Positions 1 to 64,000 of a DNA stretch of 64,000 bases are shown piece after piece. Within the stretch, counting starts at the first letter, position 1. The number at the start of each line of letters is the position of its first letter. A program made the position numbers and the translations under genes. Under the pieces are notes generated by a model. It searched no databases and had not been told where the DNA came from. It saw nothing but the letters and a program-made list of their open reading frames with translations. Source of the DNA: a virus; the IMG/VR virus record IMGVR_UViG_3300037422_000262. The stretch is one strand, 5' to 3'.

Positions 1-880
1 TCTTGTCCCAAATGTACGGTTTATCCGGCCGGGTGACGGACAATAACCCGGGCGAGTTTTCGCCGTAGGAATAGGCGTTATTGACTTTTTGCTGAAGGCC
101 CACCATCGACCAGGGCGGAGAGCAGCGGGGGTTATAGTGTTCGGCCATCAATTCCCAAGTCTTATCCGGGGTCAGCCCGAGATCTTTTCCTTTCGCCGCG
201 GCCTTGAACGCGCTCAGGTCGCCGTTATGGCCTTCGACCGCCGGGTCCGCGTTCATAAGGAATTTAATATAATTAGCGATATCAATGGGGTTATCCGCCA
301 TTACAGAGGCTGTTTCTTGGGCAGAAAGGGACCTGGGGCGCGTTAACAGGGCCAATAACGTGTCAGGGCATGGCGCGAGCTTGGACGGGCTCCCGGCGTG
401 GAATGTGTAGCCTTTTCCTTGTGCCTCGAGCCACGATCCCCCGGCCATGATGTATTTGTCTTTAAATTCCAACCCGGGGTAGTCTTTGAGGGTTGAGCGG
501 ATAAAAATATCCGGGGGTTTAGTGAAATAAAAATGATATCCGCCGGAGGGGGTCTTAACGGTGAATGTTTCGCGGTCTTTGGGGTTAAGTTTAAGGAAAC
601 CCCATAACCGGGCCAGGGGTTTGTCCCCGAGGGTGAAATTTTTGACGTCAACATCAATAACGAGGCGGTCAGGTTTAAGGATAGCGCCGTAATTGCGTTC
701 CTCCAGCGCCATAAGAGGGTCATGGGGTGTATCCGGGAACCCTTTAAAAGCCGGGAATTTGGTCCAGCCTTTGCAGGGGAAGAGGGGGAAACCGGCCGCC
801 AGGTACGCTTTAAATAGGGCTTGGTCCGTTTTCGCCGTCTGTGCCGCTCTTTCGCCGGGTGTTTTGGGGGCGGTTGGCAT
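1..880 (-). CDS. 5' part of Prim-Pol/VirE primase-helicase (truncated by window edge; full copy at 40439-42556)
   Basis: Sequence equals 41677-42556 apart from one synonymous change. Confidence 0.9.
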   Translation of the reverse strand, partial: MPTAPKTPGERAAQTAKTDQALFKAYLAAGFPLFPCKGWTKFPAFKGFPDTPHDPLMALEERNYGAILKPDRLVIDVDVKNFTLGDKPLARLWGFLKLNPKDRETFTVKTPSGGYHFYFTKPPDIFIRSTLKDYPGLEFKDKYIMAGGSWLEAQGKGYTFHAGSPSKLAPCPDTLLALLTRPRSLSAQETASVMADNPIDIANYIKFLMNADPAVEGHNGDLSAFKAAAKGKDLGLTPDKTWELMAEHYNPRCSPPWSMVGLQQKVNNAYSYGENSPGLLSVTRPDKPYIWDK

Positions 881-1289
881 AATGCAAACTTTTTTCTTTT
901 AAATATTCCTGAATGGACCGCGTATCAATAAAAATTTGCCCCAGGGTGTTACAGTAAGCTTTGATCCGGCCGGATTTGATCAGGGTTTTGACTCGCGCCG
1001 GGCCGACTTTTAAGAACCCCGCGGCTGCCCTGAGATCCGCTGATGTTTTAAGGACGCCGGGCGGCTGGTCCTCCATAAGAGGAAGGTTTTTCCGTTTCGC
1101 GTGAAAATATTTTATATCGTTCTTGGAATACCGGAGGCCGCCGTCCCCGTCCGTTTCCGGGCCGCGTCCATAGTATTTTTTGACCTTATGCCGGCGGGCC
1201 AAGTGGGAGAACCCCGACGGGGAGAGGTTAAGCGCGCGGCGCGCTTCGCTGAAAGGGATGAAATCGGCCGGGGCGGGGTGTGTGTTCAT
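810..1289 (-). CDS. Tandem helix-turn-helix (excisionase/MerR-like) DNA-binding protein
   Basis: Two HTH-like segments, IPFSEARRALNLSPSGFSHLARRH and LRAAAGFLKVGPARVKTLIKSGRIKAY; consensus promoter directly upstream. Confidence 0.65.
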   Translation of the reverse strand: MNTHPAPADFIPFSEARRALNLSPSGFSHLARRHKVKKYYGRGPETDGDGGLRYSKNDIKYFHAKRKNLPLMEDQPPGVLKTSADLRAAAGFLKVGPARVKTLIKSGRIKAYCNTLGQIFIDTRSIQEYLKEKSLHYANRPQNTRRKSGTDGENGPSPI

Positions 1290-1300
1290 AATAATGGGTT

Positions 1301-1329
1301 ATGGTAACCCGGTAAGTAAGGGTTGTCAA
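1301..1329 (-). promoter_or_regulatory. sigma70-type promoter TTGACA-17-TACCAT
   Basis: Read on - strand: -35 at 1324-1329, -10 at 1301-1306, ATG of the HTH gene 11 nt downstream. Confidence 0.75.
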
Positions 1330-1355
1330 GAAGATATTTTTTTTATCCGCGCGCG

Positions 1356-1640
1356 TTATACACTTTGATATTCATATTTGCGGCTTAACTTACAGTTCCG
1401 GGTAAAGACTTCATAGCGCGCAGTATTAATCCTTTCTTTCAGACAGACGGCCGGATCAGTTCCGTTTTTTGCCTCCGTTAATTCAGCATCTTTTGTTATA
1501 TCGCCATCAATGCGGACGGCATATTTTGTTTTCCCGGTGATCCGCCCTTCTTTGTGCCCGTCGGGGCATTTGACGAACGCATCGAATAAGCATTTTGCTC
1601 CGCCGTCTGTTTCGTGACAGTACAGTCCGGCAGGTTTCAT
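1356..1640 (-). CDS. Hypothetical early protein (94 aa)
   Basis: ORF starts in an ATGA overlap with the stop of the upstream reading frame. Confidence 0.6.
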   Translation of the reverse strand: MKPAGLYCHETDGGAKCLFDAFVKCPDGHKEGRITGKTKYAVRIDGDITKDAELTEAKNGTDPAVCLKERINTARYEVFTRNCKLSRKYEYQSV

Positions 1641-2113
1641 CCCATTACCATCCCTTCCGCTGTTTTTAAGTTTTTCTTATGTTCCCTGATAAAATACTCC
1701 GCTTGGGCCCGCGCTTCTTTTTTGGCCGCGAAAACAAGGCCTAATCGGGAAACGTCCCATTGCCGATCAGGGAAATTGCCTTCATGCGACAGGGCCAAAT
1801 AAACGCCGGAGTGAATATACGCTTCCAGCCCGAATATACGGTATTTTTTAATATAGCCGAGCGCTTCGGCTGCTTTTTCGCCTTATCTCGGATCAATGCC
1901 TCTGTCAGCGATCGTTTGGGCCAAGCGTTGAGATATCCCGGGGACGGGTTTTCCGTCAACGTGCTTCCCGCGATCAACGGTGAAATCGGGGCGAAAGGCC
2001 GCGAGAAAGATATTGTTATCTTGCCGGTCTTCCGGGGACCCATAATCTACGTCTTGACAGACATTTATAGTCAAATGTTCTTTCGTTTCGGTGCGGATCG
2101 GTTCGTTTTTCGC
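1637..2113 (-). pseudogene. Early hypothetical gene interrupted by an in-frame TAA (1883-1885) and lacking a clear ATG
   Basis: One frame is open 2143-1886 (KNEPIRTETKEHLTINVCQDVDYGSPEDRQDN...) and again 1882-1637 (GEKAAEALGYIKKYRIFGLEAYIHSG...WDVSRLGLVF...). It ends in an ATGA overlap with the next gene. Confidence 0.5.
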
Positions 2114-2292
2114 CGGATTATCGCCTTTCCCTCTCTTATAGGTTTATAAATGTCTTTTATCCCTGTCTTAACGCTGCGCCTTAATGGGGACGTATACAGA
2201 CCACTCCAAACATTTTGTCCCGTTTCAGTTTTATGCGCTTTAAGTAAAGCTTCTTCCCAGCCAACACATAAGATTATAATCGGTTTTTGCAT
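2071..2292 (-). CDS. First early gene, hypothetical (73 aa, MQKPIIILCVGW...)
   Basis: Start re-assigned to ATG 2292, which has SD AAAGGA and a strong promoter upstream. Confidence 0.55.
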   Translation of the reverse strand: MQKPIIILCVGWEEALLKAHKTETGQNVWSGLYTSPLRRSVKTGIKDIYKPIREGKAIIRRKTNRSAPKRKNI

Positions 2293-2332
2293 AGTCAGTT
2301 TTTCCTTTCTGTTTTTAATTGTCATTTTTAAT

Positions 2333-2361
2333 AGTATGCCATGAGAAACGGATATTGTCAA
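2333..2361 (-). promoter_or_regulatory. Early promoter TTGACA-17-(TGn)CATACT
   Basis: -35 at 2356-2361 and -10 at 2333-2338 with an extended TG, on the - strand. Confidence 0.8.
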
Positions 2362-2423
2362 ATAATTTAATATGAGCCTGTTTTGGGTGTTCTCTGGTAG
2401 ACCAGGAAGCGAAAAAAACGGAC

Positions 2424-2640
2424 TAGAACGGCGTTCTATTGGAACAGAGAGAGTATAATAGGGTAGGAACACTAAATTAATTATTTTATATTGACGTTCA
2501 TAGTATTGTTCCTATGTTCTATAGTATATTATAATAATTAGATAGCATATATTATGTTAAGTATATGTGTGTAGGGAAAAATATAGTACAGTTATATAGG
2601 AAAAGGCCTGTTTTCCGTGGAACAAAGGAACACCCTATTT
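2424..2640. other. AT-rich non-coding region with GGAACA/TGTTCC repeats; candidate replication origin
   Basis: GGAACA at 2441, 2466, 2619, 2627; TGTTCC/TGTTCT at 2507, 2515; AT-rich core 2521-2598; flanking inverted repeat AATAGGGT (2457)/ACCCTATT (2632). Confidence 0.45.
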
Positions 2641-2802
2641 TTGCCTTTTTGGGGTTTTGCTTAAATTTATAATTCCACATTAATTTATTTATCAATTAAT
2701 TTTTGACCCCATATTAATTTATTTGACAATGCTATTCCTGGCCGCGGTGCCGGTGAGGATCTTTAATTTTTAGCACCCCCACCCCCTCACTTTTTGAACC
2801 CC

Positions 2803-2833
2803 GGCCGCGACCGTTAACCGGGCGGCCCTTTTT
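2803..2833 (+). terminator. GC-rich hairpin followed by T5; possible intrinsic terminator
   Basis: GGCCGC-GA-CCG-TTAAC-CGG-GCGGCC-C-TTTTT. Confidence 0.45.
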
Positions 2834-2904
2834 ATATATTTCCTCCCCCACCAATTTTTCTTGCCGCGTCCCCCACACCCCCCATTAAAAAAATTTCCCT
2901 CATT

Positions 2905-2925
2905 AAAAAAAAAAAAAAAAAAAAA
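2905..2925 (+). repeat. A21 homopolymer upstream of the late promoter
   Basis: 21 consecutive A, same length in both copies (44581-44601). Confidence 0.9.
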
Positions 2926-2940
2926 TTCCCATAATTCCCC

Positions 2941-2969
2941 TTGACACCTGTCTGCCGTACCCCCTATAA
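2941..2969 (+). promoter_or_regulatory. Perfect-consensus sigma70 promoter TTGACA-17-TATAAT driving the late arm
   Basis: ttgaca cctgtctgccgtacccc tataat; SD AAAGGA before ATG 3014. Confidence 0.9.
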
Positions 2970-3013
2970 TTAAACCATAGAATATATTAACCGGAAAAAA
3001 AAAGGAAAAGACT

Positions 3014-3691
3014 ATGTTAGGATATGAAGTCACAGTGGAAGGGGAATACATCGCGAGGTCGCCTCTGGTCACAGGGGAAAAAATTTTAAAAAATTACTCC
3101 ATCACCGTGAACCTCCCGACGATGAAAAACGCTTTATCCGTCGTAAAAAACCGCCTTTTAGAAACAGCCCTTAAACAAACCTATTCTGATTACCTCTCTT
3201 GGCGGACCCACGTGATCACAAAGGTCACGCCCAAAGATGAAGCTTCCGCTTTGGCTTTCAAGAATGTCGACGTTCAGTATATGGACCGGGACGGTTTGCT
3301 GTCCTACATCGCCGCTAACGCTCTCGGGGTCGATCACACCCTTTTTCCCGATCTGTCAAAGCTCCGCGACGCGGTGATCCGCGCGAAAGAGGACCCGGCG
3401 GGGTTCGCGAAGAAGATGGAGCGCCACCGGGGGGAGCTGGAGACCGACCGGGCCATCGCCGCGGCCAATCCAAAATATTTTAAATCCGTCAGCCTTCAGG
3501 GGAAAAAGAGCAATGAGCCTCTTATTCAAGGATCCTATCCCCGCCCGAAGGAGGGTACCATCGGGGGTTCTGTCCCTGGGCGTGACCTGTCCCCCGAGGC
3601 CATGGCTGAAAAAACCGAGAACCGCGTGGCCGGCCTGGCCCGGGAAATGATCAAAGAGGGCGAACTTGAAGCTTCCGGCGAAGAATTATAA
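3014..3691 (+). CDS. Hypothetical protein, first gene of the late arm (225 aa)
   Basis: Long ORF with SD, directly behind the consensus promoter. Confidence 0.8.
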   Translation: MLGYEVTVEGEYIARSPLVTGEKILKNYSITVNLPTMKNALSVVKNRLLETALKQTYSDYLSWRTHVITKVTPKDEASALAFKNVDVQYMDRDGLLSYIAANALGVDHTLFPDLSKLRDAVIRAKEDPAGFAKKMERHRGELETDRAIAAANPKYFKSVSLQGKKSNEPLIQGSYPRPKEGTIGGSVPGRDLSPEAMAEKTENRVAGLAREMIKEGELEASGEEL

Positions 3692-4103
3692 GCCCCCCGT
3701 CCCTTGCGGCCATGAGGACCCGGCCCCGGGGCATTACGCGTCCAAACTCGAATGGGTGAACGGCGTCCCTCAAGTGATCGCCGTGCCTATCGAAGCAAAA
3801 CCTTTTAAGTCAAAAACCTCTCAAGTCACGCTGAAAGCTTTGATGGTGGAGGCGCTGAACCTCCCTTACGCGGGGCCGAACCCCGCTTATGCCGGATTGA
3901 CCAAAGGCGAAGCGTTCGTCATTGATCTTGTTGATCAAGCGTCCCGCGGGGATGAAGACGCCCGTAAAGAGCTGCTCGACCGTATTCTTGGCCGTCCGGA
4001 GCAGAAGACCAAATCCCTGAAAGTAGAGGCTTCTTTGGAAGATTTTCTGGAACAGATCGATCGGGAAGAATCTAAATTCGCGCCTCCTGATGAGGAATTA
4101 TAA
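3666..4103 (+). CDS. Probable terminase small subunit (TTG start)
   Basis: Lies immediately before TerL; C-terminal motif ASRGDEDARKELLDRILGRPEQ resembles phage TerS-like proteins. Confidence 0.55.
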   Translation: MKLPAKNYKPPVPCGHEDPAPGHYASKLEWVNGVPQVIAVPIEAKPFKSKTSQVTLKALMVEALNLPYAGPNPAYAGLTKGEAFVIDLVDQASRGDEDARKELLDRILGRPEQKTKSLKVEASLEDFLEQIDREESKFAPPDEEL

Positions 4104-5710
4104 TGTCATCTGATCCTTTAGCGGATAAACGCAAACAGGAACGCCTCAAAGAACTTCTTTTTAAGCTCCCCTTTTACGCCAGGCATAATTTAAAAATTCG
4201 TGATAAAGTCGGGTTATCCGTCCCCCTGACATTTAACAGGGCTCAGGAACACATCCAGGCCCGCTTAGAGGAGCAATTACGGGTCGCGGGGCGCGTACGT
4301 GCCATAATTTTAAAAGGCCGGCAAATGGGCTCTACAACGCTCGTGGCGGCCCGTTATTATCACAAGGCCGTGACGGTCCCGGGCACTTCGACCTTTATTC
4401 TGTCCCACGAAGCCAAGACGACGGAGAAGCTTTTCGATATCGTCAAACGCTTCTATCAGTTCTCCCACCCTTCTCTGGCCCCGTCCTTGGGTTCCGCCAA
4501 CAAGAACCAGCTGAAATTCGACGGTTTAAGCTCGGAATACACCGTCGGGACCGCGGGGAACGAAGAAGTCGGCCGGGGATTCACGATCAAACTTCTGCAT
4601 TTATCCGAAGCCGCCTCATATGAGCGCACCGACGAACTCGAGACCGGATTATTGCAGGCCGTCGCCGACCTGCCCGGCACCGAGATCATCATTGAATCGA
4701 CCGCTAAGGGCATGAACAATATGTTCTACCGTAAGTGTATGGGCGCGATGAACGGCAAAAACGAGTATCAGCTCATCTTCGTCCCCTGGTTCTGGCAAGA
4801 AGACTACCGTTCGGCGCCCCCGGAGGGGTTCATTCCAACCTCCGAAGAGCTGCAATTAAAAAGCTTATATCAATTAGACAACGCGCAGCTGTACTGGCGG
4901 CGGAGAAAGATCGAATCCCTGGGGGACCTGTGGAAGTTCCAGCAAGAATTTCCATGCCACCCGATGGAAGCTTTTGTGACGAGCTCGGAGTCGTTCCTCT
5001 CTTCGCAATTGCTGATGGAGGCGCGCAAACGCCCGGCGCGCCCGTCCATGCTGCCGAAGATCTGCGGTATGGATCCCGCGCGCACGAGCGACAGAATAGC
5101 TATCACCTGCCGCCAGGGGAGGTCTATCCTTTGGTGGAAGAAGATCGACCCCAAAGACATGCCCCCGGACCCTTCGGTTTGCCTGGCGAACCTTGTCATG
5201 CGTACGATCGACCGCGAACAGATAGACAAATTCTTTATTGATGTGGCGCAAGGGTACGGTATTATTGATATATGCCGCGCGAGCGGCTATCAGAAAATCG
5301 TCCAGGGGGTCCACTTCGGGCAAGTCGATGATGACAGATTTCTAAATAAGCGGGCTGAAATGGCCTTTAACGCCCGCGCTTGGCTGGAGGAAGGGGAAGC
5401 GTCCATCCCCGACGATGATGAATTCTTCGCCGATCTGCTGTCCATGCCTATGTACCAACAGTCACCGTCGGGGAAGATATTTTTCCCCGCGAAAGCTCAG
5501 ATAAAAAAAGACTTCGGCCGTTCTCCGGACGCTTTTGATTCTTTCATATTAACGTTTGCATTTCCCGTGCATTCTGATATTATTAAAATGAACAAAGCGC
5601 GGGCTGTCAATAACAGGGCGAAACGCCCGTCGGAGCTGGTGACGCTGAACCGCATCAGGCAAGACAGGGGGCAAAATAAGCCCGCGGTAAAGATCATGGC
5701 GGATTTTTAA
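4103..5710 (+). CDS. terL: Terminase large subunit
   Basis: Walker A LKGRQMGSTT, Walker B LLHLSEAA, IIIESTAKG coupling motif, nuclease ICGMDPA...D and SPDAFDS. Confidence 0.93.
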   Translation: MSSDPLADKRKQERLKELLFKLPFYARHNLKIRDKVGLSVPLTFNRAQEHIQARLEEQLRVAGRVRAIILKGRQMGSTTLVAARYYHKAVTVPGTSTFILSHEAKTTEKLFDIVKRFYQFSHPSLAPSLGSANKNQLKFDGLSSEYTVGTAGNEEVGRGFTIKLLHLSEAASYERTDELETGLLQAVADLPGTEIIIESTAKGMNNMFYRKCMGAMNGKNEYQLIFVPWFWQEDYRSAPPEGFIPTSEELQLKSLYQLDNAQLYWRRRKIESLGDLWKFQQEFPCHPMEAFVTSSESFLSSQLLMEARKRPARPSMLPKICGMDPARTSDRIAITCRQGRSILWWKKIDPKDMPPDPSVCLANLVMRTIDREQIDKFFIDVAQGYGIIDICRASGYQKIVQGVHFGQVDDDRFLNKRAEMAFNARAWLEEGEASIPDDDEFFADLLSMPMYQQSPSGKIFFPAKAQIKKDFGRSPDAFDSFILTFAFPVHSDIIKMNKARAVNNRAKRPSELVTLNRIRQDRGQNKPAVKIMADF

Positions 5711-5725
5711 ACCTGGAGGTTTTAT

Positions 5726-5932
5726 ATGGCTGCTATTTTCAGTTCTCTTTTCGGGGGAGGGCAAAAAGAAGCGGCGCCTATGGCCGCGCCCGCCGCGCCG
5801 CCTGCCGCCGAAAAAGAAAAGACGGCGGAGGACGCCAAGAAAAAAGCCCGCGCCTATCTCGGTTCTCTGGAGCCGTCGAAAGGTTTTTCCGGAAATAAAT
5901 TAACAGCCAAATCGTTTTTGCTCTCATACTGA
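5726..5932 (+). CDS. Small Ala/Pro/Lys-rich virion-associated protein preceding the portal
   Basis: SD GGAGG; TGATG coupling to the portal; usual position in BPP-1/T7-like head modules. Confidence 0.65.
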   Translation: MAAIFSSLFGGGQKEAAPMAAPAAPPAAEKEKTAEDAKKKARAYLGSLEPSKGFSGNKLTAKSFLLSY

Positions 5933-7665
5933 TGGCGGCCCTTCCCAACAAAGTTCAGATCATTAAGACACGCTATCAGGCCGCCTACAAGATCAAAGAA
6001 TATTGGATGACGATCTGGCAGCTTGTCGGCGAATACGTGATGACCCGCAAGCAGAATTTTTTGACGACGAACTTGCCCGGTGAATTTCTGACCGAGCAGC
6101 TGTTCTCTTCCGCCGCCCCTGAAGCGAACCGCACGATGGCTTCCGCGATCGTCGGTAATATGTGGCCCAACGGCGGGAGGTCTTTTAAGATCACCCGGCC
6201 CCGCAACATTTCCGATTCCCAGGATGTTAAGGATTATTACGAAACGATCACGGACGTTCTCTCCGGTTACATGGACCAGCCTGAAGCGGGCCTAGCGAGG
6301 TCGCTGTCTGAATACATGCTTGACCAGGGGGCTTTTGGTATCTCCGGCGTTCACGTTAAAAAGACCGGGGATTATTTTTCCCCTTTGAGATATAAAGCGA
6401 TCAACGTGAAACAGTTCACGATCGAGGAGAATAAGGACGGGGAGATCGACACGATCTTTATCGACGATAAACTGACCATCCGGCAGATCGTCGACGAATA
6501 CGGGATCGATCAGGTGAGCGAGAAGACGCGCAAACTTTACAATGAGGCGGGGGACCTTAACGCGGAAGTGCGCGTCCTGGTCCTTTTGGAGCCCAGGCGG
6601 GCCGGGCGTTACGGTTTCGGGAATAAAAATCTGCCCTTCGCTTCCATCCATATCGAATATGACGCGAATAAAATATTACGCGAAAGCGGATTTTCCCAAG
6701 CTCCCGCGATAGTCGCCCGTTTCCTCAAGGCCCTTGGTGAAACTTACGGCCGCAGCCCCGCTATGTTCGCCCTTCCCGCCATCCTCCGCCTTAACGTTGC
6801 TTGGGAACTGGTCATGCGCGCGGGCGAGAAGCAATTAAGCCCGCCTTTATATTTACTTGATAACGGGGCTTTGGGCGGGGGGACGGTAGATACGTCCTCC
6901 GGAGGGCTTACGGTCTTTAACACGACAGGGATGGGGGACAAAGCGCCTATCGGGCCTTTATATGATGTCGGTGACATGAGGCCGATGCTTGAGATCATCC
7001 AGCAGCTGATCGAGGACGTGTCGAAAGCTTTTTATATTGATAGACTGGTTGATCTTAATAATGAAACAAAAATGACCTTCGGTGAAGCTCAGATCCGCGA
7101 CCGCATCCGGGGAGAGGGGTTGAACTCTGTTTTCAGGATCCAGGAAGCTGAAATGTTTTCGCCTCTCATTAAAACATCATTTAATTTTTTATTAGAAGAG
7201 GGTTTATTGGGCGTGGCAAAAGGCTCGGAGCAGGAAAGAAATCTATTGGCGCGAGGATTGGCCCCGATCTATATTCCTCCGCCGGTCTTAAAAGCGATCC
7301 AGCAGGGCCAGAAAGTTTATGATATTAAATACATATCCCCGGCCTCGCGTATCATGCGTATGGAAGAATTCCAGGGGTTAACACAATCGCTTGATGTGAC
7401 TATGGCCTTGTCCGGAGTTTTGCCGGAGATAGTTGATTATTACGACCCCAAAGAGCTTGTCCGTAAATTGCACGAACTGACCGGAACGGATGAATCGGTC
7501 CTGCGCGCGACCGAGGTGGTCAAACAGATCCAGGCGTTACGGGCCGAGCAGGCCCAACAGGCGCGGCAGGTCCAGATGACGCAGATCGGAGCGGACGTAA
7601 ATATGAAGACCGCCCAAGCACAAAGTATGCAGCAAGGAGCAATAAGTGGACGCCCCCGGGGTTAA
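5932..7665 (+). CDS. Portal (T7/BPP-1-type head-tail connector)
   Basis: 577 aa after TerL; motifs GETYGRSPAMFALP and KMTFGEAQIR typical of the podovirus connector family. Confidence 0.9.
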   Translation: MAALPNKVQIIKTRYQAAYKIKEYWMTIWQLVGEYVMTRKQNFLTTNLPGEFLTEQLFSSAAPEANRTMASAIVGNMWPNGGRSFKITRPRNISDSQDVKDYYETITDVLSGYMDQPEAGLARSLSEYMLDQGAFGISGVHVKKTGDYFSPLRYKAINVKQFTIEENKDGEIDTIFIDDKLTIRQIVDEYGIDQVSEKTRKLYNEAGDLNAEVRVLVLLEPRRAGRYGFGNKNLPFASIHIEYDANKILRESGFSQAPAIVARFLKALGETYGRSPAMFALPAILRLNVAWELVMRAGEKQLSPPLYLLDNGALGGGTVDTSSGGLTVFNTTGMGDKAPIGPLYDVGDMRPMLEIIQQLIEDVSKAFYIDRLVDLNNETKMTFGEAQIRDRIRGEGLNSVFRIQEAEMFSPLIKTSFNFLLEEGLLGVAKGSEQERNLLARGLAPIYIPPPVLKAIQQGQKVYDIKYISPASRIMRMEEFQGLTQSLDVTMALSGVLPEIVDYYDPKELVRKLHELTGTDESVLRATEVVKQIQALRAEQAQQARQVQMTQIGADVNMKTAQAQSMQQGAISGRPRG

Positions 7666-7915
7666 GAAGCAATTAGAAGACCGTAACGCTCGCGTGGCCC
7701 AGGCTATCGCGGAAGTCGCTCAAACTCCGGCCGGGCAGATCATGTTCGCGGCTTTGGCAGAGCAGTGCTTTTTTTATAAATCAACGATCGCCGGGAATTT
7801 TCAGACGGGTGAGATAAATGTTTATGGGACTCTGTTTCAAGAGGCCCAGCGCCGGGTTTATCTCGATATTCGTCGGCATATCCCCAAAGACGTAAGAAAA
7901 CGTATCGAAAACTAA
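7646..7915 (+). CDS. Bbp19-like small protein (GTG start)
   Basis: Lies between portal and scaffold; F..P.G..MFAAL...C...ST...EAQRRVYLDI pattern. Confidence 0.6.
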   Translation: MDAPGVKKQLEDRNARVAQAIAEVAQTPAGQIMFAALAEQCFFYKSTIAGNFQTGEINVYGTLFQEAQRRVYLDIRRHIPKDVRKRIEN

Positions 7916-7931
7916 AACGAGGAGAAACAGT

Positions 7932-8840
7932 ATGTTCAAGATCAACCGCAGTCCCGACGCGCCCCCGGCAGGAGCCCCGCCGGCAACACCTCCGGCAGGA
8001 ACACCTCCCGCTTCTGTTCAGGTCAATCATCAAACACCCGGGGCGGTAACGCCTCCCGCGTACACCCCGCCCGCGATCAATATGGCTGAGGCTATCCCGC
8101 CGGAATTCCGGGATAAGCCTTTTTTTAAAGATATCACATTCGATAAACTGATCAAAGATTACGTGAACGCGCAAGAGCTGATCGGAAAACGTCCGAGCGT
8201 ATTGCCTCCGGCGGACGCGAAACCCGAACAGTTGGAAGCTTTCTTCGCGCAATTACGCCCCAAAGCCGCGACCGACTACACTTTCCCTGAGACGGATTAT
8301 ATGAAAAAGCACGGCGGGGATAAAGAATACCAAACGCACATGCGGCAAGTTTTTCATAAAGCCGGGCTCCATCCCTGGCAAGTCGAGATTCTATCCCGGG
8401 GGAACGACGAGTATTTAACAAAGTTTGCCGAGGGCCGGGAGAATAAAGACGCTCTATCAGAACAAGAATTCGATAGAGCGCTTGACGCGGCTTACGGCGC
8501 GGATAAACAGAAATCTTTAGAAACGGCTAAGAATTTGATGATCGAAAGCGTTCCCGCTGAAATGAAACCGAAGATCGCCGGGCTGTCCAATGACGCTCTT
8601 TTACTGTTAACGATGACCCTTAACGCAGTTCATAAAAAATATATCGCGGAGGATTCTTTTCCCGGAGGCCCGGGAGCCGGGTCCGGAGCAGGGGATGAGG
8701 CGTCGATCCGCAAACAGGCGACGGATCTTATGGCGTCGAAAGCTTACAATAATTTTATGGACCCGCAGCATGAAGCGGTCAAGAAACAGGTCGCAGATCT
8801 TTACACGCAGATCGGGCAAATACACAAGGCGAGAAAATAA
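7932..8840 (+). CDS. Capsid scaffolding protein
   Basis: Pro/Ala-rich N-terminus, helical body, C-terminal AYNNFMDPQHEAVKKQV motif, directly upstream of the MCP. Confidence 0.75.
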   Translation: MFKINRSPDAPPAGAPPATPPAGTPPASVQVNHQTPGAVTPPAYTPPAINMAEAIPPEFRDKPFFKDITFDKLIKDYVNAQELIGKRPSVLPPADAKPEQLEAFFAQLRPKAATDYTFPETDYMKKHGGDKEYQTHMRQVFHKAGLHPWQVEILSRGNDEYLTKFAEGRENKDALSEQEFDRALDAAYGADKQKSLETAKNLMIESVPAEMKPKIAGLSNDALLLLTMTLNAVHKKYIAEDSFPGGPGAGSGAGDEASIRKQATDLMASKAYNNFMDPQHEAVKKQVADLYTQIGQIHKARK

Positions 8841-8852
8841 TTTTAATTTTTG

Positions 8853-8880
8853 TTGACAAAAGTTTTTGTTAAATTAAAAT
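8853..8880 (+). promoter_or_regulatory. sigma70-type promoter TTGACA-16-TAAAAT for the capsid genes
   Basis: -35 at 8853-8858, -10 at 8875-8880, followed by a ~145-nt leader. Confidence 0.7.
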
Positions 8881-9027
8881 CAAATTAGAAAAGGTGGGGA
8901 GTTCTAATCGAATCCACCGGCAAAGCCTACCGTAATCGGGCGACACGTCCGCTGAACAGCGCGGGGAGCGTAACCATGAGAGTTAAATTCACGTTATTAA
9001 CCTTACACCACTCGCAAGGAGAATTTC

Positions 9028-9912
9028 ATGGCAGCCCAAATCGAAACAGCCCAAGTTATCCAATTTTCTGATATGGTCCACGTGGCGGCCCAGCAGATGA
9101 AGGCCCGTCTGGCGGGTATTTTTCCCGTCAAACAAATGAAGGGCAAAGAGTACGCGTACGACGGCGTTGGAAGTGTCGAAGCGCAGGAATTGAACGGACG
9201 TTTTAACGAGGTGAATTTTTCTGAACTCCAGATCACCCGCAGAAAGATCGGACGCAGGAGATTTTCTTTGACCCTTCCGATCGATGAAGACGATGTGTCA
9301 AAGGTTTTGCTCGATCAAGAACGTGAATATAACCGCGCTTGTGCGATGGCGATGGCCCGGGTGCATGACCGCATCGGTATCGAAGCGGCTCTTGCGACCG
9401 TTTATACGGGAGAGGATATGGACACCGCTGTCCCATTCGCTTCTGACGGCGGGCAGACAGTTACGGCAACCGCTGGTTTGACCTACGAAAAACTTCTGGA
9501 GATCATTCAGAATTTTATCGACGAGGATGTCGGTAATGATATGATTGAGGACTTCATCTTCTGTATTGCCGGGGATGAGCATACAGCTTTGATGAAAGAA
9601 ACCGAGCTGACGAGCGGAGATTTTGTCCGTGATTTCAATGTGGAAAAAGGGAGTATCACGAACGCTGTCGGGATGAAGTTGGTCAAATTCGCGGCCAACG
9701 CGACGAATCCGGTTTTGACCGTATCCGGAGGCGTTCGGTCTTGTGTTGCGATGAGCACCCGCGGGCTTTGCTACGCGATGCCTAAGCAGTTCGAGATCAA
9801 GGTCCAAGAACGTACCGATTTGGTGCAGACCAATCAAGTCCAGGTCAACTGGACCCTTGGCGCGGTTCGTACTGAGGGCGTCTTAGTTCAGAAAGTCACC
9901 ACAACGGACTAA
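9028..9912 (+). CDS. Major capsid protein (HK97 fold, BPP-1/epsilon15-like)
   Basis: 294 aa after the scaffold with SD AAGGAG; QFSDMVHVAAQQMKARL start and GAVRTEGVLVQKV end. Confidence 0.88.
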   Translation: MAAQIETAQVIQFSDMVHVAAQQMKARLAGIFPVKQMKGKEYAYDGVGSVEAQELNGRFNEVNFSELQITRRKIGRRRFSLTLPIDEDDVSKVLLDQEREYNRACAMAMARVHDRIGIEAALATVYTGEDMDTAVPFASDGGQTVTATAGLTYEKLLEIIQNFIDEDVGNDMIEDFIFCIAGDEHTALMKETELTSGDFVRDFNVEKGSITNAVGMKLVKFAANATNPVLTVSGGVRSCVAMSTRGLCYAMPKQFEIKVQERTDLVQTNQVQVNWTLGAVRTEGVLVQKVTTTD

Positions 9913-9945
9913 TTTTCGTTAAAATTTTTATAGAGGAGAAAATCC

Positions 9946-10446
9946 ATGGCAGTCGTTAATGATTATGTGAATACAGCAGTTGCCGCGGGGAACGTGGCCG
10001 AAGGGTACCGTACCGGCGGAAAACAGGTGAAAAGATTGATCGAAACGTTCAATCCGGCGGCAGCCGATGATGACGGTTCTATTTATCGGATCGCGAATTT
10101 ACCTCTTCACGCCGTTATCGTAGACGCGAAGATCTGTAATGCCGCGGTTACAGGCATGACGGACGCAGATCTAGGTTTTTATCAAACGGCGGATCTTGGC
10201 GGAGCGGTCATTGATAAAGATATCCTGCTTGACGGCGGGGATCTTTCTTCAGCTCACGCCAGCGGTTCGGAATTGTCCGCGATATCGAATGTCGCGGCCG
10301 CCGATCGTTACAAGAGGATCTTTGAACTTTTAGGGTTGTCTGTCGGAGGCCTCAAAGGTAATGTCGATATCGCTTTGACCGCGAACACGGCCGGTTCCGG
10401 TACCGGCGCTATTACCGTCATCATTGATTTCATTGACGGCGTATAA
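9946..10446 (+). CDS. Probable capsid cement/decoration protein (Bbp16-like position)
   Basis: Beta-rich 166 aa directly after the MCP and before the terminator. Confidence 0.55.
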   Translation: MAVVNDYVNTAVAAGNVAEGYRTGGKQVKRLIETFNPAAADDDGSIYRIANLPLHAVIVDAKICNAAVTGMTDADLGFYQTADLGGAVIDKDILLDGGDLSSAHASGSELSAISNVAAADRYKRIFELLGLSVGGLKGNVDIALTANTAGSGTGAITVIIDFIDGV

Positions 10447-10469
10447 TCAGTCACTTTATCAGGACCCAT

Positions 10470-10509
10470 AAGGCGCACGTTAGATTAATAATCTGCGTGC
10501 GCCTTTTTT
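10470..10509 (+). terminator. Intrinsic terminator after the capsid genes
   Basis: AAGGCGCACG-T-TAGATT-AAT-AATCTG-CGTGCGCCTT followed by a T-run. Confidence 0.85.
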
Positions 10510-10526
10510 AATAATAGGAGGAATCT

Positions 10527-11177
10527 ATGGCCCTTCCTGCGAGTAACGTTGAGATATGCAATATCGCTTTAGATTATTTGAAGGAAAAAGTCGTTACCGA
10601 TATTGACGCCCCGACAACTGTTGTCGAATCTCTTCTCTCCCGCCGTTATGATCTGACCCGTACTTCTCTTCTAGCATCACGCAATTGGAATTTTGCCCGG
10701 GCCGCTAAAGCTTTTCTCTTAACAACGACACCGGACGTGTCGATATATTCCGACGCTTACGCGCTCCCGAATGATTATATAAGGCTCTTGGCGTTGTTAG
10801 ACCCCCGGCATCCTCTTTCCCGTTACGACTACGAGATATCACAAGGGCTTTTGCTTATTGATAACGACGGAGCGGAGTCAATAGACGCCTGGTACACAAA
10901 GAACATTACGGATATTTCTTTGATGCCGGCGTACTTTATTGATTATTTGGCCGCGGAATTGGCGTTTAAAGTCTCTTTTAAGATAACCGCCAAGAACGCG
11001 GCGATCAAGGAAATGAAGCTGATACGCGATGATACGAAAATGGTGGCCCTGGCCGCGAATGGGCAAGAACGCCCGCCTATCAGATATGAATCCAGTAAAC
11101 TCGTGAATGCGGGATTGCGCCCGACGTCGCAGCAGCAAGTGGCGGGTCCGCATACGTTTTTATTTGACCCCAACTAA
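10527..11177 (+). CDS. Tail adaptor (tail tubular protein A, T7 gp11-like)
   Basis: VEICNIALDYL start, NWNFA and YALPNDYIRL motifs, position after the capsid genes. Confidence 0.8.
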   Translation: MALPASNVEICNIALDYLKEKVVTDIDAPTTVVESLLSRRYDLTRTSLLASRNWNFARAAKAFLLTTTPDVSIYSDAYALPNDYIRLLALLDPRHPLSRYDYEISQGLLLIDNDGAESIDAWYTKNITDISLMPAYFIDYLAAELAFKVSFKITAKNAAIKEMKLIRDDTKMVALAANGQERPPIRYESSKLVNAGLRPTSQQQVAGPHTFLFDPN

Positions 11178-13487
11178 ATGCCTCAACAATTGATCTCTAA
11201 TTTTTCCGGCGGCGAAGTCAGTGCTGATCTTTATGGTCGGTCCGATACTGAATTGTATTATGGATCGGCTTTGTATATGCAGAATTTTATCGCCCGGATG
11301 CAGGGGTCTATGGTTTACCGAGGCGGTTCCGCGTTCGTTCATCCCACCCGGCAGAATCTTGACGTTCGTATTGAACGCTTTAAATTCAATGATGAACAAA
11401 CATATATTTTAGAATTTACCGATCGAAAGCTACGCATTTATGAAGATACTGAGATCACCTTAGAAACTTCATCTATTTCAATCACGGGCGCGACCCAAGC
11501 CGCTCCGGTCGTGATCACCGCGGCCGCTCATGGCTTTTCAGACGGTGATGAGGTCTATATTTCAGGCGTTGCCGGGATGACGGAATTGAACGGGAGGTTT
11601 TTCCGTGTGGCGAGTTCAACCGCGAATTCTTTTTCGTTATTGGATCTTTTTAATGACCCCGTTGACGGGACGGGTTTTTCGGCATATTCCTCCGGCGGGA
11701 CCGTTACGGAAGTTTTAACTATCACTTCTCCGTACACGGAAGCGCAATTATTTGAGTTTCAATTCGCCCAACAAGGCAACGTCATGTATATCAATCACCG
11801 TGACGTGGCTCCTTATAAACTGACCCGGTTAAGTTCAACGTCCTGGTCATTAGGAACATACACCCGGACGGCGGATCCTTTCACAACAGCAAACAAATAT
11901 CCGGGGTGCGTTACGATTTTTGAAGGTCGTGTCGTTCACGCCAGTACGAACGACAACCCCGACACCTTTTGGGCTTCCCGGTCTCCGACAAACGCGGGGG
12001 TTCCCCGTTATGACGATTTCACAACAGGCACCGACGCCGATCACGCTCTGATTTTCCCTATTTCATCTTCTCAGGGAGAGGTCGAATATATCGTGTGGCT
12101 CGCGGGCCTCAGGGATTTCATCGCGATCGGGACTACGAGCGGGGTTAGCGGGCTCGACGGAGGCGGAGACAGCGCGATCACGCCAACTAATTTACGGGTC
12201 CGGCCTATCGATCCTTACGGCGCCCAGGCGATCATGCCTATTACGAACGGGGCGTCTTTATTTTATATTCAAAAAGGCGGGCAGATCTTACGCAGTTTTG
12301 AATTCGAGCTTTTATCCGATAATTATCAGTCTTTTGACCGGTCTTTCTTGGGGGCGCATTTAACTCAAAGCGGCATTAAACAGATCGCGTTCCAACGCGG
12401 GCGTACGGATGTTGTTTGGGCGGCTCTTAATAACGGCAGGTTCATAGCAATGACCGTTAAAGGGAGAGAAGACGTCTCCGGGTGGCATAGGCATTTACCT
12501 GCCGGGAGTGATGTAAAAGTTTTAAGTGTGGCTATCGAACCGCAGGTTATGGGGTATGAGAGGGTTTGGTTCGCGTGTGAACGGACGATCAATGAGAAGA
12601 TTGTCCGGTATTTAGAATATTTTGAAGAACCTTTTGAGGGGTTATTGGCGGAAGATTTTTATACGGGCGATGAAGATGCCGACCGGACGGTTTTTATAAA
12701 CCGTATGTTTGAAGAGCAGAGGGCTTTGCGTTATTTAGACAGTCACTTAGTTTTTGACGGTTCTGATATAGCCAGGGGTTCGATAACCTTAACGCCTAAT
12801 GCGGTGACAGGAACAGGGATAACATTCACAGCTTCATCCGCTGTTTTTTCGGCTTCTGATGTCGGGAAAAAATTACAGAAAAAATATGTAGGCCGGGGTG
12901 GCGGAGGCGTTGCCGAGATCAAGGCTTTTGTCAGCACGACTGTGGTTACATGTGATATCGAAGTGGACTTTGATACGACCGATTCGATCGATCCGGGTGA
13001 GTGGTATTTAACGACGGATGAGGTCACAGGCGTGTTTCATTTGGAGGGGGAAACGGTATCGATCGTCGCGGATGGGGCCCTTCAGACGGATGCGACAGTT
13101 ACAGACGGGGTGGTCTCTCTTGACGGCCAATTCGGTATCGTTGTGATAGGAAAACGCAATGTGGGGATCTACAAATCTTTGAATTTAGTCCTGCAAGGCG
13201 GCGGGGAGAACTCTTTATCAAATAATCAGAACGTCGTGGATGTGGATATTCTTTTCGCGTTTAGCGTCGGCTCTAAATATGGCACGTCTTTGTATCGGCT
13301 CCAGCAAATCGAATCTTCGGTTGAGGGGCAATTACCAGATAGACCCCCTCTCCCCGTAACTCGGATCGTGTCTAATTTTTATGAAGATACTTGGGAAGAG
13401 GATAAGCACATCGTGATCGTTCAGGATGAGCCATACCCCTGTTTAGTTAACGCTTTGAATCTGACCCTTGAGATAGGCTCACGATGA
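11178..13487 (+). CDS. Tail nozzle (tail tubular protein B, T7 gp12-like) with an FCCH-like insertion
   Basis: NFSGGEVS start, FAQQGNVMY and VSGWHRH motifs; inserted ITGATQAAPVVITAAAHGFSDGDEVYISGVAGMTELNG segment. Confidence 0.85.
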   Translation: MPQQLISNFSGGEVSADLYGRSDTELYYGSALYMQNFIARMQGSMVYRGGSAFVHPTRQNLDVRIERFKFNDEQTYILEFTDRKLRIYEDTEITLETSSISITGATQAAPVVITAAAHGFSDGDEVYISGVAGMTELNGRFFRVASSTANSFSLLDLFNDPVDGTGFSAYSSGGTVTEVLTITSPYTEAQLFEFQFAQQGNVMYINHRDVAPYKLTRLSSTSWSLGTYTRTADPFTTANKYPGCVTIFEGRVVHASTNDNPDTFWASRSPTNAGVPRYDDFTTGTDADHALIFPISSSQGEVEYIVWLAGLRDFIAIGTTSGVSGLDGGGDSAITPTNLRVRPIDPYGAQAIMPITNGASLFYIQKGGQILRSFEFELLSDNYQSFDRSFLGAHLTQSGIKQIAFQRGRTDVVWAALNNGRFIAMTVKGREDVSGWHRHLPAGSDVKVLSVAIEPQVMGYERVWFACERTINEKIVRYLEYFEEPFEGLLAEDFYTGDEDADRTVFINRMFEEQRALRYLDSHLVFDGSDIARGSITLTPNAVTGTGITFTASSAVFSASDVGKKLQKKYVGRGGGGVAEIKAFVSTTVVTCDIEVDFDTTDSIDPGEWYLTTDEVTGVFHLEGETVSIVADGALQTDATVTDGVVSLDGQFGIVVIGKRNVGIYKSLNLVLQGGGENSLSNNQNVVDVDILFAFSVGSKYGTSLYRLQQIESSVEGQLPDRPPLPVTRIVSNFYEDTWEEDKHIVIVQDEPYPCLVNALNLTLEIGSR

Positions 13488-13921
13488 TCGTTGAATGTTT
13501 TCAGGTAAAAGATTATTTTAACATGGAACGGGGGGTGAACGCGGGTTTTGAATTTTGGACACAAAACGATTTACACCCTTTTTTGAAAGCGATAGAATTA
13601 TCCAAGAAGGCCCGTACCATTAAAACAGAAGAAGGGGAAGTGATAGCGGTTTACGGGTTAAATGAGGCGATAGACGGTGTTGGGGACGTTTTTTTCGTCC
13701 CGTCAAAACGATGGCAAAAGTATAAAAAGAGCGTTTGTAAATTTATTCGAAAGGATTTATACGATTTTAAACGCTTCTATCGTCGGATCCAGATGATATG
13801 CCTTTTTTCGAGAGAACATTTACGTTTTATGACGTTCTTTGGCTTCACGATAGACGGAACTCTAAGGGATTTTGATCCTTTAGGCCGGGAATACGTTATT
13901 TCATCAATCACGGGAGATTAA
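13484..13921 (+). CDS. GNAT-fold T7 gp13-like protein
   Basis: Position after the nozzle; C-terminal HLRFMTFFGF motif. Confidence 0.55.
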   Translation: MIVECFQVKDYFNMERGVNAGFEFWTQNDLHPFLKAIELSKKARTIKTEEGEVIAVYGLNEAIDGVGDVFFVPSKRWQKYKKSVCKFIRKDLYDFKRFYRRIQMICLFSREHLRFMTFFGFTIDGTLRDFDPLGREYVISSITGD

Positions 13922-13922
13922 T

Positions 13923-14366
13923 ATGGCCACAGCCGCGTTAATAGCTTTGACGGCGATTTCAGCAAGTTCTCAAATTTATGGAGGCGTTCAAGAACGTAAA
14001 GCAGCGAACCAACAATCCGAAATGTTGCAGCAGCAAGCCGCTTTAGAGCGTGAGGAAGCCGCGACTGAAGCCGCTCGCAGGGACGAAGAACGCCGGAAAC
14101 TCATAGCTAAACAAAAAGTGGCTTTTCTGGCGAACGGGATCGGTTTGCCTGGAACGGCAGGGCTTGTGTTTGAAGATACGTTCAGTCAAATTCAGCAAGA
14201 GATAGATGCTTCTTTGAAAGCGGCCAATGCCCGGGCGGGATTATTGGAACGTGAAGCCAAAATTAAACGCAGCAGCGGAAAAGCAAGTCTGATTCAGGGG
14301 GTTTTAGGAGCGACTTCTACAATCGCCGGTAATGTTTATAAAGGTAAACAGGCTAAGGTATTTTAA
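13923..14366 (+). CDS. Internal virion (ejection) protein, T7 gp14-like
   Basis: Hydrophobic N-terminus, Ala/Gln-rich helix, LANGIGLPGT motif, syntenic position. Confidence 0.65.
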   Translation: MATAALIALTAISASSQIYGGVQERKAANQQSEMLQQQAALEREEAATEAARRDEERRKLIAKQKVAFLANGIGLPGTAGLVFEDTFSQIQQEIDASLKAANARAGLLEREAKIKRSSGKASLIQGVLGATSTIAGNVYKGKQAKVF

Positions 14367-16003
14367 TGGCTCAGATCCCCGAATATTTCCGAAATAAATT
14401 AGAATCGTCCCGTACCGGTATAGCGAGTGCGGATCATAGCGGAGCCAGGATCGCGGAATCGGTCAAAGGGCTCGCTGATACTTTTTTCCAGGGCATCGTT
14501 CAATTAGAGGCGGTACAAAAGAAAAATCTCGACGATTCTCGCCGGGCTCAGATCAATGGCGACTATCAGACACGGATGGTCGAAGAGACTAACCGTATCA
14601 GGAACGAGAACCTAAAAACACCTGATAAAGCGACGGATCAGCTTAATAAACGCCGGCAGGAATTACGGGATGAATATTTGTCGGCGATCGATGACGGGGC
14701 GTTAAAGGCTGAGGTCTCTAGGGATTTCGACGTCATGGAAGCGGATGCCCAAGTCAAGGACGCGGTTTGGAAGGTCTCGCAAACTTCTTTGATCGCTCAA
14801 CAGAATCATTTGGATCTTATCTCCCGTAATGCCCAGGCGCTTGCGACTCTTGATTATCAGAATTATCTGGAAAAAGCGTCCATGTTGATGAACAGTAAGG
14901 ACCAGATCGCCCAGTCTTTTGGGGGTATCGAACAAGGGCAGAAAACGGTTGACAAGGGGCTCGAGGCATATACAAAAGCTTTTATTTATGGGCAGATCGA
15001 CCGGGGGAATACGTTCGAGGCCGCGCAGTTACTTCAGAGCGGAAAGTTTGACCCTTTCATTACGGCAGAGAAGAAAAAAGAATTGTTATCCTATACGCAA
15101 ACGGCTTTTGAAGGTCAGCAGAAAAAAGATATTTTTCTAACGGCGGTCCGGGCGTCTTCTGAGATATTTGATACGGCTAAACAAGAGACTTTTGATAACA
15201 CCACGGTCAGTAATTTCGAAGAAAAGATCAGTCAGTTGAGTTTCGATATCCAAAATGCCGTGGAGCAAGGGAAACCGGAAGAAACGATTAATGCGTTGAA
15301 AATTCAGCAAGAAACGTTAACAACGTTGCGGGATATTAAACTTAAAGCGACCGATATCACGGATAAGCAGGAAGATATTGGCATAAAAGGACAGGCGTTA
15401 GCGCGGTTTCAGGCGTTAATTCTTCCTACGAGAGATCCGATAAGCGGTGATAAAGATATTGCGTTGAATAAAAAAGCAACTCTAGATGATGTAATGAAAT
15501 ACCAGCGTTGGCTGACTGAACAGCGGTATGAACAGAAGATATCCCCGGAGACTTATCAGAAGTATATGACGATAACGGAAGCGGCTATCCAGCGGTCGAT
15601 TGTCGGAAATTTGAAAGAATCAGGGGAGGGATTTAAACTTAGCGGCCGGGGGGCTCAGTTAGCTGGGGCTAAAAAGCTTAAAACAACGTTAGCGGACCTC
15701 ATGCGTTCAGTAGACAGGACTATGGGTAAGCAATACGCTGTCGATGTTATTGATTTCTACCTCGATGAATTATACGATCGAGTCGGGGAATCGGAGGATT
15801 TCGGGATGGTCGGTAACGATACCCACAAAGAGTTAATGAATAAAGCGAAAGCAAAATCAGCTCTTAAACGTTTAGGGTACCCGGTTTATTTAACGGTTGG
15901 AGATACTTTAGTCACCTCTTCCGGGGCGTATCTTATAAAAGGACAGGACGCTTCCGGTAATCCGGTCGTTGATATTTCAAATACATTATTTGGGGTGCAA
16001 TAA
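14366..16003 (+). CDS. Internal virion (ejection) protein, gp15-like position (545 aa)
   Basis: Helical protein, TAATG-coupled on both sides, synteny. Confidence 0.6.
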   Translation: MAQIPEYFRNKLESSRTGIASADHSGARIAESVKGLADTFFQGIVQLEAVQKKNLDDSRRAQINGDYQTRMVEETNRIRNENLKTPDKATDQLNKRRQELRDEYLSAIDDGALKAEVSRDFDVMEADAQVKDAVWKVSQTSLIAQQNHLDLISRNAQALATLDYQNYLEKASMLMNSKDQIAQSFGGIEQGQKTVDKGLEAYTKAFIYGQIDRGNTFEAAQLLQSGKFDPFITAEKKKELLSYTQTAFEGQQKKDIFLTAVRASSEIFDTAKQETFDNTTVSNFEEKISQLSFDIQNAVEQGKPEETINALKIQQETLTTLRDIKLKATDITDKQEDIGIKGQALARFQALILPTRDPISGDKDIALNKKATLDDVMKYQRWLTEQRYEQKISPETYQKYMTITEAAIQRSIVGNLKESGEGFKLSGRGAQLAGAKKLKTTLADLMRSVDRTMGKQYAVDVIDFYLDELYDRVGESEDFGMVGNDTHKELMNKAKAKSALKRLGYPVYLTVGDTLVTSSGAYLIKGQDASGNPVVDISNTLFGVQ

Positions 16004-19000
16004 TGTTGATCCCATATACTGAGCCCGATATTTTCTCTTCTCCGTCCGACCCTCCGTCGGTCGATCCCATTGACCGCCAAATGCAGACGTCTATTTCTTC
16101 TCTCGTCCCCGTTCCCCGTGTTAACGATTTCGCGATAACTCCCTCTGTCGATCGGAAAGTTTTTGATTCGTGGTATGAGAAGTTCTTGCTCACGATCACC
16201 AAACCAGAAAGTATTCTAGCGGCCCCGCAATTAGAAGCCTTCGCCGGGGCGATAAAAGCTGTGCCGGATATGGTGGGGAATTTTATGGCGGCGGGGTTAA
16301 TGGCGGCCGGGGATATTTATAATCCGCAGGAAGACGTGTTCGATTATTCCGTGGCGTTAGAACCCGCCGGTGTAGAGCCCCTTGGGATCAGTGCGGCTAA
16401 AGGTTTAAGTTCTCTCCAGCAATTAGCCCAAAAGGTCTATATTCAGAGCCAAGAACTAACCGGAACGGAATTTTTCAAGAACGAAGCTAAGACGAACCGC
16501 GAACGGATATCTCAAATGACCAGCGCGCTCGGGTTCCATTTGTACGCGAACGCCAAACATTTTGACCAACGCCTCCGTGAACAGATCGATTATCCGTTAG
16601 CGTATGATGTCGGAAACGTCGGCGGACAAGTCGCTCTCAGCGCGTTGTTAGGATCGGTTAATCCTACATTAGCGTTAGGCGTGTTGACTGGGAATGTTAC
16701 CGCAATTAAGTATTTAGAGAATAGAGCCGCCGGGGTTCCCTGGGCCCCCTCCGCTGTTATGGCGGGGGTTGTCGGCGGGGCTCAAGGGTCAGTTGAGCGG
16801 TTAACGTTAAGCGTTCTTTATAGGCGGTACGCGAGTAAGCTGGGATTTATCGGCGATATTATATTAGCAAATGCGGCGGAAGAGGGCATCCAGGAAGGCA
16901 TCGACATCGGGGCGGAGGTTTTTGTCGGGAGAAGAGAATTTGATCTGGTGGAAGATACAAAACAGACTTTATATAATACGTTCCTTGGCGCTCTTGGCGG
17001 GGGGATGAGCGCGCCGGTCGTATTCGCGGCACACGGCCGCATTGTTAAAAATTTAGAAAAAGCTGGGGTTTCTTCTGAGATCCGCGACAGTTTAGCGACA
17101 AAATTGTTAGGTTTAGGTTATGAAGTCGGGCATGAAATGATCAAGGAAACGACGGGCGTTAGCCAGGAATATCTTGACGATTTTAAAGCGATTTCTGAAG
17201 GGGCTAAGGACCCAAAAGAGTTCGCTCAGAGGTTGATGGAAGAGGCTGAACAGAAAATTGCTTTGATCATTCCTGAGCAGAAACCGGCGGTTGAAGGGGA
17301 GAAAAAGCCTCTTGTTGTTGATGAGGCGGAAATTCAGAAAGCGGTCGATGAGCAGATCGCTCACGACTTATTTGAGCCGGCCGCGGAGCCTTTAGAACCT
17401 GTACGGCCGGATATTCTGGCGACGGCAAAATTATTGATGAAGGGCTGGCAAGCGAAATTAGAGGAAGAAGAGTCTGCGGTTGAGGAAGAGTTGAGCGCGG
17501 AAACGGAAGGACAGGTTCCCTCAACGGCTGAAGAAACGCTTAAATTGAACGTTGAATCGGTGGGTGCGATATTTAAGTCTCTAACCTCGCAAAAAGACTC
17601 GCTTTATGAAGATGAGCCGACTCTTTATTTTGATATTGCGAGCCCTGACGGACGGCCCTGGACGTTCACTATACGCCCTTCTGAAGCGACCCCGGAAGGC
17701 ATTATAAATAAAGTTAAACAGAGTAATCCGAAAGCGGCTGAAACTTTAAAGATGCCTAAACAATCGAAGGCGGCTAAATTGACAGCCAAGCTCGAAGATA
17801 TCCGTTCTCAGCTTGAGAATATAGCCAACGCTACTCTTGAAGAATTGAAAAAACAAAAGATCATTGTCCGCGGGTCTGAGGTCGAACGTATTCGTCAATT
17901 AGCTGAAGAGACGGGACGGAAAGATGAGGCGAAAAAACTTAAAGCTAAGTTTAAGCAAAAGACAGCGGATCTTACCGCGATGAAAAAAGACGCGGAGAAA
18001 TATTTGCGGAAGTCTCTCCCTCCAGCTTTACGCGGTAAATTTACCGGGCGTCTTAATGAGATAAAGACTGAGAAGACCTTCTCTAGCTTTATTGATGCCG
18101 TCAGCGCCGAGAGAGAAGTTTATTACCAGAAATACTACGAAACAAAAGTCGAAGAAGCGTTGGAAAAGATGGTCCCGAGATCTGAGCGTAATATCCAGAA
18201 AGGGCGTTACGGTGTGGTCCAGTTACAGGATGTTGCTAATAAGATTGTTTCGATCGCTCAAATGAGCAAAGCGGAAGTCCAGCAGCAGTTATATATCAAC
18301 ACTCAAAAAGTGAATGATATGCTATTAAACGCATATTCTTTTTCGGGTAAAGGCGAGGCGCAAGAGGTTGTTGATAAATGGACGAATGAAGAACGGGAAG
18401 TTTTAGATTTCGAAACATTTTTATTGAGTACCTTTGGGGCCGTTGCCGAAAGGACCTCAAAAGAGTTGAAAACAGCTCTCTCGGAATTAGGGAAGATCCA
18501 GAATCTTTTACGAATGACATCACAACAGGTCATTCTCGCCCGTCAGGTCGAGAAAGAAGCGGTTAAGCAAGCTACGATCGCGGAGATCAAAGGGGATAAA
18601 AACGTTGAAAAGTTACGGCAGACAAATTTAGGGAAGGTCGTCCACTATTTTAAACGGATGGAGTCGGGCCTTATTACGGCCCCGGCATCCGATATAGGAA
18701 CGCTTCTAAATATTTTAAGCAACATAAAAGGAAAAGACGTCCCCCGGCGGCTGAAACAGTTGGCGGTGAGCTATTTAGAAGCCTCGCGCGTTGAGGCGTC
18801 TTTTACTACTTTTTTGGTTGACGCGTATAATACCGCGATGAAAACGGCTTACAACATTACAACTGAAAAAGAACGCCAAGATCTCACGCGTCAACGGAAT
18901 TCTTTTAAGACAGAAGACGGCGCGTATATTAACGAGAACGCGGTTAATACGTTCGGAGAACCCGTTAAAGGCGGATATATTTGGAGTAAAGGCACGTTGC

Positions 19001-20787
19001 TTCGGTATTACGCTCTTACTCATAATATTGACGGGACGGTGAACGCTGAGAAGTGGGAATATTTGACGGGGGAGAATGAACGCAGCGCGATCGAAGATGA
19101 TATCGAGAACGAAACTCTTGAAGAAGGGTCCCCTGAACACGCAAAAAGATTGAAAGATATCGCCGGGAACAAGATCAACCCGGAAGACCTGGAGCGGGGT
19201 TGGGCTCAGTTAACTAAGGATGATTTGCGGTATGTTTCAATCATTAAACAGATATATGCTTCTCAATATCCCCTTTGGAATTCTATGTATCGCAAAGTCA
19301 TGTTAACCGATCTTCCGATGGTTGCCGGGGAATATTACCCGGAATTTAAAGAAGTGGCGGGAAAGGAGATCGATACGGTCTTAGACGATTTGGCGTTTCG
19401 TTTCTCGGTATCTGTTCCCGGCTCGTTCCGTGAGCGTAATCCGATGGCACGAGCGCCTTTTAAGCAGTTAAGTATCGACGACGACCTCTCGACAACGGCT
19501 CTTGAAATGTCCCATTTCATGGCCTATTACTCTTTGATCAAGGACACGTACAGTCTTTTAAAAGATCCGGATATCAGAGAAGCAATCAACCAAGTGACGG
19601 ACGGGCGGGCATTGAAGAACGGTAAATGGGCGGATGGGAACTATTATAAGCAACTTGTTAACCGTGTTGAAATGATCGCGAGCCGGGGTAGGCTGCATTT
19701 ACAGTTAAGCCGGGCGATGACCAAATATAATCAAAATTTGAGCTCTATGTTCACCGGCGGGCAGATCGATATAGGTGTCGGCCAGGTCATTCAGTCTTTG
19801 GCCGCTTTAGAGTACATAACTCCCCAAGAATTGATAGCCGGGATATTAGATTTTAAGAACAACCCGGAAGCGGTCCTTAAATTAGTGATGAAATCTCCGA
19901 TTAAACAAACCCGCGCTCAGAATTTCTTGTTAGAGATACGTGACATCATTCAATCAGGGAAAGCCGGAAATCTTGATATTTTAGGGACCGGCGGGGATTA
20001 TAAAACTTTTTTCTTTCTTCCCATTACGCTCGGGGATAACGTCAGCACGACGTTAGGGGGCTACGCGGTCCTGCGAGCAATTTATAAAAGAACGGGTGAC
20101 ATAAATTTAGCGTACGATAAAATGGATGAGTACATCGAGAAAACTCAGCAATCCGCTCGATTGACGCAGTTAGGACGGACTCAGCAGGGAAATTGGAGGG
20201 TGCTTTTTAAGTTTATCAGCTACCCGTTAACCGCGACCCGGCGGGTCATTAATACGGTCCACGAAGCGCAGACAGGTCAAGTCCCCTGGTCAAAAGCCGG
20301 GTTTGTTGTTTTTCTGTATTGGGGGTTATTATCCGCTCTTTGGGACGCTTCGAAAAAGTTGTGGGAATGGGAGTTGCGAGACGCTATGTCGGCGATGATG
20401 ATAGGACAAATCCAAGCTATCCCGTTACTCGGTAATATGATCCAGAATATGATCATCAGCGGATTTAATCATTTAGACGCGGAAGGGGAGAAAGACCGCA
20501 GGTACCCGATTTCTTTTGTTTTTACGCAGCCTTTTGATAAAGTAGCTCAGGCATTCGATTCTTTATTAACCGGGATAGAGGAGACAAATTGGGAGAGAAT
20601 GTTCGACGGGGTTATAGATATGATAGCTTATCCGGCGGGTGTCAAGACAGGGCTCCCTTTACAAACGAAAGAAGCGGCTAAAGTTTTGTTTCGTATAGGA
20701 GAACAAGAGTTACCGGCGGAAGCGGTCCTTCACCCTTTATTCGGACGGACCCTCGGACAAACAGAAAAATTCTTTAAGGAGCAATAA
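16003..20787 (+). CDS. Large internal virion (ejection) protein, gp16-like position (1594 aa)
   Basis: Largest ORF, helical with hydrophobic segments, immediately before the tail fibre. Confidence 0.65.
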   Translation: MLIPYTEPDIFSSPSDPPSVDPIDRQMQTSISSLVPVPRVNDFAITPSVDRKVFDSWYEKFLLTITKPESILAAPQLEAFAGAIKAVPDMVGNFMAAGLMAAGDIYNPQEDVFDYSVALEPAGVEPLGISAAKGLSSLQQLAQKVYIQSQELTGTEFFKNEAKTNRERISQMTSALGFHLYANAKHFDQRLREQIDYPLAYDVGNVGGQVALSALLGSVNPTLALGVLTGNVTAIKYLENRAAGVPWAPSAVMAGVVGGAQGSVERLTLSVLYRRYASKLGFIGDIILANAAEEGIQEGIDIGAEVFVGRREFDLVEDTKQTLYNTFLGALGGGMSAPVVFAAHGRIVKNLEKAGVSSEIRDSLATKLLGLGYEVGHEMIKETTGVSQEYLDDFKAISEGAKDPKEFAQRLMEEAEQKIALIIPEQKPAVEGEKKPLVVDEAEIQKAVDEQIAHDLFEPAAEPLEPVRPDILATAKLLMKGWQAKLEEEESAVEEELSAETEGQVPSTAEETLKLNVESVGAIFKSLTSQKDSLYEDEPTLYFDIASPDGRPWTFTIRPSEATPEGIINKVKQSNPKAAETLKMPKQSKAAKLTAKLEDIRSQLENIANATLEELKKQKIIVRGSEVERIRQLAEETGRKDEAKKLKAKFKQKTADLTAMKKDAEKYLRKSLPPALRGKFTGRLNEIKTEKTFSSFIDAVSAEREVYYQKYYETKVEEALEKMVPRSERNIQKGRYGVVQLQDVANKIVSIAQMSKAEVQQQLYINTQKVNDMLLNAYSFSGKGEAQEVVDKWTNEEREVLDFETFLLSTFGAVAERTSKELKTALSELGKIQNLLRMTSQQVILARQVEKEAVKQATIAEIKGDKNVEKLRQTNLGKVVHYFKRMESGLITAPASDIGTLLNILSNIKGKDVPRRLKQLAVSYLEASRVEASFTTFLVDAYNTAMKTAYNITTEKERQDLTRQRNSFKTEDGAYINENAVNTFGEPVKGGYIWSKGTLLRYYALTHNIDGTVNAEKWEYLTGENERSAIEDDIENETLEEGSPEHAKRLKDIAGNKINPEDLERGWAQLTKDDLRYVSIIKQIYASQYPLWNSMYRKVMLTDLPMVAGEYYPEFKEVAGKEIDTVLDDLAFRFSVSVPGSFRERNPMARAPFKQLSIDDDLSTTALEMSHFMAYYSLIKDTYSLLKDPDIREAINQVTDGRALKNGKWADGNYYKQLVNRVEMIASRGRLHLQLSRAMTKYNQNLSSMFTGGQIDIGVGQVIQSLAALEYITPQELIAGILDFKNNPEAVLKLVMKSPIKQTRAQNFLLEIRDIIQSGKAGNLDILGTGGDYKTFFFLPITLGDNVSTTLGGYAVLRAIYKRTGDINLAYDKMDEYIEKTQQSARLTQLGRTQQGNWRVLFKFISYPLTATRRVINTVHEAQTGQVPWSKAGFVVFLYWGLLSALWDASKKLWEWELRDAMSAMMIGQIQAIPLLGNMIQNMIISGFNHLDAEGEKDRRYPISFVFTQPFDKVAQAFDSLLTGIEETNWERMFDGVIDMIAYPAGVKTGLPLQTKEAAKVLFRIGEQELPAEAVLHPLFGRTLGQTEKFFKEQ

Positions 20788-20789
20788 CT

Positions 20790-22355
20790 ATGACAGTCTC
20801 TAGCTCAACGAATAGGACACGGCTCACATCCGCCGGCGGGACAGAATTCGATTTTACATTCAGGATCTTTGTGGCCGCGGACTTGGATGTTTACGTTATC
20901 ACCTCAGCCGGAGTTGCTACTTTAAAAACACTTACGACAGATTATACGGTAGCTTTAGACAGCGACGGGACTGGGGGAACCGTTACTTTCGGCGTCGCGG
21001 TCACATCAGGGTCAGAAGTTTTAATGGTCCGTAACATAGATTATACCCAGCCGACCGATATTCCGGTCAATCAGGGGTTTCGGGAAGACACGATTGAAAC
21101 GGCTCTTGACCGCCTTGCTATGCAGATCCAGCAGTTAAAAGAGGGGCTTGACCGTTCGTTAACCTTATCTACGACCTCAGAGATAGATTCTCTGGCGCTT
21201 CCCGACCCGGAAGCTAATAAGTTTATCGCTTGGAATTCCGCCGGGACAGCGCTCGTGAATACAGACGGACCATCCGATGTTACGGGAATCGAGGTCACGT
21301 TCGGTGTTGGGGACGCGAAGAAAGTCCTCGGTATTAACGCGGCAGGTACGGATTTCGAATTAGAGGCTTTGTCGGCGAAGATCCAGCATTCTTTGGAGGT
21401 AGTTTCGAATAAGATCCAACTTGTGAATGACACGGCATCGCCGGGGAATAGAAAAGTTTATGGAACGAACGGGAGCGGAACCCGCGGGTGGCAGGACGGA
21501 ACGCAGATATTGGATGCTGATAGCGATACCGGGGTCGAGGTTGAACAATCGGCTGATGAAGATAAGGTAAGAATTAAATCGGCAGGAACGCAGCGGGCTG
21601 TGTTTGATTCTAACGGTTTAACGCTTCAGTCAGGTGTCAATGCTAATAAGATACTCGATGAAGATAATATGGCAAGCGACGATGCGGACGCTTTGGCAAC
21701 TCAGCAGTCGATCAAAGCGTATGTTGATTCTCTTATTGGCGTGTCTTCTGCGAGACGTCAAATTTTCACAGCGGACGGGTCGTTTACGGTTCCTGCGGGG
21801 ATTACTCAAGTTTTCGTATCGATGGTCGGCGGAGGCGGAGGTGGAGGAGGGACAGGAGGAAATGCAAATGATAGGGCAAGTGGGGGTGGAGCTGGGGAGA
21901 CTTTAATTAGGGCAAGGCATCCGGTTACTCCGGGGAATAGTTATTCCGTCGTTGTTGGACAAGGAGGGGACGGGGCCTTAGGGGTTGACGGAGCAAACGG
22001 TACAAATTCTTCATTCGATTCAACCCTTGTGGCTTCTTTTGGTACGGGCGGGACGAAAATGGATACTGGTTCCGCTCAGACCCCTGGGGTAGGCGGGGGA
22101 TCTTCGACATTTAATGCAGGGGCTCCCACGGGAGGAAACGGCGGATTTAAAGGTGGTAACGGCGGTACAGGAGTGGCGGCCGGAAGCGCCGGCGGTGGGG
22201 GAGGTACCCCGTTTGGACGCGGACCCACAGCCCCGACATCAGCGGGCGGCGGTACAGATGCGACGGATGGCACAGGGACAGGCGGTACCGGCGGTTATGC
22301 GGCAAATCAAGTTGGAGGGGACGGGGCGAATGGGATTGTTATTGTAGAATGGTAA
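20790..22355 (+). CDS. Tail fibre with T7 gp17-like N-terminal anchor and Gly-rich C-terminal domain
   Basis: FDFTFRIF...DLDVY...TDY.V N-terminus, ETALDRLAMQIQQL, and C-terminal VSMVGGGGGG...GGDGANGIVIVEW. Confidence 0.85.
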   Translation: MTVSSSTNRTRLTSAGGTEFDFTFRIFVAADLDVYVITSAGVATLKTLTTDYTVALDSDGTGGTVTFGVAVTSGSEVLMVRNIDYTQPTDIPVNQGFREDTIETALDRLAMQIQQLKEGLDRSLTLSTTSEIDSLALPDPEANKFIAWNSAGTALVNTDGPSDVTGIEVTFGVGDAKKVLGINAAGTDFELEALSAKIQHSLEVVSNKIQLVNDTASPGNRKVYGTNGSGTRGWQDGTQILDADSDTGVEVEQSADEDKVRIKSAGTQRAVFDSNGLTLQSGVNANKILDEDNMASDDADALATQQSIKAYVDSLIGVSSARRQIFTADGSFTVPAGITQVFVSMVGGGGGGGGTGGNANDRASGGGAGETLIRARHPVTPGNSYSVVVGQGGDGALGVDGANGTNSSFDSTLVASFGTGGTKMDTGSAQTPGVGGGSSTFNAGAPTGGNGGFKGGNGGTGVAAGSAGGGGGTPFGRGPTAPTSAGGGTDATDGTGTGGTGGYAANQVGGDGANGIVIVEW

Positions 22356-22373
22356 TTTAACTAAGGAGCGACT

Positions 22374-23255
22374 ATGTCATACGACGGCGGATTTAATTCA
22401 ACAGAACCAGTCATGTCAAAGAAAGACGTCGAGGTTCAGCAGGAAGCTGAACTTACAACCTATCAATTGAAGATCACGGCTCTTAAAAAAGAGGCGAGGG
22501 ATTTAACCTCCGAGATCTCTTTAAAACAAGCGGAGCTTAAGTCCATGATCGAATCTGCCCGTTTGGAATTGCAAACGGCTGAAAATCTTTCGGCCCAACA
22601 ACAGAAACAATTTTCTCTTGAGCAAGAACGATCCTTACAGTTGTTGGATGAACGCGCGGCGGCTTTAGATAGGTTGGAAGAGGCGTCGGTTAAACGTTTG
22701 ACGGAAGCGGAAGTGCTCGAGATCGAATTTAAACAGAAGATTGAGGAGCTCAATATCGCCCGGGTCACGGTCAATTCGATCCGTGCTGATTACGATTCCG
22801 CATTCTTACGGTTACGCAAAGACATAGCGGACCTAGATCAAAGGGAAGCGGCCATCCGGGAGAAAGAAAAGGAAGTGGAACAAGACGCTGATTCCGCCGA
22901 GCATATATTTAAAGAGATCAGGGCTATGCAGGATGACGTCCGGGCTTCGATCAAAGTTTCGGATGAGAAAAAAGCCGAAGCGGAAGCTCTTATGAAAAAA
23001 GCTTTTGATCGCCTGGAAGAGGCCCAGAAGCTTCATACATCCCTCCTTATTACCCAGCAAGAACGGGATGAGATCGAGGGCCTGAAAAAGAAATTGGAAG
23101 ATGAATTGGCGAACGTTAAACCGTACTTAGATACCCTTATCGAACGGGAATCCCGTTTAGTTGTCCGGGAACGCGCGGTTGAGATAGAAAAAAGGGAGGC
23201 TTCGACCAGATTACAAGAGGCCAAAAATTTAGAAAAGAAATTAGCCCAACCTTAA
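22374..23255 (+). CDS. Long coiled-coil protein (293 aa)
   Basis: SD AAGGAG; continuous E/K/L/A heptad composition. Confidence 0.75.
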   Translation: MSYDGGFNSTEPVMSKKDVEVQQEAELTTYQLKITALKKEARDLTSEISLKQAELKSMIESARLELQTAENLSAQQQKQFSLEQERSLQLLDERAAALDRLEEASVKRLTEAEVLEIEFKQKIEELNIARVTVNSIRADYDSAFLRLRKDIADLDQREAAIREKEKEVEQDADSAEHIFKEIRAMQDDVRASIKVSDEKKAEAEALMKKAFDRLEEAQKLHTSLLITQQERDEIEGLKKKLEDELANVKPYLDTLIERESRLVVRERAVEIEKREASTRLQEAKNLEKKLAQP

Positions 23256-23273
23256 TAGAGGAGGAATCACCCC

Positions 23274-23675
23274 ATGCCCGAAGTCGTCGCAGCAAAAACA
23301 ATAGATCTTTTATCATTAGGTGGAGTGACTGAATTAGCCGTCGCCTCTACTACAACCGTTTATGGGCGGTCTTTTCCTTTACCCAGAGAAGCTTCTTTTA
23401 GTTTAGAAATTCAGTTTGACTCCGCGGCCGCCGTGGATGTGAAGCTTGAATTAGAGAACGGGTCTTCCCGCCCCGATACAGAAGGGGCAGTTGACACTGA
23501 TTATGTTGAAGCGGACGGAGCAAGCGATGTCGCGACAGGGATCACAACGGAAACGGTCCATTTCATTCCTGTATCACCGACTGTTTCGCCGTTCGCCCGT
23601 TTCCGTTTTACCGGACAGGGGGCCAATGCCGCCAGCACGAAGATCACACGTTGTAAGCTGCATTATATTCAGTAG
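23274..23675 (+). CDS. Beta-rich hypothetical structural protein (133 aa)
   Basis: SD GGAGG; alternating beta-strand patterns (FSLEIQF, VKLELE, ARFRF). Confidence 0.7.
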   Translation: MPEVVAAKTIDLLSLGGVTELAVASTTTVYGRSFPLPREASFSLEIQFDSAAAVDVKLELENGSSRPDTEGAVDTDYVEADGASDVATGITTETVHFIPVSPTVSPFARFRFTGQGANAASTKITRCKLHYIQ

Positions 23676-26424
23676 TCTTTTTCTCTGGGCACTGAATGTT
23701 CAAGCGCAAGTTCGCGACTCTTATAACGAGGGCGATCTTGAAATGCAGGGCTATTCCGTCGACGGCCACGAATCTCTAGGCCTTTCCTTCGATTGCGACA
23801 ACGATAATTTCGACGAGCTTGTTTGTACCGCTTCCGGCGATCTGACCGTCGGGGATGTTACCTACACCGGGACAGACGGAGCTAACGGCGAGTGTTTAAG
23901 GACCGACGGGCTTGGCGGGACTTTTTTTGACACCTGCGCCAGCGGTTCCGGAGGTTCAGCGGATTCGGTAGCTTACCATAAAATAACCCCTCCTTTAACT
24001 TCCCACGGCATCGGCTTTTCCACATTCACGAATACTTGGACATCTGCCGCTTCAGCCACAGACTTCTTCACCATTTTAGGTACGTCAAACGCTGCCAGCC
24101 TTCTTCATTTGAACGGCGATGCTAACACGACCCGGATGATAATGGATGCTGACGCCGGGACGCCTCGTATATTCTCTTTTAGAACAGATGATGTCGCGCG
24201 TTGGGCTTTTCGTGTTGATGGAGCTGAAACGGGTTCAAATGTCGGAGGAGACCTTCATGTCAGGCGTTATGACGACGCGGGAACCTTGCTTGGCACGCCG
24301 ATGGCTTTTGTCCGCTCTAATGGCAGGGTTGGGATCGGAACAACAGCACCGAACGAACAGCTTGAGATCACTGAGAACTTACGCTTGCCTGCTTCCACAG
24401 CAACGACAGGTATTTATTATGCTGGCGGTAATCGGTTCATCCATAATATCGGGACGGACAGTTTATCTATCGGTACGAATGCCACTCAATTGAATTCCAC
24501 CAGTATCGCAAGGACCACGGTTGGAGGGGCTCAAGCATACAGCACATCGGGAGCCACCGGGGATGATATTACGGCTTTTGGCTATCAAGCCTGTAACGCC
24601 ATCACCTCTGCCGATGAAACGACGTGTATCGGTTCTTTGTCAGGAGCTTCTTCTTTGGGGGCTCAAAATACATTTTTAGGATATAATGCTCGGGCTTCTG
24701 GGACTTCTGAAACCCCAACTATTGCGATAGGGCACAATGCTATATGCCACGGACAATCGATCTGTGTCGGGAAAGACGCGACATCAACCGCGGCTAATCA
24801 AGTTATTATCGGGGGGAGCGACTCAACCGGGCAGATCAATGATGTTTATTTCGGCCGCGGCGTAACGGCAGCGAATCCACCGGCGAATGTTACATTGAAC
24901 CCTACTGGAAGGGTCGGGACTGACGCGACAGGAACACATTTGTATATCGCCGGAGGCAAAGCCACAGGTAACGCTGCCGGAGGGGATATTTCTTTCAGGA
25001 CATCCGACGCCGGAGTTTCCGGTTCAACCTTACAGACGTTATCTGAAAAATGGCAAGTTGATGCCGGAGGAGATTTCCTACCCGGCACAACAAACACGCG
25101 CAGTGTCGGTTCGGCCGGCAACAGGGTTGAATCGCTATTCCTTCACAATAACGGGGGGTATTCAATAGAATGGCCTGACACCGTTGAGCTGGGGGCATCT
25201 GCCGACCATTACCTTAAAGTTGGAGGGGCTTTCGGAGCGAATAGTTCCTCTTTCACATTATGGTTCGACCAATTAAAAACAACGGTGGATGCAGGGAATA
25301 ATATTCTAGGGATTTACCAGGGCGTTGCTAATGCTACTGCCGACGTGACCTCTAACAACCGCGTCGTGATTACGAACGACATTAATGGAGCTTCGCTCGA
25401 AGATTATTTTTATCTTGGGGCTTCCGGGGCAATAGCTCCTTCTCCGGGTATAAACTTTTTACATACAAACAGCTCAGCGCCACCGACCGCGTTAAACATG
25501 GGGTTCATCAATGAATCAGGTGGAGCGCGTTTCATATTCCGTCCAACGTTCGGGGACGTAATGCCAAGGGTAATATCTCCCGGAAGTAGTGGTATTTCCA
25601 TCACATTTGGCAAGGAAACGCAAACGACGCGTGATTCTTTGTTTCAATTCGAATATCCGACGGGGATGATCTTCCGTAACGCCGCGACGTTATCGAGTAT
25701 GGCCCATTTTTCAGGTTCAACCGCGGTAAATCCGGGGACGGGGGCCTCTGATATAATATCAAACGTAACGATCAGCGCTCCGACGTTCGTGACAAACACG
25801 CCTAACACAGCGACAAATTTATATATTCCAGAGGCCCCGACAGGCGGAACGGGTAATTATGCGATGTTTATCGATGGCGGGGTTTTAAGGGCTGATGACG
25901 GCGCTTTATTTAACAATGACCAAGGGGCAACGAATGATTTTATTGTCCGCGGAGATACTTTATCAAATTTATTTTATATAGATTATTCAGCGGATAAGAT
26001 CGGCATCGGCACATCGACACCGACCCACTCTCTTGATATAGTCGGCGGTATTGACGCCGACCATTGGCACGGAAGTGCGACAGATAATAGCGGAATTAAT
26101 TTCAATACGTTCACAAATACTTGGACTTCGACAGATGGCGGTTCCGGCACATTCTTCAGAATAGATACACCTTCAACGGATATTACGGTGACCAAAAACG
26201 GGAATGTTGGGATCGGAACGACCGCTCCGGCGCATCAGTTTGAATTTACGAATACTTGGACCCATTCAACGGCTGGCGTCTTTTTCCCGCGATGTGTTTC
26301 TTCCGATCCCTGCACGATAGCCTTAAAGACGGGACAATTTGCCAACTGTAATACGGGCGAGCCGTGTTACTGCGATAATAATGGAAACGGTATAAGTTCG
26401 GTTGATGGAACAAATTGTTTTTAA
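23626..26424 (+). CDS. Exported tail-fibre/adhesin-like protein with Sec signal peptide (~932 aa)
   Basis: In-frame ATG 23626 with SD-like GGACAGGGGG gives MPPARRSHVVSCIIFSSLFLWALNVQA|QVRD. Three GIGT fibre repeats, three FTNTWT motifs, Cys clusters at both ends. Confidence 0.7.
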   Translation: MPPARRSHVVSCIIFSSLFLWALNVQAQVRDSYNEGDLEMQGYSVDGHESLGLSFDCDNDNFDELVCTASGDLTVGDVTYTGTDGANGECLRTDGLGGTFFDTCASGSGGSADSVAYHKITPPLTSHGIGFSTFTNTWTSAASATDFFTILGTSNAASLLHLNGDANTTRMIMDADAGTPRIFSFRTDDVARWAFRVDGAETGSNVGGDLHVRRYDDAGTLLGTPMAFVRSNGRVGIGTTAPNEQLEITENLRLPASTATTGIYYAGGNRFIHNIGTDSLSIGTNATQLNSTSIARTTVGGAQAYSTSGATGDDITAFGYQACNAITSADETTCIGSLSGASSLGAQNTFLGYNARASGTSETPTIAIGHNAICHGQSICVGKDATSTAANQVIIGGSDSTGQINDVYFGRGVTAANPPANVTLNPTGRVGTDATGTHLYIAGGKATGNAAGGDISFRTSDAGVSGSTLQTLSEKWQVDAGGDFLPGTTNTRSVGSAGNRVESLFLHNNGGYSIEWPDTVELGASADHYLKVGGAFGANSSSFTLWFDQLKTTVDAGNNILGIYQGVANATADVTSNNRVVITNDINGASLEDYFYLGASGAIAPSPGINFLHTNSSAPPTALNMGFINESGGARFIFRPTFGDVMPRVISPGSSGISITFGKETQTTRDSLFQFEYPTGMIFRNAATLSSMAHFSGSTAVNPGTGASDIISNVTISAPTFVTNTPNTATNLYIPEAPTGGTGNYAMFIDGGVLRADDGALFNNDQGATNDFIVRGDTLSNLFYIDYSADKIGIGTSTPTHSLDIVGGIDADHWHGSATDNSGINFNTFTNTWTSTDGGSGTFFRIDTPSTDITVTKNGNVGIGTTAPAHQFEFTNTWTHSTAGVFFPRCVSSDPCTIALKTGQFANCNTGEPCYCDNNGNGISSVDGTNCF

Positions 26425-26434
26425 AGGAGGGATT

Positions 26435-26752
26435 ATGCGTAAAGTCATTATTGGTGTTTTATTTGGGTGTCTTTTAACAACCGCCTGTCATGCCGCGTTG
26501 ACGGCCGGGCAAAAGTCTAAGATGAGGCGTTATTTTCGATATTGGGTCACAGCGGCAGACGTCCAAGACGTCTTGGATACCAGGTTGACCTCGATCTTCA
26601 ATATGCTTTCCGAGGCTCAGCAAGAGGCTGTTTTCACGCAGATGAAAGCTGATATTGTCGATTACCATAATCTCATGGAAACGACACGGCAAGGGCAGAT
26701 CAATGAACTTAATGCCGGAATAACAACGTTGGAATCGGATATAGGGATATAA
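26435..26752 (+). CDS. Exported helical protein with signal peptide (105 aa)
   Basis: SD AAGGAGG before ATG 26435; MRKVIIGVLFGCLLTTACHA|A. Confidence 0.7.
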   Translation: MRKVIIGVLFGCLLTTACHAALTAGQKSKMRRYFRYWVTAADVQDVLDTRLTSIFNMLSEAQQEAVFTQMKADIVDYHNLMETTRQGQINELNAGITTLESDIGI

Positions 26753-26754
26753 TC

Positions 26755-27021
26755 TTGGAAGAATCGCTAAAGCAGTTATGGACTTTCTGTTTGTGGTTTG
26801 CCGGGATCAGCACAACAGCCGCTTTATTCATCGGAGGATGGATGATGAAAATTCATTCGCGTATCGGTATTGGAGAGATGATCGAAAAAGATTTAAAGGG
26901 GATGGCCAAAGACGTTAATGAAATCAAGGTCGCTATGGTCGGAGATTTTGACAAACCCGGATTATTGCGAAAACATTATGAGCTTGAACAGAGAGTCAAG
27001 GATCTTGAAGATAAAACTTAA
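26755..27021 (+). CDS. Single-TM plus coiled-coil membrane protein (TTG start)
   Basis: N-terminal hydrophobic helix followed by heptads. Confidence 0.6.
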   Translation: MEESLKQLWTFCLWFAGISTTAALFIGGWMMKIHSRIGIGEMIEKDLKGMAKDVNEIKVAMVGDFDKPGLLRKHYELEQRVKDLEDKT

Positions 27022-27036
27022 ACTAAGGAGGCTGTT

Positions 27037-27114
27037 ATGGCTTGGGAAATTATCGTTCTTATCGGTATGGGGGTTATGATCGGTGTCGGTATCTACAAAT
27101 TCTATAAAAAGTAA
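27037..27114 (+). CDS. 25-aa single-TM peptide MAWEIIVLIGMGVMIGVGIYKFYKK (not in ORF track)
   Basis: Strong SD AAGGAGG; stop overlaps the next ATG (TAATG). Confidence 0.7.
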   Translation: MAWEIIVLIGMGVMIGVGIYKFYKK

Positions 27115-27380
27115 TGGGACAGCCCACCTCTTACGATTATCCGAATCAAGCTGTTCAGTATCCTATCCAGCAGACGGTTGAAGTTATTAAGCATGAAACA
27201 ACTGACCGCTGGCAGCAAATAATTTTGTTGATAGGAGATACCATTGGGTATCCCTGGTTATTTGCTTTAATTGTTATGGGGGCTTTTGTTGTTGCTGGCG
27301 TTGTATTCAAGAAACATTTAAAGAAAATCTTGGGTGTTTGGGTTGAAGCTTTAAACAACTTTATAAATAATGACAAATGA
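27114..27380 (+). CDS. Membrane protein (88 aa)
   Basis: Central TM WLFALIVMGAFVVAGVVF; coupled start. Confidence 0.6.
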   Translation: MGQPTSYDYPNQAVQYPIQQTVEVIKHETTDRWQQIILLIGDTIGYPWLFALIVMGAFVVAGVVFKKHLKKILGVWVEALNNFINNDK

Positions 27381-27645
27381 CAACGTTTCTAAGCTACCTG
27401 ATTGCCCGTGCTGTCATCGCCCTTGGCTTGACGCTCGCCCTGTTGGAGTTAATCAAGGTTATGTGGAATGGAATGAAGCGCGGAGGCAATGGGACTTCTT
27501 AAGCCTTATCGGACGTTCCCATCTTTACGAGGTATTTGATTGCAATTTTATACGCCAGCAATGTATGATAAAAGGCGAAGAAGATAGGCGACCCAGGAAG
27601 GGTAAGCTCATTTGGGTGGAAGATGAAGATCCAGCTCGAACATGA
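27370..27645 (+). CDS. Hypothetical Cys-containing protein (91 aa)
   Basis: Overlapping start in the operon; CPCCH motif. Confidence 0.5.
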   Translation: MTNDNVSKLPDCPCCHRPWLDARPVGVNQGYVEWNEARRQWDFLSLIGRSHLYEVFDCNFIRQQCMIKGEEDRRPRKGKLIWVEDEDPART

Positions 27646-27796
27646 AACGATCGGGCAGTATGTTCAAAATATCCGTTCCTTCATTGAAGTCGGCGACTTG
27701 GGGAACGCTTTAAAATATACAAAGAAGGCCCAGGAATTGATCGACCGGGCTAAACTCGAAGCGGATTATAAATCAACCCATGAGGTGAATATGTGA
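27623..27796 (+). CDS. Small helical hypothetical protein (57 aa, MKIQLEHETIGQYVQNIRSF...; not in ORF track)
   Basis: Fills the gap between two genes; GGTGGA SD-like sequence; TGATG coupling to the holin-like gene. Confidence 0.55.
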   Translation: MKIQLEHETIGQYVQNIRSFIEVGDLGNALKYTKKAQELIDRAKLEADYKSTHEVNM

Positions 27797-28050
27797 TGGA
27801 TAAAATGACCCCTTTTAAAATATTTAGCGGGAAATTTGTTTTTACCGTAATTACCGCCCTTGTCTTTGCTTATTCTGCGTGGGCAAAAGTCCTTAATGGC
27901 GAGCAGATCTATGGAGTGATAATGCTCGTTGTGGCTTTCTATTTCAACAAAAATCAAGAACAAACCGAACACCTAAACGGAGGGAAAAATGAAGAAACTA
28001 ATCCTGTTAATTATCCTGCTGATCCTGCCGAGCCTGGCGCTGGCAAATGA
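27796..28050 (+). CDS. Holin-like two-TM protein
   Basis: Two short TMs ending in VVAFYF plus a charged tail; lies before the spanin-like pair. Confidence 0.5.
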   Translation: MDKMTPFKIFSGKFVFTVITALVFAYSAWAKVLNGEQIYGVIMLVVAFYFNKNQEQTEHLNGGKNEETNPVNYPADPAEPGAGK

Positions 28051-28453
28051 TCCTGATCTGACGGTCACGATCGGCGAAGAGAAGGAAACGACGGCTGTTG
28101 TGATCCCGGCATCGCCTTTAGAGAAGGTGATCGACAGGATCCCCGAACTTCAAAATGCGGTCATGTGGAATTGGAAAACCAAAGAGATCGATTACGCGGC
28201 CATGTTCAATCTTTTGGAATGGAAAGGTGCTAGTTTCGCGCTCGGCTATACGCCGGCAGAAACGCTCGTGTTCGGGCTTTCCTATAATTTAGGAAGCTTG
28301 GAAAATTTGGGTGTTAAGACCGTGATCCTTAAAGACATCAAACTTGAGCCGACCGTTTTCTACTCCCTTGATCGTATCAATATCCAAGACACATCGACAG
28401 CATCGGAAGGATTTGCCGTCGGTGCTAAATTGCTCGAAGTGAGGTTTTGGTAA
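27989..28453 (+). CDS. Exported protein with probable outer-membrane beta-strands and C-terminal aromatic signature
   Basis: Signal peptide MKKLILLIILLILPSLALA; strands SFALGYT, LVFGLSYNL, LEPTVFYSL, GFAVGAKLLEVRFW-COOH. Confidence 0.55.
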   Translation: MKKLILLIILLILPSLALANDPDLTVTIGEEKETTAVVIPASPLEKVIDRIPELQNAVMWNWKTKEIDYAAMFNLLEWKGASFALGYTPAETLVFGLSYNLGSLENLGVKTVILKDIKLEPTVFYSLDRINIQDTSTASEGFAVGAKLLEVRFW

Positions 28454-28689
28454 TGGTCTGGCAAAAAATGATAGCCGGGGTTATCGGAAGCGGGCTTGGC
28501 AAAGCTGTCGGTAAGCTCGTGGACTATATCCCAGGTAAGACCGAAGCCCGAAGGAACCGTATCGAAAAACTCGAAAAGGAGCAAGATGAGATCAAACGTA
28601 AACCCCCGTCGGTTTCTGGTACTAAGCGTCTTATGGATATTGCCGATGAGCTTGGCAAGCTGTATCAGCACGCCAAAAACTCAGAATAA
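28453..28689 (+). CDS. i-spanin (Rz)-like protein
   Basis: N-terminal amphipathic/hydrophobic segment and coiled coil; overlapped by a lipoprotein gene in another frame. Confidence 0.45.
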   Translation: MVWQKMIAGVIGSGLGKAVGKLVDYIPGKTEARRNRIEKLEKEQDEIKRKPPSVSGTKRLMDIADELGKLYQHAKNSE

Positions 28690-28837
28690 GCAGCCCTATA
28701 TCGAACCTAACCGATCGACGGCGGACTGTAACGTGCATTTGGAATACGGGCAAGCAGGACACTTGCCGATCAATGTTCCCAGGTGCGGGTCGTGGACGTG
28801 TTTTAACAACGATCATTACCGGGAGATAGCGAAGTGA
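28586..28837 (+). CDS. Lipoprotein, o-spanin (Rz1)-like
   Basis: Internal SD AAGGAG before ATG 28586; MRSNVNPRRFLVLSVLWILPMSLAS|C lipobox; Pro/Cys-containing mature part. Confidence 0.6.
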   Translation: MRSNVNPRRFLVLSVLWILPMSLASCISTPKTQNKQPYIEPNRSTADCNVHLEYGQAGHLPINVPRCGSWTCFNNDHYREIAK

Positions 28838-29001
28838 ACTGTCCGAAAGATGATATCCGCATGGTCAAACGGCACAGGATCGATATGTCCATGAAACGTA
28901 TCGCCTTTGCTTTTTATCGCTGCCATAAATGCAACCGGGAGTACGATGAGCAAGGGAACAGGATAAAGATCAAAGGCGATAAATATGAGGTGATAGGATG
29001 A
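28834..29001 (+). CDS. Zn-ribbon-like small protein (55 aa, MNCPKDD...YRCHKCNREY; not in ORF track)
   Basis: GTGA and ATGA overlaps at both ends; CP..D and CxxC motifs. Confidence 0.6.
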   Translation: MNCPKDDIRMVKRHRIDMSMKRIAFAFYRCHKCNREYDEQGNRIKIKGDKYEVIG

Positions 29002-29459
29002 ATGAAAGAAACTTACAGCTTAAAGTTTTTGCGTCTTTCCTTATTGTTTTTATTTTTGCGGCTTTGTATGCGTGGGGCGGGATGGAAATGAAATGGCTTC
29101 GCCGATATCTTGCCCCCGCGGTCTTGTGCGGCGGGTGCTATTGGATAAGCCGTGACTGGCGGTTCTTTGTCTCGCTGCCTCTTAGTTTCCTCTCCCTATC
29201 GCTCGGTTACGGCTCAGATATTGAAATATGGAAGATCATTAAGAGGGGGGCTTTTGGCTTGGCAAATGGAGCTGTCTTCTCGATCAGGAACCTTTGGCAG
29301 AGATATTGGATCCCTGCCGTCTTCCAGATATTACTTCTTCCGGCGGCGTATATCGCCTTCGGGGTTTATAATCCGCTCCCGGCCCGCGTCGAAGAATTCA
29401 CGCTCGGAGTCCTCGTCGCGTTCATTCCCGTTATGAGCGCTTTTATTAAGAAAGACTAA
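28998..29459 (+). CDS. Multi-pass membrane protein (153 aa)
   Basis: Four to five hydrophobic helices; ATGA-coupled start. Confidence 0.7.
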   Translation: MNERNLQLKVFASFLIVFIFAALYAWGGMEMKWLRRYLAPAVLCGGCYWISRDWRFFVSLPLSFLSLSLGYGSDIEIWKIIKRGAFGLANGAVFSIRNLWQRYWIPAVFQILLLPAAYIAFGVYNPLPARVEEFTLGVLVAFIPVMSAFIKKD

Positions 29460-29467
29460 ACTATACT

Positions 29468-30688
29468 ATGAAGTTTTGGCAAAAAGCCCTTCCTAAAACG
29501 GGGCTTCTTTTTATCTCGCTTCTCATTGAAGTCAAACTCTTTCCCTTTATTCCGATCGATTATGTAGATCCGCGTTTAAGCAAAGAGCTTCTGGCCTCTC
29601 TCTTCGCGGCCGGAACGATTCTTTGCGTCTTACGGACAGGGCCATGGGCCCCCATGAAAAACCCCTATCTTCTCGGGCTTCTTTTTTACTGCCTTCTCTC
29701 GCCTTTCCTTCATTCCACCTTGACCTTCCCAACGGTCCCGGATTCGGTCATCGCTTCTTTGTGGGGGTATAAAGCTCTTTGGTATATCATCCTTTACTTT
29801 CTTTTCGGATGGGCTATCGCTTCTATCCGATGGAATCGCCATGATGAGGATCATTTTCGTAATATTTTTATTTTCTTAGGCGCTGTCAGTTCGATCTATG
29901 GTTTCATCCAAGCTTTTTTGCCGGATCAATTCCAAATATTGAATCACGACCCTTTTACGCAGAACACAACAAATAAAGAGATCACCTCTTTTTTTGCCCA
30001 CCCCAATTTCGCGTCCTCATTCATCGTGATAACGCTCCCCTTTATGTACCGGGCGAGGAAGCGGGCCTGGATCGCTTTTTGTTCGGGGGTAGTTTTAATG
30101 ATCGACAGTAAATTCGCTGTCTTAGGGTTGTCCGTCGTCACTTATCTTTATGGGATGTATCTTCTACGTGGCTGGAGATTGTACTGGAATTTAATATGGA
30201 GTTTTCTTCTCGTATGGTTCGTCTCCGCGGCCGCCCTTCACCCTGCCATGCTGGGCTCAAGCGGCCGGTTCGTTGTTTGGGGATATATGTGGCAGGATCT
30301 TCTTAACAGCCCCTTGGCGCCGGGGAAATCTTTCTTGTTGACCGGTTACGGTTTGGGGTCGTTCTCCTATTTATTTATGAATATGCATGGGATATATTTC
30401 GCGGAAGCCCACAGCCTTCTTTTTGAGTTCGTTTTTAATATGGGATTGATAGGGGGTATCTTACTAATATTTTCGATATTTTGGTTGATTTTTAAAATAA
30501 CCCCCTCTATAATCGAAAGTGAAGATACGTGGGTGTGGTATTGCGTGTTCGGAGCGTTAAGTGTCATGTCGTTCGGGTACTTCTTCGAACATATCGAACC
30601 CCATCGTTATATTTGGTGTTTAACCGCCGGGATGCTGTATCAAAAACTTCTTAAAGGAGAGCCACATGAAAAGAGTTCTTGTACTTAG
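29468..30688 (+). CDS. Wzy_C family O-antigen ligase / O-oligosaccharyltransferase-like membrane protein
   Basis: About 11-12 TMs; YGFIQ, ITSFFAHPNFASSF, SSGRFVVW, GYGLGSF and EAHSLLFEFVFNMGLIG motifs with the conserved Arg and His. Confidence 0.8.
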   Translation: MKFWQKALPKTGLLFISLLIEVKLFPFIPIDYVDPRLSKELLASLFAAGTILCVLRTGPWAPMKNPYLLGLLFYCLLSPFLHSTLTFPTVPDSVIASLWGYKALWYIILYFLFGWAIASIRWNRHDEDHFRNIFIFLGAVSSIYGFIQAFLPDQFQILNHDPFTQNTTNKEITSFFAHPNFASSFIVITLPFMYRARKRAWIAFCSGVVLMIDSKFAVLGLSVVTYLYGMYLLRGWRLYWNLIWSFLLVWFVSAAALHPAMLGSSGRFVVWGYMWQDLLNSPLAPGKSFLLTGYGLGSFSYLFMNMHGIYFAEAHSLLFEFVFNMGLIGGILLIFSIFWLIFKITPSIIESEDTWVWYCVFGALSVMSFGYFFEHIEPHRYIWCLTAGMLYQKLLKGEPHEKSSCT

Positions 30689-31049
30689 TTTAGCCGTTCT
30701 CATCCTGATCGCCTCAAATGCTTTCGCCGGGAAATTCGTCGTCGATGGGGATAATCAGGGACAATTCACGGATCTGTTTATTCTAGGCGCCCCGGACTCC
30801 GCTAAATCCGGCAATGACGCGACGATCGATCTGCGTAATCTAGGGAACGAATCAGCCAGCGGGAATACCGGGGTATCGATCTCCCAGGCTGATACGGGTG
30901 AGGCGTTGATCAACGCGGTTTGTACGCCTTCGGGCGGGGATATCACTTGCGGGACATACACAACGACAACGGGTTCTAAATCCGGGTCCATTATGATCGA
31001 TCTGAACGGAACTCCGATGTGGCTTTGGCTTTATAATAAACCTAATTAA
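30666..31049 (+). CDS. Exported short fibre-like protein with signal peptide (127 aa)
   Basis: SD AAGGAG; MKRVLVLSLAVLILIASNAFA|G; C-terminal SQADTGEALIN...KSGSIMIDLNGTPMWLWLY. Stop overlaps the convergent ruvC-like stop. Confidence 0.65.
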   Translation: MKRVLVLSLAVLILIASNAFAGKFVVDGDNQGQFTDLFILGAPDSAKSGNDATIDLRNLGNESASGNTGVSISQADTGEALINAVCTPSGGDITCGTYTTTTGSKSGSIMIDLNGTPMWLWLYNKPN

Positions 31050-31492
31050 AGTTGATTTTCGGTATGCCGGCCGTATTCGGCAATGAGAAGTGCGTCGGCG
31101 GTAGAATGAGTAATGGAAAGCCAGGGAAATAATTCCTGGGCTTTTCTTTTTGTGACGTTCTTATCGCCTTTGGAGAGGCAGCGGTGGTGTTTCTGCCAGG
31201 CTCGAGGAAGGACGTATTTGAAGGGGATCTTAAGGGCGATCAAGACACCTAAATAAAATCCGAAATTTCTGCCGAATTTAAAACTGGACGCGACCCCCTG
31301 GGCAGGCATAGAATGGACAGCTTCAATATAAGCGATGCGGATCAGGCCTTTTAACGTATCAAGCCTGTTCGCCAGATCGTGCGGGGTCATTTTATCGTAT
31401 TCCAACAGTTCGATCTCGATCTCGTTATTTAACCCCATAAGAGCGACGGATCCGTTTTGTCCCGGGTCAATTCCTAAAACTAATTTTGACAT
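31046..31492 (-). CDS. ruvC: RuvC-like Holliday junction resolvase
   Basis: LGIDPG, AYIEAVHSMPAQGVASSFKFG and ADALLIAEYG acidic tetrad motifs. Confidence 0.85.
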   Translation of the reverse strand: MSKLVLGIDPGQNGSVALMGLNNEIEIELLEYDKMTPHDLANRLDTLKGLIRIAYIEAVHSMPAQGVASSFKFGRNFGFYLGVLIALKIPFKYVLPRAWQKHHRCLSKGDKNVTKRKAQELFPWLSITHSTADALLIAEYGRHTENQL

Positions 31493-31500
31493 GTATATCC

Positions 31501-31638
31501 TTATCTTCTTTTCGGTGGTTTACCTGTGGCTAGTGCTTGGCCCGTTTTAGCTTGGGCGATCTTAGCCGCAGATTTAACTGAATAACCCTTGCGTTTTAAT
31601 CTCTCGAACAGTTTGTGAACCGCGGTTCCTCGAGGCAT
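31501..31638 (-). CDS. Small basic protein (45 aa, MPRGTAVHKLFERLKRKGYSVKSAAKIAQAKTG...; not in ORF track)
   Basis: SD AAAGGA before ATG 31638; stop abuts the SD of the ruvC-like gene. Confidence 0.6.
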   Translation of the reverse strand: MPRGTAVHKLFERLKRKGYSVKSAAKIAQAKTGQALATGKPPKRR

Positions 31639-31765
31639 GGTACATCCTTTTTATTTGTCTAAAAAAACTTTTGAACCGGAATACTTTCCTGTAATTCTCG
31701 TCGAACGTCGCCATATATTCAGCGAACGCTATTTTTCTTAACAGCTTTACGCGTTTTCCTCTCAT
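31574..31765 (-). CDS. Small basic hypothetical protein (63 aa)
   Basis: SD AAAGG; MRGKRVKLLRK start. Confidence 0.5.
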   Translation of the reverse strand: MRGKRVKLLRKIAFAEYMATFDENYRKVFRFKSFFRQIKRMYHASRNRGSQTVREIKTQGLFS

Positions 31766-32051
31766 TTTTATACCTTTCTTGCTCGAAGTGCCAAAGAAAA
31801 ATTAAGCAGCAGAGGGCATGGCTAATATGCGAACGATTGCTCTGCTTATCTTTTTTAGATCCTTTGCGGTAAGCGTTAATGTGTCTGAGTGCCGCGTCAA
31901 GATAACGGCGTTCCCCGTCACCGACAAATAACCAGTTATCTGGACTGTATTTTTTCGCTCCGAAACTAAGGACACGCACAATATCTTCGAGCGGTCCGGG
32001 AGGCAGAAGGCTCCAACGCAGTTTTCGATCATCGTTCTTGACCCCTCTCAT
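31719..32051 (-). CDS. dATP/dGTP diphosphohydrolase N-terminal-domain protein (DUF5664-like)
   Basis: GVKNDDRKLRWSLLP...VLSFGAKKYSPDNW...RYLDAALRH...HISHALCCLIFL. Confidence 0.85.
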   Translation of the reverse strand: MRGVKNDDRKLRWSLLPPGPLEDIVRVLSFGAKKYSPDNWLFVGDGERRYLDAALRHINAYRKGSKKDKQSNRSHISHALCCLIFLWHFEQERYKNERKTRKAVKKNSVR

Positions 32052-32215
32052 ATCCTATCCCCTTTCTGTTTAACAAGCCAGCGTTTTAGTTGGCTTTCCA
32101 CAATGGCCCACTGTTTAACACCTTTTATAAAACACGCCCGCCGGAATTTCTCCCCCACATCCCGGTCGATGACCACGCAGACCATGTGAGTTCCTTTTCG
32201 TTTGATCCTCGTCAT
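32048..32215 (-). CDS. Ribbon-helix-helix-like small protein (55 aa; not in ORF track)
   Basis: MVCVVIDRDVGEKFRRACFIKGVKQWAIVESQLKRWL beta-alpha-alpha pattern; coupled on both sides. Confidence 0.55.
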   Translation of the reverse strand: MTRIKRKGTHMVCVVIDRDVGEKFRRACFIKGVKQWAIVESQLKRWLVKQKGDRI

Positions 32216-32662
32216 TTAAGCCCCCCGCTTTCGTAGTTTGTATTTCAACCGCCGCTTCTGCTCTTCGGATATCTTAAGTTTATCGACGGGTAAGTATATC
32301 ATGCTCTCAGTCGGTTTATTCTGATCGAACTCATCCAGATCGATCTCCCCGGTCTTTGTGTCGAAATTAGGGGCAATATCACGTTTGATCTCCAAGTTAC
32401 ATGTCCCGCACAAAGATTTAAAGAAGCCGTCCGTATAGCGGCAGAACCATCTTAGAGGATTCTCACATTTTGGGCAGGAAATCGTTTTATTCGTGTCGAA
32501 CCATTTGTTAAATGCAGGATCAAAGCTAAAAGTAAACACACTGTCAGTACGGCAAAAATATACTTCAATGAGCTGTCCATGAATAGACACCTTTCTTTTT
32601 TTGAACGGCAAAAGACATAACGGGCAATAGACTTCTTTGTTGGGGACCCATATATGGGTCAT
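32216..32662 (-). CDS. Double Zn-ribbon protein (148 aa from ATG 32662)
   Basis: CPLC, CxxD, CPKC and CGTC motifs; ATGA overlap with the polA stop. Confidence 0.7.
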   Translation of the reverse strand: MTHIWVPNKEVYCPLCLLPFKKRKVSIHGQLIEVYFCRTDSVFTFSFDPAFNKWFDTNKTISCPKCENPLRWFCRYTDGFFKSLCGTCNLEIKRDIAPNFDTKTGEIDLDEFDQNKPTESMIYLPVDKLKISEEQKRRLKYKLRKRGA

Positions 32663-34596
32663 TTGCGATACCTCTTTCCTGTCCAGCCTTCCGCCGCGAT
32701 TGGGCATCCTTTCGCCCATTTAGGAAGTGTACACATTGTCCGAAGCATTGGATTTAAAAGGTCTATTACTCCCGGTTGAGCCCGGGTAAAATCCCATTCC
32801 GGTACTTCACAAACGATCTCGTCATGGATAGAGAGTATTACCGGCACCCCCGCTTCTTCTAAACTCAGCATAGCACCTGCCATAATGTCCCGCGCGGTCG
32901 CTTGGACCACGTTCTCGCACCACTTTCCGCCGTACATATTCATTTTTTTGAACGCGTTGATCTTAGGGTCCTGGGTGTAAAAATAGAAGGAAGGTTTCCG
33001 CCCCCATTGGGTATCTACGTCCTCGATCCCCGGCTTATAATAAGCCAAGCGCCTCTTTGACGGGAGTTCACAATAAAGAAAATCTCCCTCGATCAAGAAT
33101 TTAACGGAGCCGCAGATCAAGGTCTTCCCGGACCGGACTGTTTCGATTGCGGTCCGTTCAAGATCGTACCAGAAACGGACGACGTTCTTGTAGCTCTGAC
33201 GGTAAGTTTGAACGGCCAAGTCGGCTAACGCAGGGTCAACATCGAGGCCGAATTTTTGGCAGGTCATAAAAAATTTAGACCCGCCCATCTGGTAGCCGCA
33301 GGCCAAAATTACGGTCTTGCCTAACTGCCTTTTTTGTTTGTCGTCTTTGGTAATCGAAGGGTCTTTATATATCATCCGGGCCATTTCAACGTACAAGTCG
33401 CGGCCGTCTTTGAGCATTTGAACCGCGTCTTTCTGGCCCGCCATCCACATCAATACCCGGGCCTCGATCGCATTATAATCCGCGACGATCAACGTTTTTC
33501 CTTCATCCGCGACGATCGCCCCTCTTATGGATGAGGCGATAGCGCTCATGGGCTCGTCATAAAAAGCGCAGAAGTCTTCCGGTTCTTCTAACGCGTGGAG
33601 CAATCCGCAGCAAACGTCCGATGATACATTCCCTTTGGGGAGGTTCTGTAATTGAACGGCCTGAGAGGTCCAGCGGCCGGTTGAGGCGCCGTGGTAGACC
33701 ATGTAATTGCGGATCCTTCCATCATCACAAACGGACCCGATCATCCGGTCAAATTTAGCGACGGAGCTTCTGCCGTACTCCAAGCGCAATTCAATGATCT
33801 CTTTGGCCACCGGGTCGGTAACGGACGGGAGGGCGTCATCTAAAATATCTCTGCCGATACCCGATAAATTCATCCCGAAGGTTTCATTGAGGTATTCTTT
33901 TAGACGCAAGGTTTGTGTCACGCCGAAGAACCGCCCGCCGGTCAAAGATTGCATCCGGTTACTACATACTTGTTCTAATGCTTCGCCCATTTTTTTAGCT
34001 TTAATGGCCAACGGGATATCGATCTCGACCCCGCGTTCATTGATCTTTTGGGTCAAGGCCCATATCCTTTGTTCGAACGGCAAAAGCTCAGGTAATTTAA
34101 GGTCGATCTTACGTTCGACCTCGACGTCCTGCTTACAATAATTAAGGAACGCTACCCGGTCTTCGGGAGTGAATTCCAAAAAAGTCCCGTCCTTCTGAGG
34201 GCCGCAATAGCGGTTTATCAGCATTTTTCCTTTGATATCTTTTTGATCGGGTATCTGTAAGGCTAAAGCCGCTTTTCCCAATGGCCAAGGGAGCCCGTGG
34301 GCGCATACCTTCGCCATCGTATCGCGGAATGGGGGGAGAGGCCGTCTCCACTTATGCTTCCAAATCATCATTTCAAAGAAGCTGTTATAAGCGGAAAAGA
34401 CGGCCCCTTTTCGGATAAGATCATCAAAGATGGCCGGGTATCTGTCCCCCCACACTCCGATCACCGGGCGGTCATCTATGGCGTAGGCAAAACAGATGAT
34501 CTCCGTGGAGGGGTCCATACAGTATTTCCCCGCTCCGGCGGATTTGATATCGATCCTGCTTTTCGTTTCAAAATCTAATAAAATCTTACAGGTCAT
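32659..34596 (-). CDS. polA: Family A DNA polymerase (APSE-like)
   Basis: Exo LLDFET, HGASTGRW, motif A IVADYNAIEARV, motif B RQLGKTVILACGY, motif C SIHDEIVCE. Confidence 0.93.
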   Translation of the reverse strand: MTCKILLDFETKSRIDIKSAGAGKYCMDPSTEIICFAYAIDDRPVIGVWGDRYPAIFDDLIRKGAVFSAYNSFFEMMIWKHKWRRPLPPFRDTMAKVCAHGLPWPLGKAALALQIPDQKDIKGKMLINRYCGPQKDGTFLEFTPEDRVAFLNYCKQDVEVERKIDLKLPELLPFEQRIWALTQKINERGVEIDIPLAIKAKKMGEALEQVCSNRMQSLTGGRFFGVTQTLRLKEYLNETFGMNLSGIGRDILDDALPSVTDPVAKEIIELRLEYGRSSVAKFDRMIGSVCDDGRIRNYMVYHGASTGRWTSQAVQLQNLPKGNVSSDVCCGLLHALEEPEDFCAFYDEPMSAIASSIRGAIVADEGKTLIVADYNAIEARVLMWMAGQKDAVQMLKDGRDLYVEMARMIYKDPSITKDDKQKRQLGKTVILACGYQMGGSKFFMTCQKFGLDVDPALADLAVQTYRQSYKNVVRFWYDLERTAIETVRSGKTLICGSVKFLIEGDFLYCELPSKRRLAYYKPGIEDVDTQWGRKPSFYFYTQDPKINAFKKMNMYGGKWCENVVQATARDIMAGAMLSLEEAGVPVILSIHDEIVCEVPEWDFTRAQPGVIDLLNPMLRTMCTLPKWAKGCPIAAEGWTGKRYRK

Positions 34597-35218
34597 AAGT
34601 ATTTAAAACGTAGGTGAGTTTAGTCAGTATCGCCTCGATTACATTCACAGTCACCGCATTCCCTAGGCATTTATACCTTTGTGAATCGCTTATCCCCTCT
34701 GTCCATCCGTCAGGAAATGATTGTAAACGCTCGCACTCCGTCGGGGTCAATCTTCTTATCCTATACCCGTCAAACACCTCGTGCTTATCTTGGGCGGTTA
34801 AAGTAAATGCCGGCTCTTCATCCTCTTTCATTCTGCGGCCGTTATGTCTTTTTTCAGCACGGTCAGGCGTTAAGACGGGGATTGCGTAAAGACCGGTTTT
34901 TGCTCCCTGTCCACCGCCTTCGCCTTTAAGTGTTACTGATAATCCATCAATCTCACGAATACGTTGTGCGTCTGGCAGCTTTTGAGTTTCTTTAATAAAC
35001 AACTGGTCAGCTTTCATATTAGGTCCTTTTAGCGTGTGTGAAACTTCGGTTTGTGTCCGTCTTTCGTCTGGCTCACCCTTCTCATCAAATATTCCGTCGC
35101 CTTCTCCGACAGGAAATACTTCTCCTCCACCGAATCCTCCAAGATGTCGCTTAGCGATGGTGTACTCAACATAGGCTCTGGAAAGTCGAAAGCCACCATC
35201 TTTATTTTTGGATTGCAT
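34586..35218 (-). CDS. dcm: C5-cytosine methyltransferase, C-terminal fragment (variable region plus motifs IX-X)
   Basis: IRRLTPTECERLQSFPDGWT and RYKCLGNAVTVNVIEAI; own SD GCGAGG 5 nt before ATG 35218. Confidence 0.85.
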   Translation of the reverse strand: MQSKNKDGGFRLSRAYVEYTIAKRHLGGFGGGEVFPVGEGDGIFDEKGEPDERRTQTEVSHTLKGPNMKADQLFIKETQKLPDAQRIREIDGLSVTLKGEGGGQGAKTGLYAIPVLTPDRAEKRHNGRRMKEDEEPAFTLTAQDKHEVFDGYRIRRLTPTECERLQSFPDGWTEGISDSQRYKCLGNAVTVNVIEAILTKLTYVLNTYDL

Positions 35219-35245
35219 AAAAGCCTCGCTTTCATCTGTTCGATC

Positions 35246-35656
35246 TTACTTGACGGTTTTTTTAGCATATTGATTGTTTCCTGCGGCGAATTTTCTGGCG
35301 TGTTCGGATTTGGTATAAAGCTCGAGATTAGAAATTCGATTATCGGTCCTATCGTTATTCTTGTGATGAATGCCGTGCTTGGGGGGTATTTTTCCGTTAT
35401 AAAATTCCCAAACGTATCTGTGCATCAATATCCCAGCCCCGTGCGTCATGCCATAATATCCATTATTGCGGAGAGTGAATTTTTTGCCGTCAAAAACCTT
35501 ATACGGCAACTGACTGATTTTCCTTAACTTAAATTTTCTTCTCTTGAAACCGACATGAACCGACTGCCTCGTCATGTTAAACATTCTTCCGACCTGTTCT
35601 AAAGACATTCCGGTCAAATAAGCCTCATACATTTCTTTATACAAATTGTTTTTCAT
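35246..35656 (-). CDS. HNH homing endonuclease (HNH_3-type) with N-terminal HTH, inserted in dcm
   Basis: MHRYVWEFYNGKIPPKHGIHHKNNDRTDNRISNLEL...H; SD GAGGA before ATG 35656. Confidence 0.88.
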   Translation of the reverse strand: MKNNLYKEMYEAYLTGMSLEQVGRMFNMTRQSVHVGFKRRKFKLRKISQLPYKVFDGKKFTLRNNGYYGMTHGAGILMHRYVWEFYNGKIPPKHGIHHKNNDRTDNRISNLELYTKSEHARKFAAGNNQYAKKTVK

Positions 35657-36199
35657 AATCCTCATCACAGCTAAACACTTGACATTTGTCAAGCAAATCC
35701 AATCTAACGCCGACAATGAAGACCCGCTCTCGATTCTGAGGAACGCCGAAGTTCTTCGAGTTTAAGACCTCAAAGTCGATTGCATAGCCGCACTCACGGA
35801 AGCCTTCACATATTCTCTCAAACGAGTTTCCTTTATCGTGGGAAAGTATGCCTTTAACATTTTCAAACAGAAAGAACTTTGGTTGTTTGTCACGCAAAAT
35901 GCGAAAACATTCATACCACAAAGTCCCCCTGGAATCCTCAAACCCCTTTCTTTTTCCAGCAATACTCCAGGTTTGACAGGGAGTTCCTCCGCAGAGGAAA
36001 CCGAAGTCAGGAATGTCTGCTGCGTTGATTTTTGTGGCATCGCCGAATCCTTTGTGTTGTGGGAAGTGTTTTTTGTAGATTTGGATTGCATAACGATCGA
36101 TCTCGGAATATCCGACGCACTCTCCCCGGTCTCCGATTGCCTTTTCAAACCCCCAATACCGGAGAATAACGATAAATATTTAATTTTGAATTGCGGCAT
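35637..36199 (-). pseudogene. dcm: C5-cytosine methyltransferase, N-terminal fragment (motifs I-VIII); needs a -1 frameshift at 36150-36154
   Basis: Frame 0 gives MPQFKIKYLSLFSGIGG; the -1 frame continues FEKAIG...SEID...GGTPCQTWS...FLFENVKG...PQNRERVFIVG, open to the stop at 35637. Confidence 0.8.
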
Positions 36200-36300
36200 T
36201 TTTTACGCCTTGCGTTTGGAGTGTTAGCTGTTTGTCTTAAATAGAAATTTTTTAAAGGTAGTAGTTTTCCGCGTTTGACTGTTTAATACCCACGCCATTA

Positions 36301-36888
36301 TTACAGATCGTCTTCCGATTTCACGTTGTCAAAGTCGTTCTCCGCTCTCACCCGTGAAACCAAGGGTTCGCCGTCGCGTAACTTCTGGATATTGCGGATA
36401 TTGACGCTCACCCCGTTCTTACCCTTAAATGACCAAGCATAACACGTTATAACGGCCCGGGCGTAACAGCCGGGATAGAACTCTTCCGGGGACCCGATCT
36501 CCGCTTTGTTCGCGTCCACAAGCCCGGGGCGGAATTTCCCGCATTTTCCGTTAATGTAGAATTTACCGTCGGTCTCCGGGCGGTCGCTGTCCCCGCCGTC
36601 TAAAATAGGCAAGGCTAAATTAGAAGGCACGTCTTTAGGCCATTTTTCCGCGATGGTCTCTTCGACCAAGGCTTCCAGCTCCGAAAAATCCGTATCATGA
36701 TCGAAGATCATAACGCAGGAATACTTCCCGTCAAGCTCGCTCGGAGTGAAAATATTAGGGAACGACACGCGGAATTCCGGCGTTAATAAACTGCCCCCTT
36801 CCTTTTGTATGAATCCGGTTTGTCTTGCGGTGTTTCTTTTGGCCATTGAAGCGGTTTTTGTTGTGGTTGTTGATGATGCGGTTCTCAT
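36301..36888 (-). CDS. ssDNA-binding protein, DUF2815-like
   Basis: FRVSFPNIF, KYSCVMIF, FYPGCYAR, GVSVNIRNIQKLRDGEPL and an acidic tail; SD GGAGG. Confidence 0.85.
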   Translation of the reverse strand: MRTASSTTTTKTASMAKRNTARQTGFIQKEGGSLLTPEFRVSFPNIFTPSELDGKYSCVMIFDHDTDFSELEALVEETIAEKWPKDVPSNLALPILDGGDSDRPETDGKFYINGKCGKFRPGLVDANKAEIGSPEEFYPGCYARAVITCYAWSFKGKNGVSVNIRNIQKLRDGEPLVSRVRAENDFDNVKSEDDL

Positions 36889-38021
36889 TTAAAATCCTCC
36901 TGGGCTGTTATTGTTTTAACTTCTTCACCTTTTTCGTCTTCCGTGACGAGTTTGTAACCGTTCTCCGGCTTAAAAGCGTACCGTTCAACGATATCTTTTC
37001 CCACGATCTTTTCCAATTTCGCAGGGCTTTTAAGTTTGGGAGGCTCGAAAATATCGTCACCGTACCGAGTGCCAAGGTCTGCATGTACCGCTTCTTCAGA
37101 CCTCCAGGCACGATGGCCGTAACTTTGGACGAGCTTATAACCCGGAATTTTTTCCCCTTGGAGAGCGATCTCTTTGGCATGATCTTTCACCTTCGCTATC
37201 CAGTTGGTTAAGAAATCCGCATGGTCTAAAACGTTCTTGATCTGTTTAAGTGTTAGAGACCGCGGAGACGGAGCTTCGCTAAAGTCGCGGGCGATCAACT
37301 CCTTCGCTTTCGCCGCGACTGACGGGCATTGAGCGGCGGCCGGACAGAACGTTGAATGGCACCAAGGACCCGCGACCAAAGGCGCTTCCTGCCGGAGCGC
37401 GTTGGCGGCCCTGACCTTAAGCTCTTCTTTAAAAGCCATCAGGTGCTTATAGGTGAGGGTTTCAACGTCTATCCAGCCGCCCTGGTACCGTGGCTGAACG
37501 ATCGTAAGCTCTATTTCATCGACGTCCTCATTCATCGCGTCATAGAGGGCGTAATAGCGCAACTGTTTATTATCGAATGCGCTCACCTTCTTCCCGCTCC
37601 CGTATTTAAAATCAAATACATAGAGCTTCTTGAAGGGGATAAGGACCCGGACGTCGGGGGTCGCGAATAGTGCCTCATGGACTTGGGGGAGACGGATCTT
37701 TTCCTCGAGCTTAATGATCGCCCCATGTTCCGTTTTAGAGCGGACGTATTCGACGAATTGCCATACAGCGTCGATCATTTCGGGCATTACTTTAACTGTA
37801 AAGCCGTCTACTTCTCTTTCGTTAGGATAGGCGAAAGACTTCTTCTGCCGATTATTCTTCAAGATATCGTAAACAAGCCCGTGAGCAGCCGTCCCCTCCG
37901 CCATATAGATATTCGGCTCCGCCGGGAATTGCTCCGTCATCTTGACAGACCCCGGGCAGTTCCACCACCGCTCACAGGATGAAGCAGGCAGTTTAGAGTG
38001 TTTCGGTTCTTTAGATCTCAT
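36885..38021 (-). CDS. DUF2800 / Cas4-like PD-(D/E)XK exonuclease
   Basis: HSKLPASSCERWWNCPGS, EGTAAH, TPDV...VFDFKYG, NKQLRYYA, GPWCHSTFCPA; start re-assigned to ATG 38021. Confidence 0.88.
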   Translation of the reverse strand: MRSKEPKHSKLPASSCERWWNCPGSVKMTEQFPAEPNIYMAEGTAAHGLVYDILKNNRQKKSFAYPNEREVDGFTVKVMPEMIDAVWQFVEYVRSKTEHGAIIKLEEKIRLPQVHEALFATPDVRVLIPFKKLYVFDFKYGSGKKVSAFDNKQLRYYALYDAMNEDVDEIELTIVQPRYQGGWIDVETLTYKHLMAFKEELKVRAANALRQEAPLVAGPWCHSTFCPAAAQCPSVAAKAKELIARDFSEAPSPRSLTLKQIKNVLDHADFLTNWIAKVKDHAKEIALQGEKIPGYKLVQSYGHRAWRSEEAVHADLGTRYGDDIFEPPKLKSPAKLEKIVGKDIVERYAFKPENGYKLVTEDEKGEEVKTITAQEDFK

Positions 38022-39735
38022 CGACAGACGGCCCTTGGCTGACCCCAATTCCGACGGATAGAAGGGTTTGCATTTCGGATTTGATCTGGGCGAGCTGTTC
38101 TCGGTCACAATCAGCGAGTTTCCCTCCGCCTACGCGCCGGACGATCTCTAAACACTTATTCTTCCCTTCCGGGACTTCCTGCACGATCGTGTTCGCCAAT
38201 TCGCGGACCTCTTCAACGGAAACTTCTGCGGCCGGTTGCACGGCTTTAGCTTTAGCCGGCCTTCCGACGGGGCGGGGTGTCGGCGGGGGAACGGCCGGAT
38301 TAGCTGATTTAAACTTTGGTGCTTCTTTCGGGGTGTCCAATAACTGCGTCAATTTGTCGATCGTGTTAACGCAGTTTGCGGCGATCTGTTCTAACTTCGC
38401 GACTCTTTCTTCTAAAAACATAGGTGCCTCTCCTTTTCGTTGTTTGTCCTCATCACCGAGGATTTTCTTGATGACTTTCTGTTTCCAGAGGATCGTGTCC
38501 ATCATCTGAGACTCGATCGTGTCTTTAATCGTTAAAATGTAGGCGACAACCGGGTCTTTCTGGCCCATACGGTGCAGCCTCCCGATCGCCTGGTCGATAT
38601 CGGAGGGGCTCCAGGACGGCTCGACAAATACGCATATCTTGGCCGCGTTCTGTAAACCGTCAACCCCTTCTCCGCACGCTTGCATCTGGCCTAAAAAAAT
38701 CTTAAGTGCGGGGTCCGCATTAAAAGCTCTGATCTTGTCGTTTTTCTGATAGATATTATCTTTGCCCGATACAATTATAACGCCGTATTTTTCCAGATGC
38801 CGGGCCAGGTCTTGAGCGACTTCGTGATGGTGGAAGAACACAACGGTCTTTTCCGTGCCTTCCAAGAGATCTTCAATAAATTTAACCGCTTCCGGGACCT
38901 TGTATTTAGCGACGCATTTACGCAACCGGACGATCTCGCCTAATTTAAAATACGCGGGGTCGGATTCGCCGGCGTCTTCCATTGTTTTTTGTTCTTCCTG
39001 TCTTATGATCTCTTTGGCGTGGGGGGAGAGATCAAATTCGATCTTAGAGACTATCTTCTCCGGGAGCTCATCGAGAACATCCTCTTTCCGGCGCCTTAAA
39101 TAGAACGGCCTGATCCGTTCGTTCAGCTCTTTCTCCCGGCTGGAACCCCGGACGTTCAATCCGAATTTGTCCTGGAACGCCCCGCAGTAGCGGAACGCGA
39201 AACCCATATAGTCATTGTATGGCCTGATCAATTCAGACGCGCATGTACTTAATATCGTGTAAAGATCGATCGGACGGTTATGAACGGGGGTCCCGGTCAA
39301 GAACCACATTCTATCCGTATTGGCGATCAGCCCGAATTTCGAAAGGATGCGCTTGGTCCTTTTAGCTTCGGGATTTTTTGCGCGGTGGGCCTCGTCGCAG
39401 ATGACCGTTGAGAATTGCATCTTTTTTAAGAGGTTAAAGATCTTTTTATCCTCTCGGCTGATAAGATCGTAGTTAACAATAAGTATCTTTGCCTCCGGAA
39501 GAGTCTTATCTTTTGAGTTGATGATAAACGCCTCTTCGCCCCGCCAGGTCAGAAAGAGGTTCTGCCAATGCAATTTAACGGACGCCGGACAGATGATAAG
39601 GACTGGCCGGGCGCCGCCGTTCAAAGCGCAGATCGCCTGAACCGTTTTCCCCGTTCCGATCTCATCGGCCAAGAGCGCGTATTTCCGGTTCTTCAGGAAT
39701 TCGGCGCCTTGTTTTTGATAATTTCTTAATTCCAC
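38011..39735 (-). CDS. SNF2-family helicase with a fused C-terminal small domain
   Basis: ADEIGTGKT, VICDEAH, LTGTP, QAIGRLHRMGQ; 136-aa C-terminal extension has its own SD and ATG (38421). Confidence 0.9.
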   Translation of the reverse strand: MELRNYQKQGAEFLKNRKYALLADEIGTGKTVQAICALNGGARPVLIICPASVKLHWQNLFLTWRGEEAFIINSKDKTLPEAKILIVNYDLISREDKKIFNLLKKMQFSTVICDEAHRAKNPEAKRTKRILSKFGLIANTDRMWFLTGTPVHNRPIDLYTILSTCASELIRPYNDYMGFAFRYCGAFQDKFGLNVRGSSREKELNERIRPFYLRRRKEDVLDELPEKIVSKIEFDLSPHAKEIIRQEEQKTMEDAGESDPAYFKLGEIVRLRKCVAKYKVPEAVKFIEDLLEGTEKTVVFFHHHEVAQDLARHLEKYGVIIVSGKDNIYQKNDKIRAFNADPALKIFLGQMQACGEGVDGLQNAAKICVFVEPSWSPSDIDQAIGRLHRMGQKDPVVAYILTIKDTIESQMMDTILWKQKVIKKILGDEDKQRKGEAPMFLEERVAKLEQIAANCVNTIDKLTQLLDTPKEAPKFKSANPAVPPPTPRPVGRPAKAKAVQPAAEVSVEEVRELANTIVQEVPEGKNKCLEIVRRVGGGKLADCDREQLAQIKSEMQTLLSVGIGVSQGPSVDEI

Positions 39736-39888
39736 TTACCCCGTCCCATCCTTACGGTCAATATCATCCATGATCTTATCATATTCATCTTCCCGGCCTT
39801 CCCGATATCCGACTTTATACCCGGCCCAAAACATAAGCCCGCTTGAGATCAGTATAACGGTCACCTGATTGATCGTGAAATCTTCCAT
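39736..39888 (-). CDS. Small single-TM protein (50 aa, MEDFTINQVTVILISSGLMFWAGY...; not in ORF track)
   Basis: SD GGAGG; stop abuts the GTG of the helicase. Confidence 0.55.
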   Translation of the reverse strand: MEDFTINQVTVILISSGLMFWAGYKVGYREGREDEYDKIMDDIDRKDGTG

Positions 39889-40065
39889 AATGACCTCCCC
39901 TATGCCGGTTTACTTCTCTTCATATAATATTGACAAGACCAATAGAGCCGCGGACATCACCACCCCAAGGGCTGATATCACCGCCATAGCAAAGAATAAT
40001 ATCGTATTTTCCCTTAACCCTCTCCTTTCAAATCAAGCCCCTTGTCTGGCACTTGGCAGGTTTCC

Positions 40066-40350
40066 CTACACCCGTGCATTGCCGGACACCCGTGCATCGC
40101 CGGACACCCGTGCATCGCCGGACACCCGTGCATCGCCGGACACCCGTGCATCGCCGGACACCCGTGCATCGCCGTACACCCGGGCATTGCCGGACACATC
40201 TGAATTATTCCCGCTCTCTACATACCCGCCAAGCTGTCCTTTTTTAACGTCTGAAAATTCTGTCTTTGGCTTAACCCGAAAAACCTTAATGCCAAAAACA
40301 TTGATCTTAAAATCTGATCTGATTAAAGTATATTTTTTATTTTTCATCAT
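40066..40350 (-). CDS. Hexapeptide (GDARVS) repeat, left-handed beta-helix phage protein
   Basis: KYTL...FRVK...DVKKGQLGGYVES N-terminus followed by seven GD/NARVS/Y repeats. Confidence 0.8.
   Translation of the reverse strand: MMKNKKYTLIRSDFKINVFGIKVFRVKPKTEFSDVKKGQLGGYVESGNNSDVSGNARVYGDARVSGDARVSGDARVSGDARVSGDARVSGNARV
40069..40194. repeat. Seven tandem 18-bp units (cacccgtgcatcgccgga consensus), coding VNTR
   Basis: Units at 40069, 40087, 40105, 40123, 40141, 40159, 40177; units 2-5 are identical. Confidence 0.95.
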
Positions 40351-40427
40351 CTGATCCCTTTAACTTTTAACGCGTCCTTGCCGGCACAGATGGCTTTGGC
40401 TAACTCTATCCCCATATACTTTCCTTT

Positions 40428-40455
40428 AATATACTATATTACAATATATTGTCAA
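40428..40455 (-). promoter_or_regulatory. sigma70-type promoter TTGACA-16-TATATT overlapping the primase stop and a palindrome ACAATATATTGT
   Basis: Read on the - strand; SD AAAGGA and a 22-aa ORF (MGIELAKAIC...) follow. Confidence 0.6.
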
Positions 40456-42556
40456 GCGTCTCATCCGGCCGTTCTTTTGTGTAATACCACAGCAAAACCC
40501 CGTCTTTACGCAGCCTTTGTTTCTTGAACCCCAATTGTTTTAAGCATACCGCCATACGCATCGCGTCACGGTGGGAAAATTGCGCGATCGCGGCGCCTAA
40601 ACATGACGTATAGATATCTTTAAGCTCGACCGCGATCAGAGGATTTAATTTTTGGCCCAGCTTATTCTCCCGGCGGGTGAAGATCTCTTTATTTTTCTCG
40701 ACCCAGCCCCCGATGACGGGTTTCCACGGATCTTCGGATTGACGTTTCGCGATCTCCTCCTGCACGACTTCTCCCAGTTTTTGATCGTCGATATAAAGCC
40801 TTTCTCCTCTTAAATATAACTGATACGCCTCCGCCCATAACTGATCGCGGTCAGCTTCCAAAGCTTTAAAATCCACTCCCCTTATCATCACCGGCCAATA
40901 CCTGCGGTTGCCGGTCGTGTCGTGGAGATAGCCTTCGCTTTCCGGGTTGATCGTCCCAATAAAAGCGCATTGACGCGGGAAATCCATAACAGACCGCCCA
41001 TAGGCCGGCCGCGCGCGGTCGACGCGCCGGGTGATAAAAGCTTTCAATGTTTTAGCTTCGTATTTAGAGAGAGCTTCCATTTCCGCGAGTTCAACGATCC
41101 AGTTCCCCCGGATGATATCGATCGCGTCTTTATTACGCGGGTCAAAGGCCGCGTCGGTGAACCAAGGCTGGGCAAGGATACGGCATAAGCGGCTTTTGCC
41201 TATCCCCTGGGCGCCTTCCAGGACGAGGACGTAATCGCATTGGCAGCCGGGGTTAAAGATCCGCGTCACGGCTGCGGCCAAGAATTTACGCCCGAGGGTG
41301 CGGGTGTAGAGTTCATCAGCAGCCCCGGCATAAGCTGTCAGCCATGCATCAACGCGGGGTTTTGAGTCCCACTTCAATGCCTGGATATAATTGCGGATAG
41401 GATGATAACTTTTTTGCATGGCGATATAGACGGCCGCTTCATGGATCAAGGCCGTCGCGGCGTTGAACTTATGCTTGCGCGCCAGGTGGACCTTGCAATG
41501 GATCGCGTCGGAGTCTTCCCATGTGCTGTGGGGTTTATTCCATCCGGGCTCTTTGATAAATTCAATGCGGTCGGTCAATAAGTTATAGCGGAGGTTATCG
41601 AATAAAGGGGCGTGTTCGTCCATGCTTAACAGCTGCACCGTATTATGGATGTTCGTCTTATAACTTTCGTCTTTGTTCTTGTCCCAAATGTACGGTTTAT
41701 CCGGCCGGGTGACGGACAGTAACCCGGGCGAGTTTTCGCCGTAGGAATAGGCGTTATTGACTTTTTGCTGAAGGCCCACCATCGACCAGGGCGGAGAGCA
41801 GCGGGGGTTATAGTGTTCGGCCATCAATTCCCAAGTCTTATCCGGGGTCAGCCCGAGATCTTTTCCTTTCGCCGCGGCCTTGAACGCGCTCAGGTCGCCG
41901 TTATGGCCTTCGACCGCCGGGTCCGCGTTCATAAGGAATTTAATATAATTAGCGATATCAATGGGGTTATCCGCCATTACAGAGGCTGTTTCTTGGGCAG
42001 AAAGGGACCTGGGGCGCGTTAACAGGGCCAATAACGTGTCAGGGCATGGCGCGAGCTTGGACGGGCTCCCGGCGTGGAATGTGTAGCCTTTTCCTTGTGC
42101 CTCGAGCCACGATCCCCCGGCCATGATGTATTTGTCTTTAAATTCCAACCCGGGGTAGTCTTTGAGGGTTGAGCGGATAAAAATATCCGGGGGTTTAGTG
42201 AAATAAAAATGATATCCGCCGGAGGGGGTCTTAACGGTGAATGTTTCGCGGTCTTTGGGGTTAAGTTTAAGGAAACCCCATAACCGGGCCAGGGGTTTGT
42301 CCCCGAGGGTGAAATTTTTGACGTCAACATCAATAACGAGGCGGTCAGGTTTAAGGATAGCGCCGTAATTGCGTTCCTCCAGCGCCATAAGAGGGTCATG
42401 GGGTGTATCCGGGAACCCTTTAAAAGCCGGGAATTTGGTCCAGCCTTTGCAGGGGAAGAGGGGGAAACCGGCCGCCAGGTACGCTTTAAATAGGGCTTGG
42501 TCCGTTTTCGCCGTCTGTGCCGCTCTTTCGCCGGGTGTTTTGGGGGCGGTTGGCAT
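40439..42556 (-). CDS. Bifunctional primase/polymerase (Prim-Pol) fused to VirE/VapE-type helicase
   Basis: FPLFPCKG...LVIDVD...VKTPSGGYHFYF Prim-Pol motifs; P-loop LEGAQGIGKS and DTTGNRRYW; spans the unit junction. Confidence 0.9.
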   Translation of the reverse strand: MPTAPKTPGERAAQTAKTDQALFKAYLAAGFPLFPCKGWTKFPAFKGFPDTPHDPLMALEERNYGAILKPDRLVIDVDVKNFTLGDKPLARLWGFLKLNPKDRETFTVKTPSGGYHFYFTKPPDIFIRSTLKDYPGLEFKDKYIMAGGSWLEAQGKGYTFHAGSPSKLAPCPDTLLALLTRPRSLSAQETASVMADNPIDIANYIKFLMNADPAVEGHNGDLSAFKAAAKGKDLGLTPDKTWELMAEHYNPRCSPPWSMVGLQQKVNNAYSYGENSPGLLSVTRPDKPYIWDKNKDESYKTNIHNTVQLLSMDEHAPLFDNLRYNLLTDRIEFIKEPGWNKPHSTWEDSDAIHCKVHLARKHKFNAATALIHEAAVYIAMQKSYHPIRNYIQALKWDSKPRVDAWLTAYAGAADELYTRTLGRKFLAAAVTRIFNPGCQCDYVLVLEGAQGIGKSRLCRILAQPWFTDAAFDPRNKDAIDIIRGNWIVELAEMEALSKYEAKTLKAFITRRVDRARPAYGRSVMDFPRQCAFIGTINPESEGYLHDTTGNRRYWPVMIRGVDFKALEADRDQLWAEAYQLYLRGERLYIDDQKLGEVVQEEIAKRQSEDPWKPVIGGWVEKNKEIFTRRENKLGQKLNPLIAVELKDIYTSCLGAAIAQFSHRDAMRMAVCLKQLGFKKQRLRKDGVLLWYYTKERPDETLDNIL

Positions 42557-42965
42557 AATGCAAACTTTTTTCTTTTAAATATTCCTGAATGGACCGCGTA
42601 TCAATAAAAATTTGCCCCAGGGTGTTACAGTAAGCTTTGATCCGGCCGGATTTGATCAGGGTTTTGACTCGCGCCGGGCCGACTTTTAAGAACCCCGCGG
42701 CTGCCCTGAGATCCGCTGATGTTTTAAGGACGCCGGGCGGCTGGTCCTCCATAAGAGGAAGGTTTTTCCGTTTCGCGTGAAAATATTTTATATCGTTCTT
42801 GGAATACCGGAGGCCGCCGTCCCCGTCCGTTTCCGGGCCGCGTCCATAGTATTTTTTGACCTTATGCCGGCGGGCCAAGTGGGAGAACCCCGACGGGGAG
42901 AGGTTAAGCGCGCGGCGCGCTTCGCTGAAAGGGATGAAATCGGCCGGGGCGGGGTGTGTGTTCAT
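42486..42965 (-). CDS. Tandem HTH DNA-binding protein (copy 2)
   Basis: Identical to 810-1289. Confidence 0.65.
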   Translation of the reverse strand: MNTHPAPADFIPFSEARRALNLSPSGFSHLARRHKVKKYYGRGPETDGDGGLRYSKNDIKYFHAKRKNLPLMEDQPPGVLKTSADLRAAAGFLKVGPARVKTLIKSGRIKAYCNTLGQIFIDTRSIQEYLKEKSLHYANRPQNTRRKSGTDGENGPSPI

Positions 42966-43031
42966 AATAATGGGTTATGGTAACCCGGTAAGTAAGGGTT
43001 GTCAAGAAGATATTTTTTTTATCCGCGCGCG

Positions 43032-43316
43032 TTATACACTTTGATATTCATATTTGCGGCTTAACTTACAGTTCCGGGTAAAGACTTCATAGCGCGCAGT
43101 ATTAATCCTTTCTTTCAGACAGACGGCCGGATCAGTTCCGTTTTTTGCCTCCGTTAATTCAGCATCTTTTGTTATATCGCCATCAATGCGGACGGCATAT
43201 TTTGTTTTCCCGGTGATCCGCCCTTCTTTGTGCCCGTCGGGGCATTTGACGAACGCATCGAATAAGCATTTTGCTCCGCCGTCTGTTTCGTGACAGTACA
43301 GTCCGGCAGGTTTCAT
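43032..43316 (-). CDS. Hypothetical early protein (copy 2)
   Basis: Identical to 1356-1640. Confidence 0.6.
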   Translation of the reverse strand: MKPAGLYCHETDGGAKCLFDAFVKCPDGHKEGRITGKTKYAVRIDGDITKDAELTEAKNGTDPAVCLKERINTARYEVFTRNCKLSRKYEYQSV

Positions 43317-43789
43317 CCCATTACCATCCCTTCCGCTGTTTTTAAGTTTTTCTTATGTTCCCTGATAAAATACTCCGCTTGGGCCCGCGCTTCTTTTTTG
43401 GCCGCGAAAACAAGGCCTAATCGGGAAACGTCCCATTGCCGATCAGGGAAATTGCCTTCATGCGACAGGGCCAAATAAACGCCGGAGTGAATATACGCTT
43501 CCAGCCCGAATATACGGTATTTTTTAATATAGCCGAGCGCTTCGGCTGCTTTTTCGCCTTATCTCGGATCAATGCCTCTGTCAGCGATCGTTTGGGCCAA
43601 GCGTTGAGATATCCCGGGGACGGGTTTTCCGTCAACGTGCTTCCCGCGATCAACGGTGAAATCGGGGCGAAAGGCCGCGAGAAAGATATTGTTATCTTGC
43701 CGGTCTTCCGGGGACCCATAATCTACGTCTTGACAGACATTTATAGTCAAATGTTCTTTCGTTTCGGTGCGGATCGGTTCGTTTTTCGC
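43313..43789 (-). pseudogene. TAA-interrupted early gene (copy 2)
   Basis: Identical to 1637-2113. Confidence 0.5.
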
Positions 43790-43968
43790 CGGATTATCGC
43801 CTTTCCCTCTCTTATAGGTTTATAAATGTCTTTTATCCCTGTCTTAACGCTGCGCCTTAATGGGGACGTATACAGACCACTCCAAACATTTTGTCCCGTT
43901 TCAGTTTTATGCGCTTTAAGTAAAGCTTCTTCCCAGCCAACACATAAGATTATAATCGGTTTTTGCAT
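43747..43968 (-). CDS. First early gene (copy 2)
   Basis: Identical to 2071-2292. Confidence 0.55.
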   Translation of the reverse strand: MQKPIIILCVGWEEALLKAHKTETGQNVWSGLYTSPLRRSVKTGIKDIYKPIREGKAIIRRKTNRSAPKRKNI

Positions 43969-44616
43969 AGTCAGTTTTTCCTTTCTGTTTTTAATTGTCA
44001 TTTTTAATAGTATGCCATGAGAAACGGATATTGTCAAATAATTTAATATGAGCCTGTTTTGGGTGTTCTCTGGTAGACCAGGAAGCGAAAAAAACGGACT
44101 AGAACGGCGTTCTATTGGAACAGAGAGAGTATAATAGGGTAGGAACACTAAATTAATTATTTTATATTGACGTTCATAGTATTGTTCCTATGTTCTATAG
44201 TATATTATAATAATTAGATAGCATATATTATGTTAAGTATATGTGTGTAGGGAAAAATATAGTACAGTTATATAGGAAAAGGCCTGTTTTCCGTGGAACA
44301 AAGGAACACCCTATTTTTGCCTTTTTGGGGTTTTGCTTAAATTTATAATTCCACATTAATTTATTTATCAATTAATTTTTGACCCCATATTAATTTATTT
44401 GACAATGCTATTCCTGGCCGCGGTGCCGGTGAGGATCTTTAATTTTTAGCACCCCCACCCCCTCACTTTTTGAACCCCGGCCGCGACCGTTAACCGGGCG
44501 GCCCTTTTTATATATTTCCTCCCCCACCAATTTTTCTTGCCGCGTCCCCCACACCCCCCATTAAAAAAATTTCCCTCATTAAAAAAAAAAAAAAAAAAAA
44601 ATTCCCATAATTCCCC

Positions 44617-44645
44617 TTGACACCTGTCTGCCGTACCCCCTATAA
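44617..44645 (+). promoter_or_regulatory. Consensus late promoter (copy 2)
   Basis: Identical to 2941-2969. Confidence 0.9.
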
Positions 44646-44689
44646 TTAAACCATAGAATATATTAACCGGAAAAAAAAAGGAAAAGACT

Positions 44690-45367
44690 ATGTTAGGATA
44701 TGAAGTCACAGTGGAAGGGGAATACATCGCGAGGTCGCCTCTGGTCACAGGGGAAAAAATTTTAAAAAATTACTCCATCACCGTGAACCTCCCGACGATG
44801 AAAAACGCTTTATCCGTCGTAAAAAACCGCCTTTTAGAAACAGCCCTTAAACAAACCTATTCTGATTACCTCTCTTGGCGGACCCACGTGATCACAAAGG
44901 TCACGCCCAAAGATGAAGCTTCCGCTTTGGCTTTCAAGAATGTCGACGTTCAGTATATGGACCGGGACGGTTTGCTGTCCTACATCGCCGCTAACGCTCT
45001 CGGGGTCGATCACACCCTTTTTCCCGATCTGTCAAAGCTCCGCGACGCGGTGATCCGCGCGAAAGAGGACCCGGCGGGGTTCGCGAAGAAGATGGAGCGC
45101 CACCGGGGGGAGCTGGAGACCGACCGGGCCATCGCCGCGGCCAATCCAAAATATTTTAAATCCGTCAGCCTTCAGGGGAAAAAGAGCAATGAGCCTCTTA
45201 TTCAAGGATCCTATCCCCGCCCGAAGGAGGGTACCATCGGGGGTTCTGTCCCTGGGCGTGACCTGTCCCCCGAGGCCATGGCTGAAAAAACCGAGAACCG
45301 CGTGGCCGGCCTGGCCCGGGAAATGATCAAAGAGGGCGAACTTGAAGCTTCCGGCGAAGAATTATAA
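44690..45367 (+). CDS. Hypothetical protein (copy 2)
   Basis: Identical to 3014-3691. Confidence 0.8.
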   Translation: MLGYEVTVEGEYIARSPLVTGEKILKNYSITVNLPTMKNALSVVKNRLLETALKQTYSDYLSWRTHVITKVTPKDEASALAFKNVDVQYMDRDGLLSYIAANALGVDHTLFPDLSKLRDAVIRAKEDPAGFAKKMERHRGELETDRAIAAANPKYFKSVSLQGKKSNEPLIQGSYPRPKEGTIGGSVPGRDLSPEAMAEKTENRVAGLAREMIKEGELEASGEEL

Positions 45368-45779
45368 GCCCCCCGTCCCTTGCGGCCATGAGGACCCGGC
45401 CCCGGGGCATTACGCGTCCAAACTCGAATGGGTGAACGGCGTCCCTCAAGTGATCGCCGTGCCTATCGAAGCAAAACCTTTTAAGTCAAAAACCTCTCAA
45501 GTCACGCTGAAAGCTTTGATGGTGGAGGCGCTGAACCTCCCTTACGCGGGGCCGAACCCCGCTTATGCCGGATTGACCAAAGGCGAAGCGTTCGTCATTG
45601 ATCTTGTTGATCAAGCGTCCCGCGGGGATGAAGACGCCCGTAAAGAGCTGCTCGACCGTATTCTTGGCCGTCCGGAGCAGAAGACCAAATCCCTGAAAGT
45701 AGAGGCTTCTTTGGAAGATTTTCTGGAACAGATCGATCGGGAAGAATCTAAATTCGCGCCTCCTGATGAGGAATTATAA
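45342..45779 (+). CDS. Probable terminase small subunit (copy 2)
   Basis: Identical to 3666-4103. Confidence 0.55.
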   Translation: MKLPAKNYKPPVPCGHEDPAPGHYASKLEWVNGVPQVIAVPIEAKPFKSKTSQVTLKALMVEALNLPYAGPNPAYAGLTKGEAFVIDLVDQASRGDEDARKELLDRILGRPEQKTKSLKVEASLEDFLEQIDREESKFAPPDEEL

Positions 45780-47386
45780 TGTCATCTGATCCTTTAGCGG
45801 ATAAACGCAAACAGGAACGCCTCAAAGAACTTCTTTTTAAGCTCCCCTTTTACGCCAGGCATAATTTAAAAATTCGTGATAAAGTCGGGTTATCCGTCCC
45901 CCTGACATTTAACAGGGCTCAGGAACACATCCAGGCCCGCTTAGAGGAGCAATTACGGGTCGCGGGGCGCGTACGTGCCATAATTTTAAAAGGCCGGCAA
46001 ATGGGCTCTACAACGCTCGTGGCGGCCCGTTATTATCACAAGGCCGTGACGGTCCCGGGCACTTCGACCTTTATTCTGTCCCACGAAGCCAAGACGACGG
46101 AGAAGCTTTTCGATATCGTCAAACGCTTCTATCAGTTCTCCCACCCTTCTCTGGCCCCGTCCTTGGGTTCCGCCAACAAGAACCAGCTGAAATTCGACGG
46201 TTTAAGCTCGGAATACACCGTCGGGACCGCGGGGAACGAAGAAGTCGGCCGGGGATTCACGATCAAACTTCTGCATTTATCCGAAGCCGCCTCATATGAG
46301 CGCACCGACGAACTCGAGACCGGATTATTGCAGGCCGTCGCCGACCTGCCCGGCACCGAGATCATCATTGAATCGACCGCTAAGGGCATGAACAATATGT
46401 TCTACCGTAAGTGTATGGGCGCGATGAACGGCAAAAACGAGTATCAGCTCATCTTCGTCCCCTGGTTCTGGCAAGAAGACTACCGTTCGGCGCCCCCGGA
46501 GGGGTTCATTCCAACCTCCGAAGAGCTGCAATTAAAAAGCTTATATCAATTAGACAACGCGCAGCTGTACTGGCGGCGGAGAAAGATCGAATCCCTGGGG
46601 GACCTGTGGAAGTTCCAGCAAGAATTTCCATGCCACCCGATGGAAGCTTTTGTGACGAGCTCGGAGTCGTTCCTCTCTTCGCAATTGCTGATGGAGGCGC
46701 GCAAACGCCCGGCGCGCCCGTCCATGCTGCCGAAGATCTGCGGTATGGATCCCGCGCGCACGAGCGACAGAATAGCTATCACCTGCCGCCAGGGGAGGTC
46801 TATCCTTTGGTGGAAGAAGATCGACCCCAAAGACATGCCCCCGGACCCTTCGGTTTGCCTGGCGAACCTTGTCATGCGTACGATCGACCGCGAACAGATA
46901 GACAAATTCTTTATTGATGTGGCGCAAGGGTACGGTATTATTGATATATGCCGCGCGAGCGGCTATCAGAAAATCGTCCAGGGGGTCCACTTCGGGCAAG
47001 TCGATGATGACAGATTTCTAAATAAGCGGGCTGAAATGGCCTTTAACGCCCGCGCTTGGCTGGAGGAAGGGGAAGCGTCCATCCCCGACGATGATGAATT
47101 CTTCGCCGATCTGCTGTCCATGCCTATGTACCAACAGTCACCGTCGGGGAAGATATTTTTCCCCGCGAAAGCTCAGATAAAAAAAGACTTCGGCCGTTCT
47201 CCGGACGCTTTTGATTCTTTCATATTAACGTTTGCATTTCCCGTGCATTCTGATATTATTAAAATGAACAAAGCGCGGGCTGTCAATAACAGGGCGAAAC
47301 GCCCGTCGGAGCTGGTGACGCTGAACCGCATCAGGCAAGACAGGGGGCAAAATAAGCCCGCGGTAAAGATCATGGCGGATTTTTAA
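45779..47386 (+). CDS. terL: Terminase large subunit (copy 2)
   Basis: Identical to 4103-5710. Confidence 0.93.
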   Translation: MSSDPLADKRKQERLKELLFKLPFYARHNLKIRDKVGLSVPLTFNRAQEHIQARLEEQLRVAGRVRAIILKGRQMGSTTLVAARYYHKAVTVPGTSTFILSHEAKTTEKLFDIVKRFYQFSHPSLAPSLGSANKNQLKFDGLSSEYTVGTAGNEEVGRGFTIKLLHLSEAASYERTDELETGLLQAVADLPGTEIIIESTAKGMNNMFYRKCMGAMNGKNEYQLIFVPWFWQEDYRSAPPEGFIPTSEELQLKSLYQLDNAQLYWRRRKIESLGDLWKFQQEFPCHPMEAFVTSSESFLSSQLLMEARKRPARPSMLPKICGMDPARTSDRIAITCRQGRSILWWKKIDPKDMPPDPSVCLANLVMRTIDREQIDKFFIDVAQGYGIIDICRASGYQKIVQGVHFGQVDDDRFLNKRAEMAFNARAWLEEGEASIPDDDEFFADLLSMPMYQQSPSGKIFFPAKAQIKKDFGRSPDAFDSFILTFAFPVHSDIIKMNKARAVNNRAKRPSELVTLNRIRQDRGQNKPAVKIMADF

Positions 47387-47401
47387 ACCTGGAGGTTTTA
47401 T

Positions 47402-47608
47402 ATGGCTGCTATTTTCAGTTCTCTTTTCGGGGGAGGGCAAAAAGAAGCGGCGCCTATGGCCGCGCCCGCCGCGCCGCCTGCCGCCGAAAAAGAAAAGACG
47501 GCGGAGGACGCCAAGAAAAAAGCCCGCGCCTATCTCGGTTCTCTGGAGCCGTCGAAAGGTTTTTCCGGAAATAAATTAACAGCCAAATCGTTTTTGCTCT
47601 CATACTGA
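47402..47608 (+). CDS. Small virion-associated protein (copy 2)
   Basis: Identical to 5726-5932. Confidence 0.65.
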   Translation: MAAIFSSLFGGGQKEAAPMAAPAAPPAAEKEKTAEDAKKKARAYLGSLEPSKGFSGNKLTAKSFLLSY

Positions 47609-49341
47609 TGGCGGCCCTTCCCAACAAAGTTCAGATCATTAAGACACGCTATCAGGCCGCCTACAAGATCAAAGAATATTGGATGACGATCTGGCAGCTT
47701 GTCGGCGAATACGTGATGACCCGCAAGCAGAATTTTTTGACGACGAACTTGCCCGGTGAATTTCTGACCGAGCAGCTGTTCTCTTCCGCCGCCCCTGAAG
47801 CGAACCGCACGATGGCTTCCGCGATCGTCGGTAATATGTGGCCCAACGGCGGGAGGTCTTTTAAGATCACCCGGCCCCGCAACATTTCCGATTCCCAGGA
47901 TGTTAAGGATTATTACGAAACGATCACGGACGTTCTCTCCGGTTACATGGACCAGCCTGAAGCGGGCCTAGCGAGGTCGCTGTCTGAATACATGCTTGAC
48001 CAGGGGGCTTTTGGTATCTCCGGCGTTCACGTTAAAAAGACCGGGGATTATTTTTCCCCTTTGAGATATAAAGCGATCAACGTGAAACAGTTCACGATCG
48101 AGGAGAATAAGGACGGGGAGATCGACACGATCTTTATCGACGATAAACTGACCATCCGGCAGATCGTCGACGAATACGGGATCGATCAGGTGAGCGAGAA
48201 GACGCGCAAACTTTACAATGAGGCGGGGGACCTTAACGCGGAAGTGCGCGTCCTGGTCCTTTTGGAGCCCAGGCGGGCCGGGCGTTACGGTTTCGGGAAT
48301 AAAAATCTGCCCTTCGCTTCCATCCATATCGAATATGACGCGAATAAAATATTACGCGAAAGCGGATTTTCCCAAGCTCCCGCGATAGTCGCCCGTTTCC
48401 TCAAGGCCCTTGGTGAAACTTACGGCCGCAGCCCCGCTATGTTCGCCCTTCCCGCCATCCTCCGCCTTAACGTTGCTTGGGAACTGGTCATGCGCGCGGG
48501 CGAGAAGCAATTAAGCCCGCCTTTATATTTACTTGATAACGGGGCTTTGGGCGGGGGGACGGTAGATACGTCCTCCGGAGGGCTTACGGTCTTTAACACG
48601 ACAGGGATGGGGGACAAAGCGCCTATCGGGCCTTTATATGATGTCGGTGACATGAGGCCGATGCTTGAGATCATCCAGCAGCTGATCGAGGACGTGTCGA
48701 AAGCTTTTTATATTGATAGACTGGTTGATCTTAATAATGAAACAAAAATGACCTTCGGTGAAGCTCAGATCCGCGACCGCATCCGGGGAGAGGGGTTGAA
48801 CTCTGTTTTCAGGATCCAGGAAGCTGAAATGTTTTCGCCTCTCATTAAAACATCATTTAATTTTTTATTAGAAGAGGGTTTATTGGGCGTGGCAAAAGGC
48901 TCGGAGCAGGAAAGAAATCTATTGGCGCGAGGATTGGCCCCGATCTATATTCCTCCGCCGGTCTTAAAAGCGATCCAGCAGGGCCAGAAAGTTTATGATA
49001 TTAAATACATATCCCCGGCCTCGCGTATCATGCGTATGGAAGAATTCCAGGGGTTAACACAATCGCTTGATGTGACTATGGCCTTGTCCGGAGTTTTGCC
49101 GGAGATAGTTGATTATTACGACCCCAAAGAGCTTGTCCGTAAATTGCACGAACTGACCGGAACGGATGAATCGGTCCTGCGCGCGACCGAGGTGGTCAAA
49201 CAGATCCAGGCGTTACGGGCCGAGCAGGCCCAACAGGCGCGGCAGGTCCAGATGACGCAGATCGGAGCGGACGTAAATATGAAGACCGCCCAAGCACAAA
49301 GTATGCAGCAAGGAGCAATAAGTGGACGCCCCCGGGGTTAA
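47608..49341 (+). CDS. Portal (copy 2)
   Basis: Identical to 5932-7665. Confidence 0.9.
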   Translation: MAALPNKVQIIKTRYQAAYKIKEYWMTIWQLVGEYVMTRKQNFLTTNLPGEFLTEQLFSSAAPEANRTMASAIVGNMWPNGGRSFKITRPRNISDSQDVKDYYETITDVLSGYMDQPEAGLARSLSEYMLDQGAFGISGVHVKKTGDYFSPLRYKAINVKQFTIEENKDGEIDTIFIDDKLTIRQIVDEYGIDQVSEKTRKLYNEAGDLNAEVRVLVLLEPRRAGRYGFGNKNLPFASIHIEYDANKILRESGFSQAPAIVARFLKALGETYGRSPAMFALPAILRLNVAWELVMRAGEKQLSPPLYLLDNGALGGGTVDTSSGGLTVFNTTGMGDKAPIGPLYDVGDMRPMLEIIQQLIEDVSKAFYIDRLVDLNNETKMTFGEAQIRDRIRGEGLNSVFRIQEAEMFSPLIKTSFNFLLEEGLLGVAKGSEQERNLLARGLAPIYIPPPVLKAIQQGQKVYDIKYISPASRIMRMEEFQGLTQSLDVTMALSGVLPEIVDYYDPKELVRKLHELTGTDESVLRATEVVKQIQALRAEQAQQARQVQMTQIGADVNMKTAQAQSMQQGAISGRPRG

Positions 49342-49591
49342 GAAGCAATTAGAAGACCGTAACGCTCGCGTGGCCCAGGCTATCGCGGAAGTCGCTCAAA
49401 CTCCGGCCGGGCAGATCATGTTCGCGGCTTTGGCAGAGCAGTGCTTTTTTTATAAATCAACGATCGCCGGGAATTTTCAGACGGGTGAGATAAATGTTTA
49501 TGGGACTCTGTTTCAAGAGGCCCAGCGCCGGGTTTATCTCGATATTCGTCGGCATATCCCCAAAGACGTAAGAAAACGTATCGAAAACTAA
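49322..49591 (+). CDS. Bbp19-like protein (copy 2)
   Basis: Identical to 7646-7915. Confidence 0.6.
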   Translation: MDAPGVKKQLEDRNARVAQAIAEVAQTPAGQIMFAALAEQCFFYKSTIAGNFQTGEINVYGTLFQEAQRRVYLDIRRHIPKDVRKRIEN

Positions 49592-49607
49592 AACGAGGAG
49601 AAACAGT

Positions 49608-50516
49608 ATGTTCAAGATCAACCGCAGTCCCGACGCGCCCCCGGCAGGAGCCCCGCCGGCAACACCTCCGGCAGGAACACCTCCCGCTTCTGTTCAGGTC
49701 AATCATCAAACACCCGGGGCGGTAACGCCTCCCGCGTACACCCCGCCCGCGATCAATATGGCTGAGGCTATCCCGCCGGAATTCCGGGATAAGCCTTTTT
49801 TTAAAGATATCACATTCGATAAACTGATCAAAGATTACGTGAACGCGCAAGAGCTGATCGGAAAACGTCCGAGCGTATTGCCTCCGGCGGACGCGAAACC
49901 CGAACAGTTGGAAGCTTTCTTCGCGCAATTACGCCCCAAAGCCGCGACCGACTACACTTTCCCTGAGACGGATTATATGAAAAAGCACGGCGGGGATAAA
50001 GAATACCAAACGCACATGCGGCAAGTTTTTCATAAAGCCGGGCTCCATCCCTGGCAAGTCGAGATTCTATCCCGGGGGAACGACGAGTATTTAACAAAGT
50101 TTGCCGAGGGCCGGGAGAATAAAGACGCTCTATCAGAACAAGAATTCGATAGAGCGCTTGACGCGGCTTACGGCGCGGATAAACAGAAATCTTTAGAAAC
50201 GGCTAAGAATTTGATGATCGAAAGCGTTCCCGCTGAAATGAAACCGAAGATCGCCGGGCTGTCCAATGACGCTCTTTTACTGTTAACGATGACCCTTAAC
50301 GCAGTTCATAAAAAATATATCGCGGAGGATTCTTTTCCCGGAGGCCCGGGAGCCGGGTCCGGAGCAGGGGATGAGGCGTCGATCCGCAAACAGGCGACGG
50401 ATCTTATGGCGTCGAAAGCTTACAATAATTTTATGGACCCGCAGCATGAAGCGGTCAAGAAACAGGTCGCAGATCTTTACACGCAGATCGGGCAAATACA
50501 CAAGGCGAGAAAATAA
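49608..50516 (+). CDS. Scaffolding protein (copy 2)
   Basis: Identical to 7932-8840. Confidence 0.75.
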   Translation: MFKINRSPDAPPAGAPPATPPAGTPPASVQVNHQTPGAVTPPAYTPPAINMAEAIPPEFRDKPFFKDITFDKLIKDYVNAQELIGKRPSVLPPADAKPEQLEAFFAQLRPKAATDYTFPETDYMKKHGGDKEYQTHMRQVFHKAGLHPWQVEILSRGNDEYLTKFAEGRENKDALSEQEFDRALDAAYGADKQKSLETAKNLMIESVPAEMKPKIAGLSNDALLLLTMTLNAVHKKYIAEDSFPGGPGAGSGAGDEASIRKQATDLMASKAYNNFMDPQHEAVKKQVADLYTQIGQIHKARK

Positions 50517-50703
50517 TTTTAATTTTTGTTGACAAAAGTTTTTGTTAAATTAAAATCAAATTAGAAAAGGTGGGGAGTTCTAATCGAATCCACCGGCAAA
50601 GCCTACCGTAATCGGGCGACACGTCCGCTGAACAGCGCGGGGAGCGTAACCATGAGAGTTAAATTCACGTTATTAACCTTACACCACTCGCAAGGAGAAT
50701 TTC

Positions 50704-51588
50704 ATGGCAGCCCAAATCGAAACAGCCCAAGTTATCCAATTTTCTGATATGGTCCACGTGGCGGCCCAGCAGATGAAGGCCCGTCTGGCGGGTATTTTTC
50801 CCGTCAAACAAATGAAGGGCAAAGAGTACGCGTACGACGGCGTTGGAAGTGTCGAAGCGCAGGAATTGAACGGACGTTTTAACGAGGTGAATTTTTCTGA
50901 ACTCCAGATCACCCGCAGAAAGATCGGACGCAGGAGATTTTCTTTGACCCTTCCGATCGATGAAGACGATGTGTCAAAGGTTTTGCTCGATCAAGAACGT
51001 GAATATAACCGCGCTTGTGCGATGGCGATGGCCCGGGTGCATGACCGCATCGGTATCGAAGCGGCTCTTGCGACCGTTTATACGGGAGAGGATATGGACA
51101 CCGCTGTCCCATTCGCTTCTGACGGCGGGCAGACAGTTACGGCAACCGCTGGTTTGACCTACGAAAAACTTCTGGAGATCATTCAGAATTTTATCGACGA
51201 GGATGTCGGTAATGATATGATTGAGGACTTCATCTTCTGTATTGCCGGGGATGAGCATACAGCTTTGATGAAAGAAACCGAGCTGACGAGCGGAGATTTT
51301 GTCCGTGATTTCAATGTGGAAAAAGGGAGTATCACGAACGCTGTCGGGATGAAGTTGGTCAAATTCGCGGCCAACGCGACGAATCCGGTTTTGACCGTAT
51401 CCGGAGGCGTTCGGTCTTGTGTTGCGATGAGCACCCGCGGGCTTTGCTACGCGATGCCTAAGCAGTTCGAGATCAAGGTCCAAGAACGTACCGATTTGGT
51501 GCAGACCAATCAAGTCCAGGTCAACTGGACCCTTGGCGCGGTTCGTACTGAGGGCGTCTTAGTTCAGAAAGTCACCACAACGGACTAA
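50704..51588 (+). CDS. Major capsid protein (copy 2)
   Basis: Identical to 9028-9912. Confidence 0.88.
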   Translation: MAAQIETAQVIQFSDMVHVAAQQMKARLAGIFPVKQMKGKEYAYDGVGSVEAQELNGRFNEVNFSELQITRRKIGRRRFSLTLPIDEDDVSKVLLDQEREYNRACAMAMARVHDRIGIEAALATVYTGEDMDTAVPFASDGGQTVTATAGLTYEKLLEIIQNFIDEDVGNDMIEDFIFCIAGDEHTALMKETELTSGDFVRDFNVEKGSITNAVGMKLVKFAANATNPVLTVSGGVRSCVAMSTRGLCYAMPKQFEIKVQERTDLVQTNQVQVNWTLGAVRTEGVLVQKVTTTD

Positions 51589-51621
51589 TTTTCGTTAAAA
51601 TTTTTATAGAGGAGAAAATCC

Positions 51622-52122
51622 ATGGCAGTCGTTAATGATTATGTGAATACAGCAGTTGCCGCGGGGAACGTGGCCGAAGGGTACCGTACCGGCGGAAAAC
51701 AGGTGAAAAGATTGATCGAAACGTTCAATCCGGCGGCAGCCGATGATGACGGTTCTATTTATCGGATCGCGAATTTACCTCTTCACGCCGTTATCGTAGA
51801 CGCGAAGATCTGTAATGCCGCGGTTACAGGCATGACGGACGCAGATCTAGGTTTTTATCAAACGGCGGATCTTGGCGGAGCGGTCATTGATAAAGATATC
51901 CTGCTTGACGGCGGGGATCTTTCTTCAGCTCACGCCAGCGGTTCGGAATTGTCCGCGATATCGAATGTCGCGGCCGCCGATCGTTACAAGAGGATCTTTG
52001 AACTTTTAGGGTTGTCTGTCGGAGGCCTCAAAGGTAATGTCGATATCGCTTTGACCGCGAACACGGCCGGTTCCGGTACCGGCGCTATTACCGTCATCAT
52101 TGATTTCATTGACGGCGTATAA
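51622..52122 (+). CDS. Probable capsid cement protein (copy 2)
   Basis: Identical to 9946-10446. Confidence 0.55.
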   Translation: MAVVNDYVNTAVAAGNVAEGYRTGGKQVKRLIETFNPAAADDDGSIYRIANLPLHAVIVDAKICNAAVTGMTDADLGFYQTADLGGAVIDKDILLDGGDLSSAHASGSELSAISNVAAADRYKRIFELLGLSVGGLKGNVDIALTANTAGSGTGAITVIIDFIDGV

Positions 52123-52145
52123 TCAGTCACTTTATCAGGACCCAT

Positions 52146-52185
52146 AAGGCGCACGTTAGATTAATAATCTGCGTGCGCCTTTTTT
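52146..52185 (+). terminator. Intrinsic terminator (copy 2)
   Basis: Identical to 10470-10509. Confidence 0.85.
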
Positions 52186-52202
52186 AATAATAGGAGGAAT
52201 CT

Positions 52203-52853
52203 ATGGCCCTTCCTGCGAGTAACGTTGAGATATGCAATATCGCTTTAGATTATTTGAAGGAAAAAGTCGTTACCGATATTGACGCCCCGACAACTGTTGT
52301 CGAATCTCTTCTCTCCCGCCGTTATGATCTGACCCGTACTTCTCTTCTAGCATCACGCAATTGGAATTTTGCCCGGGCCGCTAAAGCTTTTCTCTTAACA
52401 ACGACACCGGACGTGTCGATATATTCCGACGCTTACGCGCTCCCGAATGATTATATAAGGCTCTTGGCGTTGTTAGACCCCCGGCATCCTCTTTCCCGTT
52501 ACGACTACGAGATATCACAAGGGCTTTTGCTTATTGATAACGACGGAGCGGAGTCAATAGACGCCTGGTACACAAAGAACATTACGGATATTTCTTTGAT
52601 GCCGGCGTACTTTATTGATTATTTGGCCGCGGAATTGGCGTTTAAAGTCTCTTTTAAGATAACCGCCAAGAACGCGGCGATCAAGGAAATGAAGCTGATA
52701 CGCGATGATACGAAAATGGTGGCCCTGGCCGCGAATGGGCAAGAACGCCCGCCTATCAGATATGAATCCAGTAAACTCGTGAATGCGGGATTGCGCCCGA
52801 CGTCGCAGCAGCAAGTGGCGGGTCCGCATACGTTTTTATTTGACCCCAACTAA
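52203..52853 (+). CDS. Tail adaptor (copy 2)
   Basis: Identical to 10527-11177. Confidence 0.8.
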   Translation: MALPASNVEICNIALDYLKEKVVTDIDAPTTVVESLLSRRYDLTRTSLLASRNWNFARAAKAFLLTTTPDVSIYSDAYALPNDYIRLLALLDPRHPLSRYDYEISQGLLLIDNDGAESIDAWYTKNITDISLMPAYFIDYLAAELAFKVSFKITAKNAAIKEMKLIRDDTKMVALAANGQERPPIRYESSKLVNAGLRPTSQQQVAGPHTFLFDPN

Positions 52854-55163
52854 ATGCCTCAACAATTGATCTCTAATTTTTCCGGCGGCGAAGTCAGTGC
52901 TGATCTTTATGGTCGGTCCGATACTGAATTGTATTATGGATCGGCTTTGTATATGCAGAATTTTATCGCCCGGATGCAGGGGTCTATGGTTTACCGAGGC
53001 GGTTCCGCGTTCGTTCATCCCACCCGGCAGAATCTTGACGTTCGTATTGAACGCTTTAAATTCAATGATGAACAAACATATATTTTAGAATTTACCGATC
53101 GAAAGCTACGCATTTATGAAGATACTGAGATCACCTTAGAAACTTCATCTATTTCAATCACGGGCGCGACCCAAGCCGCTCCGGTCGTGATCACCGCGGC
53201 CGCTCATGGCTTTTCAGACGGTGATGAGGTCTATATTTCAGGCGTTGCCGGGATGACGGAATTGAACGGGAGGTTTTTCCGTGTGGCGAGTTCAACCGCG
53301 AATTCTTTTTCGTTATTGGATCTTTTTAATGACCCCGTTGACGGGACGGGTTTTTCGGCATATTCCTCCGGCGGGACCGTTACGGAAGTTTTAACTATCA
53401 CTTCTCCGTACACGGAAGCGCAATTATTTGAGTTTCAATTCGCCCAACAAGGCAACGTCATGTATATCAATCACCGTGACGTGGCTCCTTATAAACTGAC
53501 CCGGTTAAGTTCAACGTCCTGGTCATTAGGAACATACACCCGGACGGCGGATCCTTTCACAACAGCAAACAAATATCCGGGGTGCGTTACGATTTTTGAA
53601 GGTCGTGTCGTTCACGCCAGTACGAACGACAACCCCGACACCTTTTGGGCTTCCCGGTCTCCGACAAACGCGGGGGTTCCCCGTTATGACGATTTCACAA
53701 CAGGCACCGACGCCGATCACGCTCTGATTTTCCCTATTTCATCTTCTCAGGGAGAGGTCGAATATATCGTGTGGCTCGCGGGCCTCAGGGATTTCATCGC
53801 GATCGGGACTACGAGCGGGGTTAGCGGGCTCGACGGAGGCGGAGACAGCGCGATCACGCCAACTAATTTACGGGTCCGGCCTATCGATCCTTACGGCGCC
53901 CAGGCGATCATGCCTATTACGAACGGGGCGTCTTTATTTTATATTCAAAAAGGCGGGCAGATCTTACGCAGTTTTGAATTCGAGCTTTTATCCGATAATT
54001 ATCAGTCTTTTGACCGGTCTTTCTTGGGGGCGCATTTAACTCAAAGCGGCATTAAACAGATCGCGTTCCAACGCGGGCGTACGGATGTTGTTTGGGCGGC
54101 TCTTAATAACGGCAGGTTCATAGCAATGACCGTTAAAGGGAGAGAAGACGTCTCCGGGTGGCATAGGCATTTACCTGCCGGGAGTGATGTAAAAGTTTTA
54201 AGTGTGGCTATCGAACCGCAGGTTATGGGGTATGAGAGGGTTTGGTTCGCGTGTGAACGGACGATCAATGAGAAGATTGTCCGGTATTTAGAATATTTTG
54301 AAGAACCTTTTGAGGGGTTATTGGCGGAAGATTTTTATACGGGCGATGAAGATGCCGACCGGACGGTTTTTATAAACCGTATGTTTGAAGAGCAGAGGGC
54401 TTTGCGTTATTTAGACAGTCACTTAGTTTTTGACGGTTCTGATATAGCCAGGGGTTCGATAACCTTAACGCCTAATGCGGTGACAGGAACAGGGATAACA
54501 TTCACAGCTTCATCCGCTGTTTTTTCGGCTTCTGATGTCGGGAAAAAATTACAGAAAAAATATGTAGGCCGGGGTGGCGGAGGCGTTGCCGAGATCAAGG
54601 CTTTTGTCAGCACGACTGTGGTTACATGTGATATCGAAGTGGACTTTGATACGACCGATTCGATCGATCCGGGTGAGTGGTATTTAACGACGGATGAGGT
54701 CACAGGCGTGTTTCATTTGGAGGGGGAAACGGTATCGATCGTCGCGGATGGGGCCCTTCAGACGGATGCGACAGTTACAGACGGGGTGGTCTCTCTTGAC
54801 GGCCAATTCGGTATCGTTGTGATAGGAAAACGCAATGTGGGGATCTACAAATCTTTGAATTTAGTCCTGCAAGGCGGCGGGGAGAACTCTTTATCAAATA
54901 ATCAGAACGTCGTGGATGTGGATATTCTTTTCGCGTTTAGCGTCGGCTCTAAATATGGCACGTCTTTGTATCGGCTCCAGCAAATCGAATCTTCGGTTGA
55001 GGGGCAATTACCAGATAGACCCCCTCTCCCCGTAACTCGGATCGTGTCTAATTTTTATGAAGATACTTGGGAAGAGGATAAGCACATCGTGATCGTTCAG
55101 GATGAGCCATACCCCTGTTTAGTTAACGCTTTGAATCTGACCCTTGAGATAGGCTCACGATGA
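52854..55163 (+). CDS. Tail nozzle (copy 2)
   Basis: Identical to 11178-13487. Confidence 0.85.
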   Translation: MPQQLISNFSGGEVSADLYGRSDTELYYGSALYMQNFIARMQGSMVYRGGSAFVHPTRQNLDVRIERFKFNDEQTYILEFTDRKLRIYEDTEITLETSSISITGATQAAPVVITAAAHGFSDGDEVYISGVAGMTELNGRFFRVASSTANSFSLLDLFNDPVDGTGFSAYSSGGTVTEVLTITSPYTEAQLFEFQFAQQGNVMYINHRDVAPYKLTRLSSTSWSLGTYTRTADPFTTANKYPGCVTIFEGRVVHASTNDNPDTFWASRSPTNAGVPRYDDFTTGTDADHALIFPISSSQGEVEYIVWLAGLRDFIAIGTTSGVSGLDGGGDSAITPTNLRVRPIDPYGAQAIMPITNGASLFYIQKGGQILRSFEFELLSDNYQSFDRSFLGAHLTQSGIKQIAFQRGRTDVVWAALNNGRFIAMTVKGREDVSGWHRHLPAGSDVKVLSVAIEPQVMGYERVWFACERTINEKIVRYLEYFEEPFEGLLAEDFYTGDEDADRTVFINRMFEEQRALRYLDSHLVFDGSDIARGSITLTPNAVTGTGITFTASSAVFSASDVGKKLQKKYVGRGGGGVAEIKAFVSTTVVTCDIEVDFDTTDSIDPGEWYLTTDEVTGVFHLEGETVSIVADGALQTDATVTDGVVSLDGQFGIVVIGKRNVGIYKSLNLVLQGGGENSLSNNQNVVDVDILFAFSVGSKYGTSLYRLQQIESSVEGQLPDRPPLPVTRIVSNFYEDTWEEDKHIVIVQDEPYPCLVNALNLTLEIGSR

Positions 55164-55597
55164 TCGTTGAATGTTTTCAGGTAAAAGATTATTTTAACAT
55201 GGAACGGGGGGTGAACGCGGGTTTTGAATTTTGGACACAAAACGATTTACACCCTTTTTTGAAAGCGATAGAATTATCCAAGAAGGCCCGTACCATTAAA
55301 ACAGAAGAAGGGGAAGTGATAGCGGTTTACGGGTTAAATGAGGCGATAGACGGTGTTGGGGACGTTTTTTTCGTCCCGTCAAAACGATGGCAAAAGTATA
55401 AAAAGAGCGTTTGTAAATTTATTCGAAAGGATTTATACGATTTTAAACGCTTCTATCGTCGGATCCAGATGATATGCCTTTTTTCGAGAGAACATTTACG
55501 TTTTATGACGTTCTTTGGCTTCACGATAGACGGAACTCTAAGGGATTTTGATCCTTTAGGCCGGGAATACGTTATTTCATCAATCACGGGAGATTAA
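55160..55597 (+). CDS. GNAT-fold gp13-like protein (copy 2)
   Basis: Identical to 13484-13921. Confidence 0.55.
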   Translation: MIVECFQVKDYFNMERGVNAGFEFWTQNDLHPFLKAIELSKKARTIKTEEGEVIAVYGLNEAIDGVGDVFFVPSKRWQKYKKSVCKFIRKDLYDFKRFYRRIQMICLFSREHLRFMTFFGFTIDGTLRDFDPLGREYVISSITGD

Positions 55598-55598
55598 T

Positions 55599-56042
55599 AT
55601 GGCCACAGCCGCGTTAATAGCTTTGACGGCGATTTCAGCAAGTTCTCAAATTTATGGAGGCGTTCAAGAACGTAAAGCAGCGAACCAACAATCCGAAATG
55701 TTGCAGCAGCAAGCCGCTTTAGAGCGTGAGGAAGCCGCGACTGAAGCCGCTCGCAGGGACGAAGAACGCCGGAAACTCATAGCTAAACAAAAAGTGGCTT
55801 TTCTGGCGAACGGGATCGGTTTGCCTGGAACGGCAGGGCTTGTGTTTGAAGATACGTTCAGTCAAATTCAGCAAGAGATAGATGCTTCTTTGAAAGCGGC
55901 CAATGCCCGGGCGGGATTATTGGAACGTGAAGCCAAAATTAAACGCAGCAGCGGAAAAGCAAGTCTGATTCAGGGGGTTTTAGGAGCGACTTCTACAATC
56001 GCCGGTAATGTTTATAAAGGTAAACAGGCTAAGGTATTTTAA
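55599..56042 (+). CDS. Internal virion protein (copy 2)
   Basis: Identical to 13923-14366. Confidence 0.65.
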   Translation: MATAALIALTAISASSQIYGGVQERKAANQQSEMLQQQAALEREEAATEAARRDEERRKLIAKQKVAFLANGIGLPGTAGLVFEDTFSQIQQEIDASLKAANARAGLLEREAKIKRSSGKASLIQGVLGATSTIAGNVYKGKQAKVF

Positions 56043-57679
56043 TGGCTCAGATCCCCGAATATTTCCGAAATAAATTAGAATCGTCCCGTACCGGTATAGC
56101 GAGTGCGGATCATAGCGGAGCCAGGATCGCGGAATCGGTCAAAGGGCTCGCTGATACTTTTTTCCAGGGCATCGTTCAATTAGAGGCGGTACAAAAGAAA
56201 AATCTCGACGATTCTCGCCGGGCTCAGATCAATGGCGACTATCAGACACGGATGGTCGAAGAGACTAACCGTATCAGGAACGAGAACCTAAAAACACCTG
56301 ATAAAGCGACGGATCAGCTTAATAAACGCCGGCAGGAATTACGGGATGAATATTTGTCGGCGATCGATGACGGGGCGTTAAAGGCTGAGGTCTCTAGGGA
56401 TTTCGACGTCATGGAAGCGGATGCCCAAGTCAAGGACGCGGTTTGGAAGGTCTCGCAAACTTCTTTGATCGCTCAACAGAATCATTTGGATCTTATCTCC
56501 CGTAATGCCCAGGCGCTTGCGACTCTTGATTATCAGAATTATCTGGAAAAAGCGTCCATGTTGATGAACAGTAAGGACCAGATCGCCCAGTCTTTTGGGG
56601 GTATCGAACAAGGGCAGAAAACGGTTGACAAGGGGCTCGAGGCATATACAAAAGCTTTTATTTATGGGCAGATCGACCGGGGGAATACGTTCGAGGCCGC
56701 GCAGTTACTTCAGAGCGGAAAGTTTGACCCTTTCATTACGGCAGAGAAGAAAAAAGAATTGTTATCCTATACGCAAACGGCTTTTGAAGGTCAGCAGAAA
56801 AAAGATATTTTTCTAACGGCGGTCCGGGCGTCTTCTGAGATATTTGATACGGCTAAACAAGAGACTTTTGATAACACCACGGTCAGTAATTTCGAAGAAA
56901 AGATCAGTCAGTTGAGTTTCGATATCCAAAATGCCGTGGAGCAAGGGAAACCGGAAGAAACGATTAATGCGTTGAAAATTCAGCAAGAAACGTTAACAAC
57001 GTTGCGGGATATTAAACTTAAAGCGACCGATATCACGGATAAGCAGGAAGATATTGGCATAAAAGGACAGGCGTTAGCGCGGTTTCAGGCGTTAATTCTT
57101 CCTACGAGAGATCCGATAAGCGGTGATAAAGATATTGCGTTGAATAAAAAAGCAACTCTAGATGATGTAATGAAATACCAGCGTTGGCTGACTGAACAGC
57201 GGTATGAACAGAAGATATCCCCGGAGACTTATCAGAAGTATATGACGATAACGGAAGCGGCTATCCAGCGGTCGATTGTCGGAAATTTGAAAGAATCAGG
57301 GGAGGGATTTAAACTTAGCGGCCGGGGGGCTCAGTTAGCTGGGGCTAAAAAGCTTAAAACAACGTTAGCGGACCTCATGCGTTCAGTAGACAGGACTATG
57401 GGTAAGCAATACGCTGTCGATGTTATTGATTTCTACCTCGATGAATTATACGATCGAGTCGGGGAATCGGAGGATTTCGGGATGGTCGGTAACGATACCC
57501 ACAAAGAGTTAATGAATAAAGCGAAAGCAAAATCAGCTCTTAAACGTTTAGGGTACCCGGTTTATTTAACGGTTGGAGATACTTTAGTCACCTCTTCCGG
57601 GGCGTATCTTATAAAAGGACAGGACGCTTCCGGTAATCCGGTCGTTGATATTTCAAATACATTATTTGGGGTGCAATAA
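56042..57679 (+). CDS. Internal virion protein (copy 2)
   Basis: Identical to 14366-16003. Confidence 0.6.
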   Translation: MAQIPEYFRNKLESSRTGIASADHSGARIAESVKGLADTFFQGIVQLEAVQKKNLDDSRRAQINGDYQTRMVEETNRIRNENLKTPDKATDQLNKRRQELRDEYLSAIDDGALKAEVSRDFDVMEADAQVKDAVWKVSQTSLIAQQNHLDLISRNAQALATLDYQNYLEKASMLMNSKDQIAQSFGGIEQGQKTVDKGLEAYTKAFIYGQIDRGNTFEAAQLLQSGKFDPFITAEKKKELLSYTQTAFEGQQKKDIFLTAVRASSEIFDTAKQETFDNTTVSNFEEKISQLSFDIQNAVEQGKPEETINALKIQQETLTTLRDIKLKATDITDKQEDIGIKGQALARFQALILPTRDPISGDKDIALNKKATLDDVMKYQRWLTEQRYEQKISPETYQKYMTITEAAIQRSIVGNLKESGEGFKLSGRGAQLAGAKKLKTTLADLMRSVDRTMGKQYAVDVIDFYLDELYDRVGESEDFGMVGNDTHKELMNKAKAKSALKRLGYPVYLTVGDTLVTSSGAYLIKGQDASGNPVVDISNTLFGVQ

Positions 57680-60600
57680 TGTTGATCCCATATACTGAGC
57701 CCGATATTTTCTCTTCTCCGTCCGACCCTCCGTCGGTCGATCCCATTGACCGCCAAATGCAGACGTCTATTTCTTCTCTCGTCCCCGTTCCCCGTGTTAA
57801 CGATTTCGCGATAACTCCCTCTGTCGATCGGAAAGTTTTTGATTCGTGGTATGAGAAGTTCTTGCTCACGATCACCAAACCAGAAAGTATTCTAGCGGCC
57901 CCGCAATTAGAAGCCTTCGCCGGGGCGATAAAAGCTGTGCCGGATATGGTGGGGAATTTTATGGCGGCGGGGTTAATGGCGGCCGGGGATATTTATAATC
58001 CGCAGGAAGACGTGTTCGATTATTCCGTGGCGTTAGAACCCGCCGGTGTAGAGCCCCTTGGGATCAGTGCGGCTAAAGGTTTAAGTTCTCTCCAGCAATT
58101 AGCCCAAAAGGTCTATATTCAGAGCCAAGAACTAACCGGAACGGAATTTTTCAAGAACGAAGCTAAGACGAACCGCGAACGGATATCTCAAATGACCAGC
58201 GCGCTCGGGTTCCATTTGTACGCGAACGCCAAACATTTTGACCAACGCCTCCGTGAACAGATCGATTATCCGTTAGCGTATGATGTCGGAAACGTCGGCG
58301 GACAAGTCGCTCTCAGCGCGTTGTTAGGATCGGTTAATCCTACATTAGCGTTAGGCGTGTTGACTGGGAATGTTACCGCAATTAAGTATTTAGAGAATAG
58401 AGCCGCCGGGGTTCCCTGGGCCCCCTCCGCTGTTATGGCGGGGGTTGTCGGCGGGGCTCAAGGGTCAGTTGAGCGGTTAACGTTAAGCGTTCTTTATAGG
58501 CGGTACGCGAGTAAGCTGGGATTTATCGGCGATATTATATTAGCAAATGCGGCGGAAGAGGGCATCCAGGAAGGCATCGACATCGGGGCGGAGGTTTTTG
58601 TCGGGAGAAGAGAATTTGATCTGGTGGAAGATACAAAACAGACTTTATATAATACGTTCCTTGGCGCTCTTGGCGGGGGGATGAGCGCGCCGGTCGTATT
58701 CGCGGCACACGGCCGCATTGTTAAAAATTTAGAAAAAGCTGGGGTTTCTTCTGAGATCCGCGACAGTTTAGCGACAAAATTGTTAGGTTTAGGTTATGAA
58801 GTCGGGCATGAAATGATCAAGGAAACGACGGGCGTTAGCCAGGAATATCTTGACGATTTTAAAGCGATTTCTGAAGGGGCTAAGGACCCAAAAGAGTTCG
58901 CTCAGAGGTTGATGGAAGAGGCTGAACAGAAAATTGCTTTGATCATTCCTGAGCAGAAACCGGCGGTTGAAGGGGAGAAAAAGCCTCTTGTTGTTGATGA
59001 GGCGGAAATTCAGAAAGCGGTCGATGAGCAGATCGCTCACGACTTATTTGAGCCGGCCGCGGAGCCTTTAGAACCTGTACGGCCGGATATTCTGGCGACG
59101 GCAAAATTATTGATGAAGGGCTGGCAAGCGAAATTAGAGGAAGAAGAGTCTGCGGTTGAGGAAGAGTTGAGCGCGGAAACGGAAGGACAGGTTCCCTCAA
59201 CGGCTGAAGAAACGCTTAAATTGAACGTTGAATCGGTGGGTGCGATATTTAAGTCTCTAACCTCGCAAAAAGACTCGCTTTATGAAGATGAGCCGACTCT
59301 TTATTTTGATATTGCGAGCCCTGACGGACGGCCCTGGACGTTCACTATACGCCCTTCTGAAGCGACCCCGGAAGGCATTATAAATAAAGTTAAACAGAGT
59401 AATCCGAAAGCGGCTGAAACTTTAAAGATGCCTAAACAATCGAAGGCGGCTAAATTGACAGCCAAGCTCGAAGATATCCGTTCTCAGCTTGAGAATATAG
59501 CCAACGCTACTCTTGAAGAATTGAAAAAACAAAAGATCATTGTCCGCGGGTCTGAGGTCGAACGTATTCGTCAATTAGCTGAAGAGACGGGACGGAAAGA
59601 TGAGGCGAAAAAACTTAAAGCTAAGTTTAAGCAAAAGACAGCGGATCTTACCGCGATGAAAAAAGACGCGGAGAAATATTTGCGGAAGTCTCTCCCTCCA
59701 GCTTTACGCGGTAAATTTACCGGGCGTCTTAATGAGATAAAGACTGAGAAGACCTTCTCTAGCTTTATTGATGCCGTCAGCGCCGAGAGAGAAGTTTATT
59801 ACCAGAAATACTACGAAACAAAAGTCGAAGAAGCGTTGGAAAAGATGGTCCCGAGATCTGAGCGTAATATCCAGAAAGGGCGTTACGGTGTGGTCCAGTT
59901 ACAGGATGTTGCTAATAAGATTGTTTCGATCGCTCAAATGAGCAAAGCGGAAGTCCAGCAGCAGTTATATATCAACACTCAAAAAGTGAATGATATGCTA
60001 TTAAACGCATATTCTTTTTCGGGTAAAGGCGAGGCGCAAGAGGTTGTTGATAAATGGACGAATGAAGAACGGGAAGTTTTAGATTTCGAAACATTTTTAT
60101 TGAGTACCTTTGGGGCCGTTGCCGAAAGGACCTCAAAAGAGTTGAAAACAGCTCTCTCGGAATTAGGGAAGATCCAGAATCTTTTACGAATGACATCACA
60201 ACAGGTCATTCTCGCCCGTCAGGTCGAGAAAGAAGCGGTTAAGCAAGCTACGATCGCGGAGATCAAAGGGGATAAAAACGTTGAAAAGTTACGGCAGACA
60301 AATTTAGGGAAGGTCGTCCACTATTTTAAACGGATGGAGTCGGGCCTTATTACGGCCCCGGCATCCGATATAGGAACGCTTCTAAATATTTTAAGCAACA
60401 TAAAAGGAAAAGACGTCCCCCGGCGGCTGAAACAGTTGGCGGTGAGCTATTTAGAAGCCTCGCGCGTTGAGGCGTCTTTTACTACTTTTTTGGTTGACGC
60501 GTATAATACCGCGATGAAAACGGCTTACAACATTACAACTGAAAAAGAACGCCAAGATCTCACGCGTCAACGGAATTCTTTTAAGACAGAAGACGGCGCG

Positions 60601-62463
60601 TATATTAACGAGAACGCGGTTAATACGTTCGGAGAACCCGTTAAAGGCGGATATATTTGGAGTAAAGGCACGTTGCTTCGGTATTACGCTCTTACTCATA
60701 ATATTGACGGGACGGTGAACGCTGAGAAGTGGGAATATTTGACGGGGGAGAATGAACGCAGCGCGATCGAAGATGATATCGAGAACGAAACTCTTGAAGA
60801 AGGGTCCCCTGAACACGCAAAAAGATTGAAAGATATCGCCGGGAACAAGATCAACCCGGAAGACCTGGAGCGGGGTTGGGCTCAGTTAACTAAGGATGAT
60901 TTGCGGTATGTTTCAATCATTAAACAGATATATGCTTCTCAATATCCCCTTTGGAATTCTATGTATCGCAAAGTCATGTTAACCGATCTTCCGATGGTTG
61001 CCGGGGAATATTACCCGGAATTTAAAGAAGTGGCGGGAAAGGAGATCGATACGGTCTTAGACGATTTGGCGTTTCGTTTCTCGGTATCTGTTCCCGGCTC
61101 GTTCCGTGAGCGTAATCCGATGGCACGAGCGCCTTTTAAGCAGTTAAGTATCGACGACGACCTCTCGACAACGGCTCTTGAAATGTCCCATTTCATGGCC
61201 TATTACTCTTTGATCAAGGACACGTACAGTCTTTTAAAAGATCCGGATATCAGAGAAGCAATCAACCAAGTGACGGACGGGCGGGCATTGAAGAACGGTA
61301 AATGGGCGGATGGGAACTATTATAAGCAACTTGTTAACCGTGTTGAAATGATCGCGAGCCGGGGTAGGCTGCATTTACAGTTAAGCCGGGCGATGACCAA
61401 ATATAATCAAAATTTGAGCTCTATGTTCACCGGCGGGCAGATCGATATAGGTGTCGGCCAGGTCATTCAGTCTTTGGCCGCTTTAGAGTACATAACTCCC
61501 CAAGAATTGATAGCCGGGATATTAGATTTTAAGAACAACCCGGAAGCGGTCCTTAAATTAGTGATGAAATCTCCGATTAAACAAACCCGCGCTCAGAATT
61601 TCTTGTTAGAGATACGTGACATCATTCAATCAGGGAAAGCCGGAAATCTTGATATTTTAGGGACCGGCGGGGATTATAAAACTTTTTTCTTTCTTCCCAT
61701 TACGCTCGGGGATAACGTCAGCACGACGTTAGGGGGCTACGCGGTCCTGCGAGCAATTTATAAAAGAACGGGTGACATAAATTTAGCGTACGATAAAATG
61801 GATGAGTACATCGAGAAAACTCAGCAATCCGCTCGATTGACGCAGTTAGGACGGACTCAGCAGGGAAATTGGAGGGTGCTTTTTAAGTTTATCAGCTACC
61901 CGTTAACCGCGACCCGGCGGGTCATTAATACGGTCCACGAAGCGCAGACAGGTCAAGTCCCCTGGTCAAAAGCCGGGTTTGTTGTTTTTCTGTATTGGGG
62001 GTTATTATCCGCTCTTTGGGACGCTTCGAAAAAGTTGTGGGAATGGGAGTTGCGAGACGCTATGTCGGCGATGATGATAGGACAAATCCAAGCTATCCCG
62101 TTACTCGGTAATATGATCCAGAATATGATCATCAGCGGATTTAATCATTTAGACGCGGAAGGGGAGAAAGACCGCAGGTACCCGATTTCTTTTGTTTTTA
62201 CGCAGCCTTTTGATAAAGTAGCTCAGGCATTCGATTCTTTATTAACCGGGATAGAGGAGACAAATTGGGAGAGAATGTTCGACGGGGTTATAGATATGAT
62301 AGCTTATCCGGCGGGTGTCAAGACAGGGCTCCCTTTACAAACGAAAGAAGCGGCTAAAGTTTTGTTTCGTATAGGAGAACAAGAGTTACCGGCGGAAGCG
62401 GTCCTTCACCCTTTATTCGGACGGACCCTCGGACAAACAGAAAAATTCTTTAAGGAGCAATAA
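57679..62463 (+). CDS. Large internal virion protein (copy 2)
   Basis: Identical to 16003-20787. Confidence 0.65.
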   Translation: MLIPYTEPDIFSSPSDPPSVDPIDRQMQTSISSLVPVPRVNDFAITPSVDRKVFDSWYEKFLLTITKPESILAAPQLEAFAGAIKAVPDMVGNFMAAGLMAAGDIYNPQEDVFDYSVALEPAGVEPLGISAAKGLSSLQQLAQKVYIQSQELTGTEFFKNEAKTNRERISQMTSALGFHLYANAKHFDQRLREQIDYPLAYDVGNVGGQVALSALLGSVNPTLALGVLTGNVTAIKYLENRAAGVPWAPSAVMAGVVGGAQGSVERLTLSVLYRRYASKLGFIGDIILANAAEEGIQEGIDIGAEVFVGRREFDLVEDTKQTLYNTFLGALGGGMSAPVVFAAHGRIVKNLEKAGVSSEIRDSLATKLLGLGYEVGHEMIKETTGVSQEYLDDFKAISEGAKDPKEFAQRLMEEAEQKIALIIPEQKPAVEGEKKPLVVDEAEIQKAVDEQIAHDLFEPAAEPLEPVRPDILATAKLLMKGWQAKLEEEESAVEEELSAETEGQVPSTAEETLKLNVESVGAIFKSLTSQKDSLYEDEPTLYFDIASPDGRPWTFTIRPSEATPEGIINKVKQSNPKAAETLKMPKQSKAAKLTAKLEDIRSQLENIANATLEELKKQKIIVRGSEVERIRQLAEETGRKDEAKKLKAKFKQKTADLTAMKKDAEKYLRKSLPPALRGKFTGRLNEIKTEKTFSSFIDAVSAEREVYYQKYYETKVEEALEKMVPRSERNIQKGRYGVVQLQDVANKIVSIAQMSKAEVQQQLYINTQKVNDMLLNAYSFSGKGEAQEVVDKWTNEEREVLDFETFLLSTFGAVAERTSKELKTALSELGKIQNLLRMTSQQVILARQVEKEAVKQATIAEIKGDKNVEKLRQTNLGKVVHYFKRMESGLITAPASDIGTLLNILSNIKGKDVPRRLKQLAVSYLEASRVEASFTTFLVDAYNTAMKTAYNITTEKERQDLTRQRNSFKTEDGAYINENAVNTFGEPVKGGYIWSKGTLLRYYALTHNIDGTVNAEKWEYLTGENERSAIEDDIENETLEEGSPEHAKRLKDIAGNKINPEDLERGWAQLTKDDLRYVSIIKQIYASQYPLWNSMYRKVMLTDLPMVAGEYYPEFKEVAGKEIDTVLDDLAFRFSVSVPGSFRERNPMARAPFKQLSIDDDLSTTALEMSHFMAYYSLIKDTYSLLKDPDIREAINQVTDGRALKNGKWADGNYYKQLVNRVEMIASRGRLHLQLSRAMTKYNQNLSSMFTGGQIDIGVGQVIQSLAALEYITPQELIAGILDFKNNPEAVLKLVMKSPIKQTRAQNFLLEIRDIIQSGKAGNLDILGTGGDYKTFFFLPITLGDNVSTTLGGYAVLRAIYKRTGDINLAYDKMDEYIEKTQQSARLTQLGRTQQGNWRVLFKFISYPLTATRRVINTVHEAQTGQVPWSKAGFVVFLYWGLLSALWDASKKLWEWELRDAMSAMMIGQIQAIPLLGNMIQNMIISGFNHLDAEGEKDRRYPISFVFTQPFDKVAQAFDSLLTGIEETNWERMFDGVIDMIAYPAGVKTGLPLQTKEAAKVLFRIGEQELPAEAVLHPLFGRTLGQTEKFFKEQ

Positions 62464-62465
62464 CT

Positions 62466-64000
62466 ATGACAGTCTCTAGCTCAACGAATAGGACACGGCT
62501 CACATCCGCCGGCGGGACAGAATTCGATTTTACATTCAGGATCTTTGTGGCCGCGGACTTGGATGTTTACGTTATCACCTCAGCCGGAGTTGCTACTTTA
62601 AAAACACTTACGACAGATTATACGGTAGCTTTAGACAGCGACGGGACTGGGGGAACCGTTACTTTCGGCGTCGCGGTCACATCAGGGTCAGAAGTTTTAA
62701 TGGTCCGTAACATAGATTATACCCAGCCGACCGATATTCCGGTCAATCAGGGGTTTCGGGAAGACACGATTGAAACGGCTCTTGACCGCCTTGCTATGCA
62801 GATCCAGCAGTTAAAAGAGGGGCTTGACCGTTCGTTAACCTTATCTACGACCTCAGAGATAGATTCTCTGGCGCTTCCCGACCCGGAAGCTAATAAGTTT
62901 ATCGCTTGGAATTCCGCCGGGACAGCGCTCGTGAATACAGACGGACCATCCGATGTTACGGGAATCGAGGTCACGTTCGGTGTTGGGGACGCGAAGAAAG
63001 TCCTCGGTATTAACGCGGCAGGTACGGATTTCGAATTAGAGGCTTTGTCGGCGAAGATCCAGCATTCTTTGGAGGTAGTTTCGAATAAGATCCAACTTGT
63101 GAATGACACGGCATCGCCGGGGAATAGAAAAGTTTATGGAACGAACGGGAGCGGAACCCGCGGGTGGCAGGACGGAACGCAGATATTGGATGCTGATAGC
63201 GATACCGGGGTCGAGGTTGAACAATCGGCTGATGAAGATAAGGTAAGAATTAAATCGGCAGGAACGCAGCGGGCTGTGTTTGATTCTAACGGTTTAACGC
63301 TTCAGTCAGGTGTCAATGCTAATAAGATACTCGATGAAGATAATATGGCAAGCGACGATGCGGACGCTTTGGCAACTCAGCAGTCGATCAAAGCGTATGT
63401 TGATTCTCTTATTGGCGTGTCTTCTGCGAGACGTCAAATTTTCACAGCGGACGGGTCGTTTACGGTTCCTGCGGGGATTACTCAAGTTTTCGTATCGATG
63501 GTCGGCGGAGGCGGAGGTGGAGGAGGGACAGGAGGAAATGCAAATGATAGGGCAAGTGGGGGTGGAGCTGGGGAGACTTTAATTAGGGCAAGGCATCCGG
63601 TTACTCCGGGGAATAGTTATTCCGTCGTTGTTGGACAAGGAGGGGACGGGGCCTTAGGGGTTGACGGAGCAAACGGTACAAATTCTTCATTCGATTCAAC
63701 CCTTGTGGCTTCTTTTGGTACGGGCGGGACGAAAATGGATACTGGTTCCGCTCAGACCCCTGGGGTAGGCGGGGGATCTTCGACATTTAATGCAGGGGCT
63801 CCCACGGGAGGAAACGGCGGATTTAAAGGTGGTAACGGCGGTACAGGAGTGGCGGCCGGAAGCGCCGGCGGTGGGGGAGGTACCCCGTTTGGACGCGGAC
63901 CCACAGCCCCGACATCAGCGGGCGGCGGTACAGATGCGACGGATGGCACAGGGACAGGCGGTACCGGCGGTTATGCGGCAAATCAAGTTGGAGGGGATGG
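62466..64000 (+). CDS. Tail fibre (copy 2, truncated by window end)
   Basis: Matches 20790-22324 with one synonymous GAC/GAT change at 63998. Confidence 0.85.
   Translation, partial: MTVSSSTNRTRLTSAGGTEFDFTFRIFVAADLDVYVITSAGVATLKTLTTDYTVALDSDGTGGTVTFGVAVTSGSEVLMVRNIDYTQPTDIPVNQGFREDTIETALDRLAMQIQQLKEGLDRSLTLSTTSEIDSLALPDPEANKFIAWNSAGTALVNTDGPSDVTGIEVTFGVGDAKKVLGINAAGTDFELEALSAKIQHSLEVVSNKIQLVNDTASPGNRKVYGTNGSGTRGWQDGTQILDADSDTGVEVEQSADEDKVRIKSAGTQRAVFDSNGLTLQSGVNANKILDEDNMASDDADALATQQSIKAYVDSLIGVSSARRQIFTADGSFTVPAGITQVFVSMVGGGGGGGGTGGNANDRASGGGAGETLIRARHPVTPGNSYSVVVGQGGDGALGVDGANGTNSSFDSTLVASFGTGGTKMDTGSAQTPGVGGGSSTFNAGAPTGGNGGFKGGNGGTGVAAGSAGGGGGTPFGRGPTAPTSAGGGTDATDGTGTGGTGGYAANQVGGD

Follow-up and report, generated by a model that had tools for sequence, protein, structure and literature searches.

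What use would a tailed phage have for a WaaL-like membrane transferase encoded among exported proteins? The question is raised by a 64,000-nt window (the whole stretch of DNA analysed here), which is the 41,676-bp genome of an uncultivated freshwater podovirus read 1.5 times. A first-pass annotation described positions 23626-31049 as one co-oriented 7.4-kb candidate module for export and glycosylation, encoding four signal-peptide proteins, a lipoprotein, about six membrane proteins and a Wzy_C-family enzyme. The inventory is borne out. Every open reading frame of the block lies on the + strand with intergenic gaps of -104 to +92 nt, the lipoprotein has a lipobox, and five membrane proteins are predicted (26755, 27114, 27793, 28998 and the polytopic 29468), with a weak sixth at 28447 (Table 1). 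We reject the single glycosylation module because the middle of the block (27793-28837) is lysis-like and variable among relatives. The best explanation is a composite of an enzyme-partner unit, an exported fibre-like part and a lysis cassette. A scan for promoters and terminators yielded no more hits than shuffled sequence does and therefore shows no subdivision of the block, and the window sequence was found in none of the RNA runs.

Table 1. Features of the block, with the basis for each assignment.
Feature	Coordinates	Strand	Basis
Exported fibre-like protein, 932 aa	23626..26424	+	signal peptide, fibre motifs, Cys pairs
Exported protein, 105 aa, directly after the fibre-like gene	26435..26752	+	signal peptide
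Four small ORFs: 26755 and 27114 (one TM segment each), 27370 (Cys-rich), 27623	26755..27796	+	not conserved in relatives
Holin-like membrane protein, 85 aa	27793..28050	+	phrog_34399, E 2e-6; TM segment
Exported beta-rich protein, 154 aa, ending ...RFW, in the endolysin slot	27989..28453	+	signal peptide, L008 homologue
Charged coiled-coil-like protein, 80 aa, candidate i-spanin	28447..28689	+	N-terminal segment weakly hydrophobic
Lipoprotein, 83 aa, lipobox LASC	28586..28837	+	overlapped o-spanin arrangement
Cys-pair (zinc-ribbon-like) protein, 55 aa	28834..29001	+	67% identical in L001; present in L008
Membrane protein, 153 aa, 3-4 TM segments	28998..29459	+	conserved phage family, motifs WGG..K..RR and SLGYG
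Predicted WaaL/PglL-type (Wzy_C superfamily) Und-PP-glycan transferase, 406 aa	29468..30688	+	fold, profile, relatives, R267 and H315
Exported Ser/Thr-rich partner, 127 aa, Cys-bounded loop CTPSGGDITC	30666..31049	+	signal peptide, pairing with enzyme

All four exported proteins have classical n-h-c signal peptides and a Shine-Dalgarno sequence, with cleavage predicted after MPPARRSHVVSCIIFSSLFLWALNVQA and before Q (23626), after MRKVIIGVLFGCLLTTACHA and before A (26435), after MKKLILLIILLILPSLALA and before N (27989), and after MKRVLVLSLAVLILIASNAFA and before G (30666). By inspection and by a crude signal-peptide rule, each has a basic n-region, a hydrophobic h-region of 10-15 residues and a small-x-small cleavage site, features that are also kept in orthologues. 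When we applied the crude rule to every start in all six frames over one genome length, signal-peptide-like N-termini of real genes were confined to this block.

The 406-aa enzyme itself has no match in Pfam, PHROGs or NCBIfam, and the Pfam Wzy_C model (PF04932) misses it even at E=10. The family assignment therefore rests on relatives, profile and fold. Wzy_C matches 65 of 72 enzyme relatives at E<0.01, the best at 1.9e-17. An AlphaFold model of the enzyme (pLDDT 93) has about 12 transmembrane segments and adopts the GT-C_B fold, including a long loop on the periplasmic side. The annotation had proposed a fold comparison with WaaL, PglL and TfpO. Foldseek places WaaL from Cupriavidus metallidurans (PDB 7TPG; CAZy GT121) first among PDB structures, and comparison with the WaaL structure 7TPJ gives Z 23.5 and an rmsd of 4.2 Å over 342 aligned residues. 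WaaL is the only solved structure that matches with a high score; SEDS proteins come next at Z 11-12. The two enzymes have the same 12-helix fold and similar lengths but are only 11-12% identical. Among reviewed entries, the best fold matches are two protein O-OTases of Acinetobacter baylyi (6e-8 and 5e-7), and WaaL entries range from 8e-5 to 3e-3.

The presumed catalytic Arg and His lie in the motifs SSGRFVVW (R267) and EAHSLL (H315), and each is at least 90% conserved among the 72 family members. A profile of the family matches 7TPG (E 1e-6), with GRF opposite 'GvRLKIW' and AH opposite 'HAHND'. This alignment places R267 on the arginine that binds the Und-PP phosphate (WaaL R265) and H315 on the acceptor-activating histidine, roles that we take from PMC10920833. 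A histidine at the second position is a mark of ligases, and polymerases have Asp or Glu there (PMC10920833). WaaL's first phosphate-binding arginine (R191) has no clearly conserved equivalent: in the profile alignment, our only guide here, the enzyme has a variable K215 at this position and conserved basic residues (R197/K198) 17 residues upstream. Overall, the evidence supports a genuine WaaL/PglL-type transferase with an active site that appears intact from sequence and model.

NCBIfam models run on the 72 members do not tell ligase, OTase and polymerase apart. The phage enzyme stops at residue 406, just past its last helix, and in size it resembles WaaL or Wzy. PglL and PglS (548-568 aa), in contrast, align with it only over their residues about 9-422 and have an extra C-terminal periplasmic domain that it lacks; neither PglL_A nor Wzy_C_2 matches any of the 72 members.

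We retrieved relatives from IMG/VR and metagenomes with a 14-row alignment; single-protein scans of IMG/VR with the enzyme or with 23274-23675 returned nothing. The family comprises 281 representative clusters, and each locus represented by DNA or a gene table either resembles phage sequence or is too short to judge. Gene order around the enzyme is kept down to 24-30% identity. The block has no DNA match in GenBank phages, and we found nothing in the literature on this arrangement.

An exported, Ser/Thr-rich small protein adjoins the enzyme, as judged by adjacency and composition, in all 14 distinct loci for which DNA is available. It lies downstream in 11 of these, and in the window the two genes overlap by 23 nt. 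In the other three (L013, L019 and L020) an upstream, non-homologous protein takes its place, and profile comparison of the downstream and upstream families aligns the signal peptides alone. The Cys-bounded loop occurs in 7 of the 11 aligned downstream partners, a motif defined after viewing these proteins, and the structure model of the window's partner is poor (pLDDT 52). A conserved two-gene unit, enzyme then partner, is on sequence grounds the best explanation of 29468-31049.

At the other end of the block, the 932-aa protein contains 21% Ser+Thr, 13% Gly and repeated 'VGIGTT.P' fibre motifs, and its mature form has 14 Cys in seven close pairs. The start of its gene is disputed, as the public gene call (P0152) begins at 23743 and omits the signal peptide. 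Clear N-terminal signal peptides are nonetheless present in the proteins at the equal position in L003, L009/L010 and L012, in the large fibre-like proteins of L013 and L019, and in P0171, a homologue of the fibre segment on a JGI contig. In L010 the signal peptide immediately precedes the shared 'GYSV' segment, and proteins with Laminin_G_3 and Mtd domains in enzyme-bearing relatives have signal peptides as well. Cys residues come in close pairs in the large exported fibre-like proteins from L010, L012 and the window; gp17-like fibres, by contrast, contain 0-2 Cys. The nearest GenBank relative lacks such an enzyme, and its fibre lacks a signal peptide. The 932-aa protein is best read as Sec-exported and is very likely disulfide-bonded. 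The small exported gene that follows it also has counterparts: L004, L010 and L012 encode signal-peptide proteins of 99-127 aa at this position, with no detectable sequence homology among them or to the 26435 protein.

The pairing and the fibre signal peptides thus recur across the phage lineage, so two conditions that the annotation set for its own refutation, absent co-conservation and a recent host origin, do not hold. What stands of the first-pass interpretation is the transferase, its neighbours and the lack of an integrase; what falls is the single module.

What, then, does the enzyme modify? We tentatively favour, at somewhat less than even confidence, the glycosylation of phage-encoded exported proteins. 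By analogy with WaaL, the enzyme would accept a preassembled glycan from undecaprenyl-diphosphate on the periplasmic side of the membrane; R267 would bind the diphosphate, and H315 would activate the hydroxyl of the acceptor. Late in infection, host lipid-linked glycan would in this way pass to the small partner and perhaps to the fibre-like protein. Adjacent genes for an OTase and its acceptor are familiar from pilA-tfpO and comP-pglS. The enzymes of these pairs (PilA-TfpO in Pseudomonas, ComP-PglS in Acinetobacter baylyi) share the catalytic core of the phage enzyme, whose gene likewise adjoins that of a small exported protein. In ComP, the sequon recognised by PglS is rich in Ser and lies between two Cys (PMC12800693), and the phage partner similarly has a Ser/Thr-rich segment between two Cys. 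Short loops of this kind, by a motif defined post hoc, are found in both the partner and the fibre-like protein. Unlike ComP and PilA, the partner does not belong to the pilins: its Sec signal is predicted to be cleaved, and a prepilin motif is absent. The phage pair also differs in being phage-encoded and in its order, enzyme then partner in most loci.

Phages that decorate their own particle proteins with sugars are known among the mycobacteriophages, which use soluble cytoplasmic glycosyltransferases and nucleotide sugars. Here the substrate of the candidate enzyme would instead be a lipid-linked glycan on the periplasmic side, and the putative acceptors are proteins exported through Sec.

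Remodelling of the host surface is, in our judgement, only somewhat less likely. The enzyme would ligate or divert Und-PP-linked glycan of the host to lipid A-core or a different acceptor in the envelope. The receptor would be altered, and neither infected cells nor debris would go on adsorbing phage (exclusion or anti-readsorption). The role of the small exported protein would be accessory, for example in setting specificity or inhibiting the host enzyme, and the exported fibre-like proteins would have no connection with it. Enzyme size and core-only architecture fit this reading, as does the high-scoring match to WaaL. Enzymes that act on surface glycans are well known from phages, Wzy proteins among them (PMC9241936). 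Gtr systems are another familiar example, and the conversion genes of epsilon15 stand after fibre genes, as the enzyme gene does here. A position beside an integrase is classic for conversion genes, and on the P0171 contig an integrase lies about 0.8 kb from the enzyme gene, with two small genes between them and a repressor also present. That contig and the missing C-terminal periplasmic domain both count against protein glycosylation.

Several features are harder to reconcile with remodelling. Neither the window nor any of three relatives that are 94-100% complete (G001-G003) contains an integrase, as the annotation had noted for the window. In L013 and L019 the enzyme-partner pair lies between capsid and fibre genes, in the middle of a particle-building operon. 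A fixed neighbour that is exported and Ser/Thr-rich is not characteristic of WaaL, whereas the phage gene sits in a late operon and is always paired. We know of no phage-encoded WaaL-type ligase. Close phage precedents are Wzy-type conversion polymerases of the same superfamily, namely D3 Wzy-beta with Iap, epsilon15 gp22 with gp21, and an Acinetobacter baumannii prophage Wzy (PMC9241936), whose genes also follow tail-fibre genes and have small membrane or exported proteins nearby. These come from temperate phages, however, and the conserved histidine of our enzyme, in place of their Asp or Glu, speaks against a Wzy-type polymerase. No short hydrophobic peptide gene adjoins the enzyme gene: the partner is an exported, beta-rich protein (105 aa in this comparison), unlike the small hydrophobic inhibitors. 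Moreover, tblastn of three family members against deposited phage genomes found no homologue, in contrast to the conversion polymerases.

Returning to glycosylation of exported proteins, the conserved enzyme-partner adjacency and the exported fibres hint at phages that sugar-coat their own exported proteins. On this reading, proteins matured in the periplasm could meet the particles in the interval between opening of the inner membrane by the holin and rupture of the outer membrane. A more far-reaching form, which we consider rather unlikely, is that receptor-binding parts in this lineage are exported by Sec, disulfide-bonded, O-glycosylated with lipid-linked host glycan by the phage enzyme and joined to the particle only after holin opening. 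The usual view is that phage particles assemble wholly in the cytoplasm, and we know of no precedent for periplasmic fibres attaching to cytoplasmically built particles. If such extracytoplasmic maturation did occur, virions of this widespread uncultivated lineage of tailed phages would bear host-type sugars. Among phages, the known genes for sugar modification act on the host surface (Gtr, Oac, Wzy) or encode soluble cytoplasmic glycosyltransferases. The combination of a phage-specific ligase/O-OTase branch, an exported partner and exported, probably disulfide-rich fibre-like proteins points to a hitherto unrecognised periplasmic step in making phage proteins or to a new kind of envelope remodelling carried out by phages lacking an integrase. 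Either outcome bears on host recognition, exclusion and freshwater phage ecology, and the family may yield compact new glycan transferases for bioconjugation.

By gene order and features, the middle of the block (27793-28837) is best explained as a lysis cassette. Its place beside the enzyme gene bears on an improbable third explanation, in which the enzyme uses up lipid-linked wall or envelope precursors, for example by transfer onto the abundant exported partner or water, starving wall synthesis and replacing a missing endolysin. The holin-like gene is upstream of the gene for the 154-aa exported protein, an order shared with L008, where the latter has a homologue (E 1e-14). The 28586 gene begins within 28447 and extends past its end; this overlap and the lipobox fit the overlapped Rz/Rz1 type, and L013 has an analogous pair, although 28447/28586 match no spanin family. 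We found no muralytic domain in the window with Pfam or PHROGs, and Amidase_2, Phage_lysozyme, SLT and Peptidase_M15_3 have no match in the three complete relatives. The enzyme-less GenBank relative, by comparison, encodes a protein annotated 'endodeoxyribonuclease I' whose sequence we read as amidase-like, and the lipid II polymerases FtsW and RodA share the fold of our enzyme. Divergence alone may nevertheless account for the missing Pfam matches, as internal virion proteins are also unmatched. The 154-aa protein, which has no Pfam or PHROG match, may form a barrel in the outer membrane or, in its endolysin slot, be an exported lysin of a type not yet recognised. The enzyme gene is also distant from the lysis genes in L013 and L019, and precursor drain leaves the exported fibres unexplained.

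That the enzyme is a recent host-derived passenger with no phage role, and the signal peptides chance hydrophobic N-termini, would suit its lack of Pfam matches and named relatives, but this very improbable reading is rejected on conservation: the many clusters of the family, its phage-like loci, the maintained gene order, the recurrence of signal peptides in orthologues, and the lack of similar N-termini elsewhere in the genome.

The genes between fibre and enzyme differ among relatives. The 153-aa membrane protein immediately upstream of the enzyme is more widely kept, and its link to the enzyme is not strict. L012 has a 145-aa protein with the same motifs upstream of its enzyme, whereas the L013 homologue (E 2e-16) is distant from the enzyme gene and the L008 homologue (E 6e-9) occurs in 22 kb of sequence in which we found no enzyme.

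The 406-aa protein has no match of its own in Pfam, PHROGs or NCBIfam. An exhaustive search recovered its family as 281 representative clusters of 370-450 aa, and 65 of the 72 members that we aligned match Pfam Wzy_C. The family profile aligns with the solved WaaL structure 7TPG (E 1e-6), placing the GRF motif on 'GvRLKIW' and the AH motif on 'HAHND'. An AlphaFold model of the enzyme (pLDDT 93) matches WaaL with Z 23.5 over 342 residues, followed by SEDS polymerases at Z 11-12. Among reviewed proteins, the top fold matches are two Acinetobacter baylyi protein O-oligosaccharyltransferases (OTases), and then ExoQ, putative polysaccharide ligases, Wzy polymerases, TuaE and WaaL; an Atlas search agrees. 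Relatives, profile and fold bear out the first-pass annotation of a Wzy_C-family protein with the conserved Arg and His; R267 and H315 are conserved in at least 90% of the aligned members. At the acceptor-activating position of this clan, ligases have His and related polymerases have Asp or Glu (PMC10920833). The conserved His therefore favours the chemistry of a ligase or OTase over that of a Wzy-type polymerase. Together, alignment and model establish a WaaL/PglL-type enzyme with a predicted intact active site.

The enzyme belongs to a known superfamily, in which it forms a new branch specific to phages. Three family members have no homologues in 50,697 deposited phage genomes, and the literature that we searched gave no account of exported phage fibres or of a phage-borne ligase or OTase. 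The system around the enzyme fits no described system known to us.

Searching Logan, IMG/VR and metagenome collections gave us DNA for 14 distinct related loci, in which enzyme identity ranges from 67% down to 24%. In 11 of these, the enzyme gene is followed by one for a Ser/Thr-rich protein of 112-133 aa with a signal peptide, two of which had been masked by gene-call starts. In the other three (L013, L019 and L020), the gene immediately upstream of that for the enzyme encodes an exported Ser/Thr-rich protein of 170-196 aa, which is not homologous to the downstream partner. In L013 and L019 the pair lies between capsid and fibre genes; L020, at 2.6 kb, is too short to place. An exported protein therefore adjoins the enzyme in 14/14 loci, and the proposed check for recurrence of the enzyme with signal-peptide genes in relatives came out positive. 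As read from gene order and predicted signal peptides, this pairing is strict. In the closest GenBank relative, MW202485, the enzyme is absent and the fibre has no signal peptide.

Genes in 23274-31049 all share one orientation, with intergenic gaps of -104 to +92 nt. Both inspection and a crude-rule scan, covering every possible start in six frames over one genome length, upheld the proposed four classical signal peptides and one lipoprotein: four proteins of the block have textbook n-h-c signal peptides, one more has a lipobox, and real genes with signal-peptide-like N-termini are confined to 23274-31049. The start of the 932-aa fibre-like gene is ambiguous, as the public gene call P0152 begins at 23743 and lacks the signal peptide. 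Clear signal peptides open the positional counterparts in L003, L009/L010 and L012, the large L013 and L019 fibre-like proteins, and P0171, a fibre-segment homologue on a JGI contig. Because these counterparts carry signal peptides, we accepted the start at 23626.

The mature 932-aa protein contains 14 cysteines in seven close pairs, compared with none in the window's gp17-like fibre, portal or 1,594-aa protein, and relatives have the same contrast. Export signals and paired cysteines are thus clear features of the predicted fibre-like proteins, and the cysteine contrast is consistent with folding under oxidising conditions outside the cytoplasm. One short Cys-bounded loop (e.g., CTPSGGDITC or CTAGALNSC) is present in seven of the 11 aligned downstream partners. 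The exported fibre-like proteins repeat similar loops, for instance three copies of C[ST][IV][ST]S[AS]GVM[ST]C in L010, and such loops are absent from all other ORFs of the loci examined. The loop resembles the sequon that PglS recognises in ComP (PMC12800693); because the pattern was defined after inspecting the proteins, we treat it as a lead only. Other exported proteins in relatives include Laminin_G_3, Mtd-domain and beta-helix-like ones. One of them, L019:14508-15287, starts with a classical signal peptide and contains the second domain of Mtd, which determines tropism in the Bordetella phage (E 2e-7); it is another receptor-binding-type protein that seems to be exported.

What does the enzyme modify? 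We infer the acceptor, and tentatively place first the reading that it glycosylates phage-encoded exported proteins, because the enzyme is paired with an exported protein, its gene sits among particle genes, integrases are lacking and exported fibres occur alongside it. We propose that exported fibres could meet the particles after the holin has formed its lesions and before the outer membrane is disrupted. As the second reading we place host-surface remodelling, a possible but somewhat doubtful role: the enzyme is WaaL-like in size, without the additional C-terminal domain found in PglL and PglS, and phage surface-glycan enzymes have many precedents.

As first observed, no integrase was found among window ORFs of at least 120 aa or in three relatives that are 94-100% complete. 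On one JGI contig, two small genes separate the enzyme gene from an integrase and a repressor some 0.8 kb away.

The proposal that the 7.4-kb block forms a single export and glycosylation module did not survive. Its middle follows the order holin, endolysin, spanins (see table), the genes between fibre and enzyme vary among relatives, and the 4-TM protein, though upstream of the enzyme in the window, is 7 kb from it in L013. The series 'TM protein, exported protein, small protein, 4-TM protein' is repeated in L008, a phage contig of another type, where the 154-aa protein has a homologue in the same gene order (L008:15503-16021, E 1e-14). The 154-aa protein may form an outer-membrane barrel or be an exported lysin of a new kind. 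The conserved family of ~150-aa phage membrane proteins matches no known family or fold. Pfam and PHROGs identified no recognisable endolysin or muralytic domain in any scanned window ORF (1-41676), and Amidase_2, Phage_lysozyme, SLT and Peptidase_M15_3 have zero matches in the three complete relatives; this would suit a precursor drain with a role in lysis, which we consider a long shot. In MW202485, a protein annotated 'endodeoxyribonuclease I', which we read as an amidase from its sequence, directly follows the fibre.

Features of the block, of related loci and of the two genome arms
Feature	Position	Strand	Match or remark
Holin-like protein	27793	+	phrog_34399
Exported 154-aa beta-rich protein ending RFW	27989-28453	+	endolysin slot, between holin-like gene and spanin-like pair
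Overlapped spanin-like pair	28447/28586	+	second a lipoprotein
Membrane protein family, ~150 aa, 3-4 TM	28998-29459; L013:16170-16634; L008:16543-17016; L012:9076-9513		motifs WGG..K..RR and SLGYG(G)
110-aa protein	31719-32051	-	N-terminal domain of dATP/dGTP diphosphohydrolases (PF18909, E 7e-29)
C5 DNA methylase fragment	34586-35218	-	C-terminal end alone of the model
HNH endonuclease ORF	35246-35716	-	directly upstream of methylase fragment
Plus-strand arm		+	large terminase, portal, major capsid protein, tail tube B, 1,594-aa protein, fibre with T7 gp17-like N-terminus
Minus-strand arm		-	Holliday-junction resolvase, DNA polymerase A, exonuclease, helicase, primase

The window comes from a freshwater metagenome. 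Its ORFs repeat 41,676 bases further on, and the two copies (1-22324 and 41677-64000) differ at 2 of 22,324 positions (43 and 22322, counted in the first copy). The window is therefore about 1.5 passes (a concatemer) of a single 41.7-kb circular or terminally redundant phage genome. Among deposited genomes, the closest are those of uncultured 'Manatee Spring' podoviruses and of HTVC010P-type pelagiphages, with tail tube B identity of about 33%. The last plus-arm gene and the minus-arm resolvase gene converge with a 4-nt overlap (31046-31049), where we found no terminator-like hairpin. Nucleotide-pool enzymes of the dATP/dGTP diphosphohydrolase type are seen in phages whose bases are modified; we saw no gene resembling PurZ. 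The methylase appears to be split by a homing-type insert, because the HNH ORF adjoins a match to its C-terminal end alone.

Follow-up and report, generated by a model that had tools for sequence, protein, structure and literature searches.

Tail fibres decide host range, and both their folding and their attachment are assumed to take place in the cytoplasm. A fibre-like gene in IMG/VR record IMGVR_UViG_3300037422_000262, whose product appears to combine a signal peptide with cysteine clusters, raises the question of where such a fibre folds and what becomes of it.

Genome context of the fibre locus

The stretch of DNA analysed (the window, 64,000 nucleotides) runs about 1.5 times through a T7-like podovirus genome of 41,676 bp, which is circular or terminally redundant. 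Its replication genes are T7-type and no integrase was found in the phage. An overlapping spanin-like pair with the lipobox LASC suggests a diderm host. A host search of 301 genomes from the phylum of MAG G004 (an uncultured Pseudobdellovibrionaceae bacterium) gave no match at 1e-8, and promoter and terminator scans gave signals at shuffle level. The fibre locus contains the following features:

20790..22355, plus strand: conventional anchored tail fibre, 521 aa, 0 Cys, with a podovirus N-terminal anchor (phrog_1640, residues 1-126) and a Gly_rich_2 domain
22374..23675, plus strand: coiled-coil protein (293 aa) and p133 (phrog_28213), between both fibres
23626..23706, plus strand: predicted signal peptide, 27 aa; its first 50 nt overlap the p133 end in another frame
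23707..26424, plus strand: mature fibre-like protein, 905 aa, and stop codon
23743..23745, plus strand: alternative internal start M40, with GAGGG 10 nt 5'; start of the public, leaderless 893-aa call
26435..26752, plus strand: small signal-peptide protein, 105 aa, with an AAGGAGG Shine-Dalgarno site; 11 nt past the fibre stop

The fibre ORF extends over 23491..26424 (+) and encodes 932 aa from the ATG at 23626. With the end of p133 at 23675, the ORF overlaps this gene by 185 nt when read from 23491, an overlap that the initial annotation had given, and by 50 nt when read from the ATG. The 105-aa gene occupies the usual slot of tail-fibre chaperones. Envelope-directed genes adjoin the fibre, including a Wzy_C-type protein, an OMP-like protein and further signal-peptide proteins.

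Start site and signal peptide

A gene start at ATG 23626 and a precursor with a cleavable Sec (SPase I) signal peptide are strongly supported, and both parts of the original proposal hold. The 932-aa precursor begins MPPARRSHVVSCIIFSSLFLWALNVQA/QVRD, with a predicted SPase I cut at A27/Q28, and its leader consists of the n-region MPPARRSH, the h-region VVSCIIFSSLFLWAL and the c-region NVQA. The leader contains no lipobox: the c-region reads NVQA/Q, and the sole leader Cys (position 12) lies inside the h-region. An ESM Atlas entry is identical, letter for letter, to the 932-aa form. A Tat leader (ARRSHV) was rejected because of the strong hydrophobicity of the h-region and the plain Sec leaders of the MKK type in relatives. 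The idea of a +1 frameshift that fuses p133 to the fibre was also dropped, as the p133 family ends at its own stop and there is no indication of a shift site.

Signal peptides were scored by a simple heuristic on ATGs with at least 40 open codons. In the window, 11 of 419 ATGs were signal-peptide-like. Besides the target, nine of these fall within the true membrane/secreted genes at 26.4-31 kb, and a single off-strand false positive remains. Off frame, the heuristic yields about 1 false positive in 400. Among homologues, signal-peptide-like N-termini occur in 20 of 21 proteins with an FTNTWT-type motif (19 of the 20 besides the target) versus 89 of 270 other matches (Fisher p = 3e-8, target excluded). 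The one leaderless motif-bearing protein looks N-terminally truncated. The same C-terminal Cys cap is found in 10 proteins, every one with a signal peptide, and the leader is also kept in both phage genomes with usable context. This is the opposite of the outcome that would have refuted the original proposal. The leader is thus probably missing from the public 893-aa call, which starts at 23743.

That call corresponds to an alternative in which translation from ATG 23743 (M40) yields an ordinary, cytoplasmically assembled second tail fibre and the hydrophobic stretch is the out-of-frame p133 end plus a T-rich spacer. The GAGGG site fits this start, which does not overlap p133 and lies just 13 residues past the predicted cleavage site, and no homologue aligns with residues 1-52. 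The purine-rich Shine-Dalgarno site previously assigned to ATG 23626 is present (AGGGGG), but its spacing is short at 3 nt; other genes in the window have GGAG at 5-10 nt. This short spacing, the 50-nt overlap with p133 and the independent M40 call argue against the model that we favour below. We nonetheless consider the start artefact very unlikely, given the conserved leaders and the low off-frame false-positive rate of the heuristic. The phage relatives G002 and G003, moreover, have leaders without a nearby alternative start, and the cytoplasmic tail and internal proteins of this phage have 0 Cys, compared with 14 in the mature chain.

Less probable still is that both starts are used, with 23626 giving an exported isoform and 23743 a cytoplasmic one that lacks the leader, so that one gene would serve particle and envelope. 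The two in-frame ATGs are 39 codons apart with a Shine-Dalgarno-like site at each, and the short form would start near the mature N-terminus of the long form. However, conservation of this arrangement fails in G002, where the 56 codons after the leader contain no start, and a Cys-rich cap is not expected to fold well in the cytoplasm. We conclude that the 932-aa protein is very probably exported in a Sec-dependent manner.

The residue at +1 of the predicted mature protein is Gln, which is found at this position in only 8 of 20 distinct family members. The Bacteroidetes Q-rule describes Gln at +1 after the signal peptide cut (PMC5837995).

Modular architecture and the fibre family

The 932-aa protein has no Pfam match, with YadA_head repeats below threshold. 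A search of the representative library gave 4,770 matches, which are mosaic proteins with tail-fibre domains. We distinguished the following modules:

23794..23937, plus strand: N-proximal four-Cys module (C57, C67, C90, C104)
24025..24042, plus strand: FTNTWT motif 1, in a block conserved across all family members
24163..24402, plus strand: beta-helix module containing GRVGIGTTAP, homologous to the Bdellovibrio Bd3182 MAT fibre
24409..25155, plus strand: Gly/Ala/Ser-rich repeat region, with YadA_head (PF05658) or PTL_trimer (PF26696) in homologues
24976..25914, plus strand: central domain common to short leaderless fibre proteins
26110..26262, plus strand: FTNTWT motifs 2 and 3 (residues 829-834 and 874-879), flanking GNVGIGTTAP
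26284..26421, plus strand: C-terminal Cys cap, residues 887-932, ending in C-F

The three FTNTWT copies (residues 134, 829 and 874) and three G-x-[VI]-GIGT motifs (GRVGIGT at 233, KIGIGT at 791 and GNVGIGT at 859) that had been read from the sequence are present. F131, W138, T139 and F147 of the FTNTWT block are invariant in the A1 alignment. The term 'YadA-like' for the repeats is justified by way of homologues that carry PF05658 (P0009, P0020, P0024 and others), Pfam giving no match for the target itself. The central domain is 43% identical to P0091 over residues 451-763 and 44% identical to P0099 over residues 504-760.

Cys residues are located at position 12 in the leader and at 57/67/90/104, 323/334/374/380 and 890/896/908/914/916/931 in the mature chain. 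The Cys clusters at the two termini had been reported earlier; the third, at 323/334/374/380, had gone unmentioned. Modules related to the N-proximal four-Cys module recur within other signal-peptide-bearing family members. The C-terminal cap follows the pattern ...PC...PC[YVW]C...C[FYD]-end, with C896, C914, C916 and C931 invariant across 9 sequences. A full-length AF2 model (32-row alignment) has a mean pLDDT of 48, and only its Gly/Ala/Ser-rich repeat region reaches about 60-84; Foldseek on this model was non-significant, with the Bd3182 fibre ranked first. The AF2 model of the cap has a pLDDT of 83-94 and no significant fold match in the PDB.

These data strongly support the assignment of the target to a phage-borne family of signal-peptide-bearing, Cys-rich fibre proteins. 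Equally well supported is a family plan of an N-proximal FTNTWT block, a shaft of mosaic beta-helix and YadA-head-like modules and interchangeable C-terminal tips, with the four-Cys cap as one of several tip types. Tips swap among family members in the style of receptor-binding proteins. Median Cys content is 0.54 per 100 aa in signal-peptide-like matches versus 0.20 in others (p = 2.7e-5), which upholds the proposed link between cysteine and export. The value is 1.55 for the mature target and 0 for the anchored fibre, portal and internal virion proteins of the same phage. Signal peptides and Cys clusters are found in every recognisable relative, so the target very probably folds outside the cytoplasm, the compartment in which phage particles are built.

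Relatives in other phage genomes

We found no close relatives of the target in IMG/VR or JGI metagenomes, and only three weak partial matches among GenBank phages. The homologues P0022 and P0161 had no match in the contig collections. A degenerate DNA pattern for G..F..FTN[TS]WT recovered G001-G003. Tail-module context was read in the window, in G002 (with G001) and in G003; several other members lie on contigs of 38-49 kb.

The complete relative G002 (42,301 bp) shows synteny with the target phage from terminase to primase, at 30-50% identity (about 40% protein identity genome-wide). Its orthologous slot encodes a 976-aa protein with a TTG start, a strong Shine-Dalgarno site (AGGAGA) 7 nt upstream and a leader (...LLISNAWA/DC); the next ATG lies 56 codons further along. 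The N-termini of this protein and the target are barely alignable. G002 also encodes counterparts of the coiled-coil protein and p133 (279 aa and 116 aa), in swapped order. Between p406 of the target phage and p389 of G002, identity is 30%, and p389 matches Wzy_C at 5.8e-11.

G003 is an unrelated, temperate siphovirus-like phage whose fibre has a signal peptide. At 61% identity (E 4e-13), residues 18-63 of this fibre align with residues 1-46 of a 923-aa fibre that has no leader. The residues after the leader thus correspond to the N-terminus of a leaderless fibre, so that a canonical fibre N-terminus would be restored on cleavage.

Context is available in three phage genomes, representing two independent lineages; in each, the gene closes the tail module and a small signal-peptide protein is encoded next. 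These small proteins of the target phage, G002 and G003 share their position and have no mutual sequence similarity. The 105-aa protein is a candidate co-exported partner or chaperone of the 932-aa fibre. Further signal-peptide proteins, including a Laminin_G_3 protein, are encoded 3' of the fibre in G002 and G003.

Comparison with known fibres and exported proteins

A PDB sequence search matched target residues 180-259 to residues 68-147 of the crystallised Bd3182 fragment (8OJN/8ONB/8ONC, E 5e-11). Bd3182 is one of the Bdellovibrio mosaic adhesive trimer (MAT) fibres, all 21 of which carry a signal peptide (PMC10769870). Like MATs, the target has a signal peptide with a conserved block of its family behind it, a mosaic trimeric shaft resembling phage tail fibres, with a beta-helix and capping-loop motif, and variable C-terminal tips. 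In MATs the block after the signal peptide is a beta-rich domain of about 130 aa, and the MAT structures in the PDB are C-terminal fragments. MATs differ in that they are chromosomal genes of a predator and are surface-displayed, whereas the target gene is phage-borne and lies in a tail module. The target also lacks an S74 tip (no PF13884) or a known NS74 tip, its own tip having no significant PDB match.

With classical podovirus fibres such as T7 gp17 and with branched receptor-binding-protein systems, the target has in common its position at the tail-module end, tip swapping and a small gene after it, and its shaft modules recur in leaderless fibres (P0091, P0099 and the MSAGIEIYNY... group). 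Unlike T7 gp17-type fibres, it has a Sec signal peptide, 14 mature Cys and no recognisable anchor; the classical anchored fibre is encoded by a separate upstream gene. Neither PHROG nor Pfam gave a gp17-type anchor match at the target N-terminus, and Pfam found no Peptidase_S74 domain (PF13884), bearing out the reported absence of an anchor and a chaperone domain. A T4 gp9/10-like reading of the N-terminus (DNDNFDEL) was rejected, with no Pfam match even at E = 10. Second receptor-binding proteins are found in K1-5/SP6-type phages.

The consecutive tail-region proteins gp085, gp086 and gp087 of the cultured podovirus phi18:3 of Cellulophaga (NC_021794) all start with textbook signal peptides and are annotated in the GenBank record as virion structural proteins from MS/MS. 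They hint that such proteins reach virions and are the only experimental sign of this that we found. Detection by MS does not prove stoichiometric incorporation. The three proteins are non-homologous to the target (best E about 1) and have 0-3 Cys, and phi18:3 has a 71-kb genome and belongs to Pachyviridae, a family distinct from that of the target phage.

Trimeric autotransporter adhesins such as YadA share with the target a signal peptide and, judging by its PF05658-bearing homologues, possibly Gly/Ala-rich head-type repeats. Some, the Eib proteins, are prophage-borne. Pfam finds no YadA_anchor beta-barrel in the target, which ends in the 46-residue Cys cap instead. The target likewise lacks a T9SS C-terminal sorting domain (TIGR04183/TIGR04131), and NCBIfam at E <= 0.05 gave no sorting-domain match in the target, the G002 and G003 proteins, P0161 or P0152. 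The T5 protein Llp and Cor are receptor-masking lipoproteins with a lipobox and small size; the target, in contrast, has 932 aa and no lipobox. Late phage proteins that are Sec-exported before lysis include signal-peptide or SAR endolysins such as fOg44 Lys44 (cited in PMC8878798) and the Q-rule signal-peptide proteins of P. gingivalis phages (PMC10367356). Those are enzymes or small proteins of unknown function, whereas the target is fibre-like.

Possible fates of the fibre

The initial annotation had offered two fates, a cell-surface adhesin or receptor mask and a receptor-binding fibre that matures in the periplasm and joins the virion at lysis. Its start, signal peptide, link between Cys and export and missing anchor and chaperone domain stand.

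We tentatively favour a periplasm-matured second virion fibre. The precursor would be made late, co-transcribed with virion genes, and exported via Sec. Cleavage would give a mature chain starting at Q28, and trimerisation and disulfide formation would occur in the periplasm, possibly assisted by the small downstream exported protein. The fibre would accumulate there until holin lesions merge cytoplasm and periplasm, with the outer membrane still intact. It would then meet finished particles, which already bear the Cys-free anchored 521-aa fibre, and join them as a second receptor-binding fibre, with a docking site possibly provided by the coiled-coil protein and p133.

The signal-peptide virion proteins of phi18:3 modestly favour this virion branch, which is also supported by the leaderless twin of the G003 fibre, tip swapping and the small gene in the usual chaperone slot. 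Moreover, the phage has T7-type replication genes and no integrase was found, and a conversion adhesin would be of little use in a dying cell. Virion joining is the weakest link of the chain. A complete anchored fibre is already present, which argues against a second one, as does the mature N-terminus, in which we recognised no docking domain. In the literature searched, we found no published precedent for a fibre that joins the particle after lysis and no description of a Sec-exported route for tailed-phage fibres.

The envelope-directed neighbours fit a role in the cell envelope equally well. An exported protein that stays off the virion, a fibre-like trimer that acts on the infected-cell envelope or is freed as a protein, is the main rival and in our view somewhat less probable. 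Such a protein could bind a surface glycan or receptor, preventing superinfection or keeping progeny off debris, or could serve as an adhesin or lectin, and might be modified by, or be a partner of, the neighbouring Wzy_C-type membrane protein. The closest solved relatives, the Bdellovibrio MAT fibres, are signal-peptide-bearing cell-surface adhesins (PMC10769870), and the weak structural look-alikes include trimeric autotransporter heads. The target gene opens a block in which signal-peptide and membrane proteins are frequent (p406, with its Wzy_C link), and the additional signal-peptide proteins after the G002 and G003 fibres (including Laminin_G_3) point in the same direction. Signal-peptide proteins of P. 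gingivalis phages have been interpreted as outer-membrane modifiers (PMC10367356). The anchored fibre already on the virion also speaks for this fate. However, the target has no outer-membrane translocation or anchoring signal (YadA_anchor, T9SS C-terminal domain, lipobox or NCBIfam sorting domain), which, together with the lack of an integrase, weakens the cell-surface-adhesin branch. A mask for the same receptor would be expected to share a tip with the phage's own fibre, and the two have no tip in common. The fibre-slot position, tip swapping and leaderless G003 twin suggest instead an origin as a receptor-binding protein.

Slightly more tentatively than for the target itself, we suggest that tailed phages of several morphotypes may route distal receptor-binding fibres through Sec, fold and disulfide-bond them in the periplasm and add them to cytoplasm-built particles at holin lesions.

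Implications

If the favoured model is true, the receptor-binding apparatus would depend in part on host Sec, signal peptidase and Dsb enzymes and on holin timing. Sec-routed fibres would form a two-compartment assembly line outside the textbook picture, with the target as one clear podovirus example backed by a conserved family, and models of virion assembly would be affected. If the protein never joins the particle, it would represent a new class of fibre that is large, encoded by a phage, directed at the envelope and made in lytic growth. Recombinant receptor-binding proteins of this kind would need periplasmic expression. For annotation, standard gene callers can lose the leader, as in the public 893-aa call, and signal-peptide fibres may be misfiled as host adhesins or truncated.

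Genome and gene layout

The 64-kb window repeats its own sequence every 41,676 bp (the ORF at 343..723 is seen again at 42019..42399, and the ORFs at 2-22355 at 41678-64000). It therefore covers about 1.5 copies of a phage genome that is circular or terminally redundant. PHROG matches across the window show the gene order of a T7-like podovirus on the plus strand, and T7-type replication genes (primase-helicase, exonuclease, gp2.5-like SSB, DNA polymerase and resolvase) lie on the minus strand. No integrase was detected in the window phage genome.

Features of the window phage genome
4103, plus strand: terminase (PHROG)
5932, plus strand: portal (PHROG)
9028, plus strand: major capsid protein (PHROG)
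10527 and 11178, plus strand: tail tubular proteins A and B (PHROG)
13484 and 13923, plus strand: internal virion proteins (PHROG)
14366 and 16003 (1594 aa), plus strand: two large ORFs with no PHROG match, placed where further internal virion proteins would be
20790-22355, plus strand: 521-aa tail fibre with podovirus N-terminal anchor (phrog_1640) and Gly_rich_2 domain
3' of the anchored fibre, in order: 293-aa coiled-coil protein, 133-aa protein (phrog_28213), fibre-like protein under study (23626-26424)
26435-26752: small signal-peptide protein, preceded by AAGGAGG
28447-28837: i-spanin/o-spanin-like overlapping pair (80-aa protein with N-terminal hydrophobic segment; 83-aa lipoprotein in another frame)

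The start codon and the leader

The fibre-like protein (932 aa, predicted cleavage A27↓Q28) very probably has a real leader that is used. As the initial annotation described, its longest ORF overlaps the gene for the 133-aa protein by 185 nt, and an in-frame ATG at 23626, overlapping by 50 nt, opens the leader MPPARRSHVVSCIIFSSLFLWALNVQA↓Q. The Shine-Dalgarno-like sequence noted for this ATG (AGGGGG) has a spacing of only 3 nt. A second plausible start, the ATG at 23743 (M40), has GAGGG 10 nt upstream. Gene callers differ here: a shorter 893-aa call starting at M40, which loses the leader, is an entry in a public protein collection, and the 932-aa form is an entry in the ESM Atlas.

No homologue aligns to residues 1-52, so conservation of the leader is not directly readable, and the start at 23626 was decided by four indirect lines: a low base rate, the family, genomes with context and composition. 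Signal peptides were called with a simple n/h/c-region heuristic, which flags 11 of the 419 ATGs having at least 40 open codons in the window genome. Nine of these lie in the membrane/secreted block; the other two are the fibre-like gene and an off-strand false positive.

The signal peptide is conserved in the family. Among about 300 fetched homologues, 21 contain an FTNTWT-type motif, and 20 of the 21 begin with a signal-peptide-like segment that includes a site of the A-x-A type; the sole exception, P0235, looks like a truncated leader. Other homologues are signal-peptide-like in 89 of 270 cases (Fisher p = 3e-8, fibre-like protein excluded). The C-terminal cap (...PC...PC[YVW]C...C[FYD]-end) is common to ten proteins, all with a signal peptide.

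A degenerate DNA pattern for the FTNTWT-type motif identified three IMG/VR contigs. One, G002, is a 42,301-bp genome with direct terminal repeats, rated complete and syntenic with the window phage throughout (identities: terminase 46%, portal 36%, capsid 50%, tubular B 40%, polymerase 42%, fibre 31%, and 30% and 31% for the 406-aa and 127-aa proteins of the membrane block). Its 976-aa family member, encoded between a coiled-coil protein and a membrane block, has a TTG start with AGGAGA 7 nt upstream and the leader ...NSLCFLLLISNAWA↓DC; no further ATG occurs until 56 codons into the gene. Another, G003, is an unrelated, probably temperate siphovirus-like phage (38,696 bp) with a putative integrase-like 324-aa ORF. 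Directly 3' of its tail genes lies an 890-aa family member (L049:6106-8775, minus strand) with an ATG start, GGAG 6 nt upstream and the leader MKKFIFILLFLSLSNPLFA↓Q. Several family members occur on contigs of 38-49 kb, the size range of these phage genomes.

The mature protein contains 1.55 Cys per 100 aa, and Cys is absent from the anchored fibre, portal and internal virion proteins of the window phage. The initial annotation correctly noted four N-proximal and six C-terminal Cys and omitted four more (323, 334, 374 and 380). Signal-peptide-like homologues have a median of 0.54 Cys per 100 aa, versus 0.20 for the others (p = 2.7e-5). The public 893-aa call thus most likely drops the leader.

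Modular architecture

Sequence comparisons indicate that the protein is a mosaic fibre. All three FTNTWT and all three G-x-[VI]-GIGT motifs previously described were located, and neither an anchor domain nor an S74 chaperone domain was detectable, again as proposed. Residues ~260-510 match Gly/Ala-rich repeats of the shaft, which elsewhere occur in proteins with YadA_head or PTL_trimer domains; the earlier 'YadA-like' label finds support only via PF05658-bearing homologues. Over residues 451-763 the protein is 43-44% identical to short phage fibre proteins that lack a leader. It ends in a small 46-residue domain with four invariant Cys (C896, C914, C916 and C931), for which the predicted model is confident (pLDDT 83-94) and has no significant match in the PDB; the full-length model is poor (pLDDT 48). 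Across the family, N-proximal modules are recombined with at least three tip types: the CxC cap, ...ILCIGH (G002 and homologue P0077) and ...ATGDRE...SYTG (G003 and homologue P0015). Such recombination is typical of receptor-binding proteins.

Sequence similarity (E 5e-11) links residues 180-259 to the beta-helix of Bd3182, a Bdellovibrio MAT fibre. MAT fibres, the closest characterised relatives, are surface adhesins carrying signal peptides (PMC10769870). This relationship favours a non-virion, envelope-directed fibre (a receptor mask, adhesin or free lectin), which we consider nearly as likely as a virion role. The particle of the window phage also already has an anchored fibre, another point for the envelope-directed reading. 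Against that reading, the fibre-like protein shares no tip with the anchored fibre.

Predicted export and a candidate route to the virion

We found no outer-membrane crossing or anchoring signal in the protein (YadA_anchor, T9SS C-terminal domain, lipobox or NCBIfam sorting domain). Its default place after Sec export would therefore be the periplasm until lysis, and this lack of a surface-display signal, like the lytic appearance of the genome, argues against envelope-directed function.

Two observations tilt the balance towards a virion role. First, the G003 fibre shares 61% identity (E 4e-13) across its residues 18-63 with the first 46 residues of a 923-aa fibre that lacks a leader, contains 4 Cys and is found in other viral contigs (L057:3990-6758, plus strand; shared N-terminus KITELTEDT...TKK.T.GNL). 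The G003 leader has thus been put before a canonical fibre N-terminus, which cleavage would restore. Second, gp085, gp086 and gp087 of Cellulophaga phage phi18:3 (NC_021794; L060:5892-11584) are consecutive, each starting with a textbook signal peptide of Bacteroidota type (...GYSQ↓V, ...VSAQ↓T, ...LNAQ↓T), and are recorded there as virion structural proteins 'based on experimental MS/MS proteomics analysis'. These proteins are neither homologous to the fibre-like protein nor Cys-rich and so are a precedent for the principle only.

Canonical holins open very large inner-membrane lesions before spanins break the outer membrane. From this established behaviour we infer that periplasmic fibres and finished particles would share one compartment for a time and could mix. 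In the window phage, G002 and G003 alike, a small signal-peptide protein starts at or just past the fibre stop, the usual position of a fibre chaperone; these small proteins have no mutual similarity.

Full-text literature searches returned no description of Sec-routed tail fibres; what they did return were endolysins with signal peptides and unnamed phage proteins with signal peptides. The protein is of the tail-fibre type, its predicted route through the cell is unusual, and it has a well-defined family and a proposed mechanism that can be checked.

The downstream membrane and secreted block

The fibre-like gene heads a block of many membrane and secreted proteins, a position that also fits envelope-directed function. 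The spanin-like pair, whose lipoprotein (start 28586) has the lipobox LASC, suggests a diderm host. The last two genes of the block encode a multi-pass protein of 406 aa and a signal-peptide protein of 127 aa. The 406-aa protein has no Pfam match of its own. Along its whole length it shares 30% identity with a 389-aa G002 protein that matches Wzy_C (O-antigen ligase, polymerase or O-oligosaccharyltransferase family; 5.8e-11), and by transitive homology it is a predicted Wzy_C-type protein. A ~110-127-aa signal-peptide protein follows this gene in both phages (window 29468-31049; G002, L046:8690-10214). The Wzy_C-type protein could modify surface glycan, or its glycosylation targets could be exported proteins, the fibre among them. 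The presence of this conserved protein in the neighbourhood of the fibre gene, and the interpretation of Porphyromonas gingivalis phage signal-peptide proteins as outer-membrane modifiers (PMC10367356), are further points for an envelope-directed fibre.

A 154-aa protein (27989-28453) has a clear signal peptide (ALA↓ND) and no family match, and no counterpart was found in G002 or G003; its C-terminus, ...RFW, resembles those of small outer-membrane beta-barrels. A 153-aa four-helix membrane protein (28998-29459) is 35% identical to a G003 protein (L049:4017-4499, minus strand) that also lies 3' of a signal-peptide fibre cassette, in an otherwise unrelated phage. After their fibres, G002 encodes a 430-aa protein that has a signal peptide and matches no family (L046:6414-7706), and G003 a 259-aa signal-peptide protein (L049:4985-5761, minus strand) with a Laminin_G_3 lectin/glucanase-type domain.
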